Below are positions 1 to 64,000 of a stretch of DNA of 64,000 nt, piece by piece. Numbering within the stretch: position 1 is the stretch's first letter; each line of letters opens with the position of its first letter. The position numbers and the translations under genes are program-made. The notes under the pieces were generated by a model, which was given only the letters and a program-made list of their open reading frames with translations, was not told the origin of the DNA and did not search any database. Source of the DNA: a virus (Duplodnaviria; Caudoviricetes); IMG/VR virus record IMGVR_UViG_3300037308_000440, positions 22,415-86,414 of that record. One strand, written 5' to 3'.

Positions 1-2
1 AG

Positions 3-446
3 ATTGAACGTGCAGAAAATCTTGTTAAAATACATATGAGATCTCTTGATTCTTTATCAACTGGAAAAGCAATTCGTAGATTGCTTAAAGTTTTTGAAGA
101 ACATGATGTAAATTGGAAAGATTGGTTGAAATTAAAAATAGCTGATAAAAGAGCAAATCTAGCAAAAGAACAATATCAAAGAGAACATATCAAAAAGATT
201 TGCTTGAAGATTCATAATGCAAAGAAGTCTCCTGTAAGAGCTTTCTCTGTTAAAGATTTAAAAATTTCAGGTTATGATGTTATGGAAACTTTGAATATCA
301 AACCTGGAAATTTAGTTGGTGCTATTCTTAAAATATTATTCGATAGAGTTCTCGATGAACCTGAACTAAATGATCGTGATAGACTAATAGATATTTTAAG
401 GAGTGAAGAGTGGGTGAAACAGGCAGTAGAAATAAGGAACGCATAA
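3..446 (+). CDS. tRNA nucleotidyltransferase (CCA-adding)/poly(A) polymerase family, C-terminal part (5'-truncated)
   Basis: Frame open from window edge; C-terminal motif VKDLKISGYDVMETLNIKPGNLVGAILKILFDRVLDEPELN typical of bacterial CCA enzyme tail domain; next to tRNA cluster. Confidence 0.7.
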   Translation: MERAENLVKIHMRSLDSLSTGKAIRRLLKVFEEHDVNWKDWLKLKIADKRANLAKEQYQREHIKKICLKIHNAKKSPVRAFSVKDLKISGYDVMETLNIKPGNLVGAILKILFDRVLDEPELNDRDRLIDILRSEEWVKQAVEIRNA

Positions 447-829
447 GCTATCTTCATTTCGATGTCTACATGGATAAATTAGTCGAAATGATTAAGAATA
501 GTGAAAGGTTTCCTAATCTAAAATGTATTTATGGAATTCCTAGAGGTGGTTGGCCAATTGCAGTTCATTTAGCTCACCATTTAGAACTAGAACTAATTGA
601 ATCTTGTTCTTTAGATTCATTATTTAGAAAAATACCTTCTGAATTATTGATTGTAGATGATATTGCAGATACAGGAAAAACTTTAAAAAAATATGACTGG
701 TTTGCTTCTGCCACTTTATACTATAAACGAAGATCAGTAATCAAACCAACTTTTTATGTAAAAGAAACAGAAAACTGGATTGTATTTCCTTGGGAAAGAT
801 TAGATGAAGTTCCAAATAGACCAGAATAG
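410..829 (+). CDS. type I phosphoribosyltransferase (Gpt/Hpt-like)
   Basis: YGIPRGG, PRPP-binding LIVDDIADTGKT, terminal WIVFPWE as in xanthine/guanine PRTases. Confidence 0.85.
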   Translation: MGETGSRNKERISYLHFDVYMDKLVEMIKNSERFPNLKCIYGIPRGGWPIAVHLAHHLELELIESCSLDSLFRKIPSELLIVDDIADTGKTLKKYDWFASATLYYKRRSVIKPTFYVKETENWIVFPWERLDEVPNRPE

Positions 830-837
830 GTGAAGTC

Positions 838-1728
838 ATGGGTTCAATAGTAGATTATTTGATGAAACGGCAATTAGTAACTCCTCCACCTCATATAAAG
901 AATTCTGTTCAATATGAAGTGATGATGGGGTCAGTTGCATATGCTGATACTTCAGATATGGATGTCTACGGTTTTAGCATCCCTCCAAAAGAAATAGTTT
1001 TTCCTCATCTTGCAGGAGAAATTCAGGGATTTGGGAGACAACATAAAAGATTTGATCAATGGCAGCAACATCATATTAAAGATCCTTCAAATGATCAAAA
1101 ATATGACCTTACAATTTATAACATTGTGAAATATTTTCAGTTATGTATGGAAAACAACCCAAACATGATTGACTCATTATTTGTGCCTAGACGCTGTGTT
1201 CTACACTCCACTCAGATTGGTGAGCATGTGAGGGAGCACAGAAAAGAATTCTTACATAAAGGGTCTTGGCACAAATTCAAAGGATATGCATATAGTCAAG
1301 TCCATAAGATGACAACCAAAGATCCTGACCAAAATTCAACTAGAGTCTGGATGTATGAAAAATATGGGTATGACGTTAAGTTTGCATATCATGTGGTTCG
1401 TCTTCTAAATGAAGTAGAACAAATATTAACTGAGCACGATATTGATCTAGAAAGAAATCGTGAGCAGTTAAAGTCAATCAGACGTGGGGAATGGAAAGAA
1501 GAACAAATAGTAAAATATTTTGAAGATAAAGAAAAAGACCTAGAAACATTATATGTAAATAGTAAATTAAAACATTCTCCAGATGAACATAAGATTAAAA
1601 CAATTCTTATACAATGTCTGGAAATGTATTATGGTTCAATTGACGGAGCAATTAAAATGTCTGTTCCAATTGAAAATATTATTGATGAAGTAATTGCTAA
1701 ACTAGAGTTAATGAAAAAACAGCTATAA
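838..1728 (+). CDS. Pol-beta superfamily nucleotidyltransferase (RlaP/YcgL-like)
   Basis: GSVAY..SDMDVYGF (GS..DxD) motif; YDVKFAYHVVRLL helical C-terminal domain. Confidence 0.75.
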   Translation: MGSIVDYLMKRQLVTPPPHIKNSVQYEVMMGSVAYADTSDMDVYGFSIPPKEIVFPHLAGEIQGFGRQHKRFDQWQQHHIKDPSNDQKYDLTIYNIVKYFQLCMENNPNMIDSLFVPRRCVLHSTQIGEHVREHRKEFLHKGSWHKFKGYAYSQVHKMTTKDPDQNSTRVWMYEKYGYDVKFAYHVVRLLNEVEQILTEHDIDLERNREQLKSIRRGEWKEEQIVKYFEDKEKDLETLYVNSKLKHSPDEHKIKTILIQCLEMYYGSIDGAIKMSVPIENIIDEVIAKLELMKKQL

Positions 1729-1731
1729 CGT

Positions 1732-1807
1732 GGAACTGTAGCTCAGCAGGTAGAGCGCCGGTCTGAAGAGCCGGGCGTCAGAGGTTCAATTCCTCTCGGT
1801 TCCACCA
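1732..1807 (+). tRNA. trnF: tRNA-Phe(GAA)
   Basis: GGAACTG/CGGTTCC acceptor stem, anticodon arm CCGGT-CTGAAGA-GCCGG, T-loop GGTTCAATTCC, encoded CCA. Confidence 0.95.
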
Positions 1808-1816
1808 TTTTAAAAA

Positions 1817-2224
1817 ATGAAAAGAAGAAAACTAACAAGAGAAAAACCAAACAGAATGATACCACATGAAGAAAAGACAAAAATATGGACCAGATTTTTA
1901 GAATTTATTGATAGTATTGAAGTAGGAAAAAAATTTGCTAGAAAAAATCTACTATATAGTATTTATGGTATAAATGAAAAAGCTTTTGTATTCAAACAAA
2001 AAAGTGTAACTACTGTAGACAATTATAGAGCTATATTAACAAAATGTGGTATTCTTGAAGTAACAGAAAATTCAAGAGGTGTTTATAAAAAAGTTATGAA
2101 TGTTCCAAAAAACTTATCTTATTCAGTTGCAGTTAAAATGGCTTATGATTCTTCTTGGAAACAATGGTTCATGACTTTTGAGGACAAAGTGAAACATTAT
2201 GGTGGACGTGGTGAAGAGGCTTAA
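1817..2224 (+). CDS. hypothetical protein (paralog of 2293..2610); 3' end overlaps tRNA-His
   Basis: 135-aa ORF; C-terminal NVPKNLSYSVAVKMAYDSSWKQWF resembles NIPPQLKWKEAKQIARNPWMLWF of the next ORF. Confidence 0.75.
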   Translation: MKRRKLTREKPNRMIPHEEKTKIWTRFLEFIDSIEVGKKFARKNLLYSIYGINEKAFVFKQKSVTTVDNYRAILTKCGILEVTENSRGVYKKVMNVPKNLSYSVAVKMAYDSSWKQWFMTFEDKVKHYGGRGEEA

Positions 2225-2278
2225 CACGCTGGATTGTGGCTCCAGTATTCGCGGGTTCGAATCCCGTCGTTCACCCCA
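2201..2278 (+). tRNA. trnH: tRNA-His(GTG)
   Basis: G-1:C73 8-bp acceptor GGTGGACG/CGTTCACC, anticodon arm CTGGA-TTGTGGC-TCCAG, T-loop GGTTCGAATCC, CCA. Confidence 0.95.
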
Positions 2279-2292
2279 CTAATGGTGTAGAA

Positions 2293-2610
2293 ATGCAAAA
2301 CTGGTGGGTGACTGTAAATCATATTAATTCTAATATGAGAATAGGCGAAACCAAATCTATTGGTGCTATATTGATATGGTATCCCAGAAAAAAAAGAGAA
2401 GCAATTAGAAAAGCATTACTTCTATTAGCAAAAGCTAAATTTTTAAAACTTAAAAGTTATCCATATGGTTCATGCGAGGTTGAAAAACTTAGAAATATTC
2501 CACCACAACTTAAATGGAAAGAAGCAAAACAAATTGCCAGAAATCCTTGGATGTTATGGTTTAAATTTCCAGAGGATACATTAAAGGAGCAAACAAATGA
2601 AAAAAGTTAA
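2293..2610 (+). CDS. hypothetical protein (paralog of 1817..2224)
   Basis: Track start 2236 lies inside tRNA-His; first ATG after the tRNA is 2293. Confidence 0.7.
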   Translation: MQNWWVTVNHINSNMRIGETKSIGAILIWYPRKKREAIRKALLLLAKAKFLKLKSYPYGSCEVEKLRNIPPQLKWKEAKQIARNPWMLWFKFPEDTLKEQTNEKS

Positions 2611-2773
2611 AATTTTGTTATGTCTTTTAATCATATTACCATTTATTATGTCAGCAAGTCCTCCACCAAAAAAATATCCTGCACAAACAGGGGTTTATAA
2701 AGTTGAAAAACATAAATCATCATCTGCTCATGGGCATAGAGGATGCTTTATAGACTCATCACAAGGAGATTAA
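2597..2773 (+). CDS. small secreted/membrane peptide (58 aa; not in ORF track)
   Basis: AAGGAG RBS; MKKVKILLCLLIILPFIMSA signal-like N-terminus; fills the gap and abuts the next ORF. Confidence 0.6.
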   Translation: MKKVKILLCLLIILPFIMSASPPPKKYPAQTGVYKVEKHKSSSAHGHRGCFIDSSQGD

Positions 2774-2968
2774 ATGCCAATATACGAGTTTCAGTGTGAA
2801 ATGTGTGGTAAAAAATTTGAAAGGATTAGTAAAGATAAAACCTTACAAGCTATACATTGTCCTGAATGTGAAAAAGATGGAAAAGATAATTTAGCATTTA
2901 AGATAATATCAAGAACAAATTTCAAGGTGAATGGATTTAATGCAGACAACGGATACTCAAAAAGTTAG
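2774..2968 (+). CDS. FmdB-family zinc-ribbon protein
   Basis: MPIYEFQCEMCGKKFE...CPECE hallmark. Confidence 0.9.
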   Translation: MPIYEFQCEMCGKKFERISKDKTLQAIHCPECEKDGKDNLAFKIISRTNFKVNGFNADNGYSKS

Positions 2969-2978
2969 GAAAAATGAT

Positions 2979-3713
2979 ATGGCTGAAGATAATGGCCACG
3001 AGGATAAAAACATTTTAAAACAGTTATTAGATCCATCATATCCCTTAGCTCAAAGGTTTAAAGAAGTGTGCCCTGGCACATATAAACACTCTCAAAGTCT
3101 AGTAACGATGATTGAGGGTGTTAGTTTAGCTCTTAACCTTGATGTTGACTTCATGAAAGTTGCAGCTTTATATCATGATGTTGGTAAGATGTTTAATCCA
3201 ACATATTTTACAGAAAATCAGCTAGATGATGAAAATCCTCATGATAAGTTGGACCCAAAAATAAGTTATCAAATTATAACAAGACACGTTTCAGATACAT
3301 CTTTAATATTATTGAATGATCCATTATTTCCAAGAGAAATTATTGAAATTGCTACACAACATCATGGAACAACAATAACAAAATATTTCTTTGATAAAGC
3401 TGGTTCAAAAAATGAAGATTCTTTCCGATATAGGGGAAGCAAACCAAAAACAGTTGAAGCAATGATCTTATTAATATGTGATCATTTAGAAGCAAGAACA
3501 AGATCTGACGTTCAAGCTGGAAAGAAAATATCACCTAGTGATTTAATTGAGGAAATTATCAAGCATCAATTAAGCGATGGACAGCTTGATGATGTAGTTA
3601 TGCGCTTAGGTGATCTTCAAAAGATTAAGACGGCACTCTCAAGAGAATTAGAGGGAATCTATCAAAAGCGTGTTGATTATTCCAAAGCAAAAGAAGAACA
3701 AAATACAAAATAG
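2979..3713 (+). CDS. stand-alone HD(IG) phosphohydrolase, PgpH/7TM-HD catalytic-domain-like
   Basis: HSQ..ALYHDVGK..PTYFTENQ..NPHD..IITRHV..IATQHHGTT..FRYRGSKP..LICDHLEA matches PgpH-type HD domains; no TM region. Confidence 0.85.
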   Translation: MAEDNGHEDKNILKQLLDPSYPLAQRFKEVCPGTYKHSQSLVTMIEGVSLALNLDVDFMKVAALYHDVGKMFNPTYFTENQLDDENPHDKLDPKISYQIITRHVSDTSLILLNDPLFPREIIEIATQHHGTTITKYFFDKAGSKNEDSFRYRGSKPKTVEAMILLICDHLEARTRSDVQAGKKISPSDLIEEIIKHQLSDGQLDDVVMRLGDLQKIKTALSRELEGIYQKRVDYSKAKEEQNTK

Positions 3714-3797
3714 GGCTTCGAGCCCCAGTGTCGAAACGGAATCTTGGAGCAAGCTCATACTTGAGCACAAAATGCTTTTCAATCCCGTTTCGACACT
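3713..3797 (+). ncRNA. candidate structured ncRNA in the tRNA array
   Basis: 13-bp perfect stem AGTGTCGAAACGG(3727-39)/CCGTTTCGACACT(3785-97) enclosing GCTCA-TACT-TGAGC; upstream hairpin GGGCT-TCG-AGCCC. Confidence 0.4.
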
Positions 3798-3811
3798 TTC
3801 ACCGTGAAAAA

Positions 3812-3982
3812 ATGACTCCATTTAGTGATCCCTGTAAAAAATGTTTAGTAAAACCATGCTGTAGATATTGGTGCATTCCAAAACAAAAATATGATAATAG
3901 TAAACCTGATTTAGGATTAGCAATAACATTAATAATTCCTACTGTATTTCTAATAACTATATTAATAGGAAAAAATATTTAA
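3812..3982 (+). CDS. small Cys-rich membrane protein (PCxxCLVxxxC family)
   Basis: DPCKKCLVKPCCRYWC plus C-terminal TM helix; track start 3728 lies in the hairpin. Confidence 0.65.
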   Translation: MTPFSDPCKKCLVKPCCRYWCIPKQKYDNSKPDLGLAITLIIPTVFLITILIGKNI

Positions 3983-3983
3983 C

Positions 3984-4057
3984 GGCGGCATACCCAAGAG
4001 GCTAGGGAGCGGTCTGCAAAATCGCCAACGTGGGTTCGAATCCCTCTGCCGCCTCCA
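3984..4057 (+). tRNA. trnC: tRNA-Cys(GCA)
   Basis: GGCGGCA/TGCCGCC acceptor, U73, anticodon arm GCGGT-CTGCAAA-ATCGC, GGTTCGAATCC, CCA. Confidence 0.93.
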
Positions 4058-4079
4058 ATTTTAGATTAAGGGAGGGAAA

Positions 4080-4289
4080 TTGCTTGTCAATCTGTGTCGA
4101 TCAGATCATCTGAGTTCGCACTGCAATGGAAAAATGGCAAGCGAAAGAAAGAAATGTCATTGGTTTGAAGCTAAATCCAAAAACCCAGATGAATGTATGC
4201 ATTATAGAAATGATATTAATGGAATGTGTGATTGTTTAGAAGCTCAAACTAAAGAGTTACCAAATGAAGATGAAAACCTTTTTAACTAA
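4080..4289 (+). CDS. small Cys/His-rich hypothetical protein
   Basis: GGGAGG RBS, TTG start, 6 Cys in 69 aa. Confidence 0.65.
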   Translation: MLVNLCRSDHLSSHCNGKMASERKKCHWFEAKSKNPDECMHYRNDINGMCDCLEAQTKELPNEDENLFN

Positions 4290-4290
4290 T

Positions 4291-4365
4291 AGGGTCGTAA
4301 CTCAGTGGTAGAGTAACTGACTTTTAATCAGTAAGTCGAGGGTTCGAACCCCTCCGGCCCTACCA
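4291..4365 (+). tRNA. trnK: tRNA-Lys(TTT)
   Basis: AGGGTCG/CGGCCCT acceptor, anticodon arm ACTGA-CTTTTAA-TCAGT, GGTTCGAACCC, CCA. Confidence 0.95.
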
Positions 4366-4385
4366 TCTTTTAAGGAAACTAATCT

Positions 4386-4598
4386 ATGAAAAAAGAACAT
4401 AATACAAACTTTAATGGGATGAGTATTATATTAGCTACATTAGGACAGGTTGATGAATTAGGAATTCCTGTTCCATTATTTCCTGAACCACCTCATGTGA
4501 AAGCAAGTGATATTTGGCCAGACTATATGATAGATTGGATAAGAAAAGAAGAGGAAAATGGAAGAAATAAAAATAGACAGAACTCCAAAATTAGGTGA
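4386..4598 (+). CDS. hypothetical protein
   Basis: AAGGA RBS, 70-aa ORF coupled to the next gene. Confidence 0.6.
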   Translation: MKKEHNTNFNGMSIILATLGQVDELGIPVPLFPEPPHVKASDIWPDYMIDWIRKEEENGRNKNRQNSKIR

Positions 4599-5325
4599 TC
4601 ATATAAAAGTTATTAATCCGGGATGTTTATATGCATCATATAAAGACGCTGCATATACCATGGGATTGAAAAATTGGAAAGAAGGCTATTCCATGGTAAA
4701 GACAGATCAACTATATTTAATAATAAATGACTACATACATTCTGGTGAACATCGTCGGATTCTTGGAATCACTGACGGTATTCGGGATTTTATAATCAGA
4801 GAGGATGGTGTAGAAGTTGTAGATGACGAAAGTAGATCTATTTTTGTTAAAACAGATATGAAAAAATCTATTCAGAAACCAGTTATTATTTTTGATGTAG
4901 AAAATCTAGATCTCGTTGAGATCAATCCAGACGAAAGTGAGAACAGTAGTATGACAGAAAATTTGCAGGAAATGGTTGAAGGAACAGAAGGGCAACAGGT
5001 CGCAGAGGGTGACCAACAACAAGCTGTGGAACAAGTCGCAGCTGAAGCAAATCAGCTTGTCGCCGATGCAATTCAAGCTGAAACTATTGCTTTCTGTGAG
5101 TCATTAAGCAGCGATGTTAAAGCTGTGACTCACGGAAACAACACTTCTATTAAGTTCAAGAACAAAAATTTTGTTTATTTAACCAGAAACAAGAAGAAGA
5201 ATCCTCCTCTCAAAGTGCAGGTCAAACAAGGAAAAGAATGGCCGGTTATCACTTTGGATGCTCAAGCTGGTTTTGATGGTTTGAAGCAGATTATTCAGGA
5301 TTCATTCAACTCTATTCAATCTTGA
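4558..5325 (+). CDS. hypothetical protein, possibly composite (AT-rich N-half, GC-richer acidic C-half)
   Basis: 255-aa ORF with GAGG RBS; codon style shifts near 4950. Confidence 0.75.
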   Translation: MEEIKIDRTPKLGDHIKVINPGCLYASYKDAAYTMGLKNWKEGYSMVKTDQLYLIINDYIHSGEHRRILGITDGIRDFIIREDGVEVVDDESRSIFVKTDMKKSIQKPVIIFDVENLDLVEINPDESENSSMTENLQEMVEGTEGQQVAEGDQQQAVEQVAAEANQLVADAIQAETIAFCESLSSDVKAVTHGNNTSIKFKNKNFVYLTRNKKKNPPLKVQVKQGKEWPVITLDAQAGFDGLKQIIQDSFNSIQS

Positions 5326-5337
5326 GAGAGGTTATTA

Positions 5338-5547
5338 ATGTTTAAAGAAATACAAAAATTGATATTGGAGAAATATAATAAAAAAGTAACAAAAAGAACT
5401 AAACTCAAAGAACTTGAAATTGATTCATTGGATTCCATGGAACTTCTTATGGAAATGGAAACAGTTCTAGATATTAACATTCCTGAAAATGTATTAAGAC
5501 AAGATATTACATTTGGTGAAATATTGAATCTCAGAAAGCCAAACTAA
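5338..5547 (+). CDS. acyl carrier protein
   Basis: LKELEIDSLDSMELLMEMETVLDINIP with the phosphopantetheine-attachment DSL serine; 69 aa. Confidence 0.85.
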   Translation: MFKEIQKLILEKYNKKVTKRTKLKELEIDSLDSMELLMEMETVLDINIPENVLRQDITFGEILNLRKPN

Positions 5548-5582
5548 ATTCTAACTCTAAATCGTGAAAGGAAATACTGTAC

Positions 5583-6107
5583 ATGAAAAACAAAGCTTTA
5601 CTTTTTATCGTTCTTATTTTTGCTCTCGTTTCCTTCTCGGGTTGCGCCTCAATGGAGAAGGCCATGACCAAACCTGCTATTGCCGGCAGCGACGTCATTG
5701 CTACTGCTCCTTGTTATGAAGCTGCTCCAGTCGCTAAGGCTGCTCCTGCTCCTGCTCCCGCTGTCGCAAAACCAGTCCTGAAGGAGACCATCATTTATTT
5801 CGATTTCGACAAATACGCTCTGAAGGATATGAAGCCTGCTGAAGTCGCCAAAATGAAAGACCTGGTTGCTTTCTTGAAGGCCAATCCTGGAGTGGAAGTT
5901 CGCCTCAATGGGCATACCGATTGGCACGGCTCCGATGCTTACAATTTGAAACTCGGTGAGCGCAGAGCCAACACGGTCAAGGCCTATTTGGTCGACAATG
6001 GCATCGACGCCAAGAAGATTTCGACTCTTTCCAAGGGCGAATCTGAATTGGTTTCAAAAACCGACGCCAAACTCGACAGACGCGTGGTTGTGATCCAGAT
6101 CAAGTAG
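5583..6107 (+). CDS. OmpA/Pal-family peptidoglycan-binding lipoprotein
   Basis: Lipobox FSGC, PAPAPAP linker, IYFDFDK..GHTDWHGSDAYNLKLGERRANTVKAYL..DRRV. Confidence 0.92.
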   Translation: MKNKALLFIVLIFALVSFSGCASMEKAMTKPAIAGSDVIATAPCYEAAPVAKAAPAPAPAVAKPVLKETIIYFDFDKYALKDMKPAEVAKMKDLVAFLKANPGVEVRLNGHTDWHGSDAYNLKLGERRANTVKAYLVDNGIDAKKISTLSKGESELVSKTDAKLDRRVVVIQIK

Positions 6108-6137
6108 TTCACTCTCGGAATGGCTTTCTGAGGTGTG

Positions 6138-6174
6138 AATGGGAAGGAGTCATTAGATTCCTTCCCATTTTTTT
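6138..6174 (+). terminator. Rho-independent terminator
   Basis: AATGGGAAGGA/TCCTTCCCATT 11-bp stem plus T-run after the ompA-like gene. Confidence 0.85.
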
Positions 6175-6228
6175 AGTTCAAAACTAGTTTTTTATTAACT
6201 ATATTATCTATATATTAACCTATATTCA

Positions 6229-6243
6229 TTCAGAACAAAATAA
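6229..6243 (+). promoter_or_regulatory. phage motif A (TTAGAACAAAATA-like), putative promoter
   Basis: TTCAGAACAAAATAA upstream of 6290; one of 11 intergenic copies. Confidence 0.5.
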
Positions 6244-6289
6244 TGAACTGACAATAAGTCAGTAATATTTAATAGAGCAAGGAGGTATA

Positions 6290-6634
6290 ATGAGGATTGT
6301 ATTAAAATTTAAACCATCTGAAGCAGTAGATGTAGTAAGTTACAAACTTTATGCATCACCATCAGAAAATGAAGAAATGCTAGATAAAGAAACAGCAGAA
6401 TTTAATGTAAATTTAGGGAAACCAGAAGTAGATTCAGAAGGTTTCATGAATGTTGCTTTGAATGATATTCCAGAAGTTAATGATTTTGAAGGAGAATATG
6501 ATTTTGGTATTACAGCAATTGACGAAGCAGGAAATGAATCTCCATTGTTAGCAGAAGGATTTCAAAATGTAAACGTGGATTTTATTGCTCCGGACCCTCC
6601 TACTGCTGGATCAGTTTTGTATTTAAACGACTGA
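6290..6634 (+). CDS. small Ig/fibronectin-III-like beta-sandwich protein
   Basis: VVSYKLY..YDFGITAIDEAGNESP..APDPP pattern typical of FN3-like domains; AAGGAGG RBS. Confidence 0.6.
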   Translation: MRIVLKFKPSEAVDVVSYKLYASPSENEEMLDKETAEFNVNLGKPEVDSEGFMNVALNDIPEVNDFEGEYDFGITAIDEAGNESPLLAEGFQNVNVDFIAPDPPTAGSVLYLND

Positions 6635-6689
6635 TCCAGAATATAATTTTAGCAGTAAAAGAAATTTTTAGATTTATTTTTTATTAAGA

Positions 6690-6721
6690 AAATGGGTGGA
6701 ATGTAAAAGTTCCACCCATTT
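6690..6721 (+). terminator. Rho-independent terminator
   Basis: AAATGGGTGGAA/TTCCACCCATTT 12-bp stem. Confidence 0.75.
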
Positions 6722-6736
6722 CCTTTTGGAGGGTTT

Positions 6737-6832
6737 ATGCTTCAAATATTTTTTTCAACTTTATTATCTGAGATGTTAGTAGAAATAATACGCATATTAA
6801 TCAAAAAAGGAAAAGAAAGACAAATAAATTAA
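6737..6832 (+). CDS. 31-aa micro-ORF
   Basis: GGAGG RBS, MLQIFFSTLLSEMLVEIIRILIKKGKERQIN. Confidence 0.4.
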   Translation: MLQIFFSTLLSEMLVEIIRILIKKGKERQIN

Positions 6833-6841
6833 TTAAAATTT

Positions 6842-7522
6842 ATGAAGCCTATTCTTTTCTTATCTGATATTCATCTAGGAAGTAATCTTTTTGATTTAGA
6901 AGAAGGATTAATAGAACTATTAAAAAACAATTACGAAAAAATATATATTTTAGGAGATTTGATTGACACTTGGGAATGTGATATAGAAACTATTATCGAA
7001 AAGTATGAAAGGATTATAAATTTTATAAGAAGTAAAAAAAGAATTGAAATAATATGCGGGAATCATGACCCAGAATATGAAATAATGAAAAAAATATTTC
7101 CTAATAATAAAATTTATGAAAAAGAACACACAGTTAAATTAAATGGATATAAGATAGCTTTAATCCATGGAGACAAATATGATTCCTTACTTGCTCCTTA
7201 TTTATTTTTTTTAAATACTATTCTAAAACACTTATATTACTTTACTGATAAAAAACTACAAAAAAATTTAAAAAATTATATAAGAAATTTTTATTATAAT
7301 GCAAAATACCATCACTATACTTACAACATTATATCTAATATTGAAAGACATACAGTAAATCATTACAGAGAAAGTAACTATGACTGTTTAATAATGGGGC
7401 ATACACATATGCCAAAAATTGTGAATACCCCATTTTTCAAATATATTAATTCTGGAAGTATTATTTATAAACCTTGCTTTGTTGAATATTATAATGGTAA
7501 CTTTATTTTAGTTAGAATATAA
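6842..7522 (+). CDS. calcineurin-like metallophosphoesterase (LpxH/YbbF-like)
   Basis: SDIHLGS, GDLID, GNHD, HGD, GHTH, NSGS motifs. Confidence 0.9.
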   Translation: MKPILFLSDIHLGSNLFDLEEGLIELLKNNYEKIYILGDLIDTWECDIETIIEKYERIINFIRSKKRIEIICGNHDPEYEIMKKIFPNNKIYEKEHTVKLNGYKIALIHGDKYDSLLAPYLFFLNTILKHLYYFTDKKLQKNLKNYIRNFYYNAKYHHYTYNIISNIERHTVNHYRESNYDCLIMGHTHMPKIVNTPFFKYINSGSIIYKPCFVEYYNGNFILVRI

Positions 7523-7685
7523 AGATTAATGCAAGAACAACTACTACAATAACAACTCCTGTAACAATAACTGCTTTCTTATTTTTTTGAAAAAATGGAA
7601 CTGCATCTTTAGCAGCTTTTTCATAATCATCTTTTAGCTGTTGTGCTTCTTTCTCTACTTTTGCTTTGATTTGTTCTTTATCCAT
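7512..7685 (-). CDS. small C-terminally anchored membrane protein (57 aa; not in track)
   Basis: MDKEQIKAKVEKEAQQLKDD..KKAVIVTGVVIVVVVLALIFIF; start abuts the upstream stop. Confidence 0.65.
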   Translation of the reverse strand: MDKEQIKAKVEKEAQQLKDDYEKAAKDAVPFFQKNKKAVIVTGVVIVVVVLALIFIF

Positions 7686-8132
7686 TTATTCTTCTCCTCT
7701 TCGTTTATTTATTTCAGTACTTGAATACGTTTTGATATATCCGCCAACTCCAAACATCATTTTAATGCCATACTTCAAACAAATATCACGCTCAGGAATA
7801 TCGTGTTCTGTTTTTCTGTCACCTCCGTTTGCAAAGATAAGATTACAGTCTTTATATTCCTCTCCAAGTTTCTCTATAGTTAAACAACACGATGGATCTT
7901 CATCAACTGCAAACACTACCTTATCTACATATTTGATTGCCCCAACAACAGAATATCGTTCAATTTCTCCCATTATAATTTTACCTTTTTTCAATAACTG
8001 TTGTTTGTCATTATTTATAATTACAATAAGTTCATCCCCTAATTTTTTTGCTTCGTATAAATGATTAACATGCCCTGCATGAACTGGATTAAAATGGCCG
8101 CTAACAATCACTACAGTTTTTTTAGTATTCAT
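7686..8132 (-). CDS. cytidylyl/adenylyltransferase (RfaE-II/TagD-like)
   Basis: VSGHFNPVHAGH HIGH-type motif, FANGGDR. Confidence 0.9.
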   Translation of the reverse strand: MNTKKTVVIVSGHFNPVHAGHVNHLYEAKKLGDELIVIINNDKQQLLKKGKIIMGEIERYSVVGAIKYVDKVVFAVDEDPSCCLTIEKLGEEYKDCNLIFANGGDRKTEHDIPERDICLKYGIKMMFGVGGYIKTYSSTEINKRRGEE

Positions 8133-8460
8133 TTTTCTTTTGAAATCCTTCTTGTATCATTACTTGAGAAAAATCTCTTCCGTCCGGCATAGTTATTTTA
8201 GATGAATATCTATTATAAGCACTTGGGTCTTTATAAGTTACAATAACTACATTTTTATCATTTAATAACTCAATAGCTCTGTTTTTAGCCGCCACAGCAT
8301 GAAGAGCTTCGCCTTCTGAATTTGGCTTAAATATCTCAGGAGTATCTATATTCATCGCCCTCAAACGAATTCTAATCGTCATATTGAAGCCCAAATCAAC
8401 AAGGGCATCCATAGTATCACCATCAATTACTTTTACAATTTTTGCGTTATAAGTGTACAT
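8122..8460 (-). CDS. thermonuclease (SNase) family
   Basis: KVIDGDT..IRLRAMNIDTPE..YNRY. Confidence 0.88.
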   Translation of the reverse strand: MYTYNAKIVKVIDGDTMDALVDLGFNMTIRIRLRAMNIDTPEIFKPNSEGEALHAVAAKNRAIELLNDKNVVIVTYKDPSAYNRYSSKITMPDGRDFSQVMIQEGFQKKNEY

Positions 8461-8659
8461 GACTCTCCTTTAAATACTTTTGGCAATTCTTACATTGACA
8501 AGGATGATCAATTTGCCAAGTATCTGTACCACAAGGATTTCCTGTTATTTTACACCTTGAATAGTCTGGAATGGGTGGATTGCATACTTCACACCCTCCA
8601 AGTGGCCTGCAATCTGAAATCTCATTACCACAAAACGGGCATTGACTTGGCATTACCAT
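8447..8659 (-). CDS. Cys-rich hypothetical protein
   Basis: CPFC, CEVC, CQCKNC. Confidence 0.65.
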   Translation of the reverse strand: MVMPSQCPFCGNEISDCRPLGGCEVCNPPIPDYSRCKITGNPCGTDTWQIDHPCQCKNCQKYLKESHVHL

Positions 8660-8940
8660 TTCTTTTGTTCCTTCCTTCTTTTTATTTCAGCAGACATTGA
8701 TTGTCTAATAGCTGAAATACACGGATGTTTTATTAATCCAGTTCTAAATCCTGTTCCCGTTAAATAATTCATAACAACGCGAATCTTATCATTATCCGTT
8801 GTTGAAACTGAACCTAAATAACTTCTTAATTGACCACAGCACCATTCAGGTCTTTGTTTCCATTGACCTAAAAGACTTTTTCTAACTGCTTGCCATGAGT
8901 CACTTCTAACTAATTTATTTTTTGGATTTGCATCTGACAT
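8653..8940 (-). CDS. hypothetical protein
   Basis: 95-aa ORF in coupled operon. Confidence 0.7.
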   Translation of the reverse strand: MSDANPKNKLVRSDSWQAVRKSLLGQWKQRPEWCCGQLRSYLGSVSTTDNDKIRVVMNYLTGTGFRTGLIKHPCISAIRQSMSAEIKRRKEQKKW

Positions 8941-8943
8941 ATT

Positions 8944-9162
8944 TTACCTCAAATTTCCTCTTGGTATTACTACCTTCACATTATCAATAATAACAAGAAC
9001 ATTTTTTGGCCCTTTTCCCTTTGCAACAAAATAAACAAAAGCTCTTTTTCCATGATATTGCATTTCATTCTGAACTGATTTTCTATAATGAACTATAGCA
9101 ATATCACCAAGCTTTAAATATCTATTTGAGAAAGTCAACTCTTGAGAACCACCCTCTCGCAA
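8944..9162 (-). CDS. hypothetical protein (SH3/KOW-like beta pattern)
   Basis: LKLGDIAIV..KNVLVIIDNVKVVIP. Confidence 0.55.
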   Translation of the reverse strand: MREGGSQELTFSNRYLKLGDIAIVHYRKSVQNEMQYHGKRAFVYFVAKGKGPKNVLVIIDNVKVVIPRGNLR

Positions 9163-9700
9163 ATTTTTCTTGGTTAGGAGATTTAGTCATATATTCAAGA
9201 TAATGATTTGCTTGTAAAATATTCAAAATTTTATAAAGAACTTTTTCATCCCCCATATTCATAATAATATCCAAAGCTCCTAAAGTCAATTTTCCAATCT
9301 TTCCATCATCAACTAGATCATCATATAATATAGAATTTTTATTCAAATAATTTAAGGCTCGTTGAAGGAACTTTGCAGCTCTAGTTACACCCATATTAAC
9401 ACCAGTATCAAACATTTCATTAGCAATATTTTGACTAACAAAATTATCTAAAAGATTTACATCCCAAAAATTAACTTTATAGAAATTTTTAACTGAATCT
9501 TGAAGTTCAGCATTATTTTTTAAATCTTCTTCAAAAGTATCGCTACCTTTTGATGCATCAATTATAGACCATCCAGACCAGTTTGGGTGATAATTCCTAG
9601 CTACTCCTTTGTACGTTTCTCCACCAACATCATCTGGGTCATTTGCATAACCACCTTCATGCCCCATTGTTTTCTGGTATGCTTGGTAAAAGTCCGCCAT
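9122..9700 (-). CDS. GH108 endolysin with peptidoglycan-binding domain
   Basis: HEGGYANDPDDVGGETYKGV catalytic motif; MFDTGVNMG..LQRALN..DGKIG..KFARGW. Confidence 0.93.
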   Translation of the reverse strand: MADFYQAYQKTMGHEGGYANDPDDVGGETYKGVARNYHPNWSGWSIIDASKGSDTFEEDLKNNAELQDSVKNFYKVNFWDVNLLDNFVSQNIANEMFDTGVNMGVTRAAKFLQRALNYLNKNSILYDDLVDDGKIGKLTLGALDIIMNMGDEKVLYKILNILQANHYLEYMTKSPNQEKFARGWFSRVDFLK

Positions 9701-9899
9701 TTTCTTCTTCCTCCTCTGTACTACCGGCCGCCTCATATTTTCTAAGAGCATTAGCTCTAACTAAATTATTTAATACTTCACCAAAAGGTTTTCCAATCAT
9801 CCATTTATATAATGGACAAGTTTTATAAACTTTATCATCTCTTATTATAACACCACCACACCCATATTTAGTGTCCAAGAAATACAATTGATCAGACAT
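9657..9899 (-). CDS. hypothetical protein
   Basis: YGCGGVII..CPLYKWMIGK. Confidence 0.65.
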   Translation of the reverse strand: MSDQLYFLDTKYGCGGVIIRDDKVYKTCPLYKWMIGKPFGEVLNNLVRANALRKYEAAGSTEEEEENGGLLPSIPENNGA

Positions 9900-10299
9900 C
9901 TACCCAACGCTTCCTTTCAAAATCCCAGTAGCATCTAAAAGAATCACTATCTGAATGAGTAGTAGATGCTTCTATAAAATCACAACTATCTCCAACACTA
10001 CAGAATCTATGTCTCATACCTGGTTTAACTCTAAAAGAATCTCCTTCTAATAAAGAGAATCTTCTAATTATTCCATCAATTTCCATTTCAACTCTTAATT
10101 CACCCGAGACAATATAAAATGTTTCGTCTTTAGTTTTATGATAATGAAACTTTCCTTCCGAAGACCATTTTCCATCTTCACAATGTAAAAGTTTCATACA
10201 ATATTTTTCATTATTTTCTAACCATTGTTCAAATCCCCAAGTTTTCATATAAATATTTGGGTGAGGATTTGTCTGTTTCACATCACTTGAATCTATCAT
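9892..10299 (-). CDS. cupin (sugar isomerase/epimerase-like)
   Basis: KTWGFEQW..FHYHKTKDETFYIVSG..PGMRHRF..EASTTH. Confidence 0.88.
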   Translation of the reverse strand: MIDSSDVKQTNPHPNIYMKTWGFEQWLENNEKYCMKLLHCEDGKWSSEGKFHYHKTKDETFYIVSGELRVEMEIDGIIRRFSLLEGDSFRVKPGMRHRFCSVGDSCDFIEASTTHSDSDSFRCYWDFERKRWVDV

Positions 10300-10643
10300 G
10301 GGTATACCTCATTCTTTCTATCGTATAATTTTCTTATTTCAAAAAGTTGTTGTTTAATAAAATCATCAGGGTGTATAGACAAGTCATCAATATATACGTC
10401 GCCACCAGGTTTAGAATGAAGTTCATGATAAGGAACTCCCCAATCATTCAATTGCTTAATAGTAAAATCTCTTCTATCAGTTTTTGAATACATTCCTCTA
10501 GCCGTATAAATAATAATTTTATTTCCTTCCTCTACTAAATGCCTAATAATATCAACCATCATTTTATATGGTTTTGCTAAATGATAATCCCCATCAGTTG
10601 TCTTTGTACAAATTGTTCCATCTAAATCAAAAACATAAACCAT
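10296..10643 (-). CDS. HAD-superfamily phosphatase (capsule/heptose-pathway type)
   Basis: VFDLDGTIC, YTARG, KPGGDVYIDD. Confidence 0.88.
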   Translation of the reverse strand: MVYVFDLDGTICTKTTDGDYHLAKPYKMMVDIIRHLVEEGNKIIIYTARGMYSKTDRRDFTIKQLNDWGVPYHELHSKPGGDVYIDDLSIHPDDFIKQQLFEIRKLYDRKNEVYP

Positions 10644-10645
10644 TC

Positions 10646-10840
10646 TTATTTCCTTTCATAACTAGGTGATGTATATTCAAACACTTTCTGCTTATATTCT
10701 GGATGTTCGTCATGGTTACAACCTTGTTTAACACACCAGTCAGTTAATTTATTATTCAATTTCATTAAACCACAACGAAAACATACTGGTTTGTAAAATC
10801 TATTCTTTGGGTTCTCGAATTTGTGAGGTTCGAATTTCAT
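10646..10840 (-). CDS. small Cys/His hypothetical protein
   Basis: CFRCG..CNHDEHP. Confidence 0.6.
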   Translation of the reverse strand: MKFEPHKFENPKNRFYKPVCFRCGLMKLNNKLTDWCVKQGCNHDEHPEYKQKVFEYTSPSYERK

Positions 10841-11015
10841 TTATAGTATCACCATTATCATCAAGACGTTCAAAAGATTCTAAATCCCCACCATATCTAA
10901 AGTAATCATGACCGCCATCAACAAATATTGCACCACATTTACATGAAACAAAATCGTGTCTAAATTTTGATTCTATAATATCATTACACTTTTTACATCT
11001 AGCTCTATTTTTCAT
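10800..11015 (-). CDS. small zinc-binding phage protein
   Basis: RCKKCNDIIESKFRHDFVSCKCGAIFVDGG, widespread phage motif. Confidence 0.8.
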   Translation of the reverse strand: MKNRARCKKCNDIIESKFRHDFVSCKCGAIFVDGGHDYFRYGGDLESFERLDDNGDTINEIRTSQIREPKE

Positions 11016-11016
11016 T

Positions 11017-11130
11017 TTATCCTTTCAAAATCTTTTTGATGAATCCTATTACACTTTCCAAAATAAGAATAAGAGCAAATAATGGTAAAATTAAAATCAA
11101 AACAGATAATAAACTATCTACTATTCCCAT
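11017..11130 (-). CDS. 37-aa membrane peptide (not in track)
   Basis: MGIVDSLLSVLILILPLFALILILESVIGFIKKILKG fills the intergenic gap. Confidence 0.5.
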   Translation of the reverse strand: MGIVDSLLSVLILILPLFALILILESVIGFIKKILKG

Positions 11131-11682
11131 TTAAATATGTGGTAAAGTATTGATAATTGCAAACAATTCTTGCTTGCATGATGCATGAACCATAAAGTCC
11201 CCATAAAGACTTGAAATAAAACATTTATCAACATACCAAAGAATAGCAACTCCTTCTACACAACCTTTCTTAACTTGATCATAATGTTTCTTAATTTCAT
11301 CACTCATAAATCCACAATAGTTTCTTGCACTTTGAATCTTTCCGTCAACGAAACCATTTTTAACAGCTTCTTCATGAATCTTATAAACCACTTGATCTAG
11401 ATCATTTAAATTTGCATCACAGATCAATGAAATAAAAAGAGGCCACCCTTCCATTTGATATTTTCTAACAATCAAAGGACTCCAATTTTTATCAAGCAAT
11501 CTTGTTGCTGTTGTGCTATCATCTCTAGTCATTCCATCATTCGCTTCATTGCCCATGTTTACACTTTCGTTCATTTCTGCTTCTCCTATGATTTTTCTAC
11601 TCATTTCATTGACTCCTCTAAACGATTCCCATTTTGGCGGATATATTGGTGAATGAATACAAACACTACTTTTGTTTGCCAT
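11131..11682 (-). CDS. hypothetical protein
   Basis: 183-aa ORF. Confidence 0.7.
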   Translation of the reverse strand: MANKSSVCIHSPIYPPKWESFRGVNEMSRKIIGEAEMNESVNMGNEANDGMTRDDSTTATRLLDKNWSPLIVRKYQMEGWPLFISLICDANLNDLDQVVYKIHEEAVKNGFVDGKIQSARNYCGFMSDEIKKHYDQVKKGCVEGVAILWYVDKCFISSLYGDFMVHASCKQELFAIINTLPHI

Positions 11683-11860
11683 AAAATTTTTTCATTTCCT
11701 GCAAAAACATTTCAACATCTCTTTCCTTATCTTTATTTATATAGAATTTTGTTCTATTTTCATCAAGTTTAATCCAAATTGCATCAGGGAATCTGCCCAT
11801 AATATTTTGTTCTTCAAGATAACTTTCTGCCATAATTTCAATAACTTGTTTAACTTTCAT
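11666..11860 (-). CDS. hypothetical protein
   Basis: GGAGG RBS before ATG at 11860. Confidence 0.6.
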   Translation of the reverse strand: MKVKQVIEIMAESYLEEQNIMGRFPDAIWIKLDENRTKFYINKDKERDVEMFLQEMKKFYGKQK

Positions 11861-12509
11861 TAGAACCTCCCATTTGTAGCCATGTTTCCAAATACATCTT
11901 ATGAGACATTTGATAATAATGCCCATATTTTGCTACTCTAGTTCTTGGTCTATACATATCCAAAAAGTCAACTACATCAGCTTTAAATTCTGTTTGATGA
12001 CTTTCAGCTAATGCTTTAATAAACACTTCAGGATGTATAACTGCTGAACCCATACATACATAATGAAATGGTCTCCTAAAACGAGATACTAATTCTTTAT
12101 AACCAAAATATGAACATGTAGCTAAATCTCTCCAATTATGTTGATCGCCAAACATTTGCCAAAAATCACAAGCAAGACCAGTAAATAATAAAACACTAAT
12201 TCCTTTATTCTCACATAATCTAGTTATTGATCCTTCCGGAGCTGGATATTTAATTAACCATTCTAACACCATTCTACTTGCTGGCGCATTACATTGATAA
12301 CTTTCCAATAAATCATCTAATGGATATGAAGTTCTCCCTCCACAATCATCCATTGTTAATTGAAAATCATGAAAGATAGACCCACCATTATGAATCAACA
12401 TTTCAACTTTATTTTGTTCTATAACTTTTCGTAATTCTTCTCTTGCAGTTTTTATTACTGCTCCACCAATTGCAAGAATTCTTTTATCGAACTGGTAGGT
12501 GGTCTTCAT
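11850..12509 (-). CDS. deoxyhypusine-synthase-like fold protein (GSU2086-like)
   Basis: GGAVIK..HNGGSIFHDFQ..MGSAVIHPEVFIKALA motifs. Confidence 0.7.
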   Translation of the reverse strand: MKTTYQFDKRILAIGGAVIKTAREELRKVIEQNKVEMLIHNGGSIFHDFQLTMDDCGGRTSYPLDDLLESYQCNAPASRMVLEWLIKYPAPEGSITRLCENKGISVLLFTGLACDFWQMFGDQHNWRDLATCSYFGYKELVSRFRRPFHYVCMGSAVIHPEVFIKALAESHQTEFKADVVDFLDMYRPRTRVAKYGHYYQMSHKMYLETWLQMGGSNES

Positions 12510-12984
12510 TATATAGTTTCTTTCTTATTTCTTTTATTGAATTTAGATCTTCGCTATTAACTAAATCCATAGAATGTGGTTGTCTATCATCATCACCAAG
12601 TCCTTTAACTTGATAACAGAATAATGCAATAGCATTCCATGCTGCATGTGCTAAATGATGCAACCCACTTTCAGGATCATATTTTTCTCCACGCATCCAT
12701 TTAAATATATGTCTCAACATTGGCCCAATAACTTTTCTCCACTGCATCCCTTTCCACCAATTATCTGGATCATATTTATGACATCCATAAGTATAAACTA
12801 ATACAATCTCATGTAATGCATAGGGAGGAATTAAATCATATCTTGGTTTGCCACTATCAAATCTAGCAGCTACTGCTTTACCAAGTTGTGATTCCTGTTC
12901 TTTATTTCTAGTAAAAATATTTACAGGAATAGGATCTGGTTGAGAAAGATCTATTAAATCTTCATCTTTTTCAAAGTTTGCCAT
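12484..12984 (-). CDS. dATP/dGTP diphosphohydrolase (DUF5664)
   Basis: RFDSGKPRYDLIP..YGCHKYDPDNWWKG..RH..DPESGLHHLAHAAWN. Confidence 0.9.
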   Translation of the reverse strand: MANFEKDEDLIDLSQPDPIPVNIFTRNKEQESQLGKAVAARFDSGKPRYDLIPPYALHEIVLVYTYGCHKYDPDNWWKGMQWRKVIGPMLRHIFKWMRGEKYDPESGLHHLAHAAWNAIALFCYQVKGLGDDDRQPHSMDLVNSEDLNSIKEIRKKLYNEDHLPVR

Positions 12985-12997
12985 TATTGTTTCCTTT

Positions 12998-13591
12998 CTA
13001 TAGTTCTATTCCACAATATTCACAAACACCAACTTGGTCTTTGTGATCGCACAAATGAGAATATATTCTAAATTTCAAATCACTATTTTGTAACAGATAT
13101 CTGCCAGATACATCATAAAATTTGAATTCTGTAATAACAATTTCTTTAATACCTGCATTAATAATCTCAACCAAACAAGGAGTGCATGGAACACCACAAT
13201 CCATATAAAGAATACATCTTTTTGTTTTAATACCCATTCTAGCTGCATTAATCAATGCATTTCTTTCAGCATGACCTGCAACACACCATTGAAGTCCTTG
13301 TCCTGATTTATAACCCATAACATATCTAGGACATCTTTTTTGATTATTTTTATCATCTGGATTAATATGTTTCGATTCCAAATAAGCTCTCATTTCTGGA
13401 TCAATAACATATCTTTCTCCACAATGAGGAACTCCTCTAGGAGGGCCATTATATCCTTCACAAATAATTGTCTTATCTTTAACTAATAAACAACCAATTT
13501 GTCTTGATAAGCAACTACTGTTCTTACCAACAGCAGAAGCAATATTAAAAAAATATTTATCCCATTTCAATAAAGATTCATTTTTATTCAT
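12998..13591 (-). CDS. dCMP deaminase (ComEB-like)
   Basis: SCLSRQIG..GYNG..HAERNA..PCTPC. Confidence 0.92.
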   Translation of the reverse strand: MNKNESLLKWDKYFFNIASAVGKNSSCLSRQIGCLLVKDKTIICEGYNGPPRGVPHCGERYVIDPEMRAYLESKHINPDDKNNQKRCPRYVMGYKSGQGLQWCVAGHAERNALINAARMGIKTKRCILYMDCGVPCTPCLVEIINAGIKEIVITEFKFYDVSGRYLLQNSDLKFRIYSHLCDHKDQVGVCEYCGIEL

Positions 13592-13929
13592 CTGTTATCA
13601 CCACTCCCATGTATTTTTCCTTCTTTAAGACGCTTCAAAAGTTTTTGAAGATTGCCGATAGCCACATCATTAAGGTTAATATCAAAAAAGCTAGCATATC
13701 TAGTAAGATACCAAAGAACGTCCCCGAGCTCTTTTGTAATTTCTGTTTTGAAAACTTCGTCGGGAACTCCTTCATGATCTCTAAATAATTTTTTAGTCTT
13801 CTCAAATACTTCACCCATCTCTCCAACTAAACCATACATATAATAATTGATGGGATGTCCAAGCAATCGTTGAGCATCCCCTGATCTATCTGTTACTGCA
13901 ATTTTTTTCTGATATTCATTAAATGTCAT
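13588..13929 (-). CDS. MazG-like nucleotide pyrophosphohydrolase
   Basis: GLVGEMGEVFEK..ELGDVLWY..NLQKL..R. Confidence 0.9.
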   Translation of the reverse strand: MTFNEYQKKIAVTDRSGDAQRLLGHPINYYMYGLVGEMGEVFEKTKKLFRDHEGVPDEVFKTEITKELGDVLWYLTRYASFFDINLNDVAIGNLQKLLKRLKEGKIHGSGDNR

Positions 13930-14534
13930 AAAGAACCATAACCACTGAAAATTTCGTCAATTTCAACTTCAGCTTGTTTTAATAAAGTCATAATATTTTC
14001 TTTTGATAAACCACATAGAGGAGCTTCTAATTTAATTGGTTTTGGTCCATTAATTTGTAATACCTTATTAACACGACCAAACCATTCTTGTTTACAATCT
14101 GGAAATTCATTTAAGTAATCTGACCAGTCTGCTCCATGCCAAATAGTATCAATATCTAGATCTTCAGCAATAGAAGCTGCAATTGAAATAAACATTAGAT
14201 TTCTAGAAGGAACATGCATTGTATGTACGCCTTCAAATCTTCCCTTGGCCCCGCTGCCGGTTAACCCACTAGTAATTCCCAAATTGTGCAACATTACAAT
14301 ACGATAAGGAAGGCATTGTTTCTTTATATATCTTTGTGCATACTCTAATTCTTCTCTATGTAACTGTTGATAATCAATTAAAACAAATAAGGGGGTTTTT
14401 CCCATATCTCGTGCCAATAGATGCAATAGAACACTATCAGCACCACCACTAAATAAAATAACTAAATCTGGTTTTACACTAGTCACTTCTTCATCACAAC
14501 TACACTCTACACCACATTCACCACAAGGACTCAT
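13926..14534 (-). CDS. queC: QueC-like 7-cyano-7-deazaguanine synthase, atypical Zn site
   Basis: SGGADS PP-loop, DYQQLH.EE, VPSRNLMF, FPDC, APL..LSK; lacks C-terminal Cys cluster but has N-terminal PCGECGVECSC. Confidence 0.8.
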   Translation of the reverse strand: MSPCGECGVECSCDEEVTSVKPDLVILFSGGADSVLLHLLARDMGKTPLFVLIDYQQLHREELEYAQRYIKKQCLPYRIVMLHNLGITSGLTGSGAKGRFEGVHTMHVPSRNLMFISIAASIAEDLDIDTIWHGADWSDYLNEFPDCKQEWFGRVNKVLQINGPKPIKLEAPLCGLSKENIMTLLKQAEVEIDEIFSGYGSL

Positions 14535-14555
14535 TCTAAAAGTCTCCTTTCAAAT

Positions 14556-14572
14556 TTATATTTTGTTCCAAA
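14556..14572 (-). promoter_or_regulatory. phage motif A
   Basis: TTTGGAACAAAATATAA upstream of AAAGGAGA RBS of queC operon. Confidence 0.55.
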
Positions 14573-14607
14573 TTTCAAGGTTAAAATCTCATTTTTAAAA
14601 TCATAGA

Positions 14608-14633
14608 TTCTATATATATTAATATCTGATAGA
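14608..14633 (+). promoter_or_regulatory. 26-bp motif B, putative early promoter/operator
   Basis: TTCTATATATATTAATATCTGATAGA, identical at 40436-40461. Confidence 0.6.
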
Positions 14634-14673
14634 TGATAATTCGTGCTAATTTACTTACATATAAGGAGGATGC

Positions 14674-14973
14674 ATGCCCAAGCAGGCGAAGCGGCCTACC
14701 CGCCGCGAGAAGATCGAGAAAACTAAAGAAAATGTAGTTCAACTCAAACCGGTCGAACAGACCAAGCAGGAGGAAGTTCAAATGCCCGAAGTTAAAGAGA
14801 ACACCGAAGCCCAGAAGACGGAGCCCGAGTCCAATCCCGGTTTCTTCAGCCGCCACAAATGGTTGGTGACAGGAACGGTGGCAACCCTCGCCATCATCGG
14901 CGGCATCGCATACGCCCTTCTGAGCGGCGACAGCGAATCCAGCGACAGCACCACCTCCGGCGACCAGGTGTAA
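14674..14973 (+). CDS. GC-rich small protein with C-terminal TM helix
   Basis: AAGGAGG RBS; charged N-terminus, WLVTGTVATLAIIGGIAYALL. Confidence 0.8.
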   Translation: MPKQAKRPTRREKIEKTKENVVQLKPVEQTKQEEVQMPEVKENTEAQKTEPESNPGFFSRHKWLVTGTVATLAIIGGIAYALLSGDSESSDSTTSGDQV

Positions 14974-14993
14974 CATCCCTCAATCACGAGGGG

Positions 14994-15026
14994 AAAATGG
15001 GAAGGTTTCAATCTTCCCATTTTTTT
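14994..15026 (+). terminator. Rho-independent terminator
   Basis: AAAATGGGAAG/CTTCCCATTTT stem plus T-run. Confidence 0.85.
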
Positions 15027-15042
15027 AGAAAGGTAAAACAAA

Positions 15043-15579
15043 ATGGGAATCGGTAAGGAATTTTGGAGCGAAAGTAATTCTAGAATACAAGAAAATAAAT
15101 TAGAATTTATTGCTGAAAATTATGGGACTCTTATTAAAACATTCAGAGCTATCAAAAGACAAAATGAAGAAACTTATAATAAAAAAATAGATGCCCACAA
15201 TGAAATAATAAAATTAAGAGACGAACTTGATCAAATCCATCAAAAGAAGAAAAGATCAACAAAAAATGAAATATTACAGATTGAATCACGAATAGAAGAA
15301 TTAGAAAAAATAAGAGAGGAAGATGATATAGTTTTATTAGATGGAAGACCTCTCAGATATAATGAAGTTGTAGCATTGATTAACAACAATAGATATCTAC
15401 TATCAATTATTAATGAAGTTGATTTGAAAGTAAGATCTCCTCTAGGTAATATAGTCGAAACAGGTTTAGGTTTTATCTTTAAACCAATTTCAAAAATTGC
15501 AGGATGGATTGGTTTAGAGAGCATAAAAGAGATTGCTAATGAATTACCAAAAGATATTGGTAACTTCATTAAAGAATAG
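15043..15579 (+). CDS. hypothetical coiled-coil protein
   Basis: 178-aa ORF. Confidence 0.75.
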   Translation: MGIGKEFWSESNSRIQENKLEFIAENYGTLIKTFRAIKRQNEETYNKKIDAHNEIIKLRDELDQIHQKKKRSTKNEILQIESRIEELEKIREEDDIVLLDGRPLRYNEVVALINNNRYLLSIINEVDLKVRSPLGNIVETGLGFIFKPISKIAGWIGLESIKEIANELPKDIGNFIKE

Positions 15580-15583
15580 TATT

Positions 15584-15624
15584 AAAAAATAGGGAGCCTT
15601 CTTATCGGGCCACCCCTATTTTTT
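15584..15624. terminator. bidirectional terminator
   Basis: AAAAAATAGGG..CCCTATTTTTT between convergent genes. Confidence 0.75.
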
Positions 15625-16660
15625 CCCATAATTCAATATTTTTTTTACAAGTATTTTCAAATGAAAGTTCATTTTGAATTGCAACTTCAACTTCCTTTTT
15701 TAAAGTATCATAATTAAATAATGCAAGTTTTATTTTTTCTTCTATATTTTTTTGGTTAACTTCTACAACTCCTTTTTGTTTATAATATTTCAATAATCTT
15801 GTTTCTTCATTGATAATCAAAGGAGTTCCACTCATTAATATTTCAGTTGATACTCTTGGGCATCCATCTTGTAAATTACTTAAATTCAAACCGAATTTAC
15901 TTCTATTTAAAAACATATTTAGTTCTGTTCTAGTTACTTTTCCAGTAAAGTGAATATTTTTAATTTTCTTTACTTCACACATTTTTTTGGCAACATCTTC
16001 TCTATTACCACAATGAACTATTTTCAAATCTCTCAATCCTACACTATCAGCTATAGTATTTAAGAATAATTCTTGCCCTTTATATCTGATTTGTTCAAAG
16101 TTGCAAGGCCAACATATATCCCATTCTTTATAGAACATTTCATTATTTATTTGATGAAAAATAGAAGGAGATGCAGTCTTATAAAATGGAATATTATTAT
16201 ATTTACTAATTGGAAGAAAATCTCTTTCATCTTCCATTAAATAATAATCGTACACCCCTCCCCATTGACTAGTAATTCTTCTACCTGCTCCTAAATATAA
16301 TTTTAATCCAAAATAACCAGGACGTTCTCTTGTAACATTATCATATTCTTTAAAACCGCCTCTAAAAAATGAAATATCTGGAGATTCATAATCAATACAC
16401 TGAATAAAATTCGTTACCCATCTTTGAATATATTTCTTTCCATTAACATCAAAAACAATGTCATTTAATGGGATTGAAGATAGTCTCCAAATTGTTACTT
16501 CATTAAAATAGTCATTTTCTAATAACCACAAAGGAAGTAACATATAAAAATCATGACACCCCTCTTTAAAATTCTTTAAATCATGATAGAATGGATCATG
16601 ATAATATTCTAAAGTTTTTAAGTTTGATCTAAAGAGCCAAAATCTTCGCATATCATTCAA
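15602..16660 (-). CDS. GT-B glycosyltransferase (GT4-like)
   Basis: IHFTGKVTRTELNMFLNRSKFGLNLS..DGCPRVSTEILMSGTPLI. Confidence 0.8.
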   Translation of the reverse strand: MNDMRRFWLFRSNLKTLEYYHDPFYHDLKNFKEGCHDFYMLLPLWLLENDYFNEVTIWRLSSIPLNDIVFDVNGKKYIQRWVTNFIQCIDYESPDISFFRGGFKEYDNVTRERPGYFGLKLYLGAGRRITSQWGGVYDYYLMEDERDFLPISKYNNIPFYKTASPSIFHQINNEMFYKEWDICWPCNFEQIRYKGQELFLNTIADSVGLRDLKIVHCGNREDVAKKMCEVKKIKNIHFTGKVTRTELNMFLNRSKFGLNLSNLQDGCPRVSTEILMSGTPLIINEETRLLKYYKQKGVVEVNQKNIEEKIKLALFNYDTLKKEVEVAIQNELSFENTCKKNIELWEKIGVAR

Positions 16661-17510
16661 CGTCTAATAAAAACAAGCTTTCTTTTTTAACTGGTGCATA
16701 CTTTTCAATTGATCTTTTCATAAGTTTATATCTATTTTTTTCTCCTTTAAATGCAGGTTTCAGAGTTTTAACATTTTTATGAAGGTCTTTCTTTTGTTCA
16801 TCTGACATGCCTTTTATTGATTTGATTTGTTCTTTATTAGCTGCGGTTGATTGTTTCATGATTTCGCCTTCTCGTTTTTTAATGCTTCTTTTTGTTTGAC
16901 TAGAAATATGTTCATCTTCTCCGCTATCTTTTCTAGCTTTTTCTAAAGGTTTAAGACCAAGTTTTTTACCATACATTTTCTTTCCATATTTAGTTAATTC
17001 TTTTTCTTTTCTCAAAACTTCATCAGAAGCATGCCCTCCTGAAACACTTAAATTCGCTCCTTGTGGAGCAACTTGACCATGCTTCTTTTGAAATTTTTTC
17101 ATAGATGATACTTCATCAGCTTCATGCCTTTTTATAATTGTTCCAAGACCTTGTTGTTTTTTCTTTAAGCCAGTAGCTACATGGATTCTTCCTCTTCCTC
17201 CACCAGGTTGAACCTTAGCATGAGCTCCTAATGGATTTCTCATTGTTTCACCAGCTTTTACTCCATGAGCTTGAAATCCTGGCTGTCTTGAGGCTGCAAC
17301 ATCTGGTTTATGTTGAACTTTAGCACCCATTTTCTTTAATTTATTTTGAGTTCCCTTTTCAACTCCAGCAACCCATTGTCTAGCAGGTTTAACAAGTCCT
17401 GCTTTTTGAATTTTTCTAACGCTAGTATCACTTAATTTATCCTTTTGAAATTCTTTTTTCCATCTTGAAGCTTCTTGTAAATACATTAGATACTCATCTA
17501 TATTAATCAT
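16653..17510 (-). CDS. Lys-rich putative capsid-internal protein
   Basis: N-terminal IDEYLMYLQE tag, highly basic. Confidence 0.55.
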   Translation of the reverse strand: MINIDEYLMYLQEASRWKKEFQKDKLSDTSVRKIQKAGLVKPARQWVAGVEKGTQNKLKKMGAKVQHKPDVAASRQPGFQAHGVKAGETMRNPLGAHAKVQPGGGRGRIHVATGLKKKQQGLGTIIKRHEADEVSSMKKFQKKHGQVAPQGANLSVSGGHASDEVLRKEKELTKYGKKMYGKKLGLKPLEKARKDSGEDEHISSQTKRSIKKREGEIMKQSTAANKEQIKSIKGMSDEQKKDLHKNVKTLKPAFKGEKNRYKLMKRSIEKYAPVKKESLFLLDVE

Positions 17511-17512
17511 TT

Positions 17513-17689
17513 TTATCTCTCCTCTTTACAAATTTTTAATTCTACTTTATCTTTACATGGAGCGTTTTTATAAACTACTCTTTTCTTTTTCTTACAGTAG
17601 AGCCCGATAAAAGTTCTGCAGGATTTTGATCCATCTTGAATTTTATCGGGCCATTCTGCATATATACATTTAAGATCACAAAATTCCAT
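17513..17689 (-). CDS. 58-aa Cys-rich protein (not in track)
   Basis: MEFCDLKCIYAEWPD..SCRTFIGLYCKKKKRVVYKNAPC; GAGG RBS. Confidence 0.65.
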   Translation of the reverse strand: MEFCDLKCIYAEWPDKIQDGSKSCRTFIGLYCKKKKRVVYKNAPCKDKVELKICKEER

Positions 17690-18660
17690 TATCTTATAAC
17701 TCGTCCTCTCTTAATGTATGACTTTAATTTTTCTGTAGCAGATTTTACTTTAACTATATTTGGGGTTTGTTCTTTTCTAGCAACCTTTTGTAAATTCATA
17801 TCTTTACACACCCAAGCATCTAACATATGATTATCAATATAATTATAACTAATATAACCATATCCTTTTTCACCCCAAGATTGAGACCAACTATTTTTAA
17901 ACTTAATCATTTTTCTTGAGTCATCATACCCAACTGCACAAATCGCATGGCCACCATAAATTTGACCAGAATTTTTAGGATCAGCTACAACTCCATTTGA
18001 ACCAACATTGAATATTTCTTCAAAACATAATATACCAATGGGAATAGGACCATAATTTGCTAATGCAGCTTTAAGTTCTAAACCAGTTGTGATTCTCCAA
18101 TATGATGAAATTTTTAACCACTTTGCAATCCTAGCTGCCATCTTTGATGGTTTGCCAATTGTCGTTGCACTATAAGGCCATTCTTTTTCAAATGGAACTC
18201 CCTGATGTTGCAAAATTTTCATCGCATAACGAATTGAAGTTCCTTCTTCATTTGGCCAAGGATCAATTTTCTTACAATTGTAATATACCCATTGTTCAGA
18301 TAAATCTTTAACTAACTTTGTATCCATAGCAGGTTTCTTTTTTGCTGATACAATTTCTAAACCATATTCTTTTATTTCTTGCCATTCTTTAACAGCTACA
18401 GTTGCAAATGCAACACAGCTTCCCAATTGTCCTTGATCTTTAACAGCAGACATATTATTTGAATAATCAATAGCAGTTGGTAATGTCAACATTAGACTTT
18501 CCATTTGAGTCTTTGTTGTTACCGGCATTGTAGCTTTAAATAAAAAATCTCTTTCATCTTGAGGATCTTTCTTATAACCCATTATACTATTTTTATATGG
18601 AGATTCAACTGCTTTTAATAACTCCAAATTTGGTTTTACTTCTAAAATAACATTAGACAT
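17689..18660 (-). CDS. papain-like cysteine protease (C1A)
   Basis: KDQGQLGSCVAFA, GGHAICAVGY, KNSWSQSWGEKGY: Q/C/H/N residues intact. Confidence 0.93.
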   Translation of the reverse strand: MSNVILEVKPNLELLKAVESPYKNSIMGYKKDPQDERDFLFKATMPVTTKTQMESLMLTLPTAIDYSNNMSAVKDQGQLGSCVAFATVAVKEWQEIKEYGLEIVSAKKKPAMDTKLVKDLSEQWVYYNCKKIDPWPNEEGTSIRYAMKILQHQGVPFEKEWPYSATTIGKPSKMAARIAKWLKISSYWRITTGLELKAALANYGPIPIGILCFEEIFNVGSNGVVADPKNSGQIYGGHAICAVGYDDSRKMIKFKNSWSQSWGEKGYGYISYNYIDNHMLDAWVCKDMNLQKVARKEQTPNIVKVKSATEKLKSYIKRGRVIR

Positions 18661-18663
18661 ATT

Positions 18664-19110
18664 TTAATCCTCCAATTGTCTTAAATAAATCTCTACTAAA
18701 TTTTTCTTCATATAGTTTTCAATTACTTTAATATCATTAATATCTTTAGGACGTTTCATACATTGTTTCCATTCTAAAACATCCTGTAATGATTGAAAAT
18801 GAAACCCATTAACAACTTTAGATCTTTTAAGATGATCTTCAACTTTATCTTTAACACACACAAATCTATGATCTGCTTCTATCAAACCATCCTTTGTTTC
18901 CAGCATTTTTCCATTCGGAGAAAATCTAGAATCTTTAAGCATGTTATCATAAACTTTTTTTGTTACCCATAAATCAATATCATTATTTTCTTTAAGTCCA
19001 TAAAGGGCCATTGTTCCTGACCCTACTATAAGCATTTCATTTAATGGGTAACCTAGTTTTTTAAGTTTATTTATATGTTTTACATTTTTAATATTCATTA
19101 ATACTCCCAT
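18664..19110 (-). CDS. minimal nucleotidyltransferase-fold protein
   Basis: IVGSGTMALYG..NDIDLWV..RPKDINDI; C-terminal VEIYLRQLED tag. Confidence 0.65.
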   Translation of the reverse strand: MGVLMNIKNVKHINKLKKLGYPLNEMLIVGSGTMALYGLKENNDIDLWVTKKVYDNMLKDSRFSPNGKMLETKDGLIEADHRFVCVKDKVEDHLKRSKVVNGFHFQSLQDVLEWKQCMKRPKDINDIKVIENYMKKNLVEIYLRQLED

Positions 19111-20114
19111 TCAGGAATCTGCTCTAATCTAACATCATATTTATTTACTTCTTTATCTAATCTTAATCTTTCAAATGATGGGTGTGAAAATGTTATAGAT
19201 TTATGCATTCCTTTATGTTCATATTTATTTCCTTCAAATGTAAGTAAAGTAGTTGGAGTAATTCTATATCTAAAAAACTTAACTTCTATAACTAATTTTG
19301 GTTTAACACATATTTCACCATCTTTTTTATACAAAGCGTTTTCATTTAAATAGTTATAAAAATAGATTCTTTTCTCTTGTGTAAATCCAGTTCCAATTTT
19401 TGATGAAGTCCTATATAATCCATTTCTATCTAGAAATGCAGTTGTTAAATATGAAACTTGCCCTTTCTTCCAAGCAGGGAGCCCCTCTTTTCCACCACCT
19501 GTTACTACTAAATCAACTGTTCCTGTGAATTTAACCTTATAATTTTTTCCGTTAATTTCTCTAGCGACAACTCCATCAAAACCAGTTTGATTTGAAACTA
19601 AACTATACAACAATCTAAAATCATCAATCCCGCCTTGTATTGTCTTTAATGTTCGTATATGTTCAGACATATTTTTGAAATTCTTTTGAATAAAAGCGGA
19701 TGCCTTTTTGAAATCATAAGAGTTATCATTAATAGAAACAATATCATAAGGATAATGATATACTAAAGGTTTATTTTGTTCTAGATAAGATTTTTTAATA
19801 ATACTTTGTGCATCATTAAATGGCAAGATAGTATTATTTTTGACGGCTACCATCTCACCAGGAATTAATGCTTGTTTAATATCATTTTTTTCAAAGAAAG
19901 TTTTATATTCATTCAAAACAGGCAATTCATCAAAGTAATGTCCTGTAGTAGATTGAAACTTTAAACTATGTCTATCATAAATTAATAATCCCAACATACT
20001 ATCAATCTTTTCAATAAAAATTCCTGATGCAGTCGGGTATTCAGTTACAAATTCTTCATATGATACTTGTTGTAAATTCAGTTTCTTCTTCCATTCTAAA
20101 GCGTAGTTTATCAT
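19098..20114 (-). CDS. ATP-dependent DNA ligase (LigD/LigC ligase + OB domain), divergent
   Basis: EKIDS (KxDG-like), PGEMV, YPYDIV, DGVV, YKVK, IGTGFT, KPKLVIEVKF, HPSFERLRLDK. Confidence 0.85.
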   Translation of the reverse strand: MINYALEWKKKLNLQQVSYEEFVTEYPTASGIFIEKIDSMLGLLIYDRHSLKFQSTTGHYFDELPVLNEYKTFFEKNDIKQALIPGEMVAVKNNTILPFNDAQSIIKKSYLEQNKPLVYHYPYDIVSINDNSYDFKKASAFIQKNFKNMSEHIRTLKTIQGGIDDFRLLYSLVSNQTGFDGVVAREINGKNYKVKFTGTVDLVVTGGGKEGLPAWKKGQVSYLTTAFLDRNGLYRTSSKIGTGFTQEKRIYFYNYLNENALYKKDGEICVKPKLVIEVKFFRYRITPTTLLTFEGNKYEHKGMHKSITFSHPSFERLRLDKEVNKYDVRLEQIPEWEY

Positions 20115-20254
20115 TCAAGTCTCCTAATTAATACTTCGTGAAAACCAGACATTCAACATCGGCCAAAGTATATATAAAACACCACCAGCAAATACAACTA
20201 AACTAACTCCCAATCCGACAAGAAACCCTTTAACAAATTGCATTTAAACCTCCG

Positions 20255-20947
20255 TTATATTCTAGCCATTCTTGGATCAAATTTAAGTAAGTCTCTATAT
20301 GGAATATCCATACAGCGCAATCCCAATATTGATAGTGAATATAAACTTATATAATTCCCTCTAATCTTATTTGGATGCAAATCTAAATTTGGAACCCCAG
20401 GTGTTCGCTTTCCTGATACAGTATAGGCTCTAACGAGCGGAGAGCTTCTTAGGAAGGTTTCTAATAAGTGCCTTATTGTGTCAACCTTCATCTTTCTTTC
20501 AAAGTCACAGACGATGTGAAACGATGTCTTACCTGTAAATCGTATTGATACCTTCTTAACAACAGGAACTTTATCCATTATATAATCATAAGTATCTAAT
20601 GTAACTTTCTTTGCCCATCTGAAACCATCAGTTGGGTCTACGTCAATATCAATTATTCCGAACTCTTCATATTGGCGCATAGCAGAATGGATACTAACTG
20701 TTCTTCCAGTAATAATAGAATTGTAGTTTTGAGGAGTTAATCTAATATAACTTTCTCCTGCCTTTCTTTTAGCAATGAATTTATTCTCTTCAACTGCAAT
20801 AAAAAACATTAGATCTTTTAATTTAGTTTCATCTAATAGAGGATGTTTAACACTTTGATAGTAATCCCAAATTTGCTGTTCAGTTAATCCCTTCGGATAA
20901 AATTGATTTCTAACAACAATAGTTTGAGGATTTTGTGGAATTGACAT
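20255..20947 (-). CDS. LigD-type primase-polymerase (AEP) domain
   Basis: FYP..IWDYY, IIDIDVD, FTGKTSFHI, LDLHPN, SLYS. Confidence 0.8.
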   Translation of the reverse strand: MSIPQNPQTIVVRNQFYPKGLTEQQIWDYYQSVKHPLLDETKLKDLMFFIAVEENKFIAKRKAGESYIRLTPQNYNSIITGRTVSIHSAMRQYEEFGIIDIDVDPTDGFRWAKKVTLDTYDYIMDKVPVVKKVSIRFTGKTSFHIVCDFERKMKVDTIRHLLETFLRSSPLVRAYTVSGKRTPGVPNLDLHPNKIRGNYISLYSLSILGLRCMDIPYRDLLKFDPRMARI

Positions 20948-20973
20948 TTAGTTAAGTCTCCAAACGATATTCA

Positions 20974-20991
20974 TTATAAGTTTGTTCTAAA
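20974..20991 (-). promoter_or_regulatory. phage motif A
   Basis: TTTAGAACAAACTTATAA upstream of GGAG RBS of 20947. Confidence 0.5.
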
Positions 20992-21009
20992 GTATATATA
21001 TTAATACTT
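20990..21009 (+). promoter_or_regulatory. motif B variant
   Basis: AAGTATATATATTAATACTT upstream of 21040. Confidence 0.45.
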
Positions 21010-21039
21010 GAATACAAATCTCACGGAAGGAGGATTTTT

Positions 21040-21309
21040 ATGCCAGTTTCAAGACAAAGCAGAAATGCAAGAGGATTGTTTTCAGGATGTGGCCGATATG
21101 GTTACAGCAACAATGGATCTGGGAAGTGGCTAGACATCGAAAAAATCGGTGTCAGCCAGATTCCAACCAACCTCAAAAACCTTTTGGCTCTCCTGATAAA
21201 CAAAAGTCGGGAAAAGGGAGAAGAGCTGATTCTTGAGTACTACAGGAGAGGACTAATCAACAGCGCCGAGTTTGATATTGCTGTTGATAGCCTAAAGCCA
21301 AAAAGATGA
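21040..21309 (+). CDS. hypothetical protein
   Basis: GGAGG RBS; only + gene in a 25-kb minus block. Confidence 0.75.
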   Translation: MPVSRQSRNARGLFSGCGRYGYSNNGSGKWLDIEKIGVSQIPTNLKNLLALLINKSREKGEELILEYYRRGLINSAEFDIAVDSLKPKR

Positions 21310-21315
21310 TCGTGG

Positions 21316-21353
21316 GGAAGCGAAGAAGTCAGGCCGAAACCTTCTTCGCTTCC
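21316..21353. terminator. 13-bp hairpin between convergent genes
   Basis: GGAAGCGAAGAAG/CTTCTTCGCTTCC; weak T-tracts. Confidence 0.55.
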
Positions 21354-21359
21354 AGAAAC

Positions 21360-21524
21360 TCAAGTTTGATGAGCATATCTAATTTTTTCTCTTGGAGCTT
21401 CGTCAGTGAATGTTATGCCAACAAGCTCCTCCATTCTAGATCCACATTTTGGGCATGTGTCAAGTTTATCTTTTGAAGTCTCAACGTTATCGCATCTAGT
21501 ACAACTATACAACTTTTTGCTCAT
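21360..21524 (-). CDS. 54-aa zinc-ribbon protein (not in track)
   Basis: YSCTRCD..TCPKCGSRM; motif A at 21546-21563 upstream. Confidence 0.75.
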   Translation of the reverse strand: MSKKLYSCTRCDNVETSKDKLDTCPKCGSRMEELVGITFTDEAPREKIRYAHQT

Positions 21525-21571
21525 TTTTAAACCTTTTGTCTCCTTTTATTTTTTTGTTCTAAATTTATAAT

Positions 21572-21865
21572 TTACGTTCTTAAATTATAAATTTGTTGTA
21601 ACCCTATTTTTAACTTTGAACCAACTGTAAATGGATGTTGTAGTTTTAAATTTGTAATTACTACTCCAATAATGAAACACTCACAAACATCTGTAACAAC
21701 AACCCAGAATCTTTCACTACCTTGATTAGCTTCAACATAATTTCCTACTTGAACCTGATCAATACTCTGGATGCATTTCGGGGATTCTTTACAAGAATAT
21801 TCTCTAGATAAATCCCATGCATTAATACAATCTTCACAGTCATAGTCAAATTCTTTACAGGTCAT
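21572..21865 (-). CDS. hypothetical protein (Cys-rich N-terminus, DUF2314-like C-terminus)
   Basis: GSERFWVVV..IIGVVITNL. Confidence 0.55.
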   Translation of the reverse strand: MTCKEFDYDCEDCINAWDLSREYSCKESPKCIQSIDQVQVGNYVEANQGSERFWVVVTDVCECFIIGVVITNLKLQHPFTVGSKLKIGLQQIYNLRT

Positions 21866-22545
21866 ACTAGTTCTCCATTCAAAAAATTTGAAATAATAGA
21901 TTTTATTAATCCAGAATCTCTCATCTCTTTAACTACTTTATGATTAGAACTATCTAAAGGATAAAGTTCTACATTTTTAAAATGCGAAATTCGTTCTACA
22001 TATTTTTTATCACATTCATTGTGTTCTCCGTAATAAATTTTATATTTAGTATAATTATTATTATATCTTTCTAAAATAACTTTTAAATCAGTTTCTTCTT
22101 TATTAATATTTAATCCTCTAAATTTTTCATTCAATCTATGTTTCTTGTATCTATAATTACTTAAATAAGTTTGTGGGGCAATTGCAACTACTAAATCTAA
22201 ATTACAAAGACACCCAAATAAAATTGAACCATAGCCGCCTAAAGAACTACCAATAACCATAGTTTTTTTAACATTAGCTTTAATTATCTCTTTTTTAAGA
22301 AATTTAGAAACTACATGAGGACCTATTCCATCTAAACCTTCAAACCTTGTTTGCCACCACGCATAATCATTATCTTTAACAAATAATTTTTTAAATTTAA
22401 AAGTATCGGAAATATTATTAGTGAGATTGCCCCACTCAAATTTTCCTGGTTTAATATCTCCTGTAATTGGATTATAAACTAAAGATGTCAATGCTATAAC
22501 TAATGAATCACTATCAATATCAAAATCTTCTTTAATCCAATTCAT
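21862..22545 (-). CDS. alpha/beta-hydrolase
   Basis: IGSSLGGYGS nucleophile elbow, APQT, C-terminal H. Confidence 0.8.
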   Translation of the reverse strand: MNWIKEDFDIDSDSLVIALTSLVYNPITGDIKPGKFEWGNLTNNISDTFKFKKLFVKDNDYAWWQTRFEGLDGIGPHVVSKFLKKEIIKANVKKTMVIGSSLGGYGSILFGCLCNLDLVVAIAPQTYLSNYRYKKHRLNEKFRGLNINKEETDLKVILERYNNNYTKYKIYYGEHNECDKKYVERISHFKNVELYPLDSSNHKVVKEMRDSGLIKSIISNFLNGELV

Positions 22546-23150
22546 TTTATTCCCAGCCAGATATCATAAACCTTATTCATTTTATCAGTTTCTTTTAAGT
22601 GTTGAAACTGATCTCTCAAATCTCTTAAAACACTAAAATTAGTTATCCCCTCATTTTTAAACCTAGTTAGCATTTGTTCTTTTAAATATTCTTTTCCTGG
22701 AATTTTAAGAACATCAAATGTTATAATAACTTTTTTCAATTTATGAAACTCTCCAGAATCTAATAAATCATTTAAAACTTCTATTTCAGCTCCCTCTATA
22801 TTAATTTTTGCATATATTTCATCTAAAGTACTTAAATTATCTTTAAACCAATTAGAAGCTTTTATAAATTTACACCTTTCAGTTCTATTGTTAGGATGCG
22901 AAACTAGTTTCTCTTTAAAAATACTAGAACCAACATTACCAGGATTATACATTATCTTCTTACATGACTCAGAAAAAAGTCCATATTCATTTAATACAAT
23001 TTTTTTATCATCTCGTTTAATTTTTCTTAACTTTAAATGATTTTCTTTTATTGGTTCGAAACAATAAATTTTATCAAACGCATATTTTTTCTGGCAGATA
23101 ATCACCAATGTTTCACCATGATGTGAACCAATATCTAAAAAGATTTTCAT
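22542..23150 (-). CDS. FkbM-family SAM methyltransferase
   Basis: FLDIGSHHGE, CFEP, KINIEGAEIEVL. Confidence 0.88.
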   Translation of the reverse strand: MKIFLDIGSHHGETLVIICQKKYAFDKIYCFEPIKENHLKLRKIKRDDKKIVLNEYGLFSESCKKIMYNPGNVGSSIFKEKLVSHPNNRTERCKFIKASNWFKDNLSTLDEIYAKINIEGAEIEVLNDLLDSGEFHKLKKVIITFDVLKIPGKEYLKEQMLTRFKNEGITNFSVLRDLRDQFQHLKETDKMNKVYDIWLGIK

Positions 23151-23159
23151 TTCAGTCTC

Positions 23160-23894
23160 CTAATAATTATGCGAATCAAATTTTCCATCGCTAACTACTA
23201 TATATTTATGAACTTTTTCTCTAGATTTTTTCAAATTCATCTTCTTTTTCCAGTCATTACCAATATCTTGATAAATAGAAGAATGAGGGTATAAACTAAA
23301 TTTCCATTGATATAAAAACATCTTACAAAATTCTTTTTTTGAATATCTAAATTGTTTCTCTATATTTTTCTTATTATTAATAAAATTCAACGACCCCTTA
23401 ATAAAACTATTTCTTATAAGATGTGGTCTAGTACCAAAACAAGAACCATAATCTTCTGTTATAAACAATCCTTTATCTAAATGCCATTTAACATAATAGA
23501 AAATTTTATCTTTAACTTTAATTTTATGCGAAGGAAAACTAATTGATGCAACATCTGGTCTTTTTTCTAATTGTTCAATACACCAATCTAAATCTACTTT
23601 TCTTAGTAATAATTTGTCATCTTCCCAATGTAAAAAATAATTTGATTCTGCTGAGTTCCAAAGCCATAAAACTGCATTTTCAAATGAAGCTTCAATATTA
23701 TACTTTGGAATAGTGAAAAAATATTTTGAAGCTAGTTTATATATTTCTTTAGATTTGATCTTTGAACCAATAGGATCTATACTTAAAAATAATCTAATAT
23801 CGCCACTAAACTTTAAGTTTTTCTTTAAACTAGAAAGAGTTTCTTCAATAACTTCTGGCCTTAGAAGCGAAGTCATAGTTATATCTAATTGCAT
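23160..23894 (-). CDS. GT-A (GT2-like) glycosyltransferase
   Basis: ITMTSLLRP..YFLHWEDD (DxD-like). Confidence 0.8.
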   Translation of the reverse strand: MQLDITMTSLLRPEVIEETLSSLKKNLKFSGDIRLFLSIDPIGSKIKSKEIYKLASKYFFTIPKYNIEASFENAVLWLWNSAESNYFLHWEDDKLLLRKVDLDWCIEQLEKRPDVASISFPSHKIKVKDKIFYYVKWHLDKGLFITEDYGSCFGTRPHLIRNSFIKGSLNFINNKKNIEKQFRYSKKEFCKMFLYQWKFSLYPHSSIYQDIGNDWKKKMNLKKSREKVHKYIVVSDGKFDSHNY

Positions 23895-23896
23895 AA

Positions 23897-25075
23897 TTAT
23901 CCTATCTTAAAAAGATGCCTAGAACCACCATGCTTATTAGTTGTTCTTATAAAAGAAACTTTTTTATTTGTTAATGAATTAAGATATTCTTTAATAACTT
24001 CTTTTGAAGTAAATTTTTTAACTAAAAATTTTCCATTACTTTCAAGACCTGCTGTTTGAAAAAACATTTCTTTGCTATTTTCAATAAGTTTTTTCATAAT
24101 TAAATCAACATTATTACCAAATTGTTTATATAACCACATATGAACATTCATACATATTACTAAATCTACTTTATCAAATTCAGTTTCAGTATTCAAACCA
24201 TTAATAAATTTAACACTATCAAGTCTAAAAATATTTTTCAAATTATTTAAAAAATTGAATAATAAAGGATCTGCTTCATAACCTATAGCTACCTTTAAGT
24301 TATATTTTCTTAAAAAATTAAATAAAGAATACGCTGATGCACATCCAATGTCAATAACTGATGAAATTGGGTTATTAATTAATTCATCCATCTCTTTAAA
24401 CTCATTTGAAATATCTCGTTGATACTTAATATCTCTAAAATAAGGCAAATCTATCATTTGATATGTCATTCCCACTTTACTCATTGACCCATCATAATAT
24501 TTTTTTCCAAACTCTTTAATAGTTTTTTTAAGTAAAGATATTTCTAAATTTATCTTAGAATATAACTTATCAATCTCGTTTTTAATTTTTTCAATAGCTT
24601 CTTTGTCATTAGTACCATAAATAGGATTTAATCCACCAGAAGGTATTTGAGTATTAATATCAAAAGTAGCCCAATAAAAATCTATAAGTTTTAAACTTTT
24701 TTCTTCCTCACTAAAAAGTATATTTCCAGGATTTATATCTCTATGATATATTTTTTTAGTTTGTAAAACTTTATATATTTCATCTAATTGTTTTTTTATA
24801 GTTTCAGGAGATAAAGTAAATAAAACTCTTCTTAAATTATTTTCAAATATTTCCCTTTTATTTCCTAAAGAGTTAGAATACTTTTTCATTACATAACTTT
24901 TTTCAGATAAATTTATATCATAAATTAATGGAGAATATTCATTATCTTTAGAAAACTTTTCTAAACATTTAATCTCATTCTCAAAAGTAGAATATTTATT
25001 TTTGGGATTTGTAACATCATATTTTTTAATAACATTATTTTCATTAAAAATTATTTGTGCTTGAGTCATATCCAT
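23897..25075 (-). CDS. kinase-SAM methyltransferase fusion
   Basis: N: NEIKCL, HRDINPGNIL, LIDF; C: VIDIGCASAY, GYEAD, DLVICMNV. Confidence 0.82.
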   Translation of the reverse strand: MDMTQAQIIFNENNVIKKYDVTNPKNKYSTFENEIKCLEKFSKDNEYSPLIYDINLSEKSYVMKKYSNSLGNKREIFENNLRRVLFTLSPETIKKQLDEIYKVLQTKKIYHRDINPGNILFSEEEKSLKLIDFYWATFDINTQIPSGGLNPIYGTNDKEAIEKIKNEIDKLYSKINLEISLLKKTIKEFGKKYYDGSMSKVGMTYQMIDLPYFRDIKYQRDISNEFKEMDELINNPISSVIDIGCASAYSLFNFLRKYNLKVAIGYEADPLLFNFLNNLKNIFRLDSVKFINGLNTETEFDKVDLVICMNVHMWLYKQFGNNVDLIMKKLIENSKEMFFQTAGLESNGKFLVKKFTSKEVIKEYLNSLTNKKVSFIRTTNKHGGSRHLFKIG

Positions 25076-25893
25076 TCCTCATATTTTTTACCCTCTTCAG
25101 TTAACACTAACTCTAAAGGAGAATATAAACTAAAATTAACAAAAGGTTCAAGTCTTGGATGTAAATATTTTTGTAACCAAAGTTCAATAACATATCCTAT
25201 ATCAATTGTTCTTCCGCCTTCTTCTTTTATAACTCCAGAATAAATTCTTCCCAACTCTCCAGCAGCGACTAACCAAAAATCATAATATCTAGCATATTTT
25301 TTTATATATTTAATAGTTTCATTAAATGAGTTAATATATTGATTTTGATTATGTCCTACTACTCTTTTAATATTAGTATCATAACCAAAATGGTTCATCA
25401 ACTTAATTATTTCTCTTCTTACTGCAATAAAGCAAACATTTCTTCCTTTCATAACATCTAATAAATTTCTTTTACCAAATCTTCTTAAAATCATTAAATA
25501 ATTAGATTCAGGATTACAATAATTATCGTTAAAAAATTCCGCCCTGTCATAAAGTTCTTTCCACATCTCAAGCCTTTGTCTTGTATGTTCGCTTATTTGT
25601 TTATCAAATCTTTTAACACGAGGCCAAAATTTTCCATTTAAATAAACTTGTGGTGTATCAATAAAATCAGCTTGTCTTGCATAATAAGCCCAAAGTTCCA
25701 TTGTTTCAACTATTTGATCCTTTGGTAATCCTTCCTTGGGGACAATATCATTTAATTGTCTTTTGTCATTATATATAATTCCATGTAAATATTTAATTCC
25801 ACCATCTCCAAATCTTATATGTGAAAATGGTAACTTATATTGGATACAATTCTCAAGTTTATTAAGAATATCATCCACAGTATGAATAATCAT
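25066..25893 (-). CDS. GT-D-fold (DUF1792-like) glycosyltransferase
   Basis: SHIRFGDGG, VAAGELG, IDIG motifs. Confidence 0.7.
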   Translation of the reverse strand: MIIHTVDDILNKLENCIQYKLPFSHIRFGDGGIKYLHGIIYNDKRQLNDIVPKEGLPKDQIVETMELWAYYARQADFIDTPQVYLNGKFWPRVKRFDKQISEHTRQRLEMWKELYDRAEFFNDNYCNPESNYLMILRRFGKRNLLDVMKGRNVCFIAVRREIIKLMNHFGYDTNIKRVVGHNQNQYINSFNETIKYIKKYARYYDFWLVAAGELGRIYSGVIKEEGGRTIDIGYVIELWLQKYLHPRLEPFVNFSLYSPLELVLTEEGKKYEEWI

Positions 25894-26891
25894 TTCATCT
25901 TTCCTAATATATCAATAAATTCTCCCATTGCTTTTTTTCTACAACCAACTGTATCTAAAATTGTGAATCTAGCGTGTTTTCCTAATTGAAGTCTTAAATT
26001 TTTATCTTTATATAATCTTTCAACATTTTGAATAAAACTATCTAAATTATTTTCAGATACTAAACCAGTTTTTTCATGAATTAAATAATCCTGCATACCA
26101 GACATTTCAGCATTAGTTCCAACAACTGGGCATTCGGTTAACATAGCTTCTGCTGGAGGCATATGCAACCCTTCTAACATAGTTGGAGCTAACCAAACAT
26201 CTACTCTATTATAAAACTCATTTTTCATTTTAGGAGTTGGTTCTTTTAAATGCCAACTAGATCCTCTAGGCATTTCTCTAGCACCAAAAGTCCATAGTTT
26301 AATATTTTTATATTTTTCTTTCAATACTTTTTTAACTTCAAATAACCATTTAGTTCTTTTTGTTTCTTCGTGTTTTTTTGAAGCTATTAAACCACCTAAA
26401 ACAAATTCGTTATAAAGACATCTATTAGATTTTTCAAACGGGTATAGCTCATCTGAATCATAACCAGGTCTAACAATTACAGATTCAACTGCGTATTGTT
26501 TTAATTTATTTTGTAAGCATAAACTATTAACAAATTTTCTAGTTGGGACATGTAAAATTCTTTTAACAATTTCTCCCTCTGGCATCTGCCAAGTTTCCCA
26601 ACCACGAATCCAATGACATTTAATACCAGATTCTTTAGGAGCAGTCAAAGTATGCGCAACAGATTTATATCCAGTTGCAATAATAAAATCAGCAGAAGGA
26701 AGATATTGTCTTCCATCTTTCATTATGATATGCTGACAATTTAACTTATTCCAAGTATGACGATTAGAACTACTATCTAAAAATATTACTTCACACCCTT
26801 TCTCTTGTAGTATATTACCAGACTTAACTATAGTAGAAGACCCACCATTATTACCAAGACCAACCCCTCTTAAATCAAATATGATTTTCAT
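25890..26891 (-). CDS. GT4 glycosyltransferase
   Basis: IIATGYKS, EGLHMPPAEAMLTECPVV (Ex7E). Confidence 0.9.
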   Translation of the reverse strand: MKIIFDLRGVGLGNNGGSSTIVKSGNILQEKGCEVIFLDSSSNRHTWNKLNCQHIIMKDGRQYLPSADFIIATGYKSVAHTLTAPKESGIKCHWIRGWETWQMPEGEIVKRILHVPTRKFVNSLCLQNKLKQYAVESVIVRPGYDSDELYPFEKSNRCLYNEFVLGGLIASKKHEETKRTKWLFEVKKVLKEKYKNIKLWTFGAREMPRGSSWHLKEPTPKMKNEFYNRVDVWLAPTMLEGLHMPPAEAMLTECPVVGTNAEMSGMQDYLIHEKTGLVSENNLDSFIQNVERLYKDKNLRLQLGKHARFTILDTVGCRKKAMGEFIDILGKMK

Positions 26892-27660
26892 AAAAATGAA
26901 TTCCTTCTTCTATATTCTCAGTTGGAATAACTAAGGTTTTAAATGGATTTAATAATCTAATTTGATCACTAGTAGATATATTCAAATCAATAAGAGGAAT
27001 TTTCAATAATAAAGCTAACTTACTAATATCATTATTTAAATTACCAACAACAAAATCACATTTTCTTAAAAGTTCAATAATACAACCATAATAAGAACTA
27101 TTGCTATTTAATAACTTTTCAACCTGAAATTTAAATGTAGTTCTATCAATACAATGATAATTTGACACTGATCTTTTTTCAACCCCATCAAAATAGATTA
27201 TATTTTTTAGATCTTTTGTTAATGAATCAACTATAAATTTATTTCCTTCTCTTGGTCTAAAATCATAAGACATCATATTGTTTGAATATTGCCATTTAAC
27301 ATTATATCTCCATCCAATATCCGGATAGAAATGTTCAACAATATCAAACTTTTGTTTATACTTATCATAGAAAGAATTAGCTATAATCTTATAATTTTCT
27401 TCTGGATAATTTCTTATTCTAAAACATTCTTCAATATGATAAGGAGCTAATTTCAATCTCAACGGAACTAAAATATCAGCGTATTTTCCATAGAAATCAA
27501 ATCGTTCAGGTCTTGTTAAAACTATTGTAAGTATGTTTGATCTTAGTTTTTTTAAATAAATCGAATGAGCGGCAAAACGAAAAAACTCCCAAGAAAGTTC
27601 TCCTATAAATGGACCAAACAAATATGCATCACTTTTTAGCTTCCCGCTCAAGTCTATCAA
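26875..27660 (-). CDS. GT9-like glycosyltransferase (paralog of 27819)
   Basis: GPFIGELSWE..LTRPERFDFYG; CDFVVG..LALLLKIP. Confidence 0.6.
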   Translation of the reverse strand: MIDLSGKLKSDAYLFGPFIGELSWEFFRFAAHSIYLKKLRSNILTIVLTRPERFDFYGKYADILVPLRLKLAPYHIEECFRIRNYPEENYKIIANSFYDKYKQKFDIVEHFYPDIGWRYNVKWQYSNNMMSYDFRPREGNKFIVDSLTKDLKNIIYFDGVEKRSVSNYHCIDRTTFKFQVEKLLNSNSSYYGCIIELLRKCDFVVGNLNNDISKLALLLKIPLIDLNISTSDQIRLLNPFKTLVIPTENIEEGIHFYENHI

Positions 27661-27847
27661 CCTCTTTTTGTAGTTTAGTTACTTCACTAATAGCTCCATT
27701 AAATAACCAATTAATTTCCATAAAATTCAAATTTCTTCCCATACTACCAGCAGTTGAATCTTGAAATGTCATCTCTTGTATTCTTTTTTGAATTTCTTCA
27801 ATTTTTTTCTTGTTACTCTCAAGCCACGCGTTGTTGCTTCTTTCCAT
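27629..27847 (-). CDS. small coiled-coil protein
   Basis: 72-aa ORF coupled on both sides. Confidence 0.65.
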   Translation of the reverse strand: MERSNNAWLESNKKKIEEIQKRIQEMTFQDSTAGSMGRNLNFMEINWLFNGAISEVTKLQKEVDRLEREAKK

Positions 27848-28763
27848 ATTCTCTCCTTATCTTCTCATAAAGTAAATTCTCTAAATGAGCAAGAACTAGT
27901 TTTGGTTCTATATCGAAATTTTGACTATCTAAAAATGTTACAGGAGTTCCTTTTATATTATAAGTTTTAGTATGATATTGTTTTTCGTTGCCAAATTCTA
28001 AAGCTTCAACTCCAAATAATAATGATATATTAGGAATTGCACTTTGTGATCCAAATGTAAAAAATGCATTTTTTATTACTACCATTAATAATCCTACAAT
28101 AGAAGAATAGTTTCTAGGAGTAATTTTATTCATATCATAAAATCTATCACGTTCATCAGGAATATATTCTCCTGGTTTACCACAAACAATAAAATTAAAA
28201 TCTTTCTTTAAAGTTTCATTCTCCCATAAAAGATCATAAAATTCTTTCCAATAAGGCCAATTTCTTTTAAATCCTTTTCTTAATCTAGCAGCTAAAACAA
28301 CTAATGGTTTATCCTTTGGTAAATAATCATTCATTAATAAATAGTTTTCATCTCGTGGTTCATATTCATAAACCATTTGTTTATTTGGAAATTGATTTTT
28401 ATTTACAAAATAACCCTTAGAAATATTAGGAACATAATGATCTAATATATCAAATCTTTTTTCATATTTTGATCTAAAATCTCTAGTTAATTTTTGATAT
28501 TCTTCAACAGGATAATTCATCAATCTAAAACATTCTGGTTGCCTACTCTTATAATCATCTTCAATTCTTAACGGAACAAATATACTAGCTTTTTTACCAT
28601 AAATATCAAATCTTTCTTCTCTAGTTAATACAATATATTTAATATCTTTTTTTGGGTATTTAACTTTTTGAAGGTATGGAAGAATAGGGGCGAATCTAAA
28701 AAATTCCCAAAAAAATTCCCCAACAAAAGGACCCATTAAGATTGCTTTTTCCATAATCACCAA
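27819..28763 (-). CDS. GT9-like glycosyltransferase (paralog of 26875)
   Basis: GPFVGEFFWE..LTREERFDIYG; RNWPYW; GSQSAIPNISLLFG. Confidence 0.65.
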   Translation of the reverse strand: MVIMEKAILMGPFVGEFFWEFFRFAPILPYLQKVKYPKKDIKYIVLTREERFDIYGKKASIFVPLRIEDDYKSRQPECFRLMNYPVEEYQKLTRDFRSKYEKRFDILDHYVPNISKGYFVNKNQFPNKQMVYEYEPRDENYLLMNDYLPKDKPLVVLAARLRKGFKRNWPYWKEFYDLLWENETLKKDFNFIVCGKPGEYIPDERDRFYDMNKITPRNYSSIVGLLMVVIKNAFFTFGSQSAIPNISLLFGVEALEFGNEKQYHTKTYNIKGTPVTFLDSQNFDIEPKLVLAHLENLLYEKIRREYGKKQQRVA

Positions 28764-29587
28764 TCATTAAGCAAATGTTTATCATCTTTAATCATTTTAT
28801 AGAACTCTTCAAAAGTTAAATTTGAAATATGCTCTTCACTTTCTTCAAAACAAATGAGTTTTTCTTTATCCGCCTTATTTCTATTTTGAGTTAACTTATT
28901 ACAAACCGAACCTGCAAATCTACCACAATGTATTGCAAGTTTTGTTTTTAATCCCATAATATATGGTTTTCCACCAGTTGATTTTCCTAACTTGTGCCAA
29001 TATAATTGATCATGTTTTTTATTCTGCCCAACCAACTGTTTTAAATCTAATACTCCTACTTCTGAAAAAAAGTTTGGTCTAACAGTCCAAAATCCTGAAC
29101 CACCAAGTCTTCCAGATTTCGCTTCAATTTTTTCATCAATAACTGTATATTCTTCTGTATTCTTAATTCCTCCTGGAAGTTGTCCTATAACTTTAATATT
29201 ATGTAACTTATTTTTCTTAACATGTTTCCATGCAGCATGAACTTTTACATCCCAATCTGGAGTAACAATTATATCATTATCCATAATAACCAAAAAATCA
29301 TAGTTATCTTTTAATGGATCTTGTTCATGCCACAATCCAAATTGATTACATGCTGCAGCTTTACTAAATGCATTATAAGTCGATGCATCTGTATTGAATA
29401 CTATTTGACTTATATACCCTTGACGATACATCTTCATAAAATAAGCAAAATGTTCATCAATTAAATAATTAGTTTGATTATTATAAACGTATAATTGATA
29501 TGGAGTTTTTGTATGTAATCGTAAAGCTTTTAAACATTTTTGAGTCATTGCCAGACGATTTCTGACAGTAACAAAAACCTTTATCAT
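28757..29587 (-). CDS. GT2 glycosyltransferase
   Basis: VFVTVRNRL, VYNN, MDNDIIV (DxD). Confidence 0.85.
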   Translation of the reverse strand: MIKVFVTVRNRLAMTQKCLKALRLHTKTPYQLYVYNNQTNYLIDEHFAYFMKMYRQGYISQIVFNTDASTYNAFSKAAACNQFGLWHEQDPLKDNYDFLVIMDNDIIVTPDWDVKVHAAWKHVKKNKLHNIKVIGQLPGGIKNTEEYTVIDEKIEAKSGRLGGSGFWTVRPNFFSEVGVLDLKQLVGQNKKHDQLYWHKLGKSTGGKPYIMGLKTKLAIHCGRFAGSVCNKLTQNRNKADKEKLICFEESEEHISNLTFEEFYKMIKDDKHLLNDW

Positions 29588-30873
29588 TTTATAAGATCCT
29601 CAAATTTATCTACTAAGCTTATTAGTTTTTCTTTAGTATTTATAAGTTCATCATAACATGGACTATATCCATCAAATGAAGCATATTGACATGGTTTAGG
29701 ACTATGAATAAAACAAGGAGAACAATGTCTTTTTGCGTCAACCCAAGATGCTTTAGGATATGTTGAAAGTCTAATTTCTCCCGGAAATGGACCATAGATT
29801 CCAAAGCATGGAATATCTAAAGAAGCTGCAATATGATTCATAGCAGAATCAGTAGCAATAACAGCTTTAGCTAATTTAGTTAATGCAATAGAATGAGCAA
29901 TACTTTCTGAATACTGACAAAAATTATAAACCATTTCTGGTTTTTCTAATAATTTAATAAACTCTGTAACTTTATCTTTTTGTCTAGGATTATCAGTTAA
30001 AATTACTTTATAACCTCTTCTATTTAGTTCATTTATTATTTGTTCCCAAAATTCGTGCCTTGGGGTTCTTATTGGAGAACTAGCTCTTAATTGCATCAAA
30101 ATAAATGAACCATCTTCAATATTCCATTTAGATAGAACTTCTTTACATTTTATAATTAAATCTTCATCAGGATCTTGTTTCGGAACTAATTTTTCATCAG
30201 GTATATTCAATCCCATCCATTTACTAAATAATCTTAAAGCATTAACAGTCTCGGCTTCTTTACATCTTTCAATTACACCTTCAAATAAAACATGATAGTC
30301 AGAATCAATCAAAGCACTAAATGCGAATGGTAAATCTAACACTTCATCCACACATTCCCAAGTGTTAACCATTGATTGATATTGCGGACCACATGCAAAT
30401 TTGATATAACATGTAGGATATTTTTCTTTTAGATAAATAAGATTTGGTTGAATAAATAATAGATCACCAATACCACCAGTTCTAAAAACTAGAATTGATT
30501 TATCAGTTAAATCCTGACCAATATATGGTCTATAAAAATTTTTAAATTTAACAGAAGCTGGTCTTAAAAGTTTCTTACCATTTATTACTGCTAGCTGTTG
30601 ATATACTCCAAGACCCATAACGTATTTAACATTTTTCTTTACACTTTGTTTTTTGAAGTAATTTTGAATAAACGAAAAATCACGTCTAGCTTCTGCAATA
30701 ATAATATTTGGGGGGGTATTACGAAGTTCGTCAATGGTGTTAACAAAATTAACTCCTTGCATTGTTAATCCCATTTCTCGCATTACGGTTGAACTAGGAA
30801 GTTTAAAATCTTTTTGAACTACATCATCTACCCATATTCCTCTATTAGATTTCTGCATTCTCTGAGGTAGCAT
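29584..30873 (-). CDS. GT9 (ADP-heptose:LPS heptosyltransferase-like)
   Basis: RTGGIGDLLFIQP, IATDSAMNHIAASLDIPCFGIYGP, CSPC. Confidence 0.9.
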   Translation of the reverse strand: MLPQRMQKSNRGIWVDDVVQKDFKLPSSTVMREMGLTMQGVNFVNTIDELRNTPPNIIIAEARRDFSFIQNYFKKQSVKKNVKYVMGLGVYQQLAVINGKKLLRPASVKFKNFYRPYIGQDLTDKSILVFRTGGIGDLLFIQPNLIYLKEKYPTCYIKFACGPQYQSMVNTWECVDEVLDLPFAFSALIDSDYHVLFEGVIERCKEAETVNALRLFSKWMGLNIPDEKLVPKQDPDEDLIIKCKEVLSKWNIEDGSFILMQLRASSPIRTPRHEFWEQIINELNRRGYKVILTDNPRQKDKVTEFIKLLEKPEMVYNFCQYSESIAHSIALTKLAKAVIATDSAMNHIAASLDIPCFGIYGPFPGEIRLSTYPKASWVDAKRHCSPCFIHSPKPCQYASFDGYSPCYDELINTKEKLISLVDKFEDLIK

Positions 30874-30898
30874 TTACAATTCCTTTCAGATTTCATTG

Positions 30899-31624
30899 TT
30901 ATTCGTCAGCGTTTGAATCTTCGCCCATATAACCTTTATGGCCATCTTCTCCCATAAAACCAAATTTTCCACCAGGACCTTGAAGGCCTTCATCTAATAG
31001 ATTATCAACCATTTCTCCAACTTTTGATTTCACGGCTGAATCAACATCTAGAACCTTTTGTTCTGTATCATCAGTAGCATTTTCAGGTGGTTCCGCTTCT
31101 GGTGGTGGTTCTGAAGAAGCATTTTGTTCAGGGGCTTCTGGTTCGTTTTGTTCAAGAAGATTATCAATCATTTCTCCAAGCATTTCATCTCTAATATCAT
31201 CATATAATTCATCTGCTTTTTGATTAGGAACATGATTTATTTCATTTTCTTCTTTCTGATCATTTTGTTCTTCCGCTGGACCATCATCATATTCTGAATC
31301 TTCCCATTCTTCATTTTCATCTTCATATTCATCTTTTAAATCAACTATTCCATTATCATCAGTTAATTCATCTTCAATAAATCCAGGAAATGTTTGTTCA
31401 TTTGAAACACCAAACTTATGTTGCTCTGGATTTTCATATGGTCTTGCTGATACAGTTAAATTTTCCTTACCTTCATCCGGAGGGTTGTCTTCAATAAAAC
31501 TTGTTTCTGAAAGAGAATCTAATATTTTATCAATTTTTCTTTCAAGTCTCATTTTTCTAAAATCTTCATACATCTCACTCATTTCATCAAGTAAAAAACC
31601 TTTTTTATAAGTAACTTTCTTCAT
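30899..31624 (-). CDS. highly acidic putative capsid-internal/scaffold-like protein
   Basis: IDKILDSLSE tag, E/D-rich, repeated EMIDNLLE/EMVDNLLDE. Confidence 0.55.
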   Translation of the reverse strand: MKKVTYKKGFLLDEMSEMYEDFRKMRLERKIDKILDSLSETSFIEDNPPDEGKENLTVSARPYENPEQHKFGVSNEQTFPGFIEDELTDDNGIVDLKDEYEDENEEWEDSEYDDGPAEEQNDQKEENEINHVPNQKADELYDDIRDEMLGEMIDNLLEQNEPEAPEQNASSEPPPEAEPPENATDDTEQKVLDVDSAVKSKVGEMVDNLLDEGLQGPGGKFGFMGEDGHKGYMGEDSNADE

Positions 31625-31658
31625 TGAAGATATCCTCCAAACCACTCACAGATTATCA

Positions 31659-31685
31659 GAGTGGCGAGAATTAATCCCGCCACTC
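31659..31685 (-). terminator. GC-rich hairpin after 31701
   Basis: GAGTGGCG/CGCCACTC stem; no strong T-tract. Confidence 0.5.
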
Positions 31686-31700
31686 ATCAAAGATTTAAAA

Positions 31701-32456
31701 TTAACCAATTGAAGCAGCTTCTGCTTTTGCTTTTGCAACTTTCTTTGCAAGAGAAGCTTTGCATTTTTCAGGATTGTTTGAACTTGCACATTTTGACATT
31801 CCTGCTTGTAATGCAGCAGCTTTGGCAAGAGCAGCTTTCTTTTTGAATCCTTTAATACAAGCAGCTCTATCGGCAGCACCCTTACATTCTTTTGCAGCCT
31901 TTGAGAAGAATCTTTTGTAAGCAGCATAAGAAGCAGCTGTAGCAGCAGCAATAGCTAGAGCAATACCAATACCTTTCTTATGTTCTCCAGCAAATTTACC
32001 AACAGCTGCAGCTCCTGTTTTAACACCTTCTTTACCAGCAGCGTACCCTTTTTTAGCAGCAGCAACTGTAGCGGCAGGAGCTCCTTTCACTTTTTCTTTG
32101 GCAGTTCTTAAAGCCAAACCTACTTTTTGTGCTTTTCCTACTGGTTCATAAGCATACCCAGTCTTTAATCCTTGTAGTCCTCTTTTAACATTTGAAACAA
32201 CTTTTCCAACTTTATCACCAAGAGCCTCTACAATCAATCCTTCAACAACAGTTTCTGTTCTTGAAAGCAATTCAGATTCTTGAATAAAACCAGTAGCAAT
32301 ATTACCAGTGGCTAGATAATATAGTAACTCGTCTTTACCAGCTACTGAAACATACTCTAACAAATCAACCTTTCTGCTCTTTTCCATATCTAATTCTGAA
32401 ATAAAAGCAGCTGTAAAAACTTGTAGTACGTCGCGATCCATATGAGATTCCTCCAT
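31701..32456 (-). CDS. Ala/Lys-rich putative virion protein with TM helix and 4-Cys C-terminal domain
   Basis: GIGIALAIAAATAASYAAYKRFFSK..C-x8-C-x22-C-x8-C; likely start 32441. Confidence 0.6.
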   Translation of the reverse strand: MEESHMDRDVLQVFTAAFISELDMEKSRKVDLLEYVSVAGKDELLYYLATGNIATGFIQESELLSRTETVVEGLIVEALGDKVGKVVSNVKRGLQGLKTGYAYEPVGKAQKVGLALRTAKEKVKGAPAATVAAAKKGYAAGKEGVKTGAAAVGKFAGEHKKGIGIALAIAAATAASYAAYKRFFSKAAKECKGAADRAACIKGFKKKAALAKAAALQAGMSKCASSNNPEKCKASLAKKVAKAKAEAASIG

Positions 32457-32497
32457 ATTTAGAATTTAAAAATCAACTTAAGTAAGTAGATTCAAAT

Positions 32498-32513
32498 TTA
32501 TATTTTGTTCTAA
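32498..32513 (-). promoter_or_regulatory. phage motif A
   Basis: TTAGAACAAAATATAA(ATTTGAA), 20 nt identical to the 14556 copy. Confidence 0.6.
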
Positions 32514-32527
32514 TTTTTTTTAAAGAA

Positions 32528-33571
32528 CTACTTGCCCATTCCCTTGACATCTGAAATGGTTCTGATTAGTAATCCATTTGCTACTGCAGTTAATGGATTT
32601 TGCGCTCTTCTAACCTCAGAAATTTCAAACGGAAGTTCATAACCAGAGATAACATCCTTGAACATTTCAACAAATCCTTTGGGCATGCTAGTCCCGCCAG
32701 AAACTACAATAGGAATAGCATCACTAATTTCAACATCAACTTTTTCGTCAAACTCTTTAATTATTTTCTTTACTGTATATTCAATTAGTGCTTTATGATA
32801 ATAATAAAGTGCTTCCAATACTCTTTTAGTTTTCTTATTTTGAACTTCAACTTCTCCACTTAATTGCATATATTTTTCTTTAACACTAGTAACTCTATTT
32901 GGCAACATTCCAAGAGAATCAGCAGCTTGTTTATCAATCCAGTCTCCAGATCTTGCAGTTGAAAATGTTAGTGCTTCAACTCCTTTATATGATATAGCTA
33001 CATTTGCCATACCAGCGCCAAAACTAATTGCCATGCCACTAAACTTCTCTTTAGCACATTCAGAATAAATAATTGCCATAGCTTCATTAACAGATGTATA
33101 ATTTACACCTAAACTCTTTAAAATTCTTGCAAAAACATTCTCGTGATATGTAACAGATCTTTCTTCATCAATAGCTTGTGCAGGAATTGAATATGAGCAA
33201 TAAGCCTCTTTTCCTTTAACATCTCCAATAAGATTCTTTATCATTAAAGTAAGAACGTCAATTGCTGAAATTTCTTTTGGTGAAATAAGTCCTTTTTCCA
33301 TTGGTCTTGAAACTTCTTTACCAAAAATATTTGCATATGTAAATGCATCAGAACCAATTATATATAATTGTCCTTCATCCCCTTCAACATAACTAATTTC
33401 ACTAAGATCAGAAATATGTGTTTCTGGTTCAAGTTTCAAAAATACATTTCTTGTAATTTTAACATCTGGAGAATCTGATCTGGCACAAACTAAATGCATT
33501 GTCCCGCAATCTAACCCAATAGATACAATATTACTTTTCTTCTTTTCTTCTTGTTTTACTTCTTCTGCCAT
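32528..33571 (-). CDS. actin-like ATPase (ParM/MreB/FtsA superfamily)
   Basis: Phosphate-1 IGLDCGT, connect-1 VNEAMAII, phosphate-2 SFGAGMAN, adenosine VVSGGTS. Confidence 0.85.
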   Translation of the reverse strand: MAEEVKQEEKKKSNIVSIGLDCGTMHLVCARSDSPDVKITRNVFLKLEPETHISDLSEISYVEGDEGQLYIIGSDAFTYANIFGKEVSRPMEKGLISPKEISAIDVLTLMIKNLIGDVKGKEAYCSYSIPAQAIDEERSVTYHENVFARILKSLGVNYTSVNEAMAIIYSECAKEKFSGMAISFGAGMANVAISYKGVEALTFSTARSGDWIDKQAADSLGMLPNRVTSVKEKYMQLSGEVEVQNKKTKRVLEALYYYHKALIEYTVKKIIKEFDEKVDVEISDAIPIVVSGGTSMPKGFVEMFKDVISGYELPFEISEVRRAQNPLTAVANGLLIRTISDVKGMGK

Positions 33572-34149
33572 TTCTTGCCTCCGCCATTTAATAACTTCGA
33601 TAACAACTCTGCTGAATCATTTAATTTTTCATTATTCTGTTCAATAACATCTTCTTTAAAATCTCCCTTCATTGACATTCCTTTAATATCAATTTCAGGT
33701 ATAAACCCATCAAGTTCTTCAATATCAGGCTCTTTTTTAAAAGAAGGTTTTTGTATATCAATTTGTTCTGAATTTTTAAGATTTTTAATAAGAACTTCTA
33801 AAAAATCAAGTTTATTTTTTATTTTATCATTTGAATCAGTTTGTTTATTTACTAAAACTTTAGAAAGCATATCTTCTAAACGATCTAATCTTTTTTCTAA
33901 ATTATTTGTATCTGTTTTTTCTTTCTTTTTATTAATTACTAAATCGCGAGATTTCAATACTTTTTCTCCAGATTGACTTTTTGAAACAATTGTAAAATCT
34001 TTAATACCATTTGATCTGAGATAAGAAAGAACTAGCGACAAATCACACTTAGTTATATCAAGTTCAGTAGGAGTTCTGGCAGGATTTAATCCAGGTATGC
34101 TTACATACAACCCTTTATCCTTTATCTTTAAGACTGTTGCTCCATCCAT
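33556..34149 (-). CDS. hypothetical coiled-coil protein, coupled to actin-like gene
   Basis: 197-aa ORF overlapping 33571. Confidence 0.75.
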   Translation of the reverse strand: MDGATVLKIKDKGLYVSIPGLNPARTPTELDITKCDLSLVLSYLRSNGIKDFTIVSKSQSGEKVLKSRDLVINKKKEKTDTNNLEKRLDRLEDMLSKVLVNKQTDSNDKIKNKLDFLEVLIKNLKNSEQIDIQKPSFKKEPDIEELDGFIPEIDIKGMSMKGDFKEDVIEQNNEKLNDSAELLSKLLNGGGKKWQKK

Positions 34150-34424
34150 AAGTTTTCTCTAACCACCAATTTCCCATCTTCTATTTTTACTTCAATCCCA
34201 TTCATTTTAATACTTTGAATATTAAATGAACCATCACCATCCATACTAAATTTCTTACTATTTTCTTTCATATCTGGGTCTACATCAACTACAAATGAAT
34301 GACCAGGACCAGCTAAAGCTCTAATATAAGAAATCAACTTAATTAACTGGTGGTCATAATCTCTAACTCTAACAGTCATTATATATTCATCTTTATCTAG
34401 AGGTTTATCTTCCACGCTTAACAC
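34128..34424 (-). CDS. hypothetical protein
   Basis: GHSFVVDVDP..DGDGS. Confidence 0.7.
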   Translation of the reverse strand: MLSVEDKPLDKDEYIMTVRVRDYDHQLIKLISYIRALAGPGHSFVVDVDPDMKENSKKFSMDGDGSFNIQSIKMNGIEVKIEDGKLVVRENLWMEQQS

Positions 34425-34965
34425 CTCCTTGAATAATTCTTAAATACTCTTCAATTTTATTACTATCACTAAAATTATTATCAGGGTATGAAACTATTTC
34501 TCTTTCGGGATTTAAAACTTTTATTAAAGCTTTCTTTTGATCTGGATGTATTAGTAATTCAGCTACTCCAACTTCACTAATCCATTTATAATCCTGATGT
34601 TCTTTTGATAGTTTAACTTCTTGATTTTGATTTTTCATTCTACAAAGAAAGTTATAACAAGTAGTTTTTCTAGTACCCCCCATAGCATAATAAATATATG
34701 TATCTATCATATCACCAGGAATTATATCCAAACCTGTTTCTTCTTTTGCTTCTCTTACCACACAATGTTTTAAATCTTCGCCTGGTGGTTTATCACATTT
34801 TCCTCTTGGTAATTCCCAATGATTTGGCCAATGATCATTCTTTGCTCTTTTTATCATTAAAACTGAATTGACCCCATTCTCAGTTCTCATAATTATAGCA
34901 CAAGCAACATTAACAGTTTGTTTCACATTTTTATCAGTAAAAAGATCTTCTTTTATTTTTTTCAT
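34405..34965 (-). CDS. NUDIX hydrolase
   Basis: WELPRGK..VVREAKEETGL Nudix box; C-terminal IEEYLRIIQ tag. Confidence 0.92.
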   Translation of the reverse strand: MKKIKEDLFTDKNVKQTVNVACAIIMRTENGVNSVLMIKRAKNDHWPNHWELPRGKCDKPPGEDLKHCVVREAKEETGLDIIPGDMIDTYIYYAMGGTRKTTCYNFLCRMKNQNQEVKLSKEHQDYKWISEVGVAELLIHPDQKKALIKVLNPEREIVSYPDNNFSDSNKIEEYLRIIQGGVKRGR

Positions 34966-35450
34966 AACGAGAATAACTCCACGCTATCATCAATGTTTTT
35001 CTTAAGCCTTTTTAATTTATCATATTTTATTTTATCTTTTTTACCTATTATAATTATACTTTTATCTATTTCATTTTCCATATTATTTAGATTATTTTTA
35101 AGGGAATCTAATTTATTTTTAATATTTTCATCAAAAATTCCTCTTTTTTCTTGTCTTCTAATTATTTTTTCATAATTTTTTATACTACATTTAATTGAAC
35201 AATATTCCTGAAATAATCCATTTACTCCAGTTAATCTAGTGAACAATTCAGTAGCACTCTTTAAAGCTAACCCCAAAAAATATGTTCCTGTAATATAAGA
35301 AAATGCCCCTCCAATAATTTCAGATGATAATGTTAATTTTAAACTTTTAGAGTTATCTTTTATATATTTTCTACACTCTTTTCTACAAGTAGAAAAATAT
35401 CCTTCTTCTTGTATTTTATGTAACTGATTAGATAAATAATGATTATTCAT
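34962..35450 (-). CDS. putative capsid-internal protein with hydrophobic helix
   Basis: NNHYLSNQLHKIQE tag; IIGGAFSYITGTYFLGLAL. Confidence 0.55.
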   Translation of the reverse strand: MNNHYLSNQLHKIQEEGYFSTCRKECRKYIKDNSKSLKLTLSSEIIGGAFSYITGTYFLGLALKSATELFTRLTGVNGLFQEYCSIKCSIKNYEKIIRRQEKRGIFDENIKNKLDSLKNNLNNMENEIDKSIIIIGKKDKIKYDKLKRLKKNIDDSVELFSL

Positions 35451-35451
35451 A

Positions 35452-36678
35452 TTATGTTCCTGCTAATTTATAAGTATATATTTCTATTATCATACCAACT
35501 TCTAAATCAACATATTCTCGTTTTACTAATATTTCATTACCACCATTTTGTAATACATAATGATCACCATATTCTAGTTTTCCATATTTACTATTTACTA
35601 CTATTAAATCCTGATGAAGTATTGTTTCTGGAATTTGAATAATTAGGTCTGCTGTTGAATCAATATCACCTTGAGTAACATTATAGAAATATCTAGCATT
35701 AAATTCCAATGGAGGTTCAGTTTCTTGATTACATCCTTGTAATATAACACTTCCTGTAGCATCCATTATATGATATTTATATCTCTGTTTTAAATATGAG
35801 ATATAATCTTTATATTCCGAATAATCATACGCAGAATAAACAGACCCAGTATTTACATAAATATTAATACTTTCAGTTAAATAATCACCTTGTGTTATGA
35901 TCCAAGCAGGAACTTCTAATTCATAATTAACAGTTGCTCCAAGTCTCCAATCTGCCATTGCATCAGCACCACCATATCTATTACTTGGATCACTAAATCC
36001 TGCTAATTTATATATTGGTTTAATATTACAAGGAATTACTAATTCTTCTTTTCCTATAGTTTTTACTAAATGCTGATATGCTCCATGATTTTGCCAATCT
36101 ATAGTATAACTTTGACCAGTATAAGGATTGTTATATTGATAATTAACTACTTCTTCTGGTAGTATAATAAATGTATTAAAAAACTGAGGGTATATCCATC
36201 TATCATAACCACCAAAAATTTGTAGAAATAACATTCTTAAATCACAATATTCATAAAAACTATTTAATAGCATTAATAATTCAATATCCCCTTTTATTCT
36301 TATAAATCCAACTGTAATATTTAAATTTTCATCTTTATAAATTGGTTCAAATAAATACTTTATCATACCAGGAGCTAAATTAGGAAATCTCCAAAGTTGG
36401 TGACCTCCTGTATTTGCATCAGCTAAATCAAAATCTCCAGATGGATTTAAAATAAGTGCTGGTAACATTGGTTTGCTTACTTCGCGTCCATATTGACATT
36501 CTTTCATAATATATTCTATACCCTTATCATAAGTCCCTATTACTGTATATTCAAAACGTGGATATAGATGTTTAGACAAATAATCCATAAAATCTTTATA
36601 GAAATTTGCAAATACATTATGAACATACCAGTAAAGATCTATTTGACCTCTACCGTCTCCTTGTGGGTTTGCTCCCAT
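35452..36678 (-). CDS. putative virion structural protein (tail-completion-like; function uncertain)
   Basis: 408-aa Tyr/aromatic- and beta-rich ORF with Ig-like C-terminus. Confidence 0.35.
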   Translation of the reverse strand: MGANPQGDGRGQIDLYWYVHNVFANFYKDFMDYLSKHLYPRFEYTVIGTYDKGIEYIMKECQYGREVSKPMLPALILNPSGDFDLADANTGGHQLWRFPNLAPGMIKYLFEPIYKDENLNITVGFIRIKGDIELLMLLNSFYEYCDLRMLFLQIFGGYDRWIYPQFFNTFIILPEEVVNYQYNNPYTGQSYTIDWQNHGAYQHLVKTIGKEELVIPCNIKPIYKLAGFSDPSNRYGGADAMADWRLGATVNYELEVPAWIITQGDYLTESINIYVNTGSVYSAYDYSEYKDYISYLKQRYKYHIMDATGSVILQGCNQETEPPLEFNARYFYNVTQGDIDSTADLIIQIPETILHQDLIVVNSKYGKLEYGDHYVLQNGGNEILVKREYVDLEVGMIIEIYTYKLAGT

Positions 36679-36680
36679 TT

Positions 36681-37295
36681 TTATTCCTCGTCAATATCTT
36701 CTAATTTAATAATCTTTTCTGTAGGTGCTTTCTCTTCCATCCCCGCTTTCCCTGCTTTACTATCAAGATGAAAATGATTTAGTATATGCAAAGCAGAAGA
36801 TGTAGATATTTGAATACCGCTAGTTCTTACTATTTTTCTTCCTAGTTTTTTAACTATATTTTGTCTTTCAGTAAGAATAAAGATAAATTCATTAGTATAA
36901 GAATTTAATGTAAAACCATAAATATTCAATAAATCAAATAAAAATCTTCCTTCTTCAACCTCAATTTTTGATAATGTTATGGTCTCATTCATAATAAATG
37001 AAACCTCTTGATAATATTCTGGTTTAATACTTTTATACTGGTTTAAAATATCAAGAGTATTTTTTCTATAATTATGAAGTTGTAAGAATGTTTCACAGAA
37101 TTTAGATGATTCCAAATTCTTAAACATATTTACTTTAATGCCGTGAGTTTCATCTGACTTAATATTAGAATCTACACTAAATAATAGAAAGGTTGATTTC
37201 TTATTAAAAAATATTCCTATATCATAAAATCCATTTAGAAATGGTAATCTAATATTATAACTTCTATCGAAAGTTTTTCCCATCTTAAGAGACAT
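36681..37295 (-). CDS. hypothetical protein
   Basis: 204-aa ORF, AAGGAG RBS. Confidence 0.75.
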   Translation of the reverse strand: MSLKMGKTFDRSYNIRLPFLNGFYDIGIFFNKKSTFLLFSVDSNIKSDETHGIKVNMFKNLESSKFCETFLQLHNYRKNTLDILNQYKSIKPEYYQEVSFIMNETITLSKIEVEEGRFLFDLLNIYGFTLNSYTNEFIFILTERQNIVKKLGRKIVRTSGIQISTSSALHILNHFHLDSKAGKAGMEEKAPTEKIIKLEDIDEE

Positions 37296-37306
37296 CTAAA
37301 TTCTCC

Positions 37307-39205
37307 TTACCCAAAATTCCATTCAGTTGATACACTGTTAGATAAACTTTCTTGTTGTTTAACTTTTGCAATTATTAGTTCTTTACTCATTAATTCGCTT
37401 TCTACTGTAGAGAAAAACTCTTTATAATTCTTACCATATTTTTCAGGATCCCAAATATAAAGACCTTTTACAATATTATCCCCAAATAAATCTAGATCAA
37501 AATCTTTTATTGTAAAATCATATTTCTTAATCTGATTTTTATCTATATATTCAAAGAATTTTTCTTTAACTTCATCTGGAATTTCACTATCATAAAATTT
37601 TACAAATCTTAATAAATTGCTATCTTCTTTCTTTTTATCTGATCTTACCTTAGTTTTTCCTTTAAGTAAATAGTTTAAAATTTCATCTGAAATATTATTT
37701 TTTCTCTTGATACCTTTTAACACTTCTTCATTTTTAATATCTGCTCCAAGTTTTACATCAACTTCGAACGGGACAATCTCATTTAGAATTTGTTCTAAAG
37801 AAAACGTATTACTGGATGGTAACTTAACTCCTCCTCCATCAAATAACTTTTGATGAAGAGCTGAAATTAGAGGAGTTTTTCTTATTACATTTTCTATGAC
37901 TTCTAGAACTCCAGTTTTAATATCGTCATCATTAACTGTTACACAATTCATATCTTCCAATAATTTGAAGTAAGAATTAAAAATACCAATACTTTTGAAA
38001 TACTTATATCTTGTCATTACTATATTTTCTAATCTCTTACCATCTTTATCATCCATAAAACTAAAAATTAATGGGTCTACAAAACATCTAAATTGAAAAT
38101 AAAATAGTGCTTTATTTAAAGTAGCATCTGAACTTTTTCCTTCCAATCTTCTTCTTATAGATCTAACAAATAAATGTAGAACTAATAAATCTGTTGCCAC
38201 TTCATTATTCTTTTCAACTACTACAGATGGTTTATATTTAAATATAGGAACCCTATCTGGTAATACTCCACCATTAGTCAGATAAGATTTATAAGAAGTT
38301 AAAAACAACATTTTACTAATATATAAAAGTGATTTCTTGTCGTCTTCACTTAATCCAGGGAGTGGTGTAAATTCTTCATTATCTTTACTTTTAATAAACT
38401 GACTAAATGATTCAATAGGATTTTGTGCAGTTGTACAATTAATTAAAATATTTTCTAGATTCTTAAGATCATTTTCAATTACTTTTTCAACAAAGAAACT
38501 CTCTACTTTTTGTACATTTTCTTTAACTTCAACTTCAATCTCAGGAACCTTAATATTTTGCATCTCATTACCCAAGAATCTATCTAGTTGTTCTATTGTC
38601 TGCTCCGCTGCCTGAACTTGTTCGTTCCCGGGTTCTGGTGCGCGGGATTCTTGGATTCTTTCCTCTGTTACTATATTAGAACTAATTCCCCTTAGCAATC
38701 CAGGCATCTGTTCAATAGATTTGTAAATAGTTGAATCAATTGTTTTAGTTAATAAAATCATACATGTATCAATATATTTTTCTGAAAATTGTCTTAAACA
38801 AGTCATGAAAGCTTCAAATTGAATTAAGAGAGGCATAATTACTTTAGTAAAATCTGTTTCATTATTTCTAATCTCAACTAAAACTAATCTTTCATTTGTA
38901 TTTTTATCTACAAAGAATTTTAAATAAAAGATATCTTTTTTATATTTTCTTTGTATTTCAATTACTTCTCCGTTTAATGTCATAGTTTTGAATGTTTTGA
39001 TAAGATCATTACACTCTGATAAGTGAAATGTTAAACTCTTTTGATAGTTGTTGTTAATTGAAAGTAATAATGATGGGGAATTGAATGAGGTGTAGTCTTC
39101 TGTGTTAGTTGAAATTGATAGTCTTAAATATCCTTCTGTTCCATAATGTTTGTCTTTGTATGTAAAGACAGACTGATTAAACCACTTTGTTTTTTCACTG
39201 ATCAT
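37307..39205 (-). CDS. large hypothetical protein
   Basis: 632-aa ORF, no recognisable catalytic motif. Confidence 0.85.
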   Translation of the reverse strand: MISEKTKWFNQSVFTYKDKHYGTEGYLRLSISTNTEDYTSFNSPSLLLSINNNYQKSLTFHLSECNDLIKTFKTMTLNGEVIEIQRKYKKDIFYLKFFVDKNTNERLVLVEIRNNETDFTKVIMPLLIQFEAFMTCLRQFSEKYIDTCMILLTKTIDSTIYKSIEQMPGLLRGISSNIVTEERIQESRAPEPGNEQVQAAEQTIEQLDRFLGNEMQNIKVPEIEVEVKENVQKVESFFVEKVIENDLKNLENILINCTTAQNPIESFSQFIKSKDNEEFTPLPGLSEDDKKSLLYISKMLFLTSYKSYLTNGGVLPDRVPIFKYKPSVVVEKNNEVATDLLVLHLFVRSIRRRLEGKSSDATLNKALFYFQFRCFVDPLIFSFMDDKDGKRLENIVMTRYKYFKSIGIFNSYFKLLEDMNCVTVNDDDIKTGVLEVIENVIRKTPLISALHQKLFDGGGVKLPSSNTFSLEQILNEIVPFEVDVKLGADIKNEEVLKGIKRKNNISDEILNYLLKGKTKVRSDKKKEDSNLLRFVKFYDSEIPDEVKEKFFEYIDKNQIKKYDFTIKDFDLDLFGDNIVKGLYIWDPEKYGKNYKEFFSTVESELMSKELIIAKVKQQESLSNSVSTEWNFG

Positions 39206-39301
39206 TTTGACTTCCTTTCTGATTAGCTCTATTTTGATTATGTTCTAAAAGTTGAAATTTATTTCTAGTTAAACCCCTGTTCTGATTTTTATTCTAGCAC
39301 A

Positions 39302-39330
39302 TTTTTCAACCCCCCCAGGTGGTTGAAAAA
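39302..39330. other. intergenic hairpin
   Basis: TTTTTCAACC/GGTTGAAAAA 10-bp stem. Confidence 0.6.
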
Positions 39331-39422
39331 TAAGTGCTCTCATTTCTTTTACTTTTTCCTTTTTTAATTATTTTATTATCTCTATTTTTCAAATTTGGAA
39401 TTCATTCCTATAATATATGAAT

Positions 39423-39551
39423 ATATATTAGCAGGGCCAAAACCTATGAAGATTTAAAAACCTATGAAGATTTATATTTTTTGTTTCTTCCTATATTATA
39501 TATTAGCATGGGCGATTCCTATGAAGATCTATGAAAACCTATGAAGATCTA
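39423..39551 (+). repeat. iteron-like direct repeats (4x CCTATGAAGAT[TC]TA) in two 75-bp-spaced units
   Basis: Copies at 39443, 39461, 39518, 39538; ATATATTAGCA at 39423 and 39498. Confidence 0.85.
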
Positions 39552-40036
39552 TCTTTCAAATAAATTATTTTCTTTTGTTTTTTAAGAAGTTTTATATTAT
39601 TCATTTTTTCAATATGAGATTTCTTTTCTTCTTCAGATTTAAATCTTGGATTATGCCCATTTACATATTTTTTATCTAACCCAATTTCTTTCCCACATCC
39701 ACATAAGCAATAGTTTTTAGGTGGGGCTAACTCAGGATATGCATTTTGACGAAACTCTCTCAATAGATCTTGAAATCTTTGTTTTGCATGCTTTATGTGA
39801 GCTAATCGTTGAGTGTATAACTTCCAAATAAATTTCTTTGTGTATCTTTCTCCATCTAAAGTAAATTCTTTAGACTTTTCATTCGCAACATGTATAGCTA
39901 AAGCTAAATCCATTTTCTTTGTAGTAGATAAATAATAAACTAAATTAAGAATCTTTCTAACATTATCAGTATATTGAAATTCTTTATCTAATAAATACCA
40001 ATTAATAAAGATAGTTTCCCTGTCAGTTAGAATCAT
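39539..40036 (-). CDS. hypothetical DNA-binding protein with CxCGCG..GHN module
   Basis: NYCLCGCGKEIG..YVNGHNPR, shared with 45816. Confidence 0.65.
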   Translation of the reverse strand: MILTDRETIFINWYLLDKEFQYTDNVRKILNLVYYLSTTKKMDLALAIHVANEKSKEFTLDGERYTKKFIWKLYTQRLAHIKHAKQRFQDLLREFRQNAYPELAPPKNYCLCGCGKEIGLDKKYVNGHNPRFKSEEEKKSHIEKMNNIKLLKKQKKIIYLKDRSS

Positions 40037-40374
40037 TCCTTATACCCTTCTATGTATTTGGTTAACTCTATAATCATGTTCTGAAAAAATTTTTTAGGAT
40101 CCTTAATTGATTTCTTTGGTATTTGACTAACTATAATTGTTTTCATAGTAACAAGATATTTTTCAAGCTCGATATTTTGTGATGTACCATCTGGAGCTTT
40201 AACTGTTACTGGTTTCATAGGGCAAATTTCACCAGGTCTAACTGGTGGATGATACATACCACATTGAGGGCATTGTCCTGTTGATGGTGTTAACCCTCCT
40301 GGTGGGGGCGGACCTCCTGGATTCATTTGCATAGTTCTCGCTAATTGTTGTGCCCTAAGTTCATCTGCGTTCAT
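40033..40374 (-). CDS. hypothetical protein with Zn knuckle
   Basis: CPQCGMYHPP..CP; motif A at 40401-40415 upstream. Confidence 0.75.
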   Translation of the reverse strand: MNADELRAQQLARTMQMNPGGPPPPGGLTPSTGQCPQCGMYHPPVRPGEICPMKPVTVKAPDGTSQNIELEKYLVTMKTIIVSQIPKKSIKDPKKFFQNMIIELTKYIEGYKE

Positions 40375-40435
40375 ATTTAAACACTCCTTTTTGAAAATTT
40401 TTATTTTGTTCTAAATGATAAATGTAACATCTCGT

Positions 40436-40461
40436 TTCTATATATATTAATATCTGATAGA
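40436..40461 (+). promoter_or_regulatory. 26-bp motif B
   Basis: Identical to 14608-14633. Confidence 0.6.
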
Positions 40462-40500
40462 GTTAATGTAGTTAAACCACTTATTTTAAGGAGGGATAAT

Positions 40501-41325
40501 ATGAAAAAGCATTTGTATTCAATTATTGGTGCAGTTATACTAACGATTTGTGTTTCTGTTTTTCTATTCCCGAACATTTTTAAGGTTGTTGATAATAAAC
40601 AAGTGGGAGTAGTTCCTGTTGCTAAAGAAGAGTTGGAAAAGGCAGTTGCGGCGGTTCAGGAACATGTTCCGAAAGTAATTACTATTGAACCTGAACCTGA
40701 GAAAGAATCTGTTCAGTTGCTTACAGATCCCGAGGTTATAAAACTAGCGGATTGTATAATAAAGTTGCAACCGCGAACGACTCCGTTTGTAGCAAAGTTC
40801 ATGGCCATACATATCATTAAGGAGTCGGGAAAGAAAAAGCTTGATCCTGATCTGGTTGCAGCACAGATTTGGGTTGAGTCGGAGTTTAACCCTAATGCAA
40901 CTTCCACCAAAGGTGCAAGAGGGTTGATGCAAGTTCGTTATGAAGTTTGGAAGAATACTCCACAACTTCAATCGAACGGTGTTGATGCCAAGCATAAAAT
41001 TTACTGGATTGATGCCAACATTCAATCCGGTACCGACATTTTTGCCTCGTTTATTAAAGAGGCAGCAGGGAATATCCCTGTTGCCCTTAACCGTTATTGG
41101 ACTGGCAACCCAAAAATGGACGGGCCTCCCTGGAGGAACGAGTATGTTTCAAAAATCTTGTATTTCTATTTCAAGATCCGTGAACATAAACTTCACGGAG
41201 TACCTCTTGAAGTAGAGGAGATTGAAGCTGCTCAAATTCCTATTGAAACTTCAATTTCTTCAAGTGTAAAATCTCTTTCTGTTGGGTCAGGATATTCAAA
41301 ATCAACAGGAGGAGAAAGGAAATAA
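40501..41325 (+). CDS. lytic transglycosylase (SLT) with N-terminal TM anchor
   Basis: AQIWVESEFNPNATSTKGARGLMQV; ALNRY..YVSKI. Confidence 0.92.
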   Translation: MKKHLYSIIGAVILTICVSVFLFPNIFKVVDNKQVGVVPVAKEELEKAVAAVQEHVPKVITIEPEPEKESVQLLTDPEVIKLADCIIKLQPRTTPFVAKFMAIHIIKESGKKKLDPDLVAAQIWVESEFNPNATSTKGARGLMQVRYEVWKNTPQLQSNGVDAKHKIYWIDANIQSGTDIFASFIKEAAGNIPVALNRYWTGNPKMDGPPWRNEYVSKILYFYFKIREHKLHGVPLEVEEIEAAQIPIETSISSSVKSLSVGSGYSKSTGGERK

Positions 41326-41370
41326 AAATCAAGGGGTTGCAGTCTCCATGATGCAATCCCTTTGATTTTT
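41324..41370 (+). terminator. Rho-independent terminator
   Basis: AAGGGGTTGCA/TGCAATCCCTT stem plus T-run. Confidence 0.75.
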
Positions 41371-41410
41371 TAGAACAAAAACCCAATTTCCCAAGTTAGG
41401 AGGTATTAAA

Positions 41411-42124
41411 ATGACTAAAGCTAAATTATTTTTATTTTTAACTTTAGCCCTACTTTTAAGCGCCTGCACTGTAAAGAACCACCCAATAGTTATTATGAAT
41501 AACCAAAAAATTTATGACTATGAAATGATAGCAGTTGCCCCTATAAAGTTTGAACCAATAGAAAAATTAGAATATATTGATGAAGATCCTTCTTTTGTAA
41601 AAGAGGAATATGAAGAATGGTATGTTGAAACTAGGCATTTAGAAAATTATGAATCTGAGTCTTGTGATTTAATAATCCAAGCGCAAATTAAAAATGCGAT
41701 TAAAGAATATATTTTAACTCATTACCCAAACAGATGTGAAATTAAATCATCTGAAATAGCACATCATATAGTGGAGATTTGTGAAAAATATGAAGATATT
41801 AATGTAGATATTATAGTTGCAATTATGGAAGTTGAAAGTCAATTCAATCCTGCTGCGATAAATAAAAGAAGTAAAGCTATGGGATTGATGCAAGTAATGC
41901 CATTTTGGGCAAAAGACTTTAATATGAAAAGTAAAAACGAATTGATGAAAATAGATAAGAATATTGAGGCTGGGGTTAAAGTATATCAAATATTTTTAGA
42001 AGAACAAAATGGAAATGTGAAAAAAGCATTATATCGTTATGTTGGTGGGTCTAGAAGTTATTCTAAAGATGTTTTACAAATAGCTAAAAGGGTATCTACT
42101 TTTATAAAACGATACACTGGATAG
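41411..42124 (+). CDS. lytic transglycosylase (SLT) lipoprotein
   Basis: Lipobox LLLSAC; AIMEVESQFNP..GLMQV; ALYRYVG. Confidence 0.92.
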   Translation: MTKAKLFLFLTLALLLSACTVKNHPIVIMNNQKIYDYEMIAVAPIKFEPIEKLEYIDEDPSFVKEEYEEWYVETRHLENYESESCDLIIQAQIKNAIKEYILTHYPNRCEIKSSEIAHHIVEICEKYEDINVDIIVAIMEVESQFNPAAINKRSKAMGLMQVMPFWAKDFNMKSKNELMKIDKNIEAGVKVYQIFLEEQNGNVKKALYRYVGGSRSYSKDVLQIAKRVSTFIKRYTG

Positions 42125-42133
42125 GAGATCTAT

Positions 42134-43345
42134 TTGCAACTAAGTGAAGAACAGAATATTGTAGTTGATGCGATCTTAGGAAACTTTCAAGGAACTTATT
42201 ATAATGATCCATGTACAACTATTGGTGGTTATGCAGGCACAGGAAAAACCACTTTATTATGTGAATTAAGAAATCAAATTCATAAAATAAATCCAAGAAT
42301 AGGTGTTGCGTTTATAACATTTACAGGAAAGGCATCATCCGTCCTTAATGAGAAGCTAACTTCTGGAAAATACTTATATCCTGGAGATTTTATTGGAACG
42401 ATTCATAAACTTTTATATTTTCCTGTAACTAGATTTGATGTAAGATTAAATAGACAAATTATTGTTGAATGGAGAAAAAAAGATCCATCTGAAATTGGTT
42501 ATGATATTCTTATTATTGATGAAGCATCAATGGTAGGAGAAAATATTTGGAATGATTTAGTCTCATTAGGAATCCCAATTATAGCTATAGGAGATCATGG
42601 TCAGCTCCCTCCCGTCGGCAGTGATTTTAATTTACTAAAAAACCCAAACTTTAAATTAACAGAAATACACAGACAAGCTTTAACCTCCCCAATAATACAG
42701 TTATCAATTTTAGCTCGACAACAAGGGCATATCCCTATAAATAAATTCTTCTCAAAAGATGTTTTTAAGTTAACATGGAGAGATCCTTTATGTAGAAAAA
42801 TTTGGGAAGAACGTGTAGTTTTTGATCATGATCTTGCAGTTTTGTGTGCATTTAATAAAACTAGATGCAAACTTAATGATATGATTAGAGATAAGTTAGG
42901 ATATTTACATAAGACTCCATACCCTGGTGAACATATAGTTTGTTTAAAAAATAATCATGATATTAAAATAATGAACGGTCAAATATTCAAAGTTCTTTGG
43001 GTCATGCCCGAAGATTATGGATTGAGTAGATTTACAGTTGAATATTCTGATGAAATATATGAATGCTTATCTTCTTTATCTTGTTTTGGAAAAGAAGAAT
43101 ATGAAGCTTATAATTATGATAAGTCATTAAAGAAATTTGCTTTAGAAAGAGGATTTAATTCAATAGATTATTTTGATTATGGATATGCTATGAGTGTTCA
43201 TAAATCCCAAGGATCAGAATGGGAACGAGTAATTGTATTTGAGCAAAGAACTAAAAGATGGGATGATACTTATTATGCAAGATGGTTATATACAGCAATT
43301 ACTAGAGCCAAAACAAAACTTTTCATAATTACAGACTTTTACTAA
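42134..43345 (+). CDS. dda: SF1B helicase (T4 Dda/RecD2-like)
   Basis: GYAGTGKTT, IIDEASMV, GDHGQLPPV, SVHKSQGSEW, YTAITRAK. Confidence 0.9.
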   Translation: MQLSEEQNIVVDAILGNFQGTYYNDPCTTIGGYAGTGKTTLLCELRNQIHKINPRIGVAFITFTGKASSVLNEKLTSGKYLYPGDFIGTIHKLLYFPVTRFDVRLNRQIIVEWRKKDPSEIGYDILIIDEASMVGENIWNDLVSLGIPIIAIGDHGQLPPVGSDFNLLKNPNFKLTEIHRQALTSPIIQLSILARQQGHIPINKFFSKDVFKLTWRDPLCRKIWEERVVFDHDLAVLCAFNKTRCKLNDMIRDKLGYLHKTPYPGEHIVCLKNNHDIKIMNGQIFKVLWVMPEDYGLSRFTVEYSDEIYECLSSLSCFGKEEYEAYNYDKSLKKFALERGFNSIDYFDYGYAMSVHKSQGSEWERVIVFEQRTKRWDDTYYARWLYTAITRAKTKLFIITDFY

Positions 43346-43356
43346 GGAGGAAATAC

Positions 43357-43647
43357 GTGAGAAAGAAAATGAACATTACCGAGCAGCTTCAGATTATGAA
43401 ACAACCTGTTCTAATACAATGTGGTGGAGAAAAAATGTGCTCGAAGGTAGATTTGGAAACTCCATTCACTGCTTCTATTGTAGAAGGTGGAGGAGAATTT
43501 CTTCCGCATTATTGTAAAGTATATGCATTTCCTACTGCAAAATGGAGAAATGGAAATTGCAACATGGCGGATCATCTTGAGATCGAAACTAAGAAAGACA
43601 CCAAAAAGGTCAATCCGCTTAAAGCATCAAAACGTGGTGGAAAATAA
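43357..43647 (+). CDS. hypothetical protein
   Basis: AAGGAGG RBS; KKVNPLKASKR tail. Confidence 0.75.
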   Translation: MRKKMNITEQLQIMKQPVLIQCGGEKMCSKVDLETPFTASIVEGGGEFLPHYCKVYAFPTAKWRNGNCNMADHLEIETKKDTKKVNPLKASKRGGK

Positions 43648-43653
43648 GATCTG

Positions 43654-43690
43654 TGAGAGTGCGAATCTGTTACTAGGTTCGCGCTCTCAT
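43654..43690 (+). terminator. hairpin/terminator
   Basis: TGAGAGTGCGAA/TTCGCGCTCTCA stem. Confidence 0.6.
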
Positions 43691-43750
43691 ATATTAAGAA
43701 AATAAATAATTTTTTTGGAACATATTACTAAATAAATTATTGGAGGTTAA

Positions 43751-44131
43751 ATGGAGAATTCTATAAAAATAGTTAAAGATATTCTAGAAAAAAATAATAT
43801 TGAAATATATAAAGAAGGATTAACTGGAGAAGAATATAATATAGTATGTGGAGAAATAATTTTATTTGTTAAAGAAGGTGAAGTATCTATTGCATTTCAA
43901 GCTACAACAAAACCTGAAGATGCTGCAAGTTATACTTTATTAATGATTGAAACAAAACTAAAAGTAGTGGTTATGGAATCATTTATATTAGATTCAAATT
44001 ACAATATGGTAACAGGGGATAATGCCCATGAGTTGATTAAATCAAAAGAATACGAAATGATGATGAAAGAAGTTCTTAAAGATAAAGTATTGACTGAAAT
44101 GCTTTTAAACACGAATTGTTATAATTGTTAG
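43751..44131 (+). CDS. hypothetical protein
   Basis: GGAGG RBS, 126 aa. Confidence 0.75.
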   Translation: MENSIKIVKDILEKNNIEIYKEGLTGEEYNIVCGEIILFVKEGEVSIAFQATTKPEDAASYTLLMIETKLKVVVMESFILDSNYNMVTGDNAHELIKSKEYEMMMKEVLKDKVLTEMLLNTNCYNC

Positions 44132-44144
44132 TGGAGGTTTGTGA

Positions 44145-45131
44145 ATGAGTGAAGTTTTAGATAGTATGTGGGTTGAAAAATATAGACCAAAAACCCTAAA
44201 AGATTTGGTTTTACCAGAAAAATATTTAGTTGATTTTCAAAGAATAATTGATAGAAATGCTCTTCCTAATTTACTATTCTCTGGTCCTCCTGGTGGTGGT
44301 AAGACTACTCTTGCTAGATTGTTGTGTTCTAAAAATGGAGTTTTATCAAACGCTAAAGATAATCTTTTAATGGCGAATGGTTCAGCAAAATCTACAAGAA
44401 GTATTAATTTTGTTGATACTGTCATTGAACCATTTTTAAAGTATCCACCAATGAAAGATAAATACAAGGTAGTGTTTATAGATGAGGCAGATAAATTAAC
44501 AAATGATGCATATGATTCTTTTAGAGGAATCATTGAAAGATATCAAGTAGATTATGGTAGATTCATTTGGACTTGTAACTATATTTCAAAAATTCCTGAT
44601 CCCCTTCAAAGCAGATTTACTCCTTATGTGTTTCAGAGAATTCCAAAAGAATATACTCTAGATTATTGTAAAAGAATTTTAGATTCTGAAAGTATTATTT
44701 ATACAGAAAAAGAAGTAAACTTTATTATCAATGGTTTTTATCCTGATATTAGAAAAATTGTAAATGCATTACAGAAATGTTCTTGGAATGGAAAATTAGA
44801 AGTAAGTGAAGAGATTGTAATAACTACCGAGAAGATGCTTCTTTCAAATGTAATTGAGATTGTTAGTATTTTAGAAAAGGGAGAAACATCTGGTTTAGGA
44901 AATGTAGTCAACAAAATTATTGAAATTCTATCCAAAGAGGATTTGGAGTATAACAATGTCTATAGTGAATTATTTTACATGTCAAAAGTTCCTGCCCCTG
45001 CAAAAATAGTTGTTAATAAATATGCAAACAGTCATCAGAATTGTTTGGTTCCTCATATGCATTTTATGGCAATGGTTTTTGATATTATTAAAGTATTACA
45101 AGATTACAGAAAGGCAGTTATGGGAAAATAG
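44145..45131 (+). CDS. clamp loader AAA+ subunit (T4 gp44/RFC-small-like)
   Basis: WVEKYRPKTL, SGPPGGGKTT, VFIDEAD, LQSRF, YPDIR. Confidence 0.93.
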   Translation: MSEVLDSMWVEKYRPKTLKDLVLPEKYLVDFQRIIDRNALPNLLFSGPPGGGKTTLARLLCSKNGVLSNAKDNLLMANGSAKSTRSINFVDTVIEPFLKYPPMKDKYKVVFIDEADKLTNDAYDSFRGIIERYQVDYGRFIWTCNYISKIPDPLQSRFTPYVFQRIPKEYTLDYCKRILDSESIIYTEKEVNFIINGFYPDIRKIVNALQKCSWNGKLEVSEEIVITTEKMLLSNVIEIVSILEKGETSGLGNVVNKIIEILSKEDLEYNNVYSELFYMSKVPAPAKIVVNKYANSHQNCLVPHMHFMAMVFDIIKVLQDYRKAVMGK

Positions 45132-45132
45132 T

Positions 45133-45474
45133 ATGGATCGGGATCCTTATGTTGATGGGCAAAGATTAATTTTTAGAGATAAAATTCATACTATATTGAC
45201 AAATTTTGCATTTTATTTTCCTGAAGAATTTGAAAAGACAAGTATTAAAGTATGTGAAAAGTGTGATGGTAGCGGACTTCCATGTAAAAAACCTGCTGAA
45301 AGAGGAGCAATAACATTTTGGCAGCCAGGAACTATATGTGATAAATGTGGTGGGTTTGGGTATAAATTTTCAGAAATAAATGGACAATATATATGTAAGA
45401 AATGTAATGGTGTTGGATGTTCTAAATGCAACTATGGTTTTACTGACTGGATATCTCATGCAATGGGAAGGTGA
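45133..45474 (+). CDS. DnaJ-type zinc-finger (CxxCxGxG) protein
   Basis: CEKCDGSG, CDKCGGFG, CKKCNGVG, CSKCNYG. Confidence 0.75.
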   Translation: MDRDPYVDGQRLIFRDKIHTILTNFAFYFPEEFEKTSIKVCEKCDGSGLPCKKPAERGAITFWQPGTICDKCGGFGYKFSEINGQYICKKCNGVGCSKCNYGFTDWISHAMGR

Positions 45475-45477
45475 AAT

Positions 45478-45819
45478 GTGAATTGGAAATTTTGGAAATC
45501 AAATAGGGTTAAGAATATAGTAGAAAAAGTATTAAAAAACAATATGGAAGATAAATTTCCTTGTAGATCAGATAATTGTTTAGTTAGAGCAGCTTGTACA
45601 AAACCATGTGACAAATTAATGATGGACCCAAAACTATTAAGAGATTTTGTTGAAGAAAACAAATGTTGCCCTGATTGTGGATCACAAGAATTTTATGAAG
45701 GACCATGTGGTGGATTATCACAAAATGTAAAATGTGCAGGATGTGGTCATTGGTTCAATTTTGCTCTACCTGTATTTGTTGAAAGAATACATATATCTAA
45801 AGAGAGGTTTTACGAGTGA
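45478..45819 (+). CDS. Cys-rich zinc-ribbon protein
   Basis: PCRSDNCLVRAACTKPC; CPDCG..CAGCG. Confidence 0.75.
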   Translation: MNWKFWKSNRVKNIVEKVLKNNMEDKFPCRSDNCLVRAACTKPCDKLMMDPKLLRDFVEENKCCPDCGSQEFYEGPCGGLSQNVKCAGCGHWFNFALPVFVERIHISKERFYE

Positions 45820-46499
45820 TTGAATATTGCTTATGTGGGTGTGGAAACTTAGTTAAAAAAGAAGGTAATAAATATCTACACGGTCATAATCATAAAAATA
45901 AAACATATGAAGAAATTTATGGTAAAGATTCTGAAAGTAAAAAAGAAAGTCGTAGAGTTGCAATTATTGGGACTATAAGACCTGATATGATTGGTGAAAA
46001 AAATATTGCAAAAAGAGAAGAAGTTAGAATGAAAATAAAAGATAAAGTTAAAAAAAGCTGGATAAATAATGAAGAAAGAAGAATTAAGTCTGGTAATATT
46101 TTAAAAAATCTTAATATGATAATTACTAAAGAAGAAATAAAAAATAGAACATCTAAAGCTCTAAAAAGTAGACAAGATAGAGGATTTTGTTTGAGAGATG
46201 AAGAATTAGAGGATTTTTCATTATATAAAAGAAAAGTTAGACAATTCACTATTAGATCAATTAAAGAAAAATATTTATTAGAAGATTTAAAAAATATAGG
46301 AAGGAATAAAAAGTTAAATTGTATAGATCATATTTTTAGTATTCAAAATGGATTTAAATGTGGTGTTTTGCCTTCTATTATTGGGTCTAAATCTAATATA
46401 AGAATAATGAATTTTTCTGATAATTGTAAAAAACATTCTACATGTGAAATAGAGCTACAAGAATTATTTAAAAAATATGATATGGAGAAATGTTTATGA
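45816..46499 (+). CDS. putative free-standing HNH-type homing endonuclease
   Basis: N-terminal CLCGCG..GHN; C-terminal IDHIFS..NIRIM..NCKKH; directly upstream of primase. Confidence 0.6.
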   Translation: MIEYCLCGCGNLVKKEGNKYLHGHNHKNKTYEEIYGKDSESKKESRRVAIIGTIRPDMIGEKNIAKREEVRMKIKDKVKKSWINNEERRIKSGNILKNLNMIITKEEIKNRTSKALKSRQDRGFCLRDEELEDFSLYKRKVRQFTIRSIKEKYLLEDLKNIGRNKKLNCIDHIFSIQNGFKCGVLPSIIGSKSNIRIMNFSDNCKKHSTCEIELQELFKKYDMEKCL

Positions 46500-47479
46500 T
46501 AGGAATTTATCAAGATTCTTTTCTAACATATTTAGATAATTATGGATTACACCCAAAAGTTACTAGTAAAAATATCGTGGTGATGTGCCCTTGGTGTGAA
46601 TACCAACAAAATAAAGACCACTATCATATGTATATTTCTTTAGATGCTCCTATTTTTCATTGCTTTCATGCTGAGTGTGAAGCTAAGGGAGTATTATCAA
46701 AACTCTTAAAAAGATTAGAAGGAAAAGATATATCAGAAGTATTTGTTGATAAGGAAACATTAAAAAATTTAAAAAATAAACGTGAAGTATTTTCAGATAA
46801 AGAAAAAGGACTTAACGTAGTTCTTCCAAAACTTGAACCAAAAAAGTTTATGTTGAAAGATTTATATGTTAGAAAGAGATTTAAATTTGCACCAATTGAG
46901 ATTACAACTGTAAAAGGTTTGGTATATGATATAAATGAGTTTATAGAAATCAATAATATTGATGTAGATGAAAAATTATTTAGAATGAAAGAATATCTAC
47001 AATCTAGTTTTGTTGGGTTTTTAACTGAAAACAAATCAACTCTAATATGTAGAAATATTGACGATACTCAAGAGTTTAGATATTATAAGATGAAAATAAA
47101 TGAGAATAATTTTCTTGATTATTATAGATTAAGTGGTGGGAATCCAACTTCCAAAAAAATTGTTCTTGCAGAGGGAATATTCGATATTTTTTCGGAACAC
47201 ATATATGATTCATTAAACATCAAACAAAATATAAAATTGTATGCATCTGCTCTTTCATCAAAATATGAAGCTTTAATTAAAAGCATAGTTTTTCATGAAC
47301 AAGTTTTTAGACCAGAAATAATTATATTGTCAGACAAAGGAATTACCAAAGAATATTACCAAAAGTTAAACAAGTATAATGATCATATAATTGATAAAAT
47401 AGTTGTTTATTATAATAAGTCAGGAAAAGACTTTAATGATTTTCCTGTTACACCAGTACAGTGGTTTAGCGTGAGGTAA
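46490..47479 (+). CDS. DNA primase (T4 gp61-like)
   Basis: CPWC..H..CFHAEC Zn finger; TOPRIM LAEGIFD, LSD, KDFND. Confidence 0.85.
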   Translation: MFMIGIYQDSFLTYLDNYGLHPKVTSKNIVVMCPWCEYQQNKDHYHMYISLDAPIFHCFHAECEAKGVLSKLLKRLEGKDISEVFVDKETLKNLKNKREVFSDKEKGLNVVLPKLEPKKFMLKDLYVRKRFKFAPIEITTVKGLVYDINEFIEINNIDVDEKLFRMKEYLQSSFVGFLTENKSTLICRNIDDTQEFRYYKMKINENNFLDYYRLSGGNPTSKKIVLAEGIFDIFSEHIYDSLNIKQNIKLYASALSSKYEALIKSIVFHEQVFRPEIIILSDKGITKEYYQKLNKYNDHIIDKIVVYYNKSGKDFNDFPVTPVQWFSVR

Positions 47480-47482
47480 AAA

Positions 47483-47941
47483 ATGGAAGATAAGCAAATG
47501 AGCAGATTGAAAGAGTTAATTGATAATTCTATCGAAATGGGCATTAAGGTAGATATTAATATTGATAATATTGAATATTATAATCTATTCTGTAAAGCTG
47601 CAGCAAAGAATAATTTATTTAAACTATTTGGGAATAATATTTGTCTATTTAATACTACATATCAAGGAAAGGATGCATTAGCAACATTATTTTCAATCCC
47701 TATAAATTCAGAGGAATCTGGAGCAAAGGGAGTAGCTGAAAGAGTTATGGAAGTTGTTGAAGCGTTAGAATCATGTTTTGTAACTCTTGATTATGTTAAA
47801 TCAGAAGAAGTAAAAGAAGATAAATTTGTATATGTAACAATTATCAAAAATATTGAAGGAGAAACAAATGAGACAAAAGAAAGTAAAGCTCCTAAAGAAA
47901 AATCTAACAAGAGGAAACCTAGAGCTACTAACAAGAATTAG
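47483..47941 (+). CDS. hypothetical protein
   Basis: 152-aa ORF. Confidence 0.7.
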   Translation: MEDKQMSRLKELIDNSIEMGIKVDINIDNIEYYNLFCKAAAKNNLFKLFGNNICLFNTTYQGKDALATLFSIPINSEESGAKGVAERVMEVVEALESCFVTLDYVKSEEVKEDKFVYVTIIKNIEGETNETKESKAPKEKSNKRKPRATNKN

Positions 47942-48101
47942 AAATATTTATGGTCCTGAAACAGAAAATATTAAATCATTTAAAGGATTGGCAAGAGTAG
48001 CAAAAAGATTTTATAAGCAAGGATTACTTAAAGGATATATTCAAAAAAATCCTCAAATTCCAAAACAACCAACAGAAGGAAAGGAGAATGTGAATGAGTA
48101 G
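47853..48101 (+). CDS. hypothetical protein
   Basis: GAAGGAG RBS; 82 aa. Confidence 0.6.
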   Translation: MKEKQMRQKKVKLLKKNLTRGNLELLTRIRNIYGPETENIKSFKGLARVAKRFYKQGLLKGYIQKNPQIPKQPTEGKENVNE

Positions 48102-48855
48102 TACAGTAGTTTTAGAAGTTGAACAGTATAATGATTTAATGAGATGTTTGACAAACTTGAAGGATGTTTGTAATGATGTTGATATTAGAAATGGTATTGT
48201 TAGACAAAGAAGTAATGATAAAACATCAGTGTTTGAGTTGGATCTAACATCTATTTTAAATGAGTCAACATTTGCAATTTCAGATTTAAAGAAAAAACTT
48301 GATCTATTAAAAACATTTACAGGTCAAAAAGTAACTATTCAAATCACTGATGGTGATAGTGAAAGCAATGGATTTTTTACATTTACAGATCAATATTCTA
48401 CTATTAAATTTTTGGCTCCTGCACCGCAGTTTATTGATAATAAATTTATGGTAGAATCTGAAGTAAGTAGTATTTTTTCATTGAGTGATAATGATTTGAT
48501 TCTTGATCATAGTCTACCTAAATTGATTACAGATAGAATTAGAATTACAGTATTAACATTTAATACCAATGCAATTCAAGTTAATTTTGGTGGGGAGACA
48601 GCGAACATTACAGCAGCAACTCAAGCAAAAGACCAGTTTGCTAAGTTTGTTGATGGAATTGTAACAAACATTATTTTAAGTAATTGTTCAGCTAATCTAT
48701 CAGTAGTCCCGTTTGGTTTGGATCATGATGAAAATATTGTTTTTAAAATGTATAGGGTTGAAGGTCAGCCTATTACATTGAATAAATTTACTACAATGAT
48801 TAAGGACGTTAGTATTGGTATTTATACTAGATCATCTATTTTACAAGATGAATAA
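48094..48855 (+). CDS. putative sliding clamp (gp45/PCNA-like)
   Basis: About 250 aa, two repeated alpha/beta halves, replication-operon context with clamp loader. Confidence 0.5.
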   Translation: MSSTVVLEVEQYNDLMRCLTNLKDVCNDVDIRNGIVRQRSNDKTSVFELDLTSILNESTFAISDLKKKLDLLKTFTGQKVTIQITDGDSESNGFFTFTDQYSTIKFLAPAPQFIDNKFMVESEVSSIFSLSDNDLILDHSLPKLITDRIRITVLTFNTNAIQVNFGGETANITAATQAKDQFAKFVDGIVTNIILSNCSANLSVVPFGLDHDENIVFKMYRVEGQPITLNKFTTMIKDVSIGIYTRSSILQDE

Positions 48856-49982
48856 TGCATCCATCTAGCTTACTGTCTTACTATCCTACATACGCAATCC
48901 TGGACGAGATAGTTTCTTATAAGAATTATAAGGAACTAACTATCTTTGTTGACTTGAAAAATGTTCTACAGTCTACATATATGGAACATGCTATAGTAAA
49001 TATAGTCGAGTCAACAAAGAAGTCCGGGGTTGTTGACACATCAATTTTTTCGTCCTTAATCTCATTTTTATCATTTCATAAGATCTATGGAATCAAACGG
49101 GGAGTTAACACCAAATTTATTATATTTTTTGAATCTGGTCAATCATACTATCATAAAAATATTAGTAAAACATATAAGATATCTAGAGCTATAGATGACT
49201 TGTATGGGTTAGATAAAGTTGATCGTGATTTATTTTTTTCGGTTTTACAATCAAATTTTCAGCTAATTGAAAAAGCTTGTAATAAAATTCCTAATTTGAG
49301 TGTAATACGTCTATCTAATATGGAAGCTGACTTTGTTCCATATTATCTATTAACTAGAATTTTTGAGAAAGAATCTGATAAAGCATATGTTATTTATTCT
49401 AATGATCACGATATGTGGCAAACTTTAGATGATGATGTATATGTGTTTTCAAAATCTGCTAAAAATAAGAAGATAGTTAAAAGTGGGAAGATAATTTCTC
49501 AACTATTAAAAATAGATACTGATATTGAAGATAAATATTTTCCTTTAGTTATGAGTGTAATAGGAGATTCTGGTGATGATGTTACTGGAGTTAAAAATAT
49601 CGGGGGAAAAAGACTAGTTGAATGTTTCTCGCAATTACTTGCTTTAACTGGAGATATGGATACTATTTATCAAAATGTCTATTCAAATAAAGATATTTTC
49701 ACATCTATTCCACCTACTATTCAGAACAAACATTTGAAGATGATAGTAGATTCTGAATTACAGAATAAAACTATATCAAAAAATCTCAAGTTAGTTTCAT
49801 TTGAGTTATTGAGTAGATTTTTAGAAAATCCTAAAACTACTGAAACACTTGAACGTAGAAATGAAATGATGAAAATATTATCAGAAGAAAAGAAAATAGC
49901 TTCTCCTGAAGCAATGAAAAAAGCTTTAGAGATGAATAAAGTTTTTCTGGATGAAGCATCAATTGACTTTCTTTATTTATGA
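48855..49982 (+). CDS. 5'-3' exonuclease/flap nuclease (T4 RNase H / PolA 5' domain-like)
   Basis: FVDLKN, MEADFV, SNDHDMWQ, IGDSGDDVTGVKNIGGK. Confidence 0.88.
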   Translation: MHPSSLLSYYPTYAILDEIVSYKNYKELTIFVDLKNVLQSTYMEHAIVNIVESTKKSGVVDTSIFSSLISFLSFHKIYGIKRGVNTKFIIFFESGQSYYHKNISKTYKISRAIDDLYGLDKVDRDLFFSVLQSNFQLIEKACNKIPNLSVIRLSNMEADFVPYYLLTRIFEKESDKAYVIYSNDHDMWQTLDDDVYVFSKSAKNKKIVKSGKIISQLLKIDTDIEDKYFPLVMSVIGDSGDDVTGVKNIGGKRLVECFSQLLALTGDMDTIYQNVYSNKDIFTSIPPTIQNKHLKMIVDSELQNKTISKNLKLVSFELLSRFLENPKTTETLERRNEMMKILSEEKKIASPEAMKKALEMNKVFLDEASIDFLYL

Positions 49983-49992
49983 GGAAATATAA

Positions 49993-50712
49993 ATGCTAAA
50001 TGATGACTATGTATTAGACTACGTTAAAAGAAATTTAGGATTCCCATTTATGCATTTGGAATGGAAAGATGAAGAAATCCTTGAATACATTAAGAAATTT
50101 ACAATCAGGGAATTCTCATATTATCAACCAGATGTAAAAACAATGCCTATTAATTTTCAAAATGTAGCTAATAAAGTTCCTGGTAGAACAAATGAGTATT
50201 ATTTATTTGAACCCGAAGGAAGAGAAATACTAGGAATTAAAGATATTTATTTTGATCAAAGTGATTATTATGCTATGGGGCACCCACCTATTGGAGTATT
50301 CTCACATTTTGAACTAAGAGAATATGCACTACAAGTAACTAAAGCAATGGAAACTAAACTTTTTTCAGTATTTGATAAAACATTTGAATTTAAACATCCA
50401 AATATAGTCAGAGTTTCTCCTGTTCCTGTAAACTCAAAATTTGCATCAGTAGAATATGAAAGGATGCAGTGTGATGATTTTAGTGAGATCTCAAATGATA
50501 TAGGAGAAACATTTTTGGAATTGTGTTTGGCTGACATTATGATTGCGTTAGGGCGTATCCGTAAGCGTTATGGAGGAGGAAATCTAAGAACTCCATTTGG
50601 GGAAATTCCATTAGAGTCAGATATTCATGAAGAAGGAAAAGAAAAAAAGAGAGAGATTAAAGATTTACTTGAGAGAACATTCATTCCTAATCTACGTATG
50701 GATCACGGTTAA
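49993..50712 (+). CDS. putative neck/head-completion protein (T4 gp13-like)
   Basis: DYVKRNLGFP..LE..; ALGRIRKRY..TPFG..EGKE. Confidence 0.5.
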   Translation: MLNDDYVLDYVKRNLGFPFMHLEWKDEEILEYIKKFTIREFSYYQPDVKTMPINFQNVANKVPGRTNEYYLFEPEGREILGIKDIYFDQSDYYAMGHPPIGVFSHFELREYALQVTKAMETKLFSVFDKTFEFKHPNIVRVSPVPVNSKFASVEYERMQCDDFSEISNDIGETFLELCLADIMIALGRIRKRYGGGNLRTPFGEIPLESDIHEEGKEKKREIKDLLERTFIPNLRMDHG

Positions 50713-50727
50713 ACGAAAGGATTAAAT

Positions 50728-51210
50728 ATGATAGCATGTGAAAAATGTACATTTTTTGTTGGTGTTGACCCATCTTATAATGGAACAGCAGTTATTGTTT
50801 TAGATCAAGAAGCAAAAATAATTGAACAGAAATTGTTTGCTTCTGAGGGTGAAAGTGTAGAAGAAAAACTTTGGTATATTAATAAAGAACTATCTTTCAT
50901 CCCAAAAATAGTTGGATTAAAAAGAGTATATCTAGAGGCTCCTTCTTATTCAAGTGATGGGTCATATGTACTACAAATGGGCGCTTTACATTTTATGATT
51001 CGCATGATGTTTTATAGAAAGAGATTGAAATATGAGATTATAGCTCCAAACACTTTAAAAAAATATGTATGTGGAGCTGGTCAAGGTAATGCTAAAAAAG
51101 AATTAATGCTTTTAAATGTTTATAAAAAATGGGGTATGGAATTTAAAAATAATAACTTAGCTGATGCATATGGCCTAGCACGTATGGCGCATGAGGGATT
51201 TAAAAAATGA
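50728..51210 (+). CDS. RuvC-like Holliday junction resolvase
   Basis: GVDPS, VYLEAP, PNTLKKYVCG..GNAKKE, NLADAYGLA. Confidence 0.9.
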   Translation: MIACEKCTFFVGVDPSYNGTAVIVLDQEAKIIEQKLFASEGESVEEKLWYINKELSFIPKIVGLKRVYLEAPSYSSDGSYVLQMGALHFMIRMMFYRKRLKYEIIAPNTLKKYVCGAGQGNAKKELMLLNVYKKWGMEFKNNNLADAYGLARMAHEGFKK

Positions 51211-51389
51211 AACTATGGTTATTAGAACAAGATATTCTTCAAACACAAGGATCTACAAAAATTTCTACTGGTGATAATCTATCTTGTAAATCATGTGGTA
51301 GAACAGTTAATGTAAAAGAAGCTGGTAAAGGCCCTCTTGTTTGCTGTGGTCAACCAATGGAAGTTATGAGTCTTATCAGTGAGGAATAA
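51207..51389 (+). CDS. desulforedoxin (desulfoferrodoxin N-terminal Fe(Cys)4) domain protein
   Basis: CKSCGRTVNVKEAGKGPLVCCGQPM; N-terminal MKLWLLEQ tag. Confidence 0.85.
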   Translation: MKLWLLEQDILQTQGSTKISTGDNLSCKSCGRTVNVKEAGKGPLVCCGQPMEVMSLISEE

Positions 51390-51391
51390 AT

Positions 51392-51934
51392 ATGATTAAT
51401 CTATACTTATTAGAAATTCAGGAACCAGAATTAGCACAAGAGTTGAGAGAAGGAATTTTTAGTAAAGTTGATAATTATAGAAAATGCCTTAGTATTAAAG
51501 AACATATTAGTCATTTAGAAGATGTAATTAGAAATCTAACTAGAGAATTAAAAAATGGTTTGAGCTCTAGTTATAAAAAAGAATTAGATGAACATAAAAA
51601 GGAATTAGTTAGAGTAAAACTAAAATATAAACAACTATGTGAAAAACCAAAACAAGTTTCTGAAGCTGGATTTGAATCTAAACCAAAAGGGTGGACTGAT
51701 AAAAGTATTCAAAAAGCTGGAAAGACTTTAGCTAAACATGTAGGAAAAAAATCTCCATCTGATAAAGGATTCTTTGATAAGTGTGTAGCTAAAATCGGTA
51801 ATAAAATGAAAAACCCAGAAGGTTACTGTGCATCATTAAAAGATGAAGCACATAAAAGTACTGGATGGAGAGGAAAAGGTAAGACTCCAGCAGAAGTTAA
51901 AGTTGATGTTAAAAAAGAGAAATTTAAAGTATGA
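51392..51934 (+). CDS. putative capsid-internal protein
   Basis: INLYLLEIQE tag; GFFDKCV..GYCASLKD..TGWRG domain. Confidence 0.6.
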   Translation: MINLYLLEIQEPELAQELREGIFSKVDNYRKCLSIKEHISHLEDVIRNLTRELKNGLSSSYKKELDEHKKELVRVKLKYKQLCEKPKQVSEAGFESKPKGWTDKSIQKAGKTLAKHVGKKSPSDKGFFDKCVAKIGNKMKNPEGYCASLKDEAHKSTGWRGKGKTPAEVKVDVKKEKFKV

Positions 51935-52617
51935 TTATTTATAAAGCTACAAATATTATAAATAATAAATCTTATATTGGGCAGACACACTTTTCATTAG
52001 AACAAAGAAAAAGATCGCATATAAATGAAGGTAGAAACGATAATCTTTATTTTCATAATGCTTTAAAAAAATATGGTTATGAAAAATTTAACTGGAGTAT
52101 TATAGAATCTTGTGAAAATAAAGAAGAATTAGACGAAATGGAATTTCATTATATCAAACAATATAATACTATTTCTCCTAATGGATATAATTTGACTTAT
52201 GGTGGGGAAGGTTCTCATGGTAGAAAATTAAGTAATGAAACCAAGGAAAAAATAAGGAAGTCTTTAAAGGGAAAAAATAGAAGCAAAGAATCAATTGAAA
52301 AACAAAGTAAAACACAATTGGGAAGAATCCCGTGGAATAAAGGATTAAATAAAGAATCTAATATTAGTTTAATGGTTATTTCTGAGAAAACTAAATATAA
52401 TTATAACAGTGGAAAAACCAAATGTAATTTACCAAATAGAAAAGGAGTTAAATTTACTGAAGAACATAAACAAAAAATTAGACTTAGTCAAATTGGAGAG
52501 AATAATAGTTTTTATGGTAGAAAACACGACCAAGAAACAATAAAAAATACGATGAGCCATTTTGGTGAAGATAATCCTGCTAGCAAAAATTATAATGGAA
52601 AATTTAAAAATGTTTAA
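51931..52617 (+). mobile_element. GIY-YIG homing endonuclease (Seg/I-TevI-like) with NUMOD3 repeats
   Basis: IIYKATNIINNKSYIGQT, GYNLTYGGEG, SNETKEKI, PWNKG, FYGRKH. Confidence 0.9.
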
Positions 52618-52626
52618 TGGAGTTAT

Positions 52627-53127
52627 ATGAAAAAAATAGATAAAATACTTTCGTTAATTCAAGAACGTGAGTGGGACGAGCCAGATCATTGGAATGATTT
52701 TACTAATGTTGCAAACTTAAAAGCAACTATGCGCGATCTATCCATTGATACTGAAGAAATGAATACAGATAGAAATAAAATGCAACCAACTACATTGGGT
52801 CTTGATCTTCCTCGTGGTGGAGATTATAAAGGAAGACAAACAATGAGAAACACTACACCAGAAAATGAAACAGGTTGGGATTATGTAGCTTCTTATCTTC
52901 CTAAAAATTTTGGTAAAAAATTAAGATGGTCTTTAGATGTAAAACGAGATTTTGGTTGGGATGAAAGTCCTGATAATGAACTTAAAACTGGCCCTGATGA
53001 TACTCCTAAAATTGGAAAAGGAAATATTAGTCAAGGGGATGATGGTGGTGCTGGTGGTGGTTTAGGATCTGGTGGTATTGGCACTGGCGGAACAGGAATT
53101 GGGGGTGGTCCAGGCGGAGGAGAATAA
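52627..53127 (+). CDS. putative capsid-internal protein, Gly-rich tail (paralog of 53892)
   Basis: IQEREWDE..GDYKGR..GGGE. Confidence 0.65.
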   Translation: MKKIDKILSLIQEREWDEPDHWNDFTNVANLKATMRDLSIDTEEMNTDRNKMQPTTLGLDLPRGGDYKGRQTMRNTTPENETGWDYVASYLPKNFGKKLRWSLDVKRDFGWDESPDNELKTGPDDTPKIGKGNISQGDDGGAGGGLGSGGIGTGGTGIGGGPGGGE

Positions 53128-53130
53128 GTT

Positions 53131-53592
53131 ATGACAGATAAAGTTACAGACCTTATTGAAACAATAACAGAAAATAATAGAAGCCCAATAACATTCCAAC
53201 AAATGTTTAAATCAATGTGGGGAGTATTATCCATGTTGATTTCATTTATTGCCGTAATGGTTGTAGTCACAACATGGGTTTTCAATACATTCCCAACTCA
53301 TGATGATTTAAATATTAAATATATTTCTAAATCTGAATATTGGCCAAAACATTCTGAGTTAAAAGTAGAATTAGATAAATTTAGAAAACAAGTTGAAACT
53401 GATATTAGAAAAATGAGACTGGAATATAGAGTTGAAAGGATGCATGATTTAGGGCAGCAACTAAAAATAGTTGATGATAAACTAAGAGACCATCCAGAAG
53501 ATCCTGCTCTTAAAAGTTATAGGGAAACAATCTGGAAAGAATATAATAGGATTAGAAATAAAATTGACGATGGAGTAAAAGAAATTGAATAA
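53131..53592 (+). CDS. membrane protein with coiled coil
   Basis: WGVLSMLISFIAVMVVVTTWVF TM helix. Confidence 0.75.
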   Translation: MTDKVTDLIETITENNRSPITFQQMFKSMWGVLSMLISFIAVMVVVTTWVFNTFPTHDDLNIKYISKSEYWPKHSELKVELDKFRKQVETDIRKMRLEYRVERMHDLGQQLKIVDDKLRDHPEDPALKSYRETIWKEYNRIRNKIDDGVKEIE

Positions 53593-53890
53593 AAATTGTC
53601 CTCCTGGTAAAAAGTGGTGACCAATTAGACATAAATGCGTACCGTTGGTGCGTAAGAGGAAAATAGTTATGGATATTTTAGATATTAGTTTAAAAGGGAT
53701 TCAAGAGTGTGATACGGATGAAAGACCAAATTTAATTGACCATTGTTTAGGAATTGAGTGCCCAAAAAAGAGAATGATTTGTTTGAATCTAATAAAGAAA
53801 CTAAACGGAGATAACCCTCAATATCAAAATATTGTTGATAGATATATTGACGATATAACAGGTAATTACGAAAATTCCGGAGAAATTTAA
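53585..53890 (+). CDS. candidate selenoprotein: MNKNCPPGKKW(U)PIRHKC.. with in-frame TGA at 53618-20; minimal ORF 53645/53669..53890
   Basis: GGAG RBS 9 nt before TTG 53585; TGA sits in a C-x6-[C]-x5-C knuckle; SECIS-like hairpin 53636-53654. Confidence 0.55.
53636..53654 (+). promoter_or_regulatory. bacterial SECIS-like hairpin
   Basis: TGCGTACC-GTT-GGTGCGTA, 8 bp with 2 GU pairs; loop G at +24 from UGA. Confidence 0.5.
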
Positions 53891-53891
53891 A

Positions 53892-54296
53892 ATGTTATTA
53901 GATCGATATCTTTATTATGTTCAAGAGCGTCAATGGGATGAAGAAACAGAGAACCCTGATACGTTTGACCCAGAAAATTATAAAAAAGTATTTGGAGACT
54001 TAATTGGATTAGGACCATTAGAGAAAACTAGACATGCATTACAACCTTCAATGTATAATATTTATTTAAAGAACTCATTAGGAGATTATAAAGGCAGACC
54101 CGATTCTATAAATAATCAAACAGTTAGAAATATTGGCATTAAAGATTTTGAAGAGGATAAAGAAAGAATTACAAAATTATCAAAACAACTAAATAAAAAA
54201 CATTTATACCCTGATTTAGAAGATGAAGGAGACCCTAATTCTGGCGATGTTGAAGAAGATGATGGGGATGGAGGTGATGGAGGCGGCGGTGAATGA
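53892..54296 (+). CDS. putative capsid-internal protein (paralog of 52627)
   Basis: LDRYLYYVQERQWDE..GDYKGR..GGGGE. Confidence 0.65.
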   Translation: MLLDRYLYYVQERQWDEETENPDTFDPENYKKVFGDLIGLGPLEKTRHALQPSMYNIYLKNSLGDYKGRPDSINNQTVRNIGIKDFEEDKERITKLSKQLNKKHLYPDLEDEGDPNSGDVEEDDGDGGDGGGGE

Positions 54297-54850
54297 GGAA
54301 AAAACCTTACCTTCAAGGAGCTCTAGATAGTCTTTGTGCTGTTTATGCAATTGTTAATTCTGCAAAAATAATAGCAGAAACAACTGAAGAAGAAGATATA
54401 AAATTATTTAATGATATTTTATTTTACTTACAAGAAAAAGATTTATTAGCTAAATCTTTAACTGACGGAATAACTATTGGTTTAGTTGGAAGTATTCTCA
54501 AGGATGTTGCAATAGAAAAAATTCCTGATAGATATATGCCATTTAAACAAAAACCAAGTATTCATTTAGATGATTTCTGGGATGAAATTACAGACTTTTT
54601 AAAAGAAAAAAATCGAGCTGTACTTATGGCCATAAATGGTTACTCATGGGATCATTGGTCAGTTGTTAGTAATATAAATGAAAATCAGATTTTCTTTTTT
54701 GATTCAAGAAAATTAAGAAGTTTTTTAAGATCGAGATGTACCACAATAAAAGCAACAAAAAATAGACCACATTTATTATGCGCTACGCATACATACTTTT
54801 TATCTAAAGAATGTAAAAATAATAGTATTGAGGAGTATAGTAATGAATAA
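54293..54850 (+). CDS. C39-like papain-fold cysteine peptidase
   Basis: LQGALDSLCAVYAIVN (Q..C), DHWSVV (H), FFDS (D). Confidence 0.7.
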   Translation: MRKKPYLQGALDSLCAVYAIVNSAKIIAETTEEEDIKLFNDILFYLQEKDLLAKSLTDGITIGLVGSILKDVAIEKIPDRYMPFKQKPSIHLDDFWDEITDFLKEKNRAVLMAINGYSWDHWSVVSNINENQIFFFDSRKLRSFLRSRCTTIKATKNRPHLLCATHTYFLSKECKNNSIEEYSNE

Positions 54851-55265
54851 CTTAAATAATTATCTTTACGAAATACAAAAAAGAAAAAAATCAAAGCGTA
54901 AAAGTAAAACTATGAAGGCTATAGGAAATATAGCAGGAGCAGCATTAGATATTGCTTCAACATATTATAATATAAAATCACTTTATAAAACTATTGATGA
55001 TTCTAAGTTAAAATTTAGAAATACTTATATGAATTATCGTAATGATTGTAAGAGAAAATATAATACTGGTAACGATTATAGATTTTTATCGTTATGCTTA
55101 TTAAGAGCAGAAATTCATGCTTATGTAGCCCAAATAGATTATCTAACTAGTCAAACTTATCTATGTTTTGGTAATGCTGATTGTAAAAGAATTCTAAATA
55201 CAGAAATAGAACGACTTGAAAATAAGAAAAGAGATGCTAGAGAACAATTAGAAAGGAGATTATAA
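54843..55265 (+). CDS. putative virion protein, TM + 4-Cys family
   Basis: LNNYLYEIQK tag; C-x15-C-x22-C-x5-C. Confidence 0.6.
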   Translation: MNNLNNYLYEIQKRKKSKRKSKTMKAIGNIAGAALDIASTYYNIKSLYKTIDDSKLKFRNTYMNYRNDCKRKYNTGNDYRFLSLCLLRAEIHAYVAQIDYLTSQTYLCFGNADCKRILNTEIERLENKKRDAREQLERRL

Positions 55266-55276
55266 TTGGAGATATT

Positions 55277-55678
55277 ATGACTACTACTTCAAAGTTCATT
55301 GTTGTTGAGCATAATGCTGTCAGAGCTAGATTACATTGGGATCTTAGATTTAGAATGCCTAATTCAGAAAACTGGGCATCATTTGCTATTAGAAAAGGGA
55401 TTCCAACTGAAACAGGGACAAAAGTTCTAGCTGTTAGAACACATGATCATTCAGAGGAAGAAGCATTATTTCTTGGTACTATTGAATCTGGGTATGGAGC
55501 TGGAAAGTTGACAAAATGGGATGGTGGTTCATGTATTATTCATAAATATACTCCTAGTCATATGTCAGTCGAATTTAAAGGTGGTAAACTCAAAGGAGTC
55601 TATCATTTGATTTCAACTGGTTTTATTGATAAGAATTATAAGCAACAAACTTATATGTTGTTCAAAGGAAAGGAATAA
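55277..55678 (+). CDS. LigD 3'-phosphoesterase (PE) domain, stand-alone
   Basis: VEHNAVRARLHWDLRF, SFAIRKG, LAVRTHDH, GTI..GYGAG..WDGG. Confidence 0.9.
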   Translation: MTTTSKFIVVEHNAVRARLHWDLRFRMPNSENWASFAIRKGIPTETGTKVLAVRTHDHSEEEALFLGTIESGYGAGKLTKWDGGSCIIHKYTPSHMSVEFKGGKLKGVYHLISTGFIDKNYKQQTYMLFKGKE

Positions 55679-55689
55679 ATGGAGGTCTG

Positions 55690-56193
55690 ATGGATCGGTG
55701 CATTGTCTTGAATGGAGACTATACTTTCTTGAATACTGTTTCATGGCGTAGAGCAGTAACATTAGTTATGGCAGGAAAAACAGAAGTAATTAAATATGCA
55801 GATAAAGTTATTAGATTAGCTAACGGAACTACCTTAAAGATTCCTGTGTTAATCAAACTTATGAAAATAATCAGAACAATATATAGAAATAAAGTCCCAT
55901 TTAGCAAACGTAATGTTATGGTAAGAGATAACTACAAATGTTGTTACTGTGGATGTTGCGACGAATTAACTATTGACCACGTTATCCCTTCTTCACGTGG
56001 AGGTAAAACAGAGTTTGATAACTGTATTACTTGCTGCATGAAATGTAATGCTAAAAAAGGGGATCGTACTCCTACAGAAGCTCGTATGTATTTGCAAAAA
56101 AGACCATATGCACCAACTATATCAGAGTTTTTCAGAATTAAAATGAGACAGCTAGGATTAGAACAGTTTATTAATGATATTATGGAGGTATGA
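55690..56193 (+). CDS. HNH endonuclease (McrA-like)
   Basis: RDNYKCCYCG..TIDHVIPSSRGG..NCITCCMKCNAKKG. Confidence 0.93.
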   Translation: MDRCIVLNGDYTFLNTVSWRRAVTLVMAGKTEVIKYADKVIRLANGTTLKIPVLIKLMKIIRTIYRNKVPFSKRNVMVRDNYKCCYCGCCDELTIDHVIPSSRGGKTEFDNCITCCMKCNAKKGDRTPTEARMYLQKRPYAPTISEFFRIKMRQLGLEQFINDIMEV

Positions 56194-56194
56194 T

Positions 56195-56521
56195 ATGTTA
56201 AGATTATGGTTATTAGAAGTTGAACAAGCTGATTCTTCATGGGTTAATAAATATAGAGATATATATAGTAGTGAAGAAATAATGTATAGAAGGACAAAAT
56301 GTCATGAGTTCAGATCAGTATGGACTCAAAAAGGAAGAAATGAATTTCAAATTTGCTCAATGAGAGCAAAACAACATGCACTTAAAAAAGTAATAGCATA
56401 TTTAAAATCAGTTAAGTCAAGAAATCCAGAACAAAAAAGATATATTGATAGAACTATAAAATCATATTCAAATACGATAAATCAAATGGAACAAGCAATA
56501 AAAAGTCATGAGGGAAAGTAA
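56195..56521 (+). CDS. putative capsid-internal protein
   Basis: MLRLWLLEVEQ tag; GGAGG RBS. Confidence 0.6.
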   Translation: MLRLWLLEVEQADSSWVNKYRDIYSSEEIMYRRTKCHEFRSVWTQKGRNEFQICSMRAKQHALKKVIAYLKSVKSRNPEQKRYIDRTIKSYSNTINQMEQAIKSHEGK

Positions 56522-56522
56522 T

Positions 56523-56924
56523 ATGGATAAAGAATATTTACATATTTTAAAGAACACAAATTTACAACCAAAAAAACCTAAGATAAAAGAGCAGAAAGAA
56601 GAAGTACTACTGGAAGCTGAAAAAAAGATTGAAGTCTTAAAAGAACTATTTATTCAAGCTGGTGAAATTGAAAAGATGGAATCCGGACCTGAAAGAGATA
56701 AAGCGATGCTTAGATTGAGTATGACAGCCGAACTCGATGCAGTTAATTTATATATGAGATTTGCTGATTTGGCATCAGATGAATCAATTAGAGAAATAAT
56801 GATTGATGTTGCAGATGAAGAAAAGGTTCACGTTGGAGAGTTTCAAGCTCTATTAGAAGATGCAGATGAAAACTATGAAGATAAAATTGGAGAAGGTGAA
56901 GACGAAGTAGAAGAGAAAATCTAA
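56523..56924 (+). CDS. ferritin-like/rubrerythrin di-iron protein
   Basis: AELDAVNLY..DESIREIMIDVADEEKVHVGEF (E..Y..EExH). Confidence 0.88.
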   Translation: MDKEYLHILKNTNLQPKKPKIKEQKEEVLLEAEKKIEVLKELFIQAGEIEKMESGPERDKAMLRLSMTAELDAVNLYMRFADLASDESIREIMIDVADEEKVHVGEFQALLEDADENYEDKIGEGEDEVEEKI

Positions 56925-56933
56925 GGAGAAAAA

Positions 56934-57074
56934 ATGAAAGGTAAACATGTTTTAATTAGTGCTGGAGTTTTATTATTTACACTTTTATTAAAAGATTATA
57001 TTAGTGAAAAAATTAATAAAAAGAAAAAACCAACAGTTATAGTTTATAAAACATGGAGACAGAAACATGAATAA
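56934..57074 (+). CDS. 46-aa membrane peptide (not in track)
   Basis: AAGGAG RBS; HVLISAGVLLFTLLL. Confidence 0.6.
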   Translation: MKGKHVLISAGVLLFTLLLKDYISEKINKKKKPTVIVYKTWRQKHE

Positions 57075-57627
57075 ATATTTAATTTTAGAAAGATATATGT
57101 TTGAAAAAGAAAACTTACTTGATCAATTAATTCCAAGGAAAGATTGGAATAAATCGTCAGTTGGAATGAGCACGGATCAACTTTATAACGCAATAAAATC
57201 TGGAGAAATTAAACCAAAAAAGGCTAAAGCCAAAGATGTTGAAACTCCTGAAATAGATCCAAGTAAAGGAAGTTCACCAAACCTTCCTGCAGTGTTTAAA
57301 CCAAAATTTACTTATTCTGATGATTCTAAACAATGGTATAAAACTAAAACTGCAAAAGTAATTGGTGCTGCAGTATTAAGTGCAGCTATAATTGCTATAG
57401 CTTATAAAATATATAAAAAATATTCATCTATACGAGATTGTTCTAAAAAGATTGGTAATGATAAAGAAAGATGTTTAGATCATAATAGAAAAGTGGCAAT
57501 ACAAGCACAGATTAAAACTTTGAATAGTCTAAAACATAAATGTAATTTAGCAAAAGATACAACTAAGTGCTTAAAAAATGTTGAAAATAAAATAAAAGAT
57601 TTAAAAATTAAACTAAATAATGTATAA
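57067..57627 (+). CDS. putative virion protein, TM + 4-Cys family
   Basis: VIGAAVLSAAIIAIAYKIYKKY..C-x10-C-x22-C-x8-C. Confidence 0.65.
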   Translation: MNKYLILERYMFEKENLLDQLIPRKDWNKSSVGMSTDQLYNAIKSGEIKPKKAKAKDVETPEIDPSKGSSPNLPAVFKPKFTYSDDSKQWYKTKTAKVIGAAVLSAAIIAIAYKIYKKYSSIRDCSKKIGNDKERCLDHNRKVAIQAQIKTLNSLKHKCNLAKDTTKCLKNVENKIKDLKIKLNNV

Positions 57628-57644
57628 GTTGATTTCGTTTTTAA

Positions 57645-57658
57645 TTTAGAACAAATAA
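57645..57658 (+). promoter_or_regulatory. phage motif A
   Basis: TTTAGAACAAATAA upstream of the Qng1-RNR operon. Confidence 0.5.
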
Positions 57659-57689
57659 TCACAAAAAATGATTTTGGTGAGGCGAATTT

Positions 57690-58556
57690 ATGAATTTTAA
57701 ACCAACAGAAACTGTTTTTGAATTAGCGAACAATTTTATTAACAATTCACATTATGTTAAAATGAACTATGATAAAATTACTTTACTTGCAGAAGAAATG
57801 AAAAAACAGAATTTTAAGATACCTTTAACTGCTCCAAGAGATTTAAATCTAGAAATAATTAGAGATATTTTAAAGAATTCTATTAATTATTGTTACTGGT
57901 ATGGAAGACATGATATTAGACCAAACGAATCATGTGCAAGCAAATTAGGCAATATTGTTGATGCATGTTTTGAAGATAAAAACTATGAGAACTCAATTGA
58001 GTTATCATCAATGTTTACAAAATTTTTATGTAAAATTACAGAGGAAAGATTTCCTCTTATAGAAGAAAGATCAAAACACTTAAAACAAATACTTCCATAT
58101 GTAAAATCTATTTCAGATAAGATTATAAAAAATGAAAGTTTAAAACAAAGTTTTTGGGAAGTCATATGTATTTCTGAAAGTTATGGTTCAGATTTATTTT
58201 TGAAACGTGCATGTCTTTTATTTATTGAACTTTATAGAAAATATGAATATTTTAGAGACCTGTACAAAGATGAGCTGAAAAACTTTCCTGTCCCTGCTGA
58301 TTATCAAGTCCCTAAAATTCTAGAACACTTCAGTTGTATAATATATTCTAAAGACCTCAAGAGATCAATCGAAGATCATCAACTTATTTCTAAACACTCA
58401 ATTCAAGAATGTGAAATTAGATCCGCAACTGTTTTGGCGTGTAAGAAATTATGTGATCTTACTGGTTGGACTATAGCTGAGGTAGATTGGTGGTTATGGT
58501 CACAAAGAGATTCTGTAACCACTCCATTCCATTTAACAATCACTACTGATTACTAA
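57690..58556 (+). CDS. qng1: queuosine-5'-phosphate N-glycosylase (Qng1/C9orf64/DUF2419 family)
   Basis: SINYCYW, FPLIEER, FLKRA, PADYQVPKILEH..IYS.DL, ECEIR, VDWWLW, terminal PFH....Y, colinear with recalled Qng1 motifs. Confidence 0.87.
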   Translation: MNFKPTETVFELANNFINNSHYVKMNYDKITLLAEEMKKQNFKIPLTAPRDLNLEIIRDILKNSINYCYWYGRHDIRPNESCASKLGNIVDACFEDKNYENSIELSSMFTKFLCKITEERFPLIEERSKHLKQILPYVKSISDKIIKNESLKQSFWEVICISESYGSDLFLKRACLLFIELYRKYEYFRDLYKDELKNFPVPADYQVPKILEHFSCIIYSKDLKRSIEDHQLISKHSIQECEIRSATVLACKKLCDLTGWTIAEVDWWLWSQRDSVTTPFHLTITTDY

Positions 58557-58570
58557 GGAGATAATAATAT

Positions 58571-60298
58571 ATGAAAAAACAATTATCAGATAATGCGTTA
58601 AAAATAGCAAAATCAAGGTATTTTATGGAGGGAGAAGATTGGGAAGCCTGCTGTAAGAGAGTAGCATCAGTTATAGCATCACCTGAGATAAATAATAAGC
58701 AATTAAAAGAAGATCAATTTATTGAAATGATTTACAACATGGACTTTATTCCGGGGGGTAGAATATTAAGAAATTCTGGCCGACCTAGAGGTTCATTATT
58801 TAATTGTTATCATTTGCCCATTGGAGATTCAATTGAAGAAATTGGTCAGTTTATGAAAGACTCTTTGATTCTATGGTCAGAAGGAGGTGGGGTTGGTTGT
58901 AATTTTAGTCCTCTAAGACCAGCAGGAGATGCCATCTTAGGAAAAGGTGGTCAATCATCTGGATTAGTTAGTTTTATGGAAGCGTCTGATGCAGTAGCTA
59001 AAACCATTGAAAGTGGTGGAGGCAGAAGAGCAGCTACAATCGGGCATGTTGATATTAGTCATCCAGAAATTGTAAATTTTATTGATGCAAAGTTGTTACA
59101 TGGAAGACTTCCAAGGTTTAACATCTCAGTTGCTGTAAATCATGACTTTTTAGAATGTGTTGAAGCTGACAGAGATTGGCAATTTAAATTCAAGCAAAAA
59201 AATTATGGTTCAGTTAAAGCAAGAGATTTATGGAGTAAGATTGTTTCAAATATGGTTAGATGTGCTGAACCTGGTTTGATTAATTGGTCAAATTTTGCAA
59301 AGAATAATTCATATTATTTTTCTCCTGTTCTAGGAACAAATCCTTGTGGTGAAACTACATTATCTGCATATGAAGCTTGTGATTTAGGATCAATTGTTCT
59401 TCCTAATTTTATTACTGGTAATGTAAACACAAATTGGAAAAAGCTCGAAACTGTAATTAAAACTGCAGTTAGATTTTTAGATAATATTATTGATGTAAAT
59501 AAATATGCATTAAAAGAAATTGATATTAATGTTCATAAATCTAGACGTATTGGACTTGGTGTAATTGGACTAGCAGAATATTTATTTGCCAAAAAGATTA
59601 GATATGGTTCAGCTAAAGCTGTTGCAGAAGTTGAAACATTGATGAAAAAGATTAGAGATGCTTGTTATGTTGCATCTATGGAATTAGCAGTAGAGAAAGG
59701 AGCATTCCCACAATTTGAACCAGTGCAATATGGGAAAGCATCATTTATTAGAAAACTCCCTGCTGAAATTAGAATGGATATTAAAAAGTATGGAGTTAGA
59801 AATTGTACATTAATGGCATTAGCTCCTACTGGAACTATTTCATTATTAGCAGATTATTCAAGTGCAATTGAACCTCTGTTCGCAAAAGCATTATTAAGAA
59901 AAGATAGAGTAAGTGAAAGAATGTATATTCACCCTAAATATAAAGAGATTCTTGCAAGCGGAGAAGAAACTCCAGATTGGTTTGTTGATTCATTCGATCT
60001 AGAATCAAAAGATCATTTTGAAATGCAAGTTGCATGTCAGAAATATTGCGATGCTTCAGTAAGTAAAACAATTAATTTGCCTGCTGAAACTACAGAACAA
60101 GATTTAAGTAGTTTGCTTTTAGAATATATTTATGATCTAAAAGGAGTTACAGTTTATCGTGATGGATGTAGAGAAGGGCAAATTCTAAATAAAGTATCAG
60201 AAGAAGATGTTAAAGAATATTTGAAAACTCAAAAAGTAGCTGAACAATCTTTAAGAGAAGGAGATATGAACTGTTCAAGCGGTTCATGTGAACTATAA
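58571..60298 (+). CDS. nrdJ: class II (B12-dependent) ribonucleotide reductase
   Basis: PGGRIL, FNCY, GGGVG, RRAA, NPCGE, ACDLGS, RRIGLG, APTGTIS, C-terminal CSSGSC; no ATP cone. Confidence 0.9.
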   Translation: MKKQLSDNALKIAKSRYFMEGEDWEACCKRVASVIASPEINNKQLKEDQFIEMIYNMDFIPGGRILRNSGRPRGSLFNCYHLPIGDSIEEIGQFMKDSLILWSEGGGVGCNFSPLRPAGDAILGKGGQSSGLVSFMEASDAVAKTIESGGGRRAATIGHVDISHPEIVNFIDAKLLHGRLPRFNISVAVNHDFLECVEADRDWQFKFKQKNYGSVKARDLWSKIVSNMVRCAEPGLINWSNFAKNNSYYFSPVLGTNPCGETTLSAYEACDLGSIVLPNFITGNVNTNWKKLETVIKTAVRFLDNIIDVNKYALKEIDINVHKSRRIGLGVIGLAEYLFAKKIRYGSAKAVAEVETLMKKIRDACYVASMELAVEKGAFPQFEPVQYGKASFIRKLPAEIRMDIKKYGVRNCTLMALAPTGTISLLADYSSAIEPLFAKALLRKDRVSERMYIHPKYKEILASGEETPDWFVDSFDLESKDHFEMQVACQKYCDASVSKTINLPAETTEQDLSSLLLEYIYDLKGVTVYRDGCREGQILNKVSEEDVKEYLKTQKVAEQSLREGDMNCSSGSCEL

Positions 60299-60381
60299 TG
60301 ACTGATAGACCAAAACCAGAAGATGATCCTGATGATGAAGATTATGATGGAAGTGATGAGGATTGGGAGGAGGATGAATGA
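60298..60381 (+). CDS. 27-aa acidic micropeptide (not in track)
   Basis: MTDRPKPEDDPDDEDYDGSDEDWEEDE; TAATG and ATGA overlaps with neighbours. Confidence 0.55.
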   Translation: MTDRPKPEDDPDDEDYDGSDEDWEEDE

Positions 60382-60590
60382 CTTTGTATCTTAAAAAAGG
60401 GGAAATATGCCCTCATAGAAAAGTATGTCAATATAATAAATATGCTATGGGGATGGATGTTTGTTGGGGAGCTAGACCAGAAAGAGATTGCGATTTTAAT
60501 TGTGATTTAGTTGATAATGGAAATATAGTAGAAGGAAAAAGTAGAAATCCATTAGATAAAACTGGTCAAATGAAAATCTTAATTGATTGA
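60378..60590 (+). CDS. Cys-rich hypothetical protein
   Basis: GGAGG RBS; CPH..C..CWG..C..C. Confidence 0.7.
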   Translation: MTLYLKKGEICPHRKVCQYNKYAMGMDVCWGARPERDCDFNCDLVDNGNIVEGKSRNPLDKTGQMKILID

Positions 60591-61063
60591 TTCAGAACAA
60601 ACAAATAAAAGAGGACGCTATGGCTGGAAAAAATGATAAAATAGTCGAATCTCTTTTGGAAGAATTTAAAAAACAAAGAGATGCTATTGTTTTAATGATA
60701 ACAGATTTAGAAGGATTTAAATCAAAAATTGATAAACTTCTACCTTCAAGTCTTGATGCTAGATATCTAAGATTCTTTGAAGAAAAAGTTAAATCAGCTA
60801 CAGAATTATTTAAAACTATTTTAGAGATGAGAAAAGAGATTCAAAAAAGTCTTAAAGATGAAATTGATTTAAGAAGAAAAATTGATATTGAAGATTCTCA
60901 TTCTGGGATTGAAGATACAATTGATGTTAGAAAGATTGCTGAACGCGTAGAAGAATATAAACGAAAAACAGAGTCTATGAAACTGCAGATATTAGAAAAG
61001 GCAAAGAGAGAAACTGACGAAATGGCAAGTCAAATAACTGCCGAAATGAATAAGGGAGGATAA
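60587..61063 (+). CDS. hypothetical coiled-coil protein
   Basis: 158-aa ORF (likely start MAGKND). Confidence 0.75.
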   Translation: MIQNKQIKEDAMAGKNDKIVESLLEEFKKQRDAIVLMITDLEGFKSKIDKLLPSSLDARYLRFFEEKVKSATELFKTILEMRKEIQKSLKDEIDLRRKIDIEDSHSGIEDTIDVRKIAERVEEYKRKTESMKLQILEKAKRETDEMASQITAEMNKGG

Positions 61064-62269
61064 ATGGAAGATATTATTAAAGAAGAAGTCGAAAAGCAAG
61101 CAGAAGAAATAAAAGAAATTTTTGATAGTGTTAAAGTAGAATTAAAACCAGAAGTAAAAGAAAAATTAAAGAAAAATAAAGTAACAACAGTAGTTAAAGA
61201 AAAAACAGAATATAGTGAAAATGATGCAGTAGAATTATATAAAGAATTCAGTTCATTTTTAGAAACAAGTATTGATATACTTCCAGATACAGGTGTAAAA
61301 GATACAATATCAACTGGTATTGATTTGTTAGATGGAATCTTGGGTGGTGGTTTTGTTATTGGAGCATTGAACATTATCGTTGGTCAAGCCGGGTGTGGAA
61401 AAAGTATGTTAGCAATGCAAGTATTAGGTCAGGCTCAATATCAATTCAAAGGAAATTTAATTGGTGCATTTCTAGATTCAGAAGAATCAACTACTACTAC
61501 AAGATTATCCAATCTAGGAGTAAGATATCCAAAGCTAAAACCTTATAACGATGTAACTATTGAAAAAGTATTTAAATTTTTAGAAGGATTGTGCGTATTC
61601 AAACAAGAAAAGAACTTGGTTGAAACTCCTTCTGTTGTTATTTGGGATAGTATTGCAAACACTCTTTCAAATAAAGAAAGAGAAGCAGAAGATATTAACT
61701 CTGTTATTGGATATAAAGCAAAGCTATTATCATTATTAATTCCAAAGTATGTTTCAAAATGTTCAAAAAATAATATTTGTTTTATAGCAGTAAATCAACT
61801 TAGAGATTCATTGCAAATGGGTCCATATCAGGCACCAAGAGATTTAAAGTTTATGTCTTCATCAAAAGAGATGCCTGGCGGAACTGTACTAAAATACAAT
61901 GCGTTTCAATTAATAGAAATGAAAATTGGTAAAGTTCTAGAAAATGATAAATATGGGTTTGATGGAATAATGGTTAAAGTAAAATGTGTAAAAAATAAAT
62001 TATTTCCTCCAAACATTGAAATTGAAATTGCAGGTTCGTTCACCACTGGATTTTCAAATTTTTGGACAAATTATGAATTTCTTAAAAACAATAAAAGACT
62101 AGTTTCAGGAGCATGGAATTATCTAGTTTCAAAACCTGATACGAAATTTAGAACTAAAGATGCTTTAGAATTGTATAATACTAATAAAGAGTTTCAAAAT
62201 TTATTTGATAAAGAATCTAAAGAATGTATTAAAAGTGAAATAATTGATAAAAATATTCAAGGGTTATAA
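61064..62269 (+). CDS. uvsX: RecA/UvsX-like recombinase
   Basis: STGIDLLDGILGGG, GQAGCGKS, FLDSE, IWDSIA, VNQLR, PGG, KNK..PP. Confidence 0.9.
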   Translation: MEDIIKEEVEKQAEEIKEIFDSVKVELKPEVKEKLKKNKVTTVVKEKTEYSENDAVELYKEFSSFLETSIDILPDTGVKDTISTGIDLLDGILGGGFVIGALNIIVGQAGCGKSMLAMQVLGQAQYQFKGNLIGAFLDSEESTTTTRLSNLGVRYPKLKPYNDVTIEKVFKFLEGLCVFKQEKNLVETPSVVIWDSIANTLSNKEREAEDINSVIGYKAKLLSLLIPKYVSKCSKNNICFIAVNQLRDSLQMGPYQAPRDLKFMSSSKEMPGGTVLKYNAFQLIEMKIGKVLENDKYGFDGIMVKVKCVKNKLFPPNIEIEIAGSFTTGFSNFWTNYEFLKNNKRLVSGAWNYLVSKPDTKFRTKDALELYNTNKEFQNLFDKESKECIKSEIIDKNIQGL

Positions 62270-62271
62270 TT

Positions 62272-63192
62272 ATGAATATATGTGATTATGGTTGTGAACA
62301 GGAAGGAAAATTTTATTTTAAAACTGTTAAAAAATGGTGTTGTCACAAAGTTTATACTGCATGCCCATTTCAAAGAAAGTTACAAAGTATTAAATTTAAA
62401 CAGAAATTACTTGATCCAACTAATAAATATTCTACATTAGAACATAGACAAAAACTATCTGAATCTATGAAAAAAAGATGGCAAAAAGAAGGCGGGTGTT
62501 ACAGAAATAAAGACTTTTTAAGTAAATTAATATATACAGCAAAAAATCAGTGGAATGATATTGAAAAACGAAAAGTAATGTCCTTAAAAATTAAGGATCA
62601 TTGGAAAAAAGGGACATATGGACAAGAATGGAGTAAAAAACAAAGCAGTAAACAAAAAATGTCTATTGAAAAGATAAAGGAAAGGTATCCATTTTTTTGT
62701 AAAGTTGAAGATATATTAGAATCTAATGAAATTGGAAAATTTTTTGTTCATTGTAAAAATAGTAATTGTAAAAATAGCAAAGAAAAAGGAGGGTGGTTTC
62801 TTGCTTCATACTCTCAAATATATGAAAGAATAAGATCATTAGAAAACAATCTTGATTATAATTTTCTTTATTGTTGTGAAGAATGTAAAAAAACTTGTAT
62901 AATTTATAATAAGAAATTCACCTATTTTTTAGATGATAATAGTGAAAAAAACTATACATTAAAAGAATATCAAACTTTTAGAAATTTTGTTCTAGAACGA
63001 GATAACTATATTTGCCAATTCTGTGGTGAGAAAGCAGAACATGTTCATCACGAGCGTCCTCAAAAACTAGAACCATTTTTTAGTTTAGACCCAGATTACG
63101 CTTGGTCTTGTTGTAAGAAATGTCATTATGAGAAGGGGCACGATAAAGATTCTAATTGTTCTATTGGAAAAATATCATCTAAAATCTGCTAA
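62272..63192 (+). CDS. free-standing HNH homing endonuclease
   Basis: VLERDNYICQFCG..HVHH..CCKKCH C-terminal HNH; Cys-rich N-terminus. Confidence 0.8.
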   Translation: MNICDYGCEQEGKFYFKTVKKWCCHKVYTACPFQRKLQSIKFKQKLLDPTNKYSTLEHRQKLSESMKKRWQKEGGCYRNKDFLSKLIYTAKNQWNDIEKRKVMSLKIKDHWKKGTYGQEWSKKQSSKQKMSIEKIKERYPFFCKVEDILESNEIGKFFVHCKNSNCKNSKEKGGWFLASYSQIYERIRSLENNLDYNFLYCCEECKKTCIIYNKKFTYFLDDNSEKNYTLKEYQTFRNFVLERDNYICQFCGEKAEHVHHERPQKLEPFFSLDPDYAWSCCKKCHYEKGHDKDSNCSIGKISSKIC

Positions 63193-63218
63193 TTGGAGAC
63201 ATCTGATATTTTCATAAG

Positions 63219-63236
63219 TTTAGAACAAAATATAAA
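63219..63236 (+). promoter_or_regulatory. phage motif A
   Basis: TTTAGAACAAAATATAAA upstream of khpA-like gene. Confidence 0.55.
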
Positions 63237-63278
63237 GAGTTATTTCGGATCTTACTACTTTGAAGAGGAGAAATTATT

Positions 63279-63572
63279 ATGGGTGAGATGTCAGTCATGC
63301 TAAAAGATCGAGTAGAAAATATTGCCAGAGATTTAGTTGATAAACCAAATCAAGTTGAAGTGAATGCTACTGTTTCAACAAAGGCAGTAATTATCCAAGT
63401 TAGAGTTGATCAGTCTGATTGCGGAAAAATAATTGGTAAAAGAGGAAAAACAATTGAGGCAATCAAAACTATCTGTTTAGCAGCGAAAAACACAAAATTT
63501 CCTGATGATTCGAGAAGAGTCATTATAGAAGTATTAGAGGATGAAAATTCGTCTTTTAAATATAACAAATAA
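63279..63572 (+). CDS. khpA: KH-domain RNA-binding protein (KhpA/UPF0109)
   Basis: LVDKPNQVEV..VDQSDCGKIIGKRGKTIEAIKTI..RRVIIEV. Confidence 0.9.
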   Translation: MGEMSVMLKDRVENIARDLVDKPNQVEVNATVSTKAVIIQVRVDQSDCGKIIGKRGKTIEAIKTICLAAKNTKFPDDSRRVIIEVLEDENSSFKYNK

Positions 63573-63592
63573 ATATCGGAGGTATCATTACA

Positions 63593-64000
63593 ATGTTAAA
63601 GAAAGAATCAAAGATTAGGGTATTAGAAAACTTCTATGCCATTGATTATGTTTTCTTTGGAAAACCTGTTTCGGAAGTTGAGTCATGCTGCCCTCTAGTT
63701 AGAGAAGAATATTTAACTATCAAAGGTGCTTTAATGTCTGTATTTATTGAGATGTTAAAGATGGTTGACCACCAACCAAAACCTTTGAAAGAATATGTTG
63801 ATTCAAATGCTTTGAGTTCTCTTGCAAAAGGAACTGCAAAGATTGCTAGAGAAGCTGCTCGTAAAATTATTGCTCTTCCACAATCAAGAAAGAACATCAA
63901 AGAAAGTGTTTCACAAGTTTTAGCAGAAGATAAGAAAGCAAATGTTTCAAAGTTGATTGAACAAAAAATTACTGAAAAAGCATTTGGTATTGCAGTTGAT
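63593..64000 (+). CDS. hypothetical protein (3'-truncated; not in track)
   Basis: GGAGG RBS; MLKKESKIRVLENFYAIDYVFFGK.. open to window end. Confidence 0.75.
   Translation, partial: MLKKESKIRVLENFYAIDYVFFGKPVSEVESCCPLVREEYLTIKGALMSVFIEMLKMVDHQPKPLKEYVDSNALSSLAKGTAKIAREAARKIIALPQSRKNIKESVSQVLAEDKKANVSKLIEQKITEKAFGIAVD

Follow-up and report, generated by a model that had tools for sequence, protein, structure and literature searches.

What does a QueC-like gene contribute to a phage in which it shares an operon with MazG, dCMP deaminase and DUF5664 genes, and does the base that it may help to make enter DNA? The region is one minus-strand operon in a fragment of an uncultured giant (jumbo) phage; the contig is 86 kb long and about 28% complete (CheckV), giving a full size of roughly 300 kb. 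The window, that is the whole stretch of 64,000 nucleotides that was analysed, is part of this contig. Phage 7-deazaguanine DNA is a main form of evasion of restriction and CRISPR; eight derivatives and four DpdA subfamilies are known. An earlier note had suggested a 7-deazaguanine-modified genome supplied by base salvage rather than by the DpdA route. On our reading the operon probably belongs to a variant of the 7-deazaguanine pathway with a zinc-less QueC and a T-fold partner, protein X, whose product most likely goes into the phage DNA.

Layout of the operon

The features discussed are as follows.

14555..14569, minus strand: promoter-like motif GGAACAAAATATAAA, upstream of the operon and followed by the RBS AAAGGAGA
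13926..14534, minus strand: zinc-less QueC-like PP-loop ATPase, 202 aa, first operon gene (Pfam PF06508 at 1e-30)
13588..13929, minus strand: MazG-type NTP pyrophosphohydrolase, 113 aa (PF03819 at 1e-8, phrog_229 at 1e-25)
12998..13591, minus strand: dCMP deaminase, 197 aa (PF00383, dCMP_cyt_deam_1, at 6e-18; phrog_174 at 6e-32)
12484..12984, minus strand: predicted DUF5664 dNTP pyrophosphohydrolase, 166 aa (PF18909, dGTP_diPhyd_N, at 1e-29; phrog_801 at 1e-41)
11850..12509, minus strand: deoxyhypusine-synthase-like Rossmann protein, 219 aa (Atlas structure, TM 0.85 to DHS-family clusters)
11666..11926, minus strand: small ORF, 86 aa or shorter (homologs upstream of X in the closest relatives L025, L036 and L080)
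11131..11682, minus strand: protein X, T-fold, last operon gene (conserved core 11131-11574)
15602..16660, minus strand: glycosyltransferase-like protein, 352 aa (weak PF13524 match at 5e-5)
410..829, plus strand: short purine PRTase-like protein (PF00156 at 2e-8)
57690..58556, plus strand: Qng1-like queuosine-nucleotide glycosylase (PF10343 at 1e-15)

The first four genes coincide exactly with minus-strand open reading frames. The QueC/MazG and MazG/dCMP deaminase junctions are 4-nt overlaps and a 13-nt gap separates dCMP deaminase from DUF5664. Coordinates, Pfam and PHROGs all agree with the earlier description of these as coupled genes behind an upstream motif, but the operon is longer than the four genes then proposed. 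It has seven, DUF5664 being followed by 11850-12509 (which overlaps the DUF5664 ORF by 26 nt), 11666-11926 and 11131-11682. A recurrent motif, RGAACAAAATATAAA, and an RBS lie just upstream of the QueC-like gene, with an exact copy of the motif at 14555-14569 on the minus strand. Allowing up to three mismatches, the motif has 28 matches in the window against 13.8 expected, a count reached by none of 100 shuffles, and several matches sit 5′ of gene starts. It is probably the "motif A" of the earlier note. A DNA-level search of GenBank phages gave no match.

The operon was compared with 63 related viral contigs (loci) and with 48 whole records, including 31 jumbo and 17 small-phage records. The compact four-gene arrangement is peculiar to this genome; the closest relative, G019, has about 7 kb between dCMP deaminase and DUF5664. 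MazG is found at this operon position in only 4 of the 63 loci, and dCMP deaminase and DUF5664 lie between QueC and X in 17 and 11 of them, respectively. The dCMP deaminase has the HAE and PCxxC motifs. DUF5664 scores 102.7 bits with PF18909 (curated cut-off 27); a PDB sequence search with it returned nothing. The deoxyhypusine-synthase-like gene has no Pfam or PHROG match and no homolog in any of the 63 loci. A homolog of the 352-aa glycosyltransferase-like protein lies upstream of QueC in 20 of the 63 loci, in jumbo relatives, and this protein is a possible member of the module.

The QueC-like protein and protein X

The match to PF06508 (107 bits) covers HMM positions 3-184 of 210. The protein has more than 280 homologs at 55-90% identity. 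A scan of IMG/VR with the single QueC protein gave nothing; homologs there were found by an alignment-based scan. With canonical QueC (preQ0 synthase, PDB 3bl5 and 2pg3; E 1e-15 to 1e-17 to the solved structures) the protein shares the PP-loop SGGxDS, here S29-G-G-A-D-S34 and invariant in 21 family members. It also shares the motifs YxQxHxxE (Y55, Q57, H59, E62) and VPxRN (VPSRN; V108, P109, R111, N112), which are family-invariant and have been defined as substrate/ATP pocket motifs of QueC (PMC13082051). The YPDC position reads F144-P-D-C147 (FPDC), again invariant in the family; the Y131F variant of E. coli QueC retains partial activity (PMC13082051). Unlike canonical QueC, the protein ends before the C-terminal zinc motif C(x)8CxxCxxC containing the essential Tyr189. 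Its C-terminus is FSGYGSL (family consensus FSGYGDL), with an extra invariant SGYG motif, and C147 is the sole invariant cysteine of the family. A relocated zinc site at the N-terminal CGECGVECSC was ruled out as a family feature because this cluster is confined to the nearest homologs, above about 80% identity. In G014 and G038 a full-length canonical QueC pairs with X in place of the zinc-less form, suggesting that the two forms are probably isofunctional.

QueC-family enzymes also attach deazaguanine to proteins in type IV CBASS and QatABCD, and sets of QueC-like, TGT-like and NDT-like (deoxyribosyltransferase-like) genes are found in defence cassettes. The QueC-like protein might by analogy modify a protein without making preQ0. 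We find this barely credible, since it matches the models of such enzymes worse than that of biosynthetic QueC (32.7 bits for the PADLOC CBASS QueC of Cap9 type and 17.7 for QatC, against 107). It has also retained the canonical substrate-pocket motifs, its relatives carry FolE, QueD, QueE and DpdA, and no Gly-tipped partner was seen.

Protein X has no match in Pfam, PHROG or PADLOC, and neither an Atlas search nor tblastn over 50,697 GenBank phages found one. It has more than 430 homologs; among 1.84 billion proteins there were 105 representatives, none bridging to known families. The AF2 model (pLDDT 84) has the topology beta-beta-alpha-alpha-beta-beta-alpha, and structure comparison gave VIA Z scores of 11.8 to GTP cyclohydrolase I, 9.1 to QueF-L and 7.7 to QueF. 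Judged by this model, X appears to be a new T-fold family, not previously described. QueF and QueF-L are T-fold enzymes acting on preQ0, and DpdL is a QueD-like T-fold protein proposed to be a CDG decarboxylase. X resembles these in its small size, its T-fold and its place within a deazaguanine gene cluster, but it has no detectable sequence similarity to them, its invariant residues are different and the structure closest to it is that of GTP cyclohydrolase I.

Other roles for X were considered. Homology to QueF was rejected on sequence (hhalign gave a probability of 0.1% with a phage QueF); canonical QueF is found in none of the 48 whole records, all QueF profile matches being cross-matches on FolE. 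Replacement of FolE was rejected because small phages have both. X was likewise rejected as the missing zinc domain of QueC, since it has another fold and is found beside full-length QueC as well.

Related phages and the probable target of the base

In 55 of the 63 loci the QueC-like gene is found upstream of X at a distance of no more than 10 kb, and 45 of the 48 whole records contain a QueC gene. Small complete phages have the QueC-X pair inside FolE-QueD-QueE-DpdA clusters. The order in the complete 66-kb phage G003 is QueD-QueE-FolE-rSAM-MTase-QueC-X-deacetylase-like-GT-DpdA. DpdA (phrog_887, E 1e-40 to 1e-53) is present in 17/17 small-phage records, where DpdA1-type genes occur with QueC-X, next to DNA polymerase.

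The jumbo phages lack FolE. QueD is in every jumbo record that is at least 58% complete, and GT318, a conserved glycosyltransferase-like protein, is in 25 of the 31 jumbo records and in all jumbo relatives at least 58% complete. A 465-aa TGT/DpdA-like gene was located in 22 jumbo records, including 9/9 that are at least 58% complete and the complete 277-kb G027; in G019 it is beside QueE-like, ThyA-like, DNA polB and DnaB genes. Its AF2 model (pLDDT 88) has DpdA (7ui4) as the top Foldseek match and VIA Z scores of 17-18 to TGTs, and its motifs DSGGFQ, HxLGG and YDSS align with DpdA2. Neither tblastn against GenBank phages nor a PDB sequence search found a match, and the enzyme is predicted to represent a new TGT/DpdA-fold family. 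We note that the Pfam TGT profile gives false negatives here. Even with a threshold of E<=1 it picked up neither the DpdA1-like nor the 465-aa genes; they were found via PHROG 887, a family profile and structure.

The earlier observation that no folE, queD, queE, dpdA or purZ is visible in the window extends to the whole 86-kb contig. Profile searches of the contig found no TGT, FolE, PTPS, radical SAM or PurZ (no PF00709 match), and there is no QueD, QueE, TGT/DpdA-like, GT318 or NDT-like gene (the last by custom HMM and Pfam) in these 86 kb. As the contig covers only about 28% of the genome, the absence of queD, queE and dpdA proves nothing, and that of a TGT/DpdA-like gene is explained by the same coverage. 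The presence of QueD, QueE, the TGT/DpdA-like enzyme and GT318 in this phage is thus extrapolated from its relatives. We set aside the idea of a Z genome, as a search of the fragment for PurZ gave nothing.

7-Deazaguanine modification itself, the core of the earlier proposal, is well supported by these comparisons, both by the small complete phages with their QueC-X pairs among FolE, QueD, QueE and DpdA and by the jumbo relatives with QueD, QueE-like and TGT/DpdA-fold genes. What does not survive is the preference for salvage over DpdA, given the TGT/DpdA-like gene in all nine of the more complete jumbo relatives.

The same enzyme could instead be a tRNA transglycosylase, with queuosine going into the GUN-anticodon tRNAs of phage and host by way of preQ0 or queuine that the phage makes or salvages. 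DSGGFQ is identical to the bacterial TGT motif, and the highest VIA Z scores are to tRNA TGTs. The contig has about 20 tRNAs (including His-GUG, Asp-GUC and Asn-GUU) and a tmRNA, together with a CCA-adding enzyme domain, RlaP, a PTH2-like protein and the Qng1-like gene. However, the TGT zinc motif CxCxxC is not among the invariant residues of the family, the top Foldseek match is a DNA enzyme, the QueC-X pair of the small phages stands with DpdA1-type genes next to DNA polymerase, and the TGT-like gene of the jumbo relatives lies among DNA polB, DnaB and ThyA-like genes. The Qng1-like gene is accessory and clade-specific, being found in only 5 of the 48 records (G000, G015, G019, G020 and G043). 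We therefore regard a tRNA-centred role as quite unlikely.

Having favoured DNA as the target, we propose the following scheme from the gene identities, folds, synteny, co-occurrence and fusions observed. The zinc-less QueC, which keeps the catalytic motifs for 7-carboxy-7-deazaguanine as substrate, would act with X to make, and probably alter further, a preQ0-type 7-deazaguanine base. QueD, QueE, the glycosyltransferase-like gene and the 465-aa enzyme would be encoded outside the contig, as in relatives. The TGT/DpdA-fold transglycosylase, encoded among DNA-replication genes, would most likely put the new base into phage DNA in place of guanine. The jumbo lineage has three genes inserted between QueC and X, namely DUF5664 and MazG (dNTP to dNMP) and dCMP deaminase, whose products would shape the nucleotide pool, and the fusions in sister lineages suggest that DUF5664 may also feed a nucleotide-level branch of base exchange.

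Nucleotide-pool genes and comparison with known systems

The Qng1-like and purine PRTase genes named earlier are both real, as judged by their Pfam matches. The nearest solved structures to the PRTase-like protein are the archaeal purine PRTases 4z1o and 1vdm; its link to the deazaguanine pathway in this genome is weak. A distinct, longer PRTase directly follows QueC in G018 and G026. An NDT-like gene lies between QueC and X, or is fused, in 19 sister jumbo records. DUF5664 is fused to NDT in G017, NDT is joined to X in G024, G025, G027 and G028 as well as in four database proteins, and QueC-X fusions also exist. The distributions of Qng1 and NDT-like genes are complementary, all five records with Qng1 having no NDT-like gene. 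The window's clade is without the deoxyribosyltransferase and has Qng1 in its place.

MazG, dCMP deaminase and DUF5664 might nonetheless be chance neighbours of QueC that merely rebalance dNTPs for a genome of about 30% GC (25-38%), by the flow dCTP to dCMP to dUMP to dTMP plus sanitising. MazG and dCMP deaminase, common in unmodified AT-rich phages, are not diagnostic, and their occurrence at this position is as sparse as given above. Small phages with QueC-X have no MazG, dCMP deaminase, DUF5664 or NDT, and DUF5664 occurs also in phages with canonical DNA (PMC12884076). Set against this are the three kinds of fusion and the fact that genes for base-to-nucleotide enzymes have repeatedly been inserted at precisely this place, between QueC and X, and we consider coincidence rather improbable. 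From sequence, the tie of nucleotide-pool genes to the pathway appears real. The sister-lineage fusions and neighbourhoods lend independent support to the earlier linking of DUF5664, and of a base-to-nucleotide step, to the pathway. The accompanying idea that DUF5664 enzymes deplete canonical dATP and dGTP is right in kind; the one DUF5664 enzyme with kinetics prefers dATP tenfold over dGTP and also takes dUTP (PMC12884076).

The salvage idea can be sharpened into a pre-replicative route. QueC and X would make the base, DUF5664 and MazG would convert dGTP to dGMP, supplying dGMP and draining dGTP, and an NDT-like deoxyribose-5-phosphate transferase (Qng1, PRTase and RNR in this clade) would attach the deazaguanine in exchange, the modified dNTP then being polymerised. 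The fusions, the NDT-like and PRTase insertions and the complementarity with Qng1 are consistent with such a route, and DUF5664/DutZ with DmtZ provides a precedent for 2-aminoadenine (PMC12884076). However, no NDT-like gene was found in this contig or in the closest relatives G019 and G043 (71% and 79% complete), the NDT-like protein may be a hydrolase, the TGT/DpdA-like enzyme is kept in all well-covered relatives, and the small phages combine QueC-X with DpdA and have neither NDT nor DUF5664. All known deazaguanine DNA is, moreover, held to be made after replication (PMC10516641). We think the route unlikely; if true, it would be the first of its kind for deazaguanines, possibly with a sugar-bearing deazapurine as its product.

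The fusions hint, by analogy, at a nucleotide-level branch like the DUF5664/DmtZ route to dZTP of PurZ0 Z-genome phages (PMC12884076). DUF5664 is combined with NDT-like genes in relatives, fused in one, and in both systems the neighbours make an unusual purine base. The two differ in that no PurZ was found here, the base would be 7-deazaguanine and not 2-aminoadenine, and the NDT-like gene was not found in this contig, its activity in relatives being putative.

The locus points to an uncultured branch that is widespread and has three or more uncharacterised parts, the zinc-less QueC, the T-fold family and the TGT/DpdA-like family, which fusions connect to DUF5664 and deoxyribosyltransferase-like enzymes. 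It raises the question of whether deazaguanines are always inserted post-replication or also via the nucleotide pool, like 2-aminoadenine. With the known phage 7-deazaguanine DNA systems (FolE, QueD, QueE and QueC with DpdA1-4; PMC6884629, PMC10516641) this phage shares a QueC-family enzyme, and its relatives share QueD, QueE, in part FolE, and a TGT/DpdA-family enzyme beside replication genes. A MazG-like neighbour is also found in one such system, that of phage phiST (PMC6884629, PMC10516641). In contrast to those systems, the QueC here has no zinc motif and X is an obligate new T-fold partner, conserved glycosyltransferase-like and deacetylase-like genes are added in the relatives, the module has taken up DUF5664, NDT-like or PRTase genes, and the jumbo phages do without FolE.

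The QueC operon and its surroundings

The four genes that the earlier note had read as an operon suggestive of a 7-deazaguanine-modified genome lie exactly where it had placed them (12484-14534); the minus-strand reading frames match, and Pfam and PHROGs agree on all four. Two of their junctions are 4-nt overlaps and the third is a 13-nt gap. A Shine-Dalgarno sequence and the recurrent motif RGAACAAAATATAAA (28 occurrences across the window, where 13.8 are expected) are located upstream of the first gene. The operon extends beyond 12484 by three further genes, and a second cluster was also identified on the same strand.

First operon gene, minus strand: QueC (Pfam PF06508, E 1e-30)
Minus strand: MazG (Pfam PF03819, E 1e-8)
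Minus strand: dCMP deaminase (Pfam, E 6e-18), with HAE and PCxxC motifs
Ending at 12484, minus strand: DUF5664 (Pfam PF18909, E 1e-29)
11850-12509, minus strand: protein with a deoxyhypusine-synthase-like fold, 219 aa (TM 0.85), overlapping DUF5664 by 26 nt
11666-11926, minus strand: small ORF of the operon
11131-11682, minus strand: protein X, 183 aa, last of the three added genes
7686-8132, minus strand: cytidylyltransferase-like protein
9892-10299, minus strand: cupin (sugar-isomerase-like)
10296-10643, minus strand: HAD phosphatase (PHROG label 'phosphoheptose isomerase')

The module is flanked on the minus strand by a papain-family cysteine protease (17689-18660), an ATP-dependent DNA ligase (19098-20114) and a GH108 lysozyme with a peptidoglycan-binding domain (9122-9751). 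A 99-aa ORF (14674-14973, plus strand), divergent from the operon promoter region, is locally GC-rich within the AT-rich genome and has one hydrophobic segment. The deoxyhypusine-synthase-like gene in the operon, together with a pyruvoyl-dependent arginine decarboxylase elsewhere on the contig (L001:7966-8547, plus strand; PF01862, 2e-25), hints at phage polyamine metabolism, and an amine from this putative pathway may be joined to the base. The closely spaced cytidylyltransferase-like, cupin and phosphatase genes look like a nucleotide-sugar (heptose-like) pathway adjacent to the operon and near the glycosyltransferase island.

Protein X and a zinc-less QueC

X is the key partner of the QueC variant. 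A QueC gene sits upstream of X on the same strand in 55 of the 63 X-encoding IMG/VR loci, and is found in 45 of 48 whole records; natural QueC-X fusions are also observed (P0283 and P0274). X has no match in Pfam, PHROG or PADLOC, nor by tblastn among 50,697 GenBank phage records. Its homologs (more than 430) share 65-88% identity across a 145-residue core; a full HMMER profile search covering 1.84 billion representative proteins recovered just 105 members and nothing that bridges to a known family. The AlphaFold model (pLDDT 84) is a beta-beta-alpha-alpha-beta-beta-alpha T-fold, whose best structural matches are GTP cyclohydrolase I (Z 11.8 and 10.1), QueF-L (Z 9.1) and QueF (Z 7.7), all purine- or pterin-binding enzymes.

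The window QueC belongs to a tight family (more than 280 proteins, 55-90% identity) that can be aligned to solved QueC structures only to about residue 175-186; the tail is an invariant SGYG. Measured against the motif set of canonical QueC (PMC13082051), it retains SGGxDS, YxQxHxxE and VPxRN but reads FPDC in place of YPDC and has no C(x)8CxxCxxC zinc motif at all. An N-terminal Cys cluster is confined to this protein and its nearest homologs, and was therefore rejected as a relocated family zinc site. This QueC scores 107 bits against biosynthetic QueC, 33 against the PADLOC CBASS QueC (Cap9-type) model and 18 against QatC; a protein-tagging role is unlikely, and protein deazaguanylation is a less likely reading of the operon. 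In two lineages (G014 and G038) X is partnered by a full-length canonical QueC instead of the zinc-less form, which suggests that the zinc-less form has the same job and that X works on its product.

Relatives and the probable end of the pathway

The relatives fall into two groups. One consists of small phages (about 60-73 kb), of which three records are at least 93% complete; the other, which includes the window, consists of jumbo contigs. The small phages conserve a block running DnaB, QueD, QueE, unknown, FolE, radical SAM, (methyltransferase), QueC and X, then deacetylase-like, glycosyltransferase-like, DpdA, clamp and DNA polymerase. Their DpdA, of the Queuovirinae (DpdA1) kind, was overlooked by the Pfam tRNA-guanine transglycosylase (TGT) profile and detected with PHROG 887. 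In the complete 66-kb phage G003 (L005:7359-8761) X is followed by genes for a deacetylase-like protein of 156 aa, with a weak PIG-L match, and a glycosyltransferase-like protein of 318 aa. Neither is present in the window's 86-kb contig. The pair trails X in most relatives (45-50 of 63 X loci), sequences from small and jumbo phages being 40-48% identical, and thereby suggests that the final base bears a sugar.

The jumbo order is glycosyltransferase-like, QueC, (MazG), dCMP deaminase, (DUF5664) and X. The glycosyltransferase-like gene that follows X in the small phages occurs in 25 of 31 jumbo records and FolE in none of the 31; QueD is present in every one at least 58% complete. A protein of about 465 aa is found in 22, among them all nine with a completeness of 58% or more and G027, a complete record of 277 kb. 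It is predicted to form a TGT-type barrel (pLDDT 88); its best Foldseek match is the DNA preQ0 insertase DpdA (7ui4), and it matches tRNA-guanine transglycosylases with VIA Z of 17-18 across 300-330 residues. Its DSGGFQ, HxLGG and YDSS motifs align with their counterparts in KVP40-type DpdA2, and tblastn found no match in GenBank phages.

In G019 (223 kb; X 82% identical), the closest relative of the window, the neighbours of this gene are a QueE-like radical SAM gene, a ThyA-like gene, DNA polymerase B and DnaB, and no part of this neighbourhood is in the window's contig. That IMG/VR contig (86,414 bp, the window being its bases 22415-86414; GC content of the phage genome 25-38%) is 28% complete by CheckV, implying a phage of roughly 300 kb. 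The absence of folE, queD, queE and dpdA that the earlier note remarked on is thus best explained by the incomplete fragment, since well-covered jumbo relatives carry QueD and the TGT-like gene. The window QueC most likely operates in a 7-deazaguanine pathway with a transglycosylase as end step.

Also adjoining the G019 TGT-like gene are a ribosomal protein S21 gene (L085:4857-5246) and the family B DNA polymerase (L085:654-3878), which has an N-terminal uracil-DNA-glycosylase-superfamily domain. The divergent thymidylate-synthase-like gene (L085:5537-6340; PF00303, 9e-10) may encode a pyrimidine hydroxymethylase; if so, dCMP deaminase could supply a second base modification.

The TGT-like enzyme could instead be a tRNA enzyme, the deazaguanine pathway then serving tRNA; the contig has about 20 tRNAs, including His-GUG, Asp-GUC and Asn-GUU, plus a tmRNA and tRNA-repair genes. 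However, the same QueC-X pair stands in a DpdA1-type context in small phages and in a replication-gene context in jumbo phages. One of the tRNA genes in L001, L002 and the window has a CUA (amber) anticodon; the tmRNA (L001:2980-3340) has the tag AADDYNTELALAA.

Nucleotide-pool genes, possible base salvage and known systems

Across the 63 loci dCMP deaminase occurs 17 times, DUF5664 11 and MazG four. In a genome with 30% GC, MazG and the deaminase can be explained conventionally, by the route from dCTP through dCMP and dUMP to dTMP. DUF5664, unlike these, is set apart by fusions and neighbourhood. It is fused in G017 to a nucleoside-2-deoxyribosyltransferase-like (NDT-like) domain; in 19 jumbo records a related gene occupies the interval between QueC and X, usually right before X, and it is fused to X in four of these and in four database proteins. 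The QueC-X, NDT-X and DUF5664-NDT fusions thus chain all four families together. A purine PRTase immediately follows QueC in G018 and G026, so that the QueC-to-X slot is repeatedly occupied by enzymes that transfer a purine base to a sugar phosphate. A purely coincidental operon is less likely.

These sister lineages give real but indirect support to the suggested salvage route. The case is weaker for the window genome, because no NDT-like gene was found in its contig, nor in G019 and G043 (71% and 79% complete), its PRTase is 10 kb from the module and not conserved in G019, and the only DUF5664 whose kinetics have been measured favours dATP over dGTP tenfold (PMC12884076). A Qng1-like gene is limited to G000, G015, G019, G020 and G043, all without an NDT-like gene; this mutual exclusion is suggestive, with probably a single evolutionary event behind it.

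Neither the literature searched nor GenBank phages yielded the zinc-less QueC, the X family, the conserved pair of glycosyltransferase-like and deacetylase-like genes, the TGT/DpdA-like family of 465 aa, or the fusions involving DUF5664 and NDT-like domains. Deazaguanine modification in phages is itself already known (PMC6884629, PMC10516641). The DUF5664 and NDT-like pairing of the sister lineages has a published parallel in PurZ0 Z-genome phages, where DUF5664 or DutZ yields dAMP and the NDT-like DmtZ passes its deoxyribose phosphate to 2-aminoadenine (PMC12884076); a Z-genome is a less likely reading here.

What the first reader, a model, noticed from the sequence alone, without database searches (positions are those of the whole stretch)
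57690..58556. Phage Qng1 (DUF2419) queuosine-nucleotide glycosylase heading the RNR operon
Seen: motifs match Qng1/C9orf64 along the full length, including FLKRA, the ADY motif with its Asp, ExEIR, DxxLW and terminal PFH. The gene follows a motif-A site and directly precedes nrdJ. Established: Qng1 releases queuine from queuosine-5'-monophosphate and is mainly known from eukaryotes and some bacteria. Inference: the phage recycles 7-deazaguanine bases from degraded host tRNA for its own tRNA or DNA modification. Alternatively it sanitises deazaguanine nucleotides or counters a QueC/TGT-based defence (type IV CBASS, QatABCD). I do not know of a described phage Qng1.
Basis: partly seen in the sequence, partly recalled or inferred. 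Interest (0 to 1): 0.78.

Follow-up and report, generated by a model that had tools for sequence, protein, structure and literature searches.

The report
Phage-borne Qng1-like deazaguanine nucleotide hydrolase
An uncultured giant freshwater phage carries an intact, remodelled copy of the enzyme that cells use to recover the tRNA base queuine from spent nucleotides, probably to recycle 7-deazaguanine bases for the phage's own base-swapping machinery; I found no paper that reports this enzyme in a phage.

Summary
Window 57690-58556 (+) is a 288-aa ORF that belongs to the Qng1/DUF2419 family over its whole length: Pfam PF10343 scores 58.6 bits, a family profile matches StQng1 at E 2e-29, and the AlphaFold model (pLDDT 93.7) matches StQng1 at Z 27.7, against Z 15 or less for DNA glycosylases. 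The catalytic Lys/Asp, the guanine-recognising Asp/Trp, the ribose-stacking aromatics and the C-terminal Tyr-COOH are conserved across 79 relatives. The residues that hold queuosine's side chain and its proton relay are not conserved, so the substrate may be a smaller 7-deazaguanine nucleotide.

The gene follows a recurrent promoter-like motif and is tightly coupled to nrdJ. The same motif precedes the queC operon.

Close relatives of this phage encode FolE2, QueD, a QueE-like protein, QueC and a 465-aa TGT-fold transglycosylase that Pfam misses. The phage also carries Asp, Asn and His tRNAs, which are queuosine targets.

Three family members found no homologue in 50,697 GenBank phage genomes, BFVD held no match, and I found no paper describing a phage Qng1. 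The family is common on uncultured viral contigs. This scan has noted phage Qng1-like genes before on other DNA (e1-5999591, e1-5374927). Function is inferred, not tested.

The parts
57645..57655 (+). Promoter-like motif TTTAGAACAAA ('motif A'), 44 nt upstream of the Qng1-like start codon
   Evidence: 25 matches with up to one mismatch against 9.15 expected, 0 of 100 shuffles reach 25; the motif's strand follows gene orientation
57676..57682 (+). Shine-Dalgarno-like GGTGAGG, 7 nt before the ATG
   Evidence: read directly from the sequence
57690..58556 (+). Qng1/DUF2419-family nucleotide N-glycosylase gene (288 aa, P0001)
   Evidence: Pfam PF10343 58.6 bits; profile against StQng1 E 2e-29; AF2 pLDDT 93.7; Z 27.7 to 7uk3
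58571..60298 (+). Class II (B12-dependent) ribonucleotide reductase nrdJ, with its AGGAG site overlapping the upstream stop codon
   Evidence: TIGR02504 497.9 bits against cut-off 399.95; Pfam Ribonuc_red_lgC E 3.8e-103; junction sequence
56508..56924 (+). EncFtn/rubrerythrin-like ferritin gene, the conserved upstream neighbour of the Qng1-like gene in this phage lineage
   Evidence: Pfam and NCBIfam hits; directly upstream of the Qng1-like gene in 6 related loci, and one ORF further away in this window
13926..14534 (-). QueC homologue (202 aa), first gene of a nucleotide-pool operon
   Evidence: PF06508 E 9.8e-31; TIGR00364 96.8 bits, below its equivalog cut-off
14562..14572 (-). Copy of the same promoter-like motif (one mismatch), 28 nt upstream of queC
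12484..13929 (-). MazG-like gene, dCMP-deaminase-like gene and a gene with the dATP/dGTP diphosphohydrolase N-terminal domain (PF18909), all downstream of queC
   Evidence: Pfam hits
2202..2278 (+). Phage tRNA-His(GUG), a queuosine-target tRNA; Asp(GUC) and Asn(GUU) lie just upstream of the window in the same record
   Evidence: ARAGORN

Best explanation
The ORF encodes an active, phage-adapted member of the Qng1/DUF2419 family. This is a closed-pocket HhH enzyme that cuts the N-glycosidic bond of a guanine-shaped (7-deazaguanine) ribonucleoside 5'-monophosphate and releases the free base. It is transcribed with nrdJ from a phage promoter-like motif that the queC operon shares. The likely role is a salvage arm of the phage's 7-deazaguanine economy. 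Nucleotides freed by turnover of modified tRNA or DNA during infection would be converted back to free base. A free base is the only form that a transglycosylase can insert, whether that enzyme is the TGT-fold protein of this phage lineage or the host TGT. This salvage would add to de novo preQ0 synthesis by FolE2, QueD, the QueE-like protein and QueC. The queuosine side-chain pocket and proton relay are remodelled in the whole phage clade, so the preferred substrate may be a smaller precursor nucleotide (preQ0, preQ1, ADG or CDG type) rather than Q-5'-MP. Shown here: family membership, fold, conserved catalytic residues, operon layout and the pathway genes in the lineage. Inferred: enzymatic activity, substrate, and which polymer (DNA or tRNA) finally receives the base.
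For: Family and fold. Z is 27.7 (rmsd 2.9 A over 280 of 288 residues) to StQng1 and 26.6 to human QNG1, against 15.1 or less for AGOG/Ogg. Residues that PMC9881137 defines as catalytic or substrate-binding are conserved in 79 clade representatives: K172 (K199) 79/79; D204 (D231) 77/79; Y205 (Y232) 78/79; D266 (D298) 79/79; W270 (W302) as W59/F19; N66 (N72) 75/79; H281 and E240 (H316, E267) 79 and 78; and all 79 sequences end exactly at the C-terminal Tyr (Y323 equivalent), whose carboxylate binds the ribose 3'-OH in StQng1. That last feature argues for a mononucleotide substrate rather than a polymer. The phosphate contacts look swapped rather than lost: K233 becomes Q206, while Q306 becomes R273-K274 in the clade. 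Pathway context: QueC is in the window; QueD is in 5 records of the same lineage; FolE2 is in 3; a QueE-like radical SAM protein is in G007 and G017. A 465-aa protein in G007 and G017 carries DSGGFQ, gives a weak phrog_887 hit (E 6e-7), and its model matches only TGT/ArcTGT structures at the top (Foldseek top 50; Z 19.3 over 328 residues). The phage has 19 tRNAs including Asp, Asn and His, and 85% of its His/Asn/Asp/Tyr codons end in U. Hutinet 2019 (PMC6884629) proposed that phage preQ0 genes may boost Q in tRNA. Epigenomes 2024 (PMC11130926) found a preQ0/preQ1 transporter next to a bacterial qng1, which hints that some Qng1 homologues serve precursor salvage.
Against: No activity was measured. 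StQng1 residues D69 and D207, whose alanine mutants fail to complement, align with variable S/N/G and Q/M/E in the clade; W299 aligns with a variable position; the W48/H53 region is variable or gapped; and P0001 has G87 where StQng1 has Y93. The canonical chemistry for queuosine may therefore not apply, and these N-terminal alignments are less certain. The TGT-fold gene, QueD, QueE-like and FolE2 genes were seen in relatives, not in this 86-kb record, which is 28% complete. Other phage lineages that carry the gene showed no QueC, QueD or TGT in their fragments. Their neighbours vary and include a metallophosphoesterase, RtcB, RNase T, a GMP reductase-like gene, ligases and helicases, so there is no fixed partner. 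The source of substrate nucleotides is a guess.
Confidence: 0.55

Rival explanations
1. Pool gatekeeper. The enzyme destroys a guanine-type mononucleotide, either canonical GMP/dGMP or stray 7-deazaguanine nucleotides. This would steer the nucleotide pool that NrdJ, MazG and the dATP/dGTP diphosphohydrolase-like enzyme act on, in support of a G-substituted genome rather than base salvage.
For: The gene is coupled to nrdJ. The lineage has a QueC-MazG-dCMP deaminase-PF18909 operon under the same motif. The D266/W270 guanine-recognition pair is conserved while the bulky side-chain pocket is not. An IMPDH/GMP-reductase-like gene lies near the homologue in L014.
Against: No evidence separates this from salvage, since the same reaction serves both purposes. 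K172 and the C-terminal carboxylate match a ribo-nucleotide binding mode. No sign of full G replacement was available.
Confidence: 0.2
2. Synthetic base-exchange enzyme. Using a covalent Asp-ribosyl-phosphate intermediate, it swaps guanine for preQ0-type bases on a mononucleotide. The product would be reduced by NrdJ and built into DNA by the polymerase.
For: Qng1 may use a double-displacement mechanism with retention (PMC9881137). The gene is adjacent to nrdJ. A small phosphoribosyltransferase-domain gene lies at window 410-829.
Against: No HhH enzyme that I know of catalyses such an exchange (own knowledge, not checked). The lineage has a TGT-fold transglycosylase, which makes a nucleotide-level route unnecessary. 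The PRTase is missing from the 79%-complete relative G007.
Confidence: 0.05
3. Counter-defence. It removes or depletes a 7-deazaguanine compound that host QueC/TGT-like defence systems (type IV CBASS, QatABCD) need.
For: Those systems use 7-deazaguanine chemistry (deazaguanylation papers found). The gene wanders among phage lineages like an accessory gene.
Against: From the titles and abstracts and my own recollection, deazaguanylation joins the base to a protein. I did not read the linkage chemistry, but nothing there indicates an N-glycosidic nucleotide bond of the kind this enzyme cuts. The gene sits in replication and nucleotide modules, not among anti-defence genes. No direct evidence.
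Confidence: 0.05
4. DNA glycosylase. An HhH enzyme that excises a base from DNA.
For: The HhH fold is shared with AGOG/Ogg/EndoIII (Z 8-15).
Against: The Qng1 match is far stronger (Z 27.7 against 15.1). The invariant C-terminal Tyr-COOH, together with its H281/E240 partners, closes the pocket on the ribose 3'-OH in Qng1 and is invariant here. That is incompatible with a polymer substrate.
Confidence: 0.03

Closest known systems
Qng1/QNG1 (DUF2419, PF10343): Sphaerobacter thermophilus StQng1 (PDB 7U07, 7UK3, 7U91) and human QNG1/C9orf64 (7UGK), queuosine-5'-monophosphate N-glycosylase
   Same: Full-length fold (Z 27.7 and 26.6). HhH Lys and Asp. The Asp/Trp/aliphatic sandwich for the 7-deazaguanine ring. 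The aromatic ribose clamp. The C-terminal Tyr carboxylate with its His and Glu partners.
   Different: About 35 residues shorter. D69 becomes S/N/G, D207 becomes Q/M/E, K233 becomes Q and Q306 becomes R-K. The W299 and W48/H53 pocket residues are not conserved. The gene is carried by giant phages next to nrdJ. No activity data.
Phage 7-deazaguanine DNA modification systems (FolE, QueD, QueE, QueC with DpdA1-4; phage 9g, CAjan, phiST, CP220; Hutinet 2019 and 2023)
   Same: The lineage encodes a complete preQ0 pathway and a TGT-superfamily transglycosylase.
   Different: Those papers, as far as I could search them, list no Qng1/DUF2419 component. Here the pathway genes are scattered. FolE is type IB. 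The transglycosylase (465 aa) escapes PF01702, PF20314 and a DpdA3 query.
QueK nucleoside hydrolase with the QueL queuine lyase (bacterial queuine salvage, Yuan 2019, as cited in PMC11130926)
   Same: Releases a 7-deazaguanine base from a nucleoside or nucleotide for reuse by TGT.
   Different: An unrelated fold and family. It acts on the nucleoside. Not found here.
HhH DNA glycosylases (AGOG, Ogg, EndoIII, MutY)
   Same: HhH core and catalytic Asp/Lys.
   Different: They are open DNA-binding enzymes with much weaker structural similarity (Z 15 or less), and they lack the C-terminal carboxylate lid.

Membership tests
Qng1/DUF2419 (PF10343) | Family HMM score above the curated threshold | tested here: met
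   58.6 bits against a cut-off of 25, E 9.6e-16; the genome-level search agrees
Qng1/DUF2419 (PF10343) | Full-length two-lobe Qng1 fold, closer to Qng1 than to DNA glycosylases | tested here: met
   AF2 pLDDT 93.7. Z 27.7, rmsd 2.9 A, 280 residues aligned to 7uk3; Z 26.6 to human 7ugk; the next family (AGOG) scores Z 15.1. Foldseek's top 10 are all Qng1.
Qng1/DUF2419 (PF10343) | HhH catalytic Lys (K199) and Asp nucleophile (D231) | tested here: met
   K172 and D204 in P0001; 79/79 and 77/79 in the clade
Qng1/DUF2419 (PF10343) | 7-deazaguanine ring recognition (D298, W302, aliphatic I203) and ribose clamp (F75, Y232) | tested here: met
   D266 79/79; W270 as W59/F19; L176 77/79; Y69 as Y64/F15; Y205 78/79
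Qng1/DUF2419 (PF10343) | C-terminal Tyr whose carboxylate completes the active site, with His and Glu partners (Y323, H316, E267) | tested here: met
   All 79 sequences end in Y; H281 79/79; E240 78/79; model residue 288 aligns with chain residue 323
Qng1/DUF2419 (PF10343) | 5'-phosphate pocket (R80, K233, Q306) | tested here: inconclusive
   K233 becomes Q206 (Q in 69/79). Q306 becomes K274 in 49/79 (D in P0001), preceded by R273 (64/79). R77 is R in 71/79. This looks like a charge swap, but it was not checked in 3D.
Qng1/DUF2419 (PF10343) | Queuosine side-chain pocket and proton relay (D69, D207, W48, H53, Y93/W94, W299) | tested here: not met
   Position 63 is S28/N19/G10/D10. Position 180 is Q43/M13/E8. 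Position 267 is variable. The 45-53 region is variable or gapped. Position 87 is Y in 54 but G in P0001. A distant hit, P0286, keeps the canonical D/D/K/W/Q pattern. Based on sequence alignment only.
Qng1/DUF2419 (PF10343) | Hydrolysis of Q-5'-MP to queuine | not testable with these tools
   Needs an enzyme assay
HhH DNA glycosylases (AGOG/Ogg/Nth) | Best structural and sequence match to a DNA glycosylase with an open DNA-binding cleft | tested here: not met
   Z 15.1 or less against 27.7 for Qng1. No DNA glycosylase Pfam hit at E 1 or better. The C-terminal lid is conserved.
TGT/DpdA superfamily (465-aa protein of relatives G007 and G017, not in the window) | TGT TIM-barrel fold with the DSGGFQ substrate motif | tested here: met
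   DSGGFQ at 93-98, invariant in 30 sequences. AF2 pLDDT 84.2. Foldseek's top 50 are all TGT/ArcTGT. Z 19.3 over 328 residues. phrog_887 E 6e-7.
TGT/DpdA superfamily (465-aa protein of relatives G007 and G017, not in the window) | Match to curated family models PF01702 (TGT) or PF20314 (DpdA4), or to DpdA3 of phiST | tested here: not met
   No hit. Membership therefore rests on the fold, one motif and a weak PHROG match. The target (DNA or tRNA) is unknown.

The most novel reading that the evidence does not exclude
The phage clade is not a queuosine enzyme at all. Its remodelled pocket makes it specific for small 7-deazaguanine (preQ0, ADG or CDG type) or even canonical guanine mononucleotides. 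Coupled to NrdJ, MazG and the dGTP-diphosphohydrolase-like enzyme, it would then control, or by base exchange even create, the modified nucleotide pool for a G-substituted phage genome. That would be a nucleotide-level branch of 7-deazaguanine DNA modification that has not been described.
Probability: 0.1. Interest if true: 0.8.

Novelty: new variant of a known kind. Interest (0 to 1): 0.58.

Why it matters
In what I read, the steps described for phage 7-deazaguanine DNA modification are de novo synthesis (FolE, QueD, QueE, QueC) and insertion (DpdA); Hutinet 2019 also notes the preQ0 importer YhhQ in some phages. A virus-borne Qng1 subfamily would add a recycling or pool-control step. It also offers a natural set of Qng1 variants with an altered specificity pocket, which could show what decides Qng1's substrate choice. 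In addition, it flags a large unannotated TGT-fold family (611 homologues, all 'hypothetical') as the likely transglycosylase of a widespread group of freshwater giant phages. If the substrate proves to be a precursor nucleotide, the known chemistry of the DUF2419 family widens beyond queuosine.

Tried and rejected
It was overturned by phrog_887 and a fold search on a 465-aa protein.

2. The purine PRTase (window 410-829) as an obligatory partner. It is absent from the 79%-complete relative G007.

3. FolE type I (PF01227) and QueF (PF14489) gave no hit. FolE2 was found instead.

4. Cultured-phage homologues. tblastn with three family members against 50,697 phage records found nothing. megablast of the locus found nothing. 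BFVD held no structural match at E 0.001 or better.

5. PHROGs held no family for the protein, only a 0.002 hit of unknown function. NCBIfam had no model hit.

6. The genome-contig scan found only 5 loci, mostly MAG contigs that look viral. The patterns used were strict.

8. Expression: no RNA holder was listed for the locus.

9. Literature searches for DUF2419, Qng1, queuosine salvage or PF10343 together with phage terms found no description. The MMBR 2024 review is not held.

11. The pocket could not be inspected in 3D, because model coordinates are not exposed. All residue mapping rests on HMMER and MAFFT alignments.

Full report
**Observation**

Window 57690-58556 (+) is a clean 288-aa ORF. 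It has a GGTGAGG ribosome-binding site 7 nt upstream. Its TAA stop overlaps the AGGAG site of the next gene.

- Pfam PF10343 (Q_salvage/DUF2419) scores 58.6 bits against a cut-off of 25. With the single sequence it covers only the C-terminal 107 residues.
- phmmer against the PDB finds only Qng1 entries, at E about 8e-9.
- A profile of the protein plus 78 representative relatives (A1) aligns end to end with StQng1 (E 2e-29) and with human QNG1 (E 2e-19).

**Fold**

The AlphaFold2 model built on A1 has mean pLDDT 93.7 and pTM 0.92.

- Foldseek's ten best PDB hits are all Qng1 structures (TM 0.73-0.82, E about 1e-10). The next family, Ogg/AGOG, starts at E 0.01.
- VIA-align gives Z 27.7 (rmsd 2.9 A, 280 of 288 residues) to wild-type StQng1. 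It gives Z 26.6 to human QNG1 and Z 15.1 or less to any DNA glycosylase.

**Active site**

Hung et al. 2023 (PMC9881137) define these StQng1 residues:

| Role | StQng1 residues |
|---|---|
| Orients the ribose | K199 |
| Nucleophile | D231 |
| Hold the 7-deazaguanine ring | D298, W302, I203 |
| Clamp the ribose | F75, Y232 |
| Bind the phosphate | R80, K233, Q306 |
| C-terminal carboxylate lid binding the 3'-OH | Y323, H316, E267 |
| Proton relay | D69, N72, D207 |
| Pocket for the cyclopentenediol of queuosine | W48, H53, Y93, W94, W299 |

I mapped these through the HMMER alignments and counted residues in 79 clade representatives.

Conserved in the clade:

| P0001 residue | StQng1 equivalent | Count in 79 |
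|---|---|---|
| K172 | K199 | 79 |
| D204 | D231 | 77 |
| Y205 | Y232 | 78 |
| D266 | D298 | 79 |
| W270 | W302 | W59/F19 |
| L176 | I203 | 77 |
| N66 | N72 | 75 |
| Y69 | F75 | Y64/F15 |
| H281 | H316 | 79 |
| E240 | E267 | 78 |

Every sequence also ends exactly at Tyr.

Not conserved in the clade:

- The D69 equivalent is S/N/G/D.
- The D207 equivalent is Q/M/E.
- The K233 equivalent is Q in 69.
- The W299 equivalent is variable.
- The W48/H53 region is variable or gapped.
- The Q306 equivalent is preceded by R and is K in 49.

One distant metagenomic hit, P0286, keeps the full canonical D/D/K/W/Q pattern. The difference is therefore a subfamily signature and not alignment noise.

My reading has three parts. 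The chemistry and the mononucleotide binding mode are kept. The phosphate contacts are probably swapped between two positions. The part of the pocket that is specific for queuosine's side chain is remodelled. This rests on alignments, because I could not inspect coordinates.

**Genomic setting**

The window belongs to an 86-kb IMG/VR virus record that CheckV rates 28% complete. Freshwater metagenomes hold the DNA.

The gene lies in a T4-like replication and nucleotide module with a clamp loader, a Dda-like helicase and a UvsX-like recombinase. Its neighbours run in this order:

- an EncFtn-like ferritin gene;
- a 186-aa ORF unique to this phage;
- the Qng1-like gene;
- nrdJ (TIGR02504, above its cut-off);
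- a RecA/UvsX-like gene.

Six related viral loci keep ferritin-like, Qng1-like and nrdJ in the same order.

TTTAGAACAAA, 44 nt upstream of the gene, is a strand-specific over-represented motif: 25 matches against 9.15 expected, with 0 of 100 shuffles reaching 25. It also precedes queC.

**The phage's 7-deazaguanine genes**

- QueC lies in the window, followed by a MazG-like gene, a dCMP-deaminase-like gene and a PF18909 gene.
- QueD is in five records of the same lineage.
- FolE2 is in three.
- QueE-like radical SAM proteins are in G007 and G017.
- QueF was not found.

PF01702, PF20314 and the phiST DpdA3 protein found no transglycosylase.

- phrog_887 gave weak hits to a 465-aa ORF in G007 (E 6e-7) and to its 51%-identical homologue in G017. 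Each lies about 3 kb from the QueE-like gene.
- The family has 611 homologues with no Pfam domain.
- It has an invariant DSGGFQ motif.
- Its model (pLDDT 84.2) matches only TGT/ArcTGT at the top: the Foldseek top 50, and Z 19.3 over 328 residues.

The lineage therefore has synthesis, insertion and a candidate salvage enzyme. None of the transglycosylase, QueD, QueE-like or FolE2 genes lies in the 86 kb at hand. Their presence in this phage is inferred from close relatives.

**tRNA side**

The record has 19 tRNA genes, including Asp(GUC), Asn(GUU) and His(GUG). The relatives G007, G017 and the unrelated G013 carry such tRNAs too.

In this 30.6% GC genome, 85% of His/Asn/Asp/Tyr codons end in U, and these codons make up 18% of all codons. 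This fits a benefit from queuosine at position 34, as Hutinet 2019 suggested for phages with preQ0 genes. It is also simply what an AT-rich genome with many tRNAs would show.

**Distribution and novelty**

- The exhaustive representative search finds 779 clusters at E 0.001 or better and 140 at 1e-30 or better.
- IMG/VR yields 18 loci from several unrelated phage groups. Their neighbours vary: a metallophosphoesterase, RtcB, RNase T, cREC, an intein-bearing IMPDH/GMP-reductase-like gene, ligases and helicases.
- In 185,579 species genomes, the clade's two signature peptides hit only 5 loci. The full-length ones sit on MAG contigs that share genes with viral contigs.
- The protein atlas places the nearest cluster mostly in Uroviricota.
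- NCBI labels some MAG copies 'queuosine salvage family protein'.

Automatic annotation therefore already names the domain. Even so, three family members found nothing in 50,697 GenBank phage genomes, BFVD holds no match, and no paper in the held library describes a phage Qng1. This scan has reported phage Qng1-like genes on other DNA before (e1-5999591, e1-5374927).

**Verdict**

The gene is a genuine Qng1-family gene, probably active, in a giant phage. It represents a virus-associated subfamily with an altered specificity pocket.

The best-supported role is salvage of a 7-deazaguanine base from mononucleotides for the phage or host transglycosylase (0.55). A pool-control role is the main rival (0.2). 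Base exchange, counter-defence and DNA glycosylase readings are minor. The substrate and the final destination of the base need bench work.

Noticed in passing
G007:C1:41314-42708 (-) = L077:727-2124 (-); homologue at G017:C1:38986-40359: A 465-aa protein of a highly conserved family: 611 homologues, the 120 listed at 61-93% identity, all 'hypothetical' with no Pfam domain. It has an invariant DSGGFQ motif and a TGT fold, so it is a likely unannotated DpdA/TGT-type transglycosylase of freshwater giant phages.
   Followed up: partly
window 56508-56924 (+): An encapsulin-cargo-type ferritin-like (EncFtn/rubrerythrin) gene is the conserved upstream neighbour of the Qng1-like gene and nrdJ in this phage lineage. 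Its role next to a B12-dependent RNR is unexplained.
   Followed up: no
window 57067-57627 (+): A 186-aa ORF with a hydrophobic segment is inserted between the ferritin-like and Qng1-like genes in this phage only. It has no Pfam hit and only a weak PHROG hit of unknown function.
   Followed up: no
window 36-3713 (+): A tRNA-care cluster sits among the tRNA genes. It includes a tRNA nucleotidyltransferase domain, a small phosphoribosyltransferase-domain protein (410-829), an RlaP RNA-repair nucleotidyltransferase (838-1728) and an HD-domain protein (2931-3713).
   Followed up: partly
G000:C1:14299-14376 (outside the window, about 8 kb upstream): ARAGORN calls a tRNA with a CUA (amber-reading) anticodon among the 19 tRNAs of the record. 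An earlier scan note covers it.
   Followed up: no
L014:11851-12669 (+): An IMPDH/GMP-reductase-like gene carrying a Hint (intein) domain. It lies beside a cREC_REC cyclic-phosphate-processing domain gene and an RNase T-like exonuclease, just downstream of another phage's Qng1-like gene.
   Followed up: no
L013:12089-13327 (+): A TnpB/Cas12f-like (OrfB_IS605 with TNB domain) gene on a viral contig close to the Qng1-like gene.
   Followed up: no
L022:15134-16198 (+) (G007): A 354-aa radical SAM/SPASM-type protein whose best NCBIfam hit is prokaryotic viperin-like. It lies about 6.5 kb from QueD, and relatives G001 and G005 have radical-SAM ORFs of similar size (347 and 340 aa) 6-7 kb from their QueD, though I did not test homology. 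Function unknown.
   Followed up: no
L077:2568-3092 (-) (G007): A proteasome-subunit (HslV-like) domain protein encoded next to the TGT-fold gene.
   Followed up: no
L029 (MAG contig assigned to Candidatus Borrarchaeum, 179 kb): This contig carries a Qng1-like gene flanked by DnaB-like and SNF2-like helicase genes that are 37-40% identical to those of viral contig L016. The contig is probably viral rather than Asgard-archaeal.
   Followed up: partly
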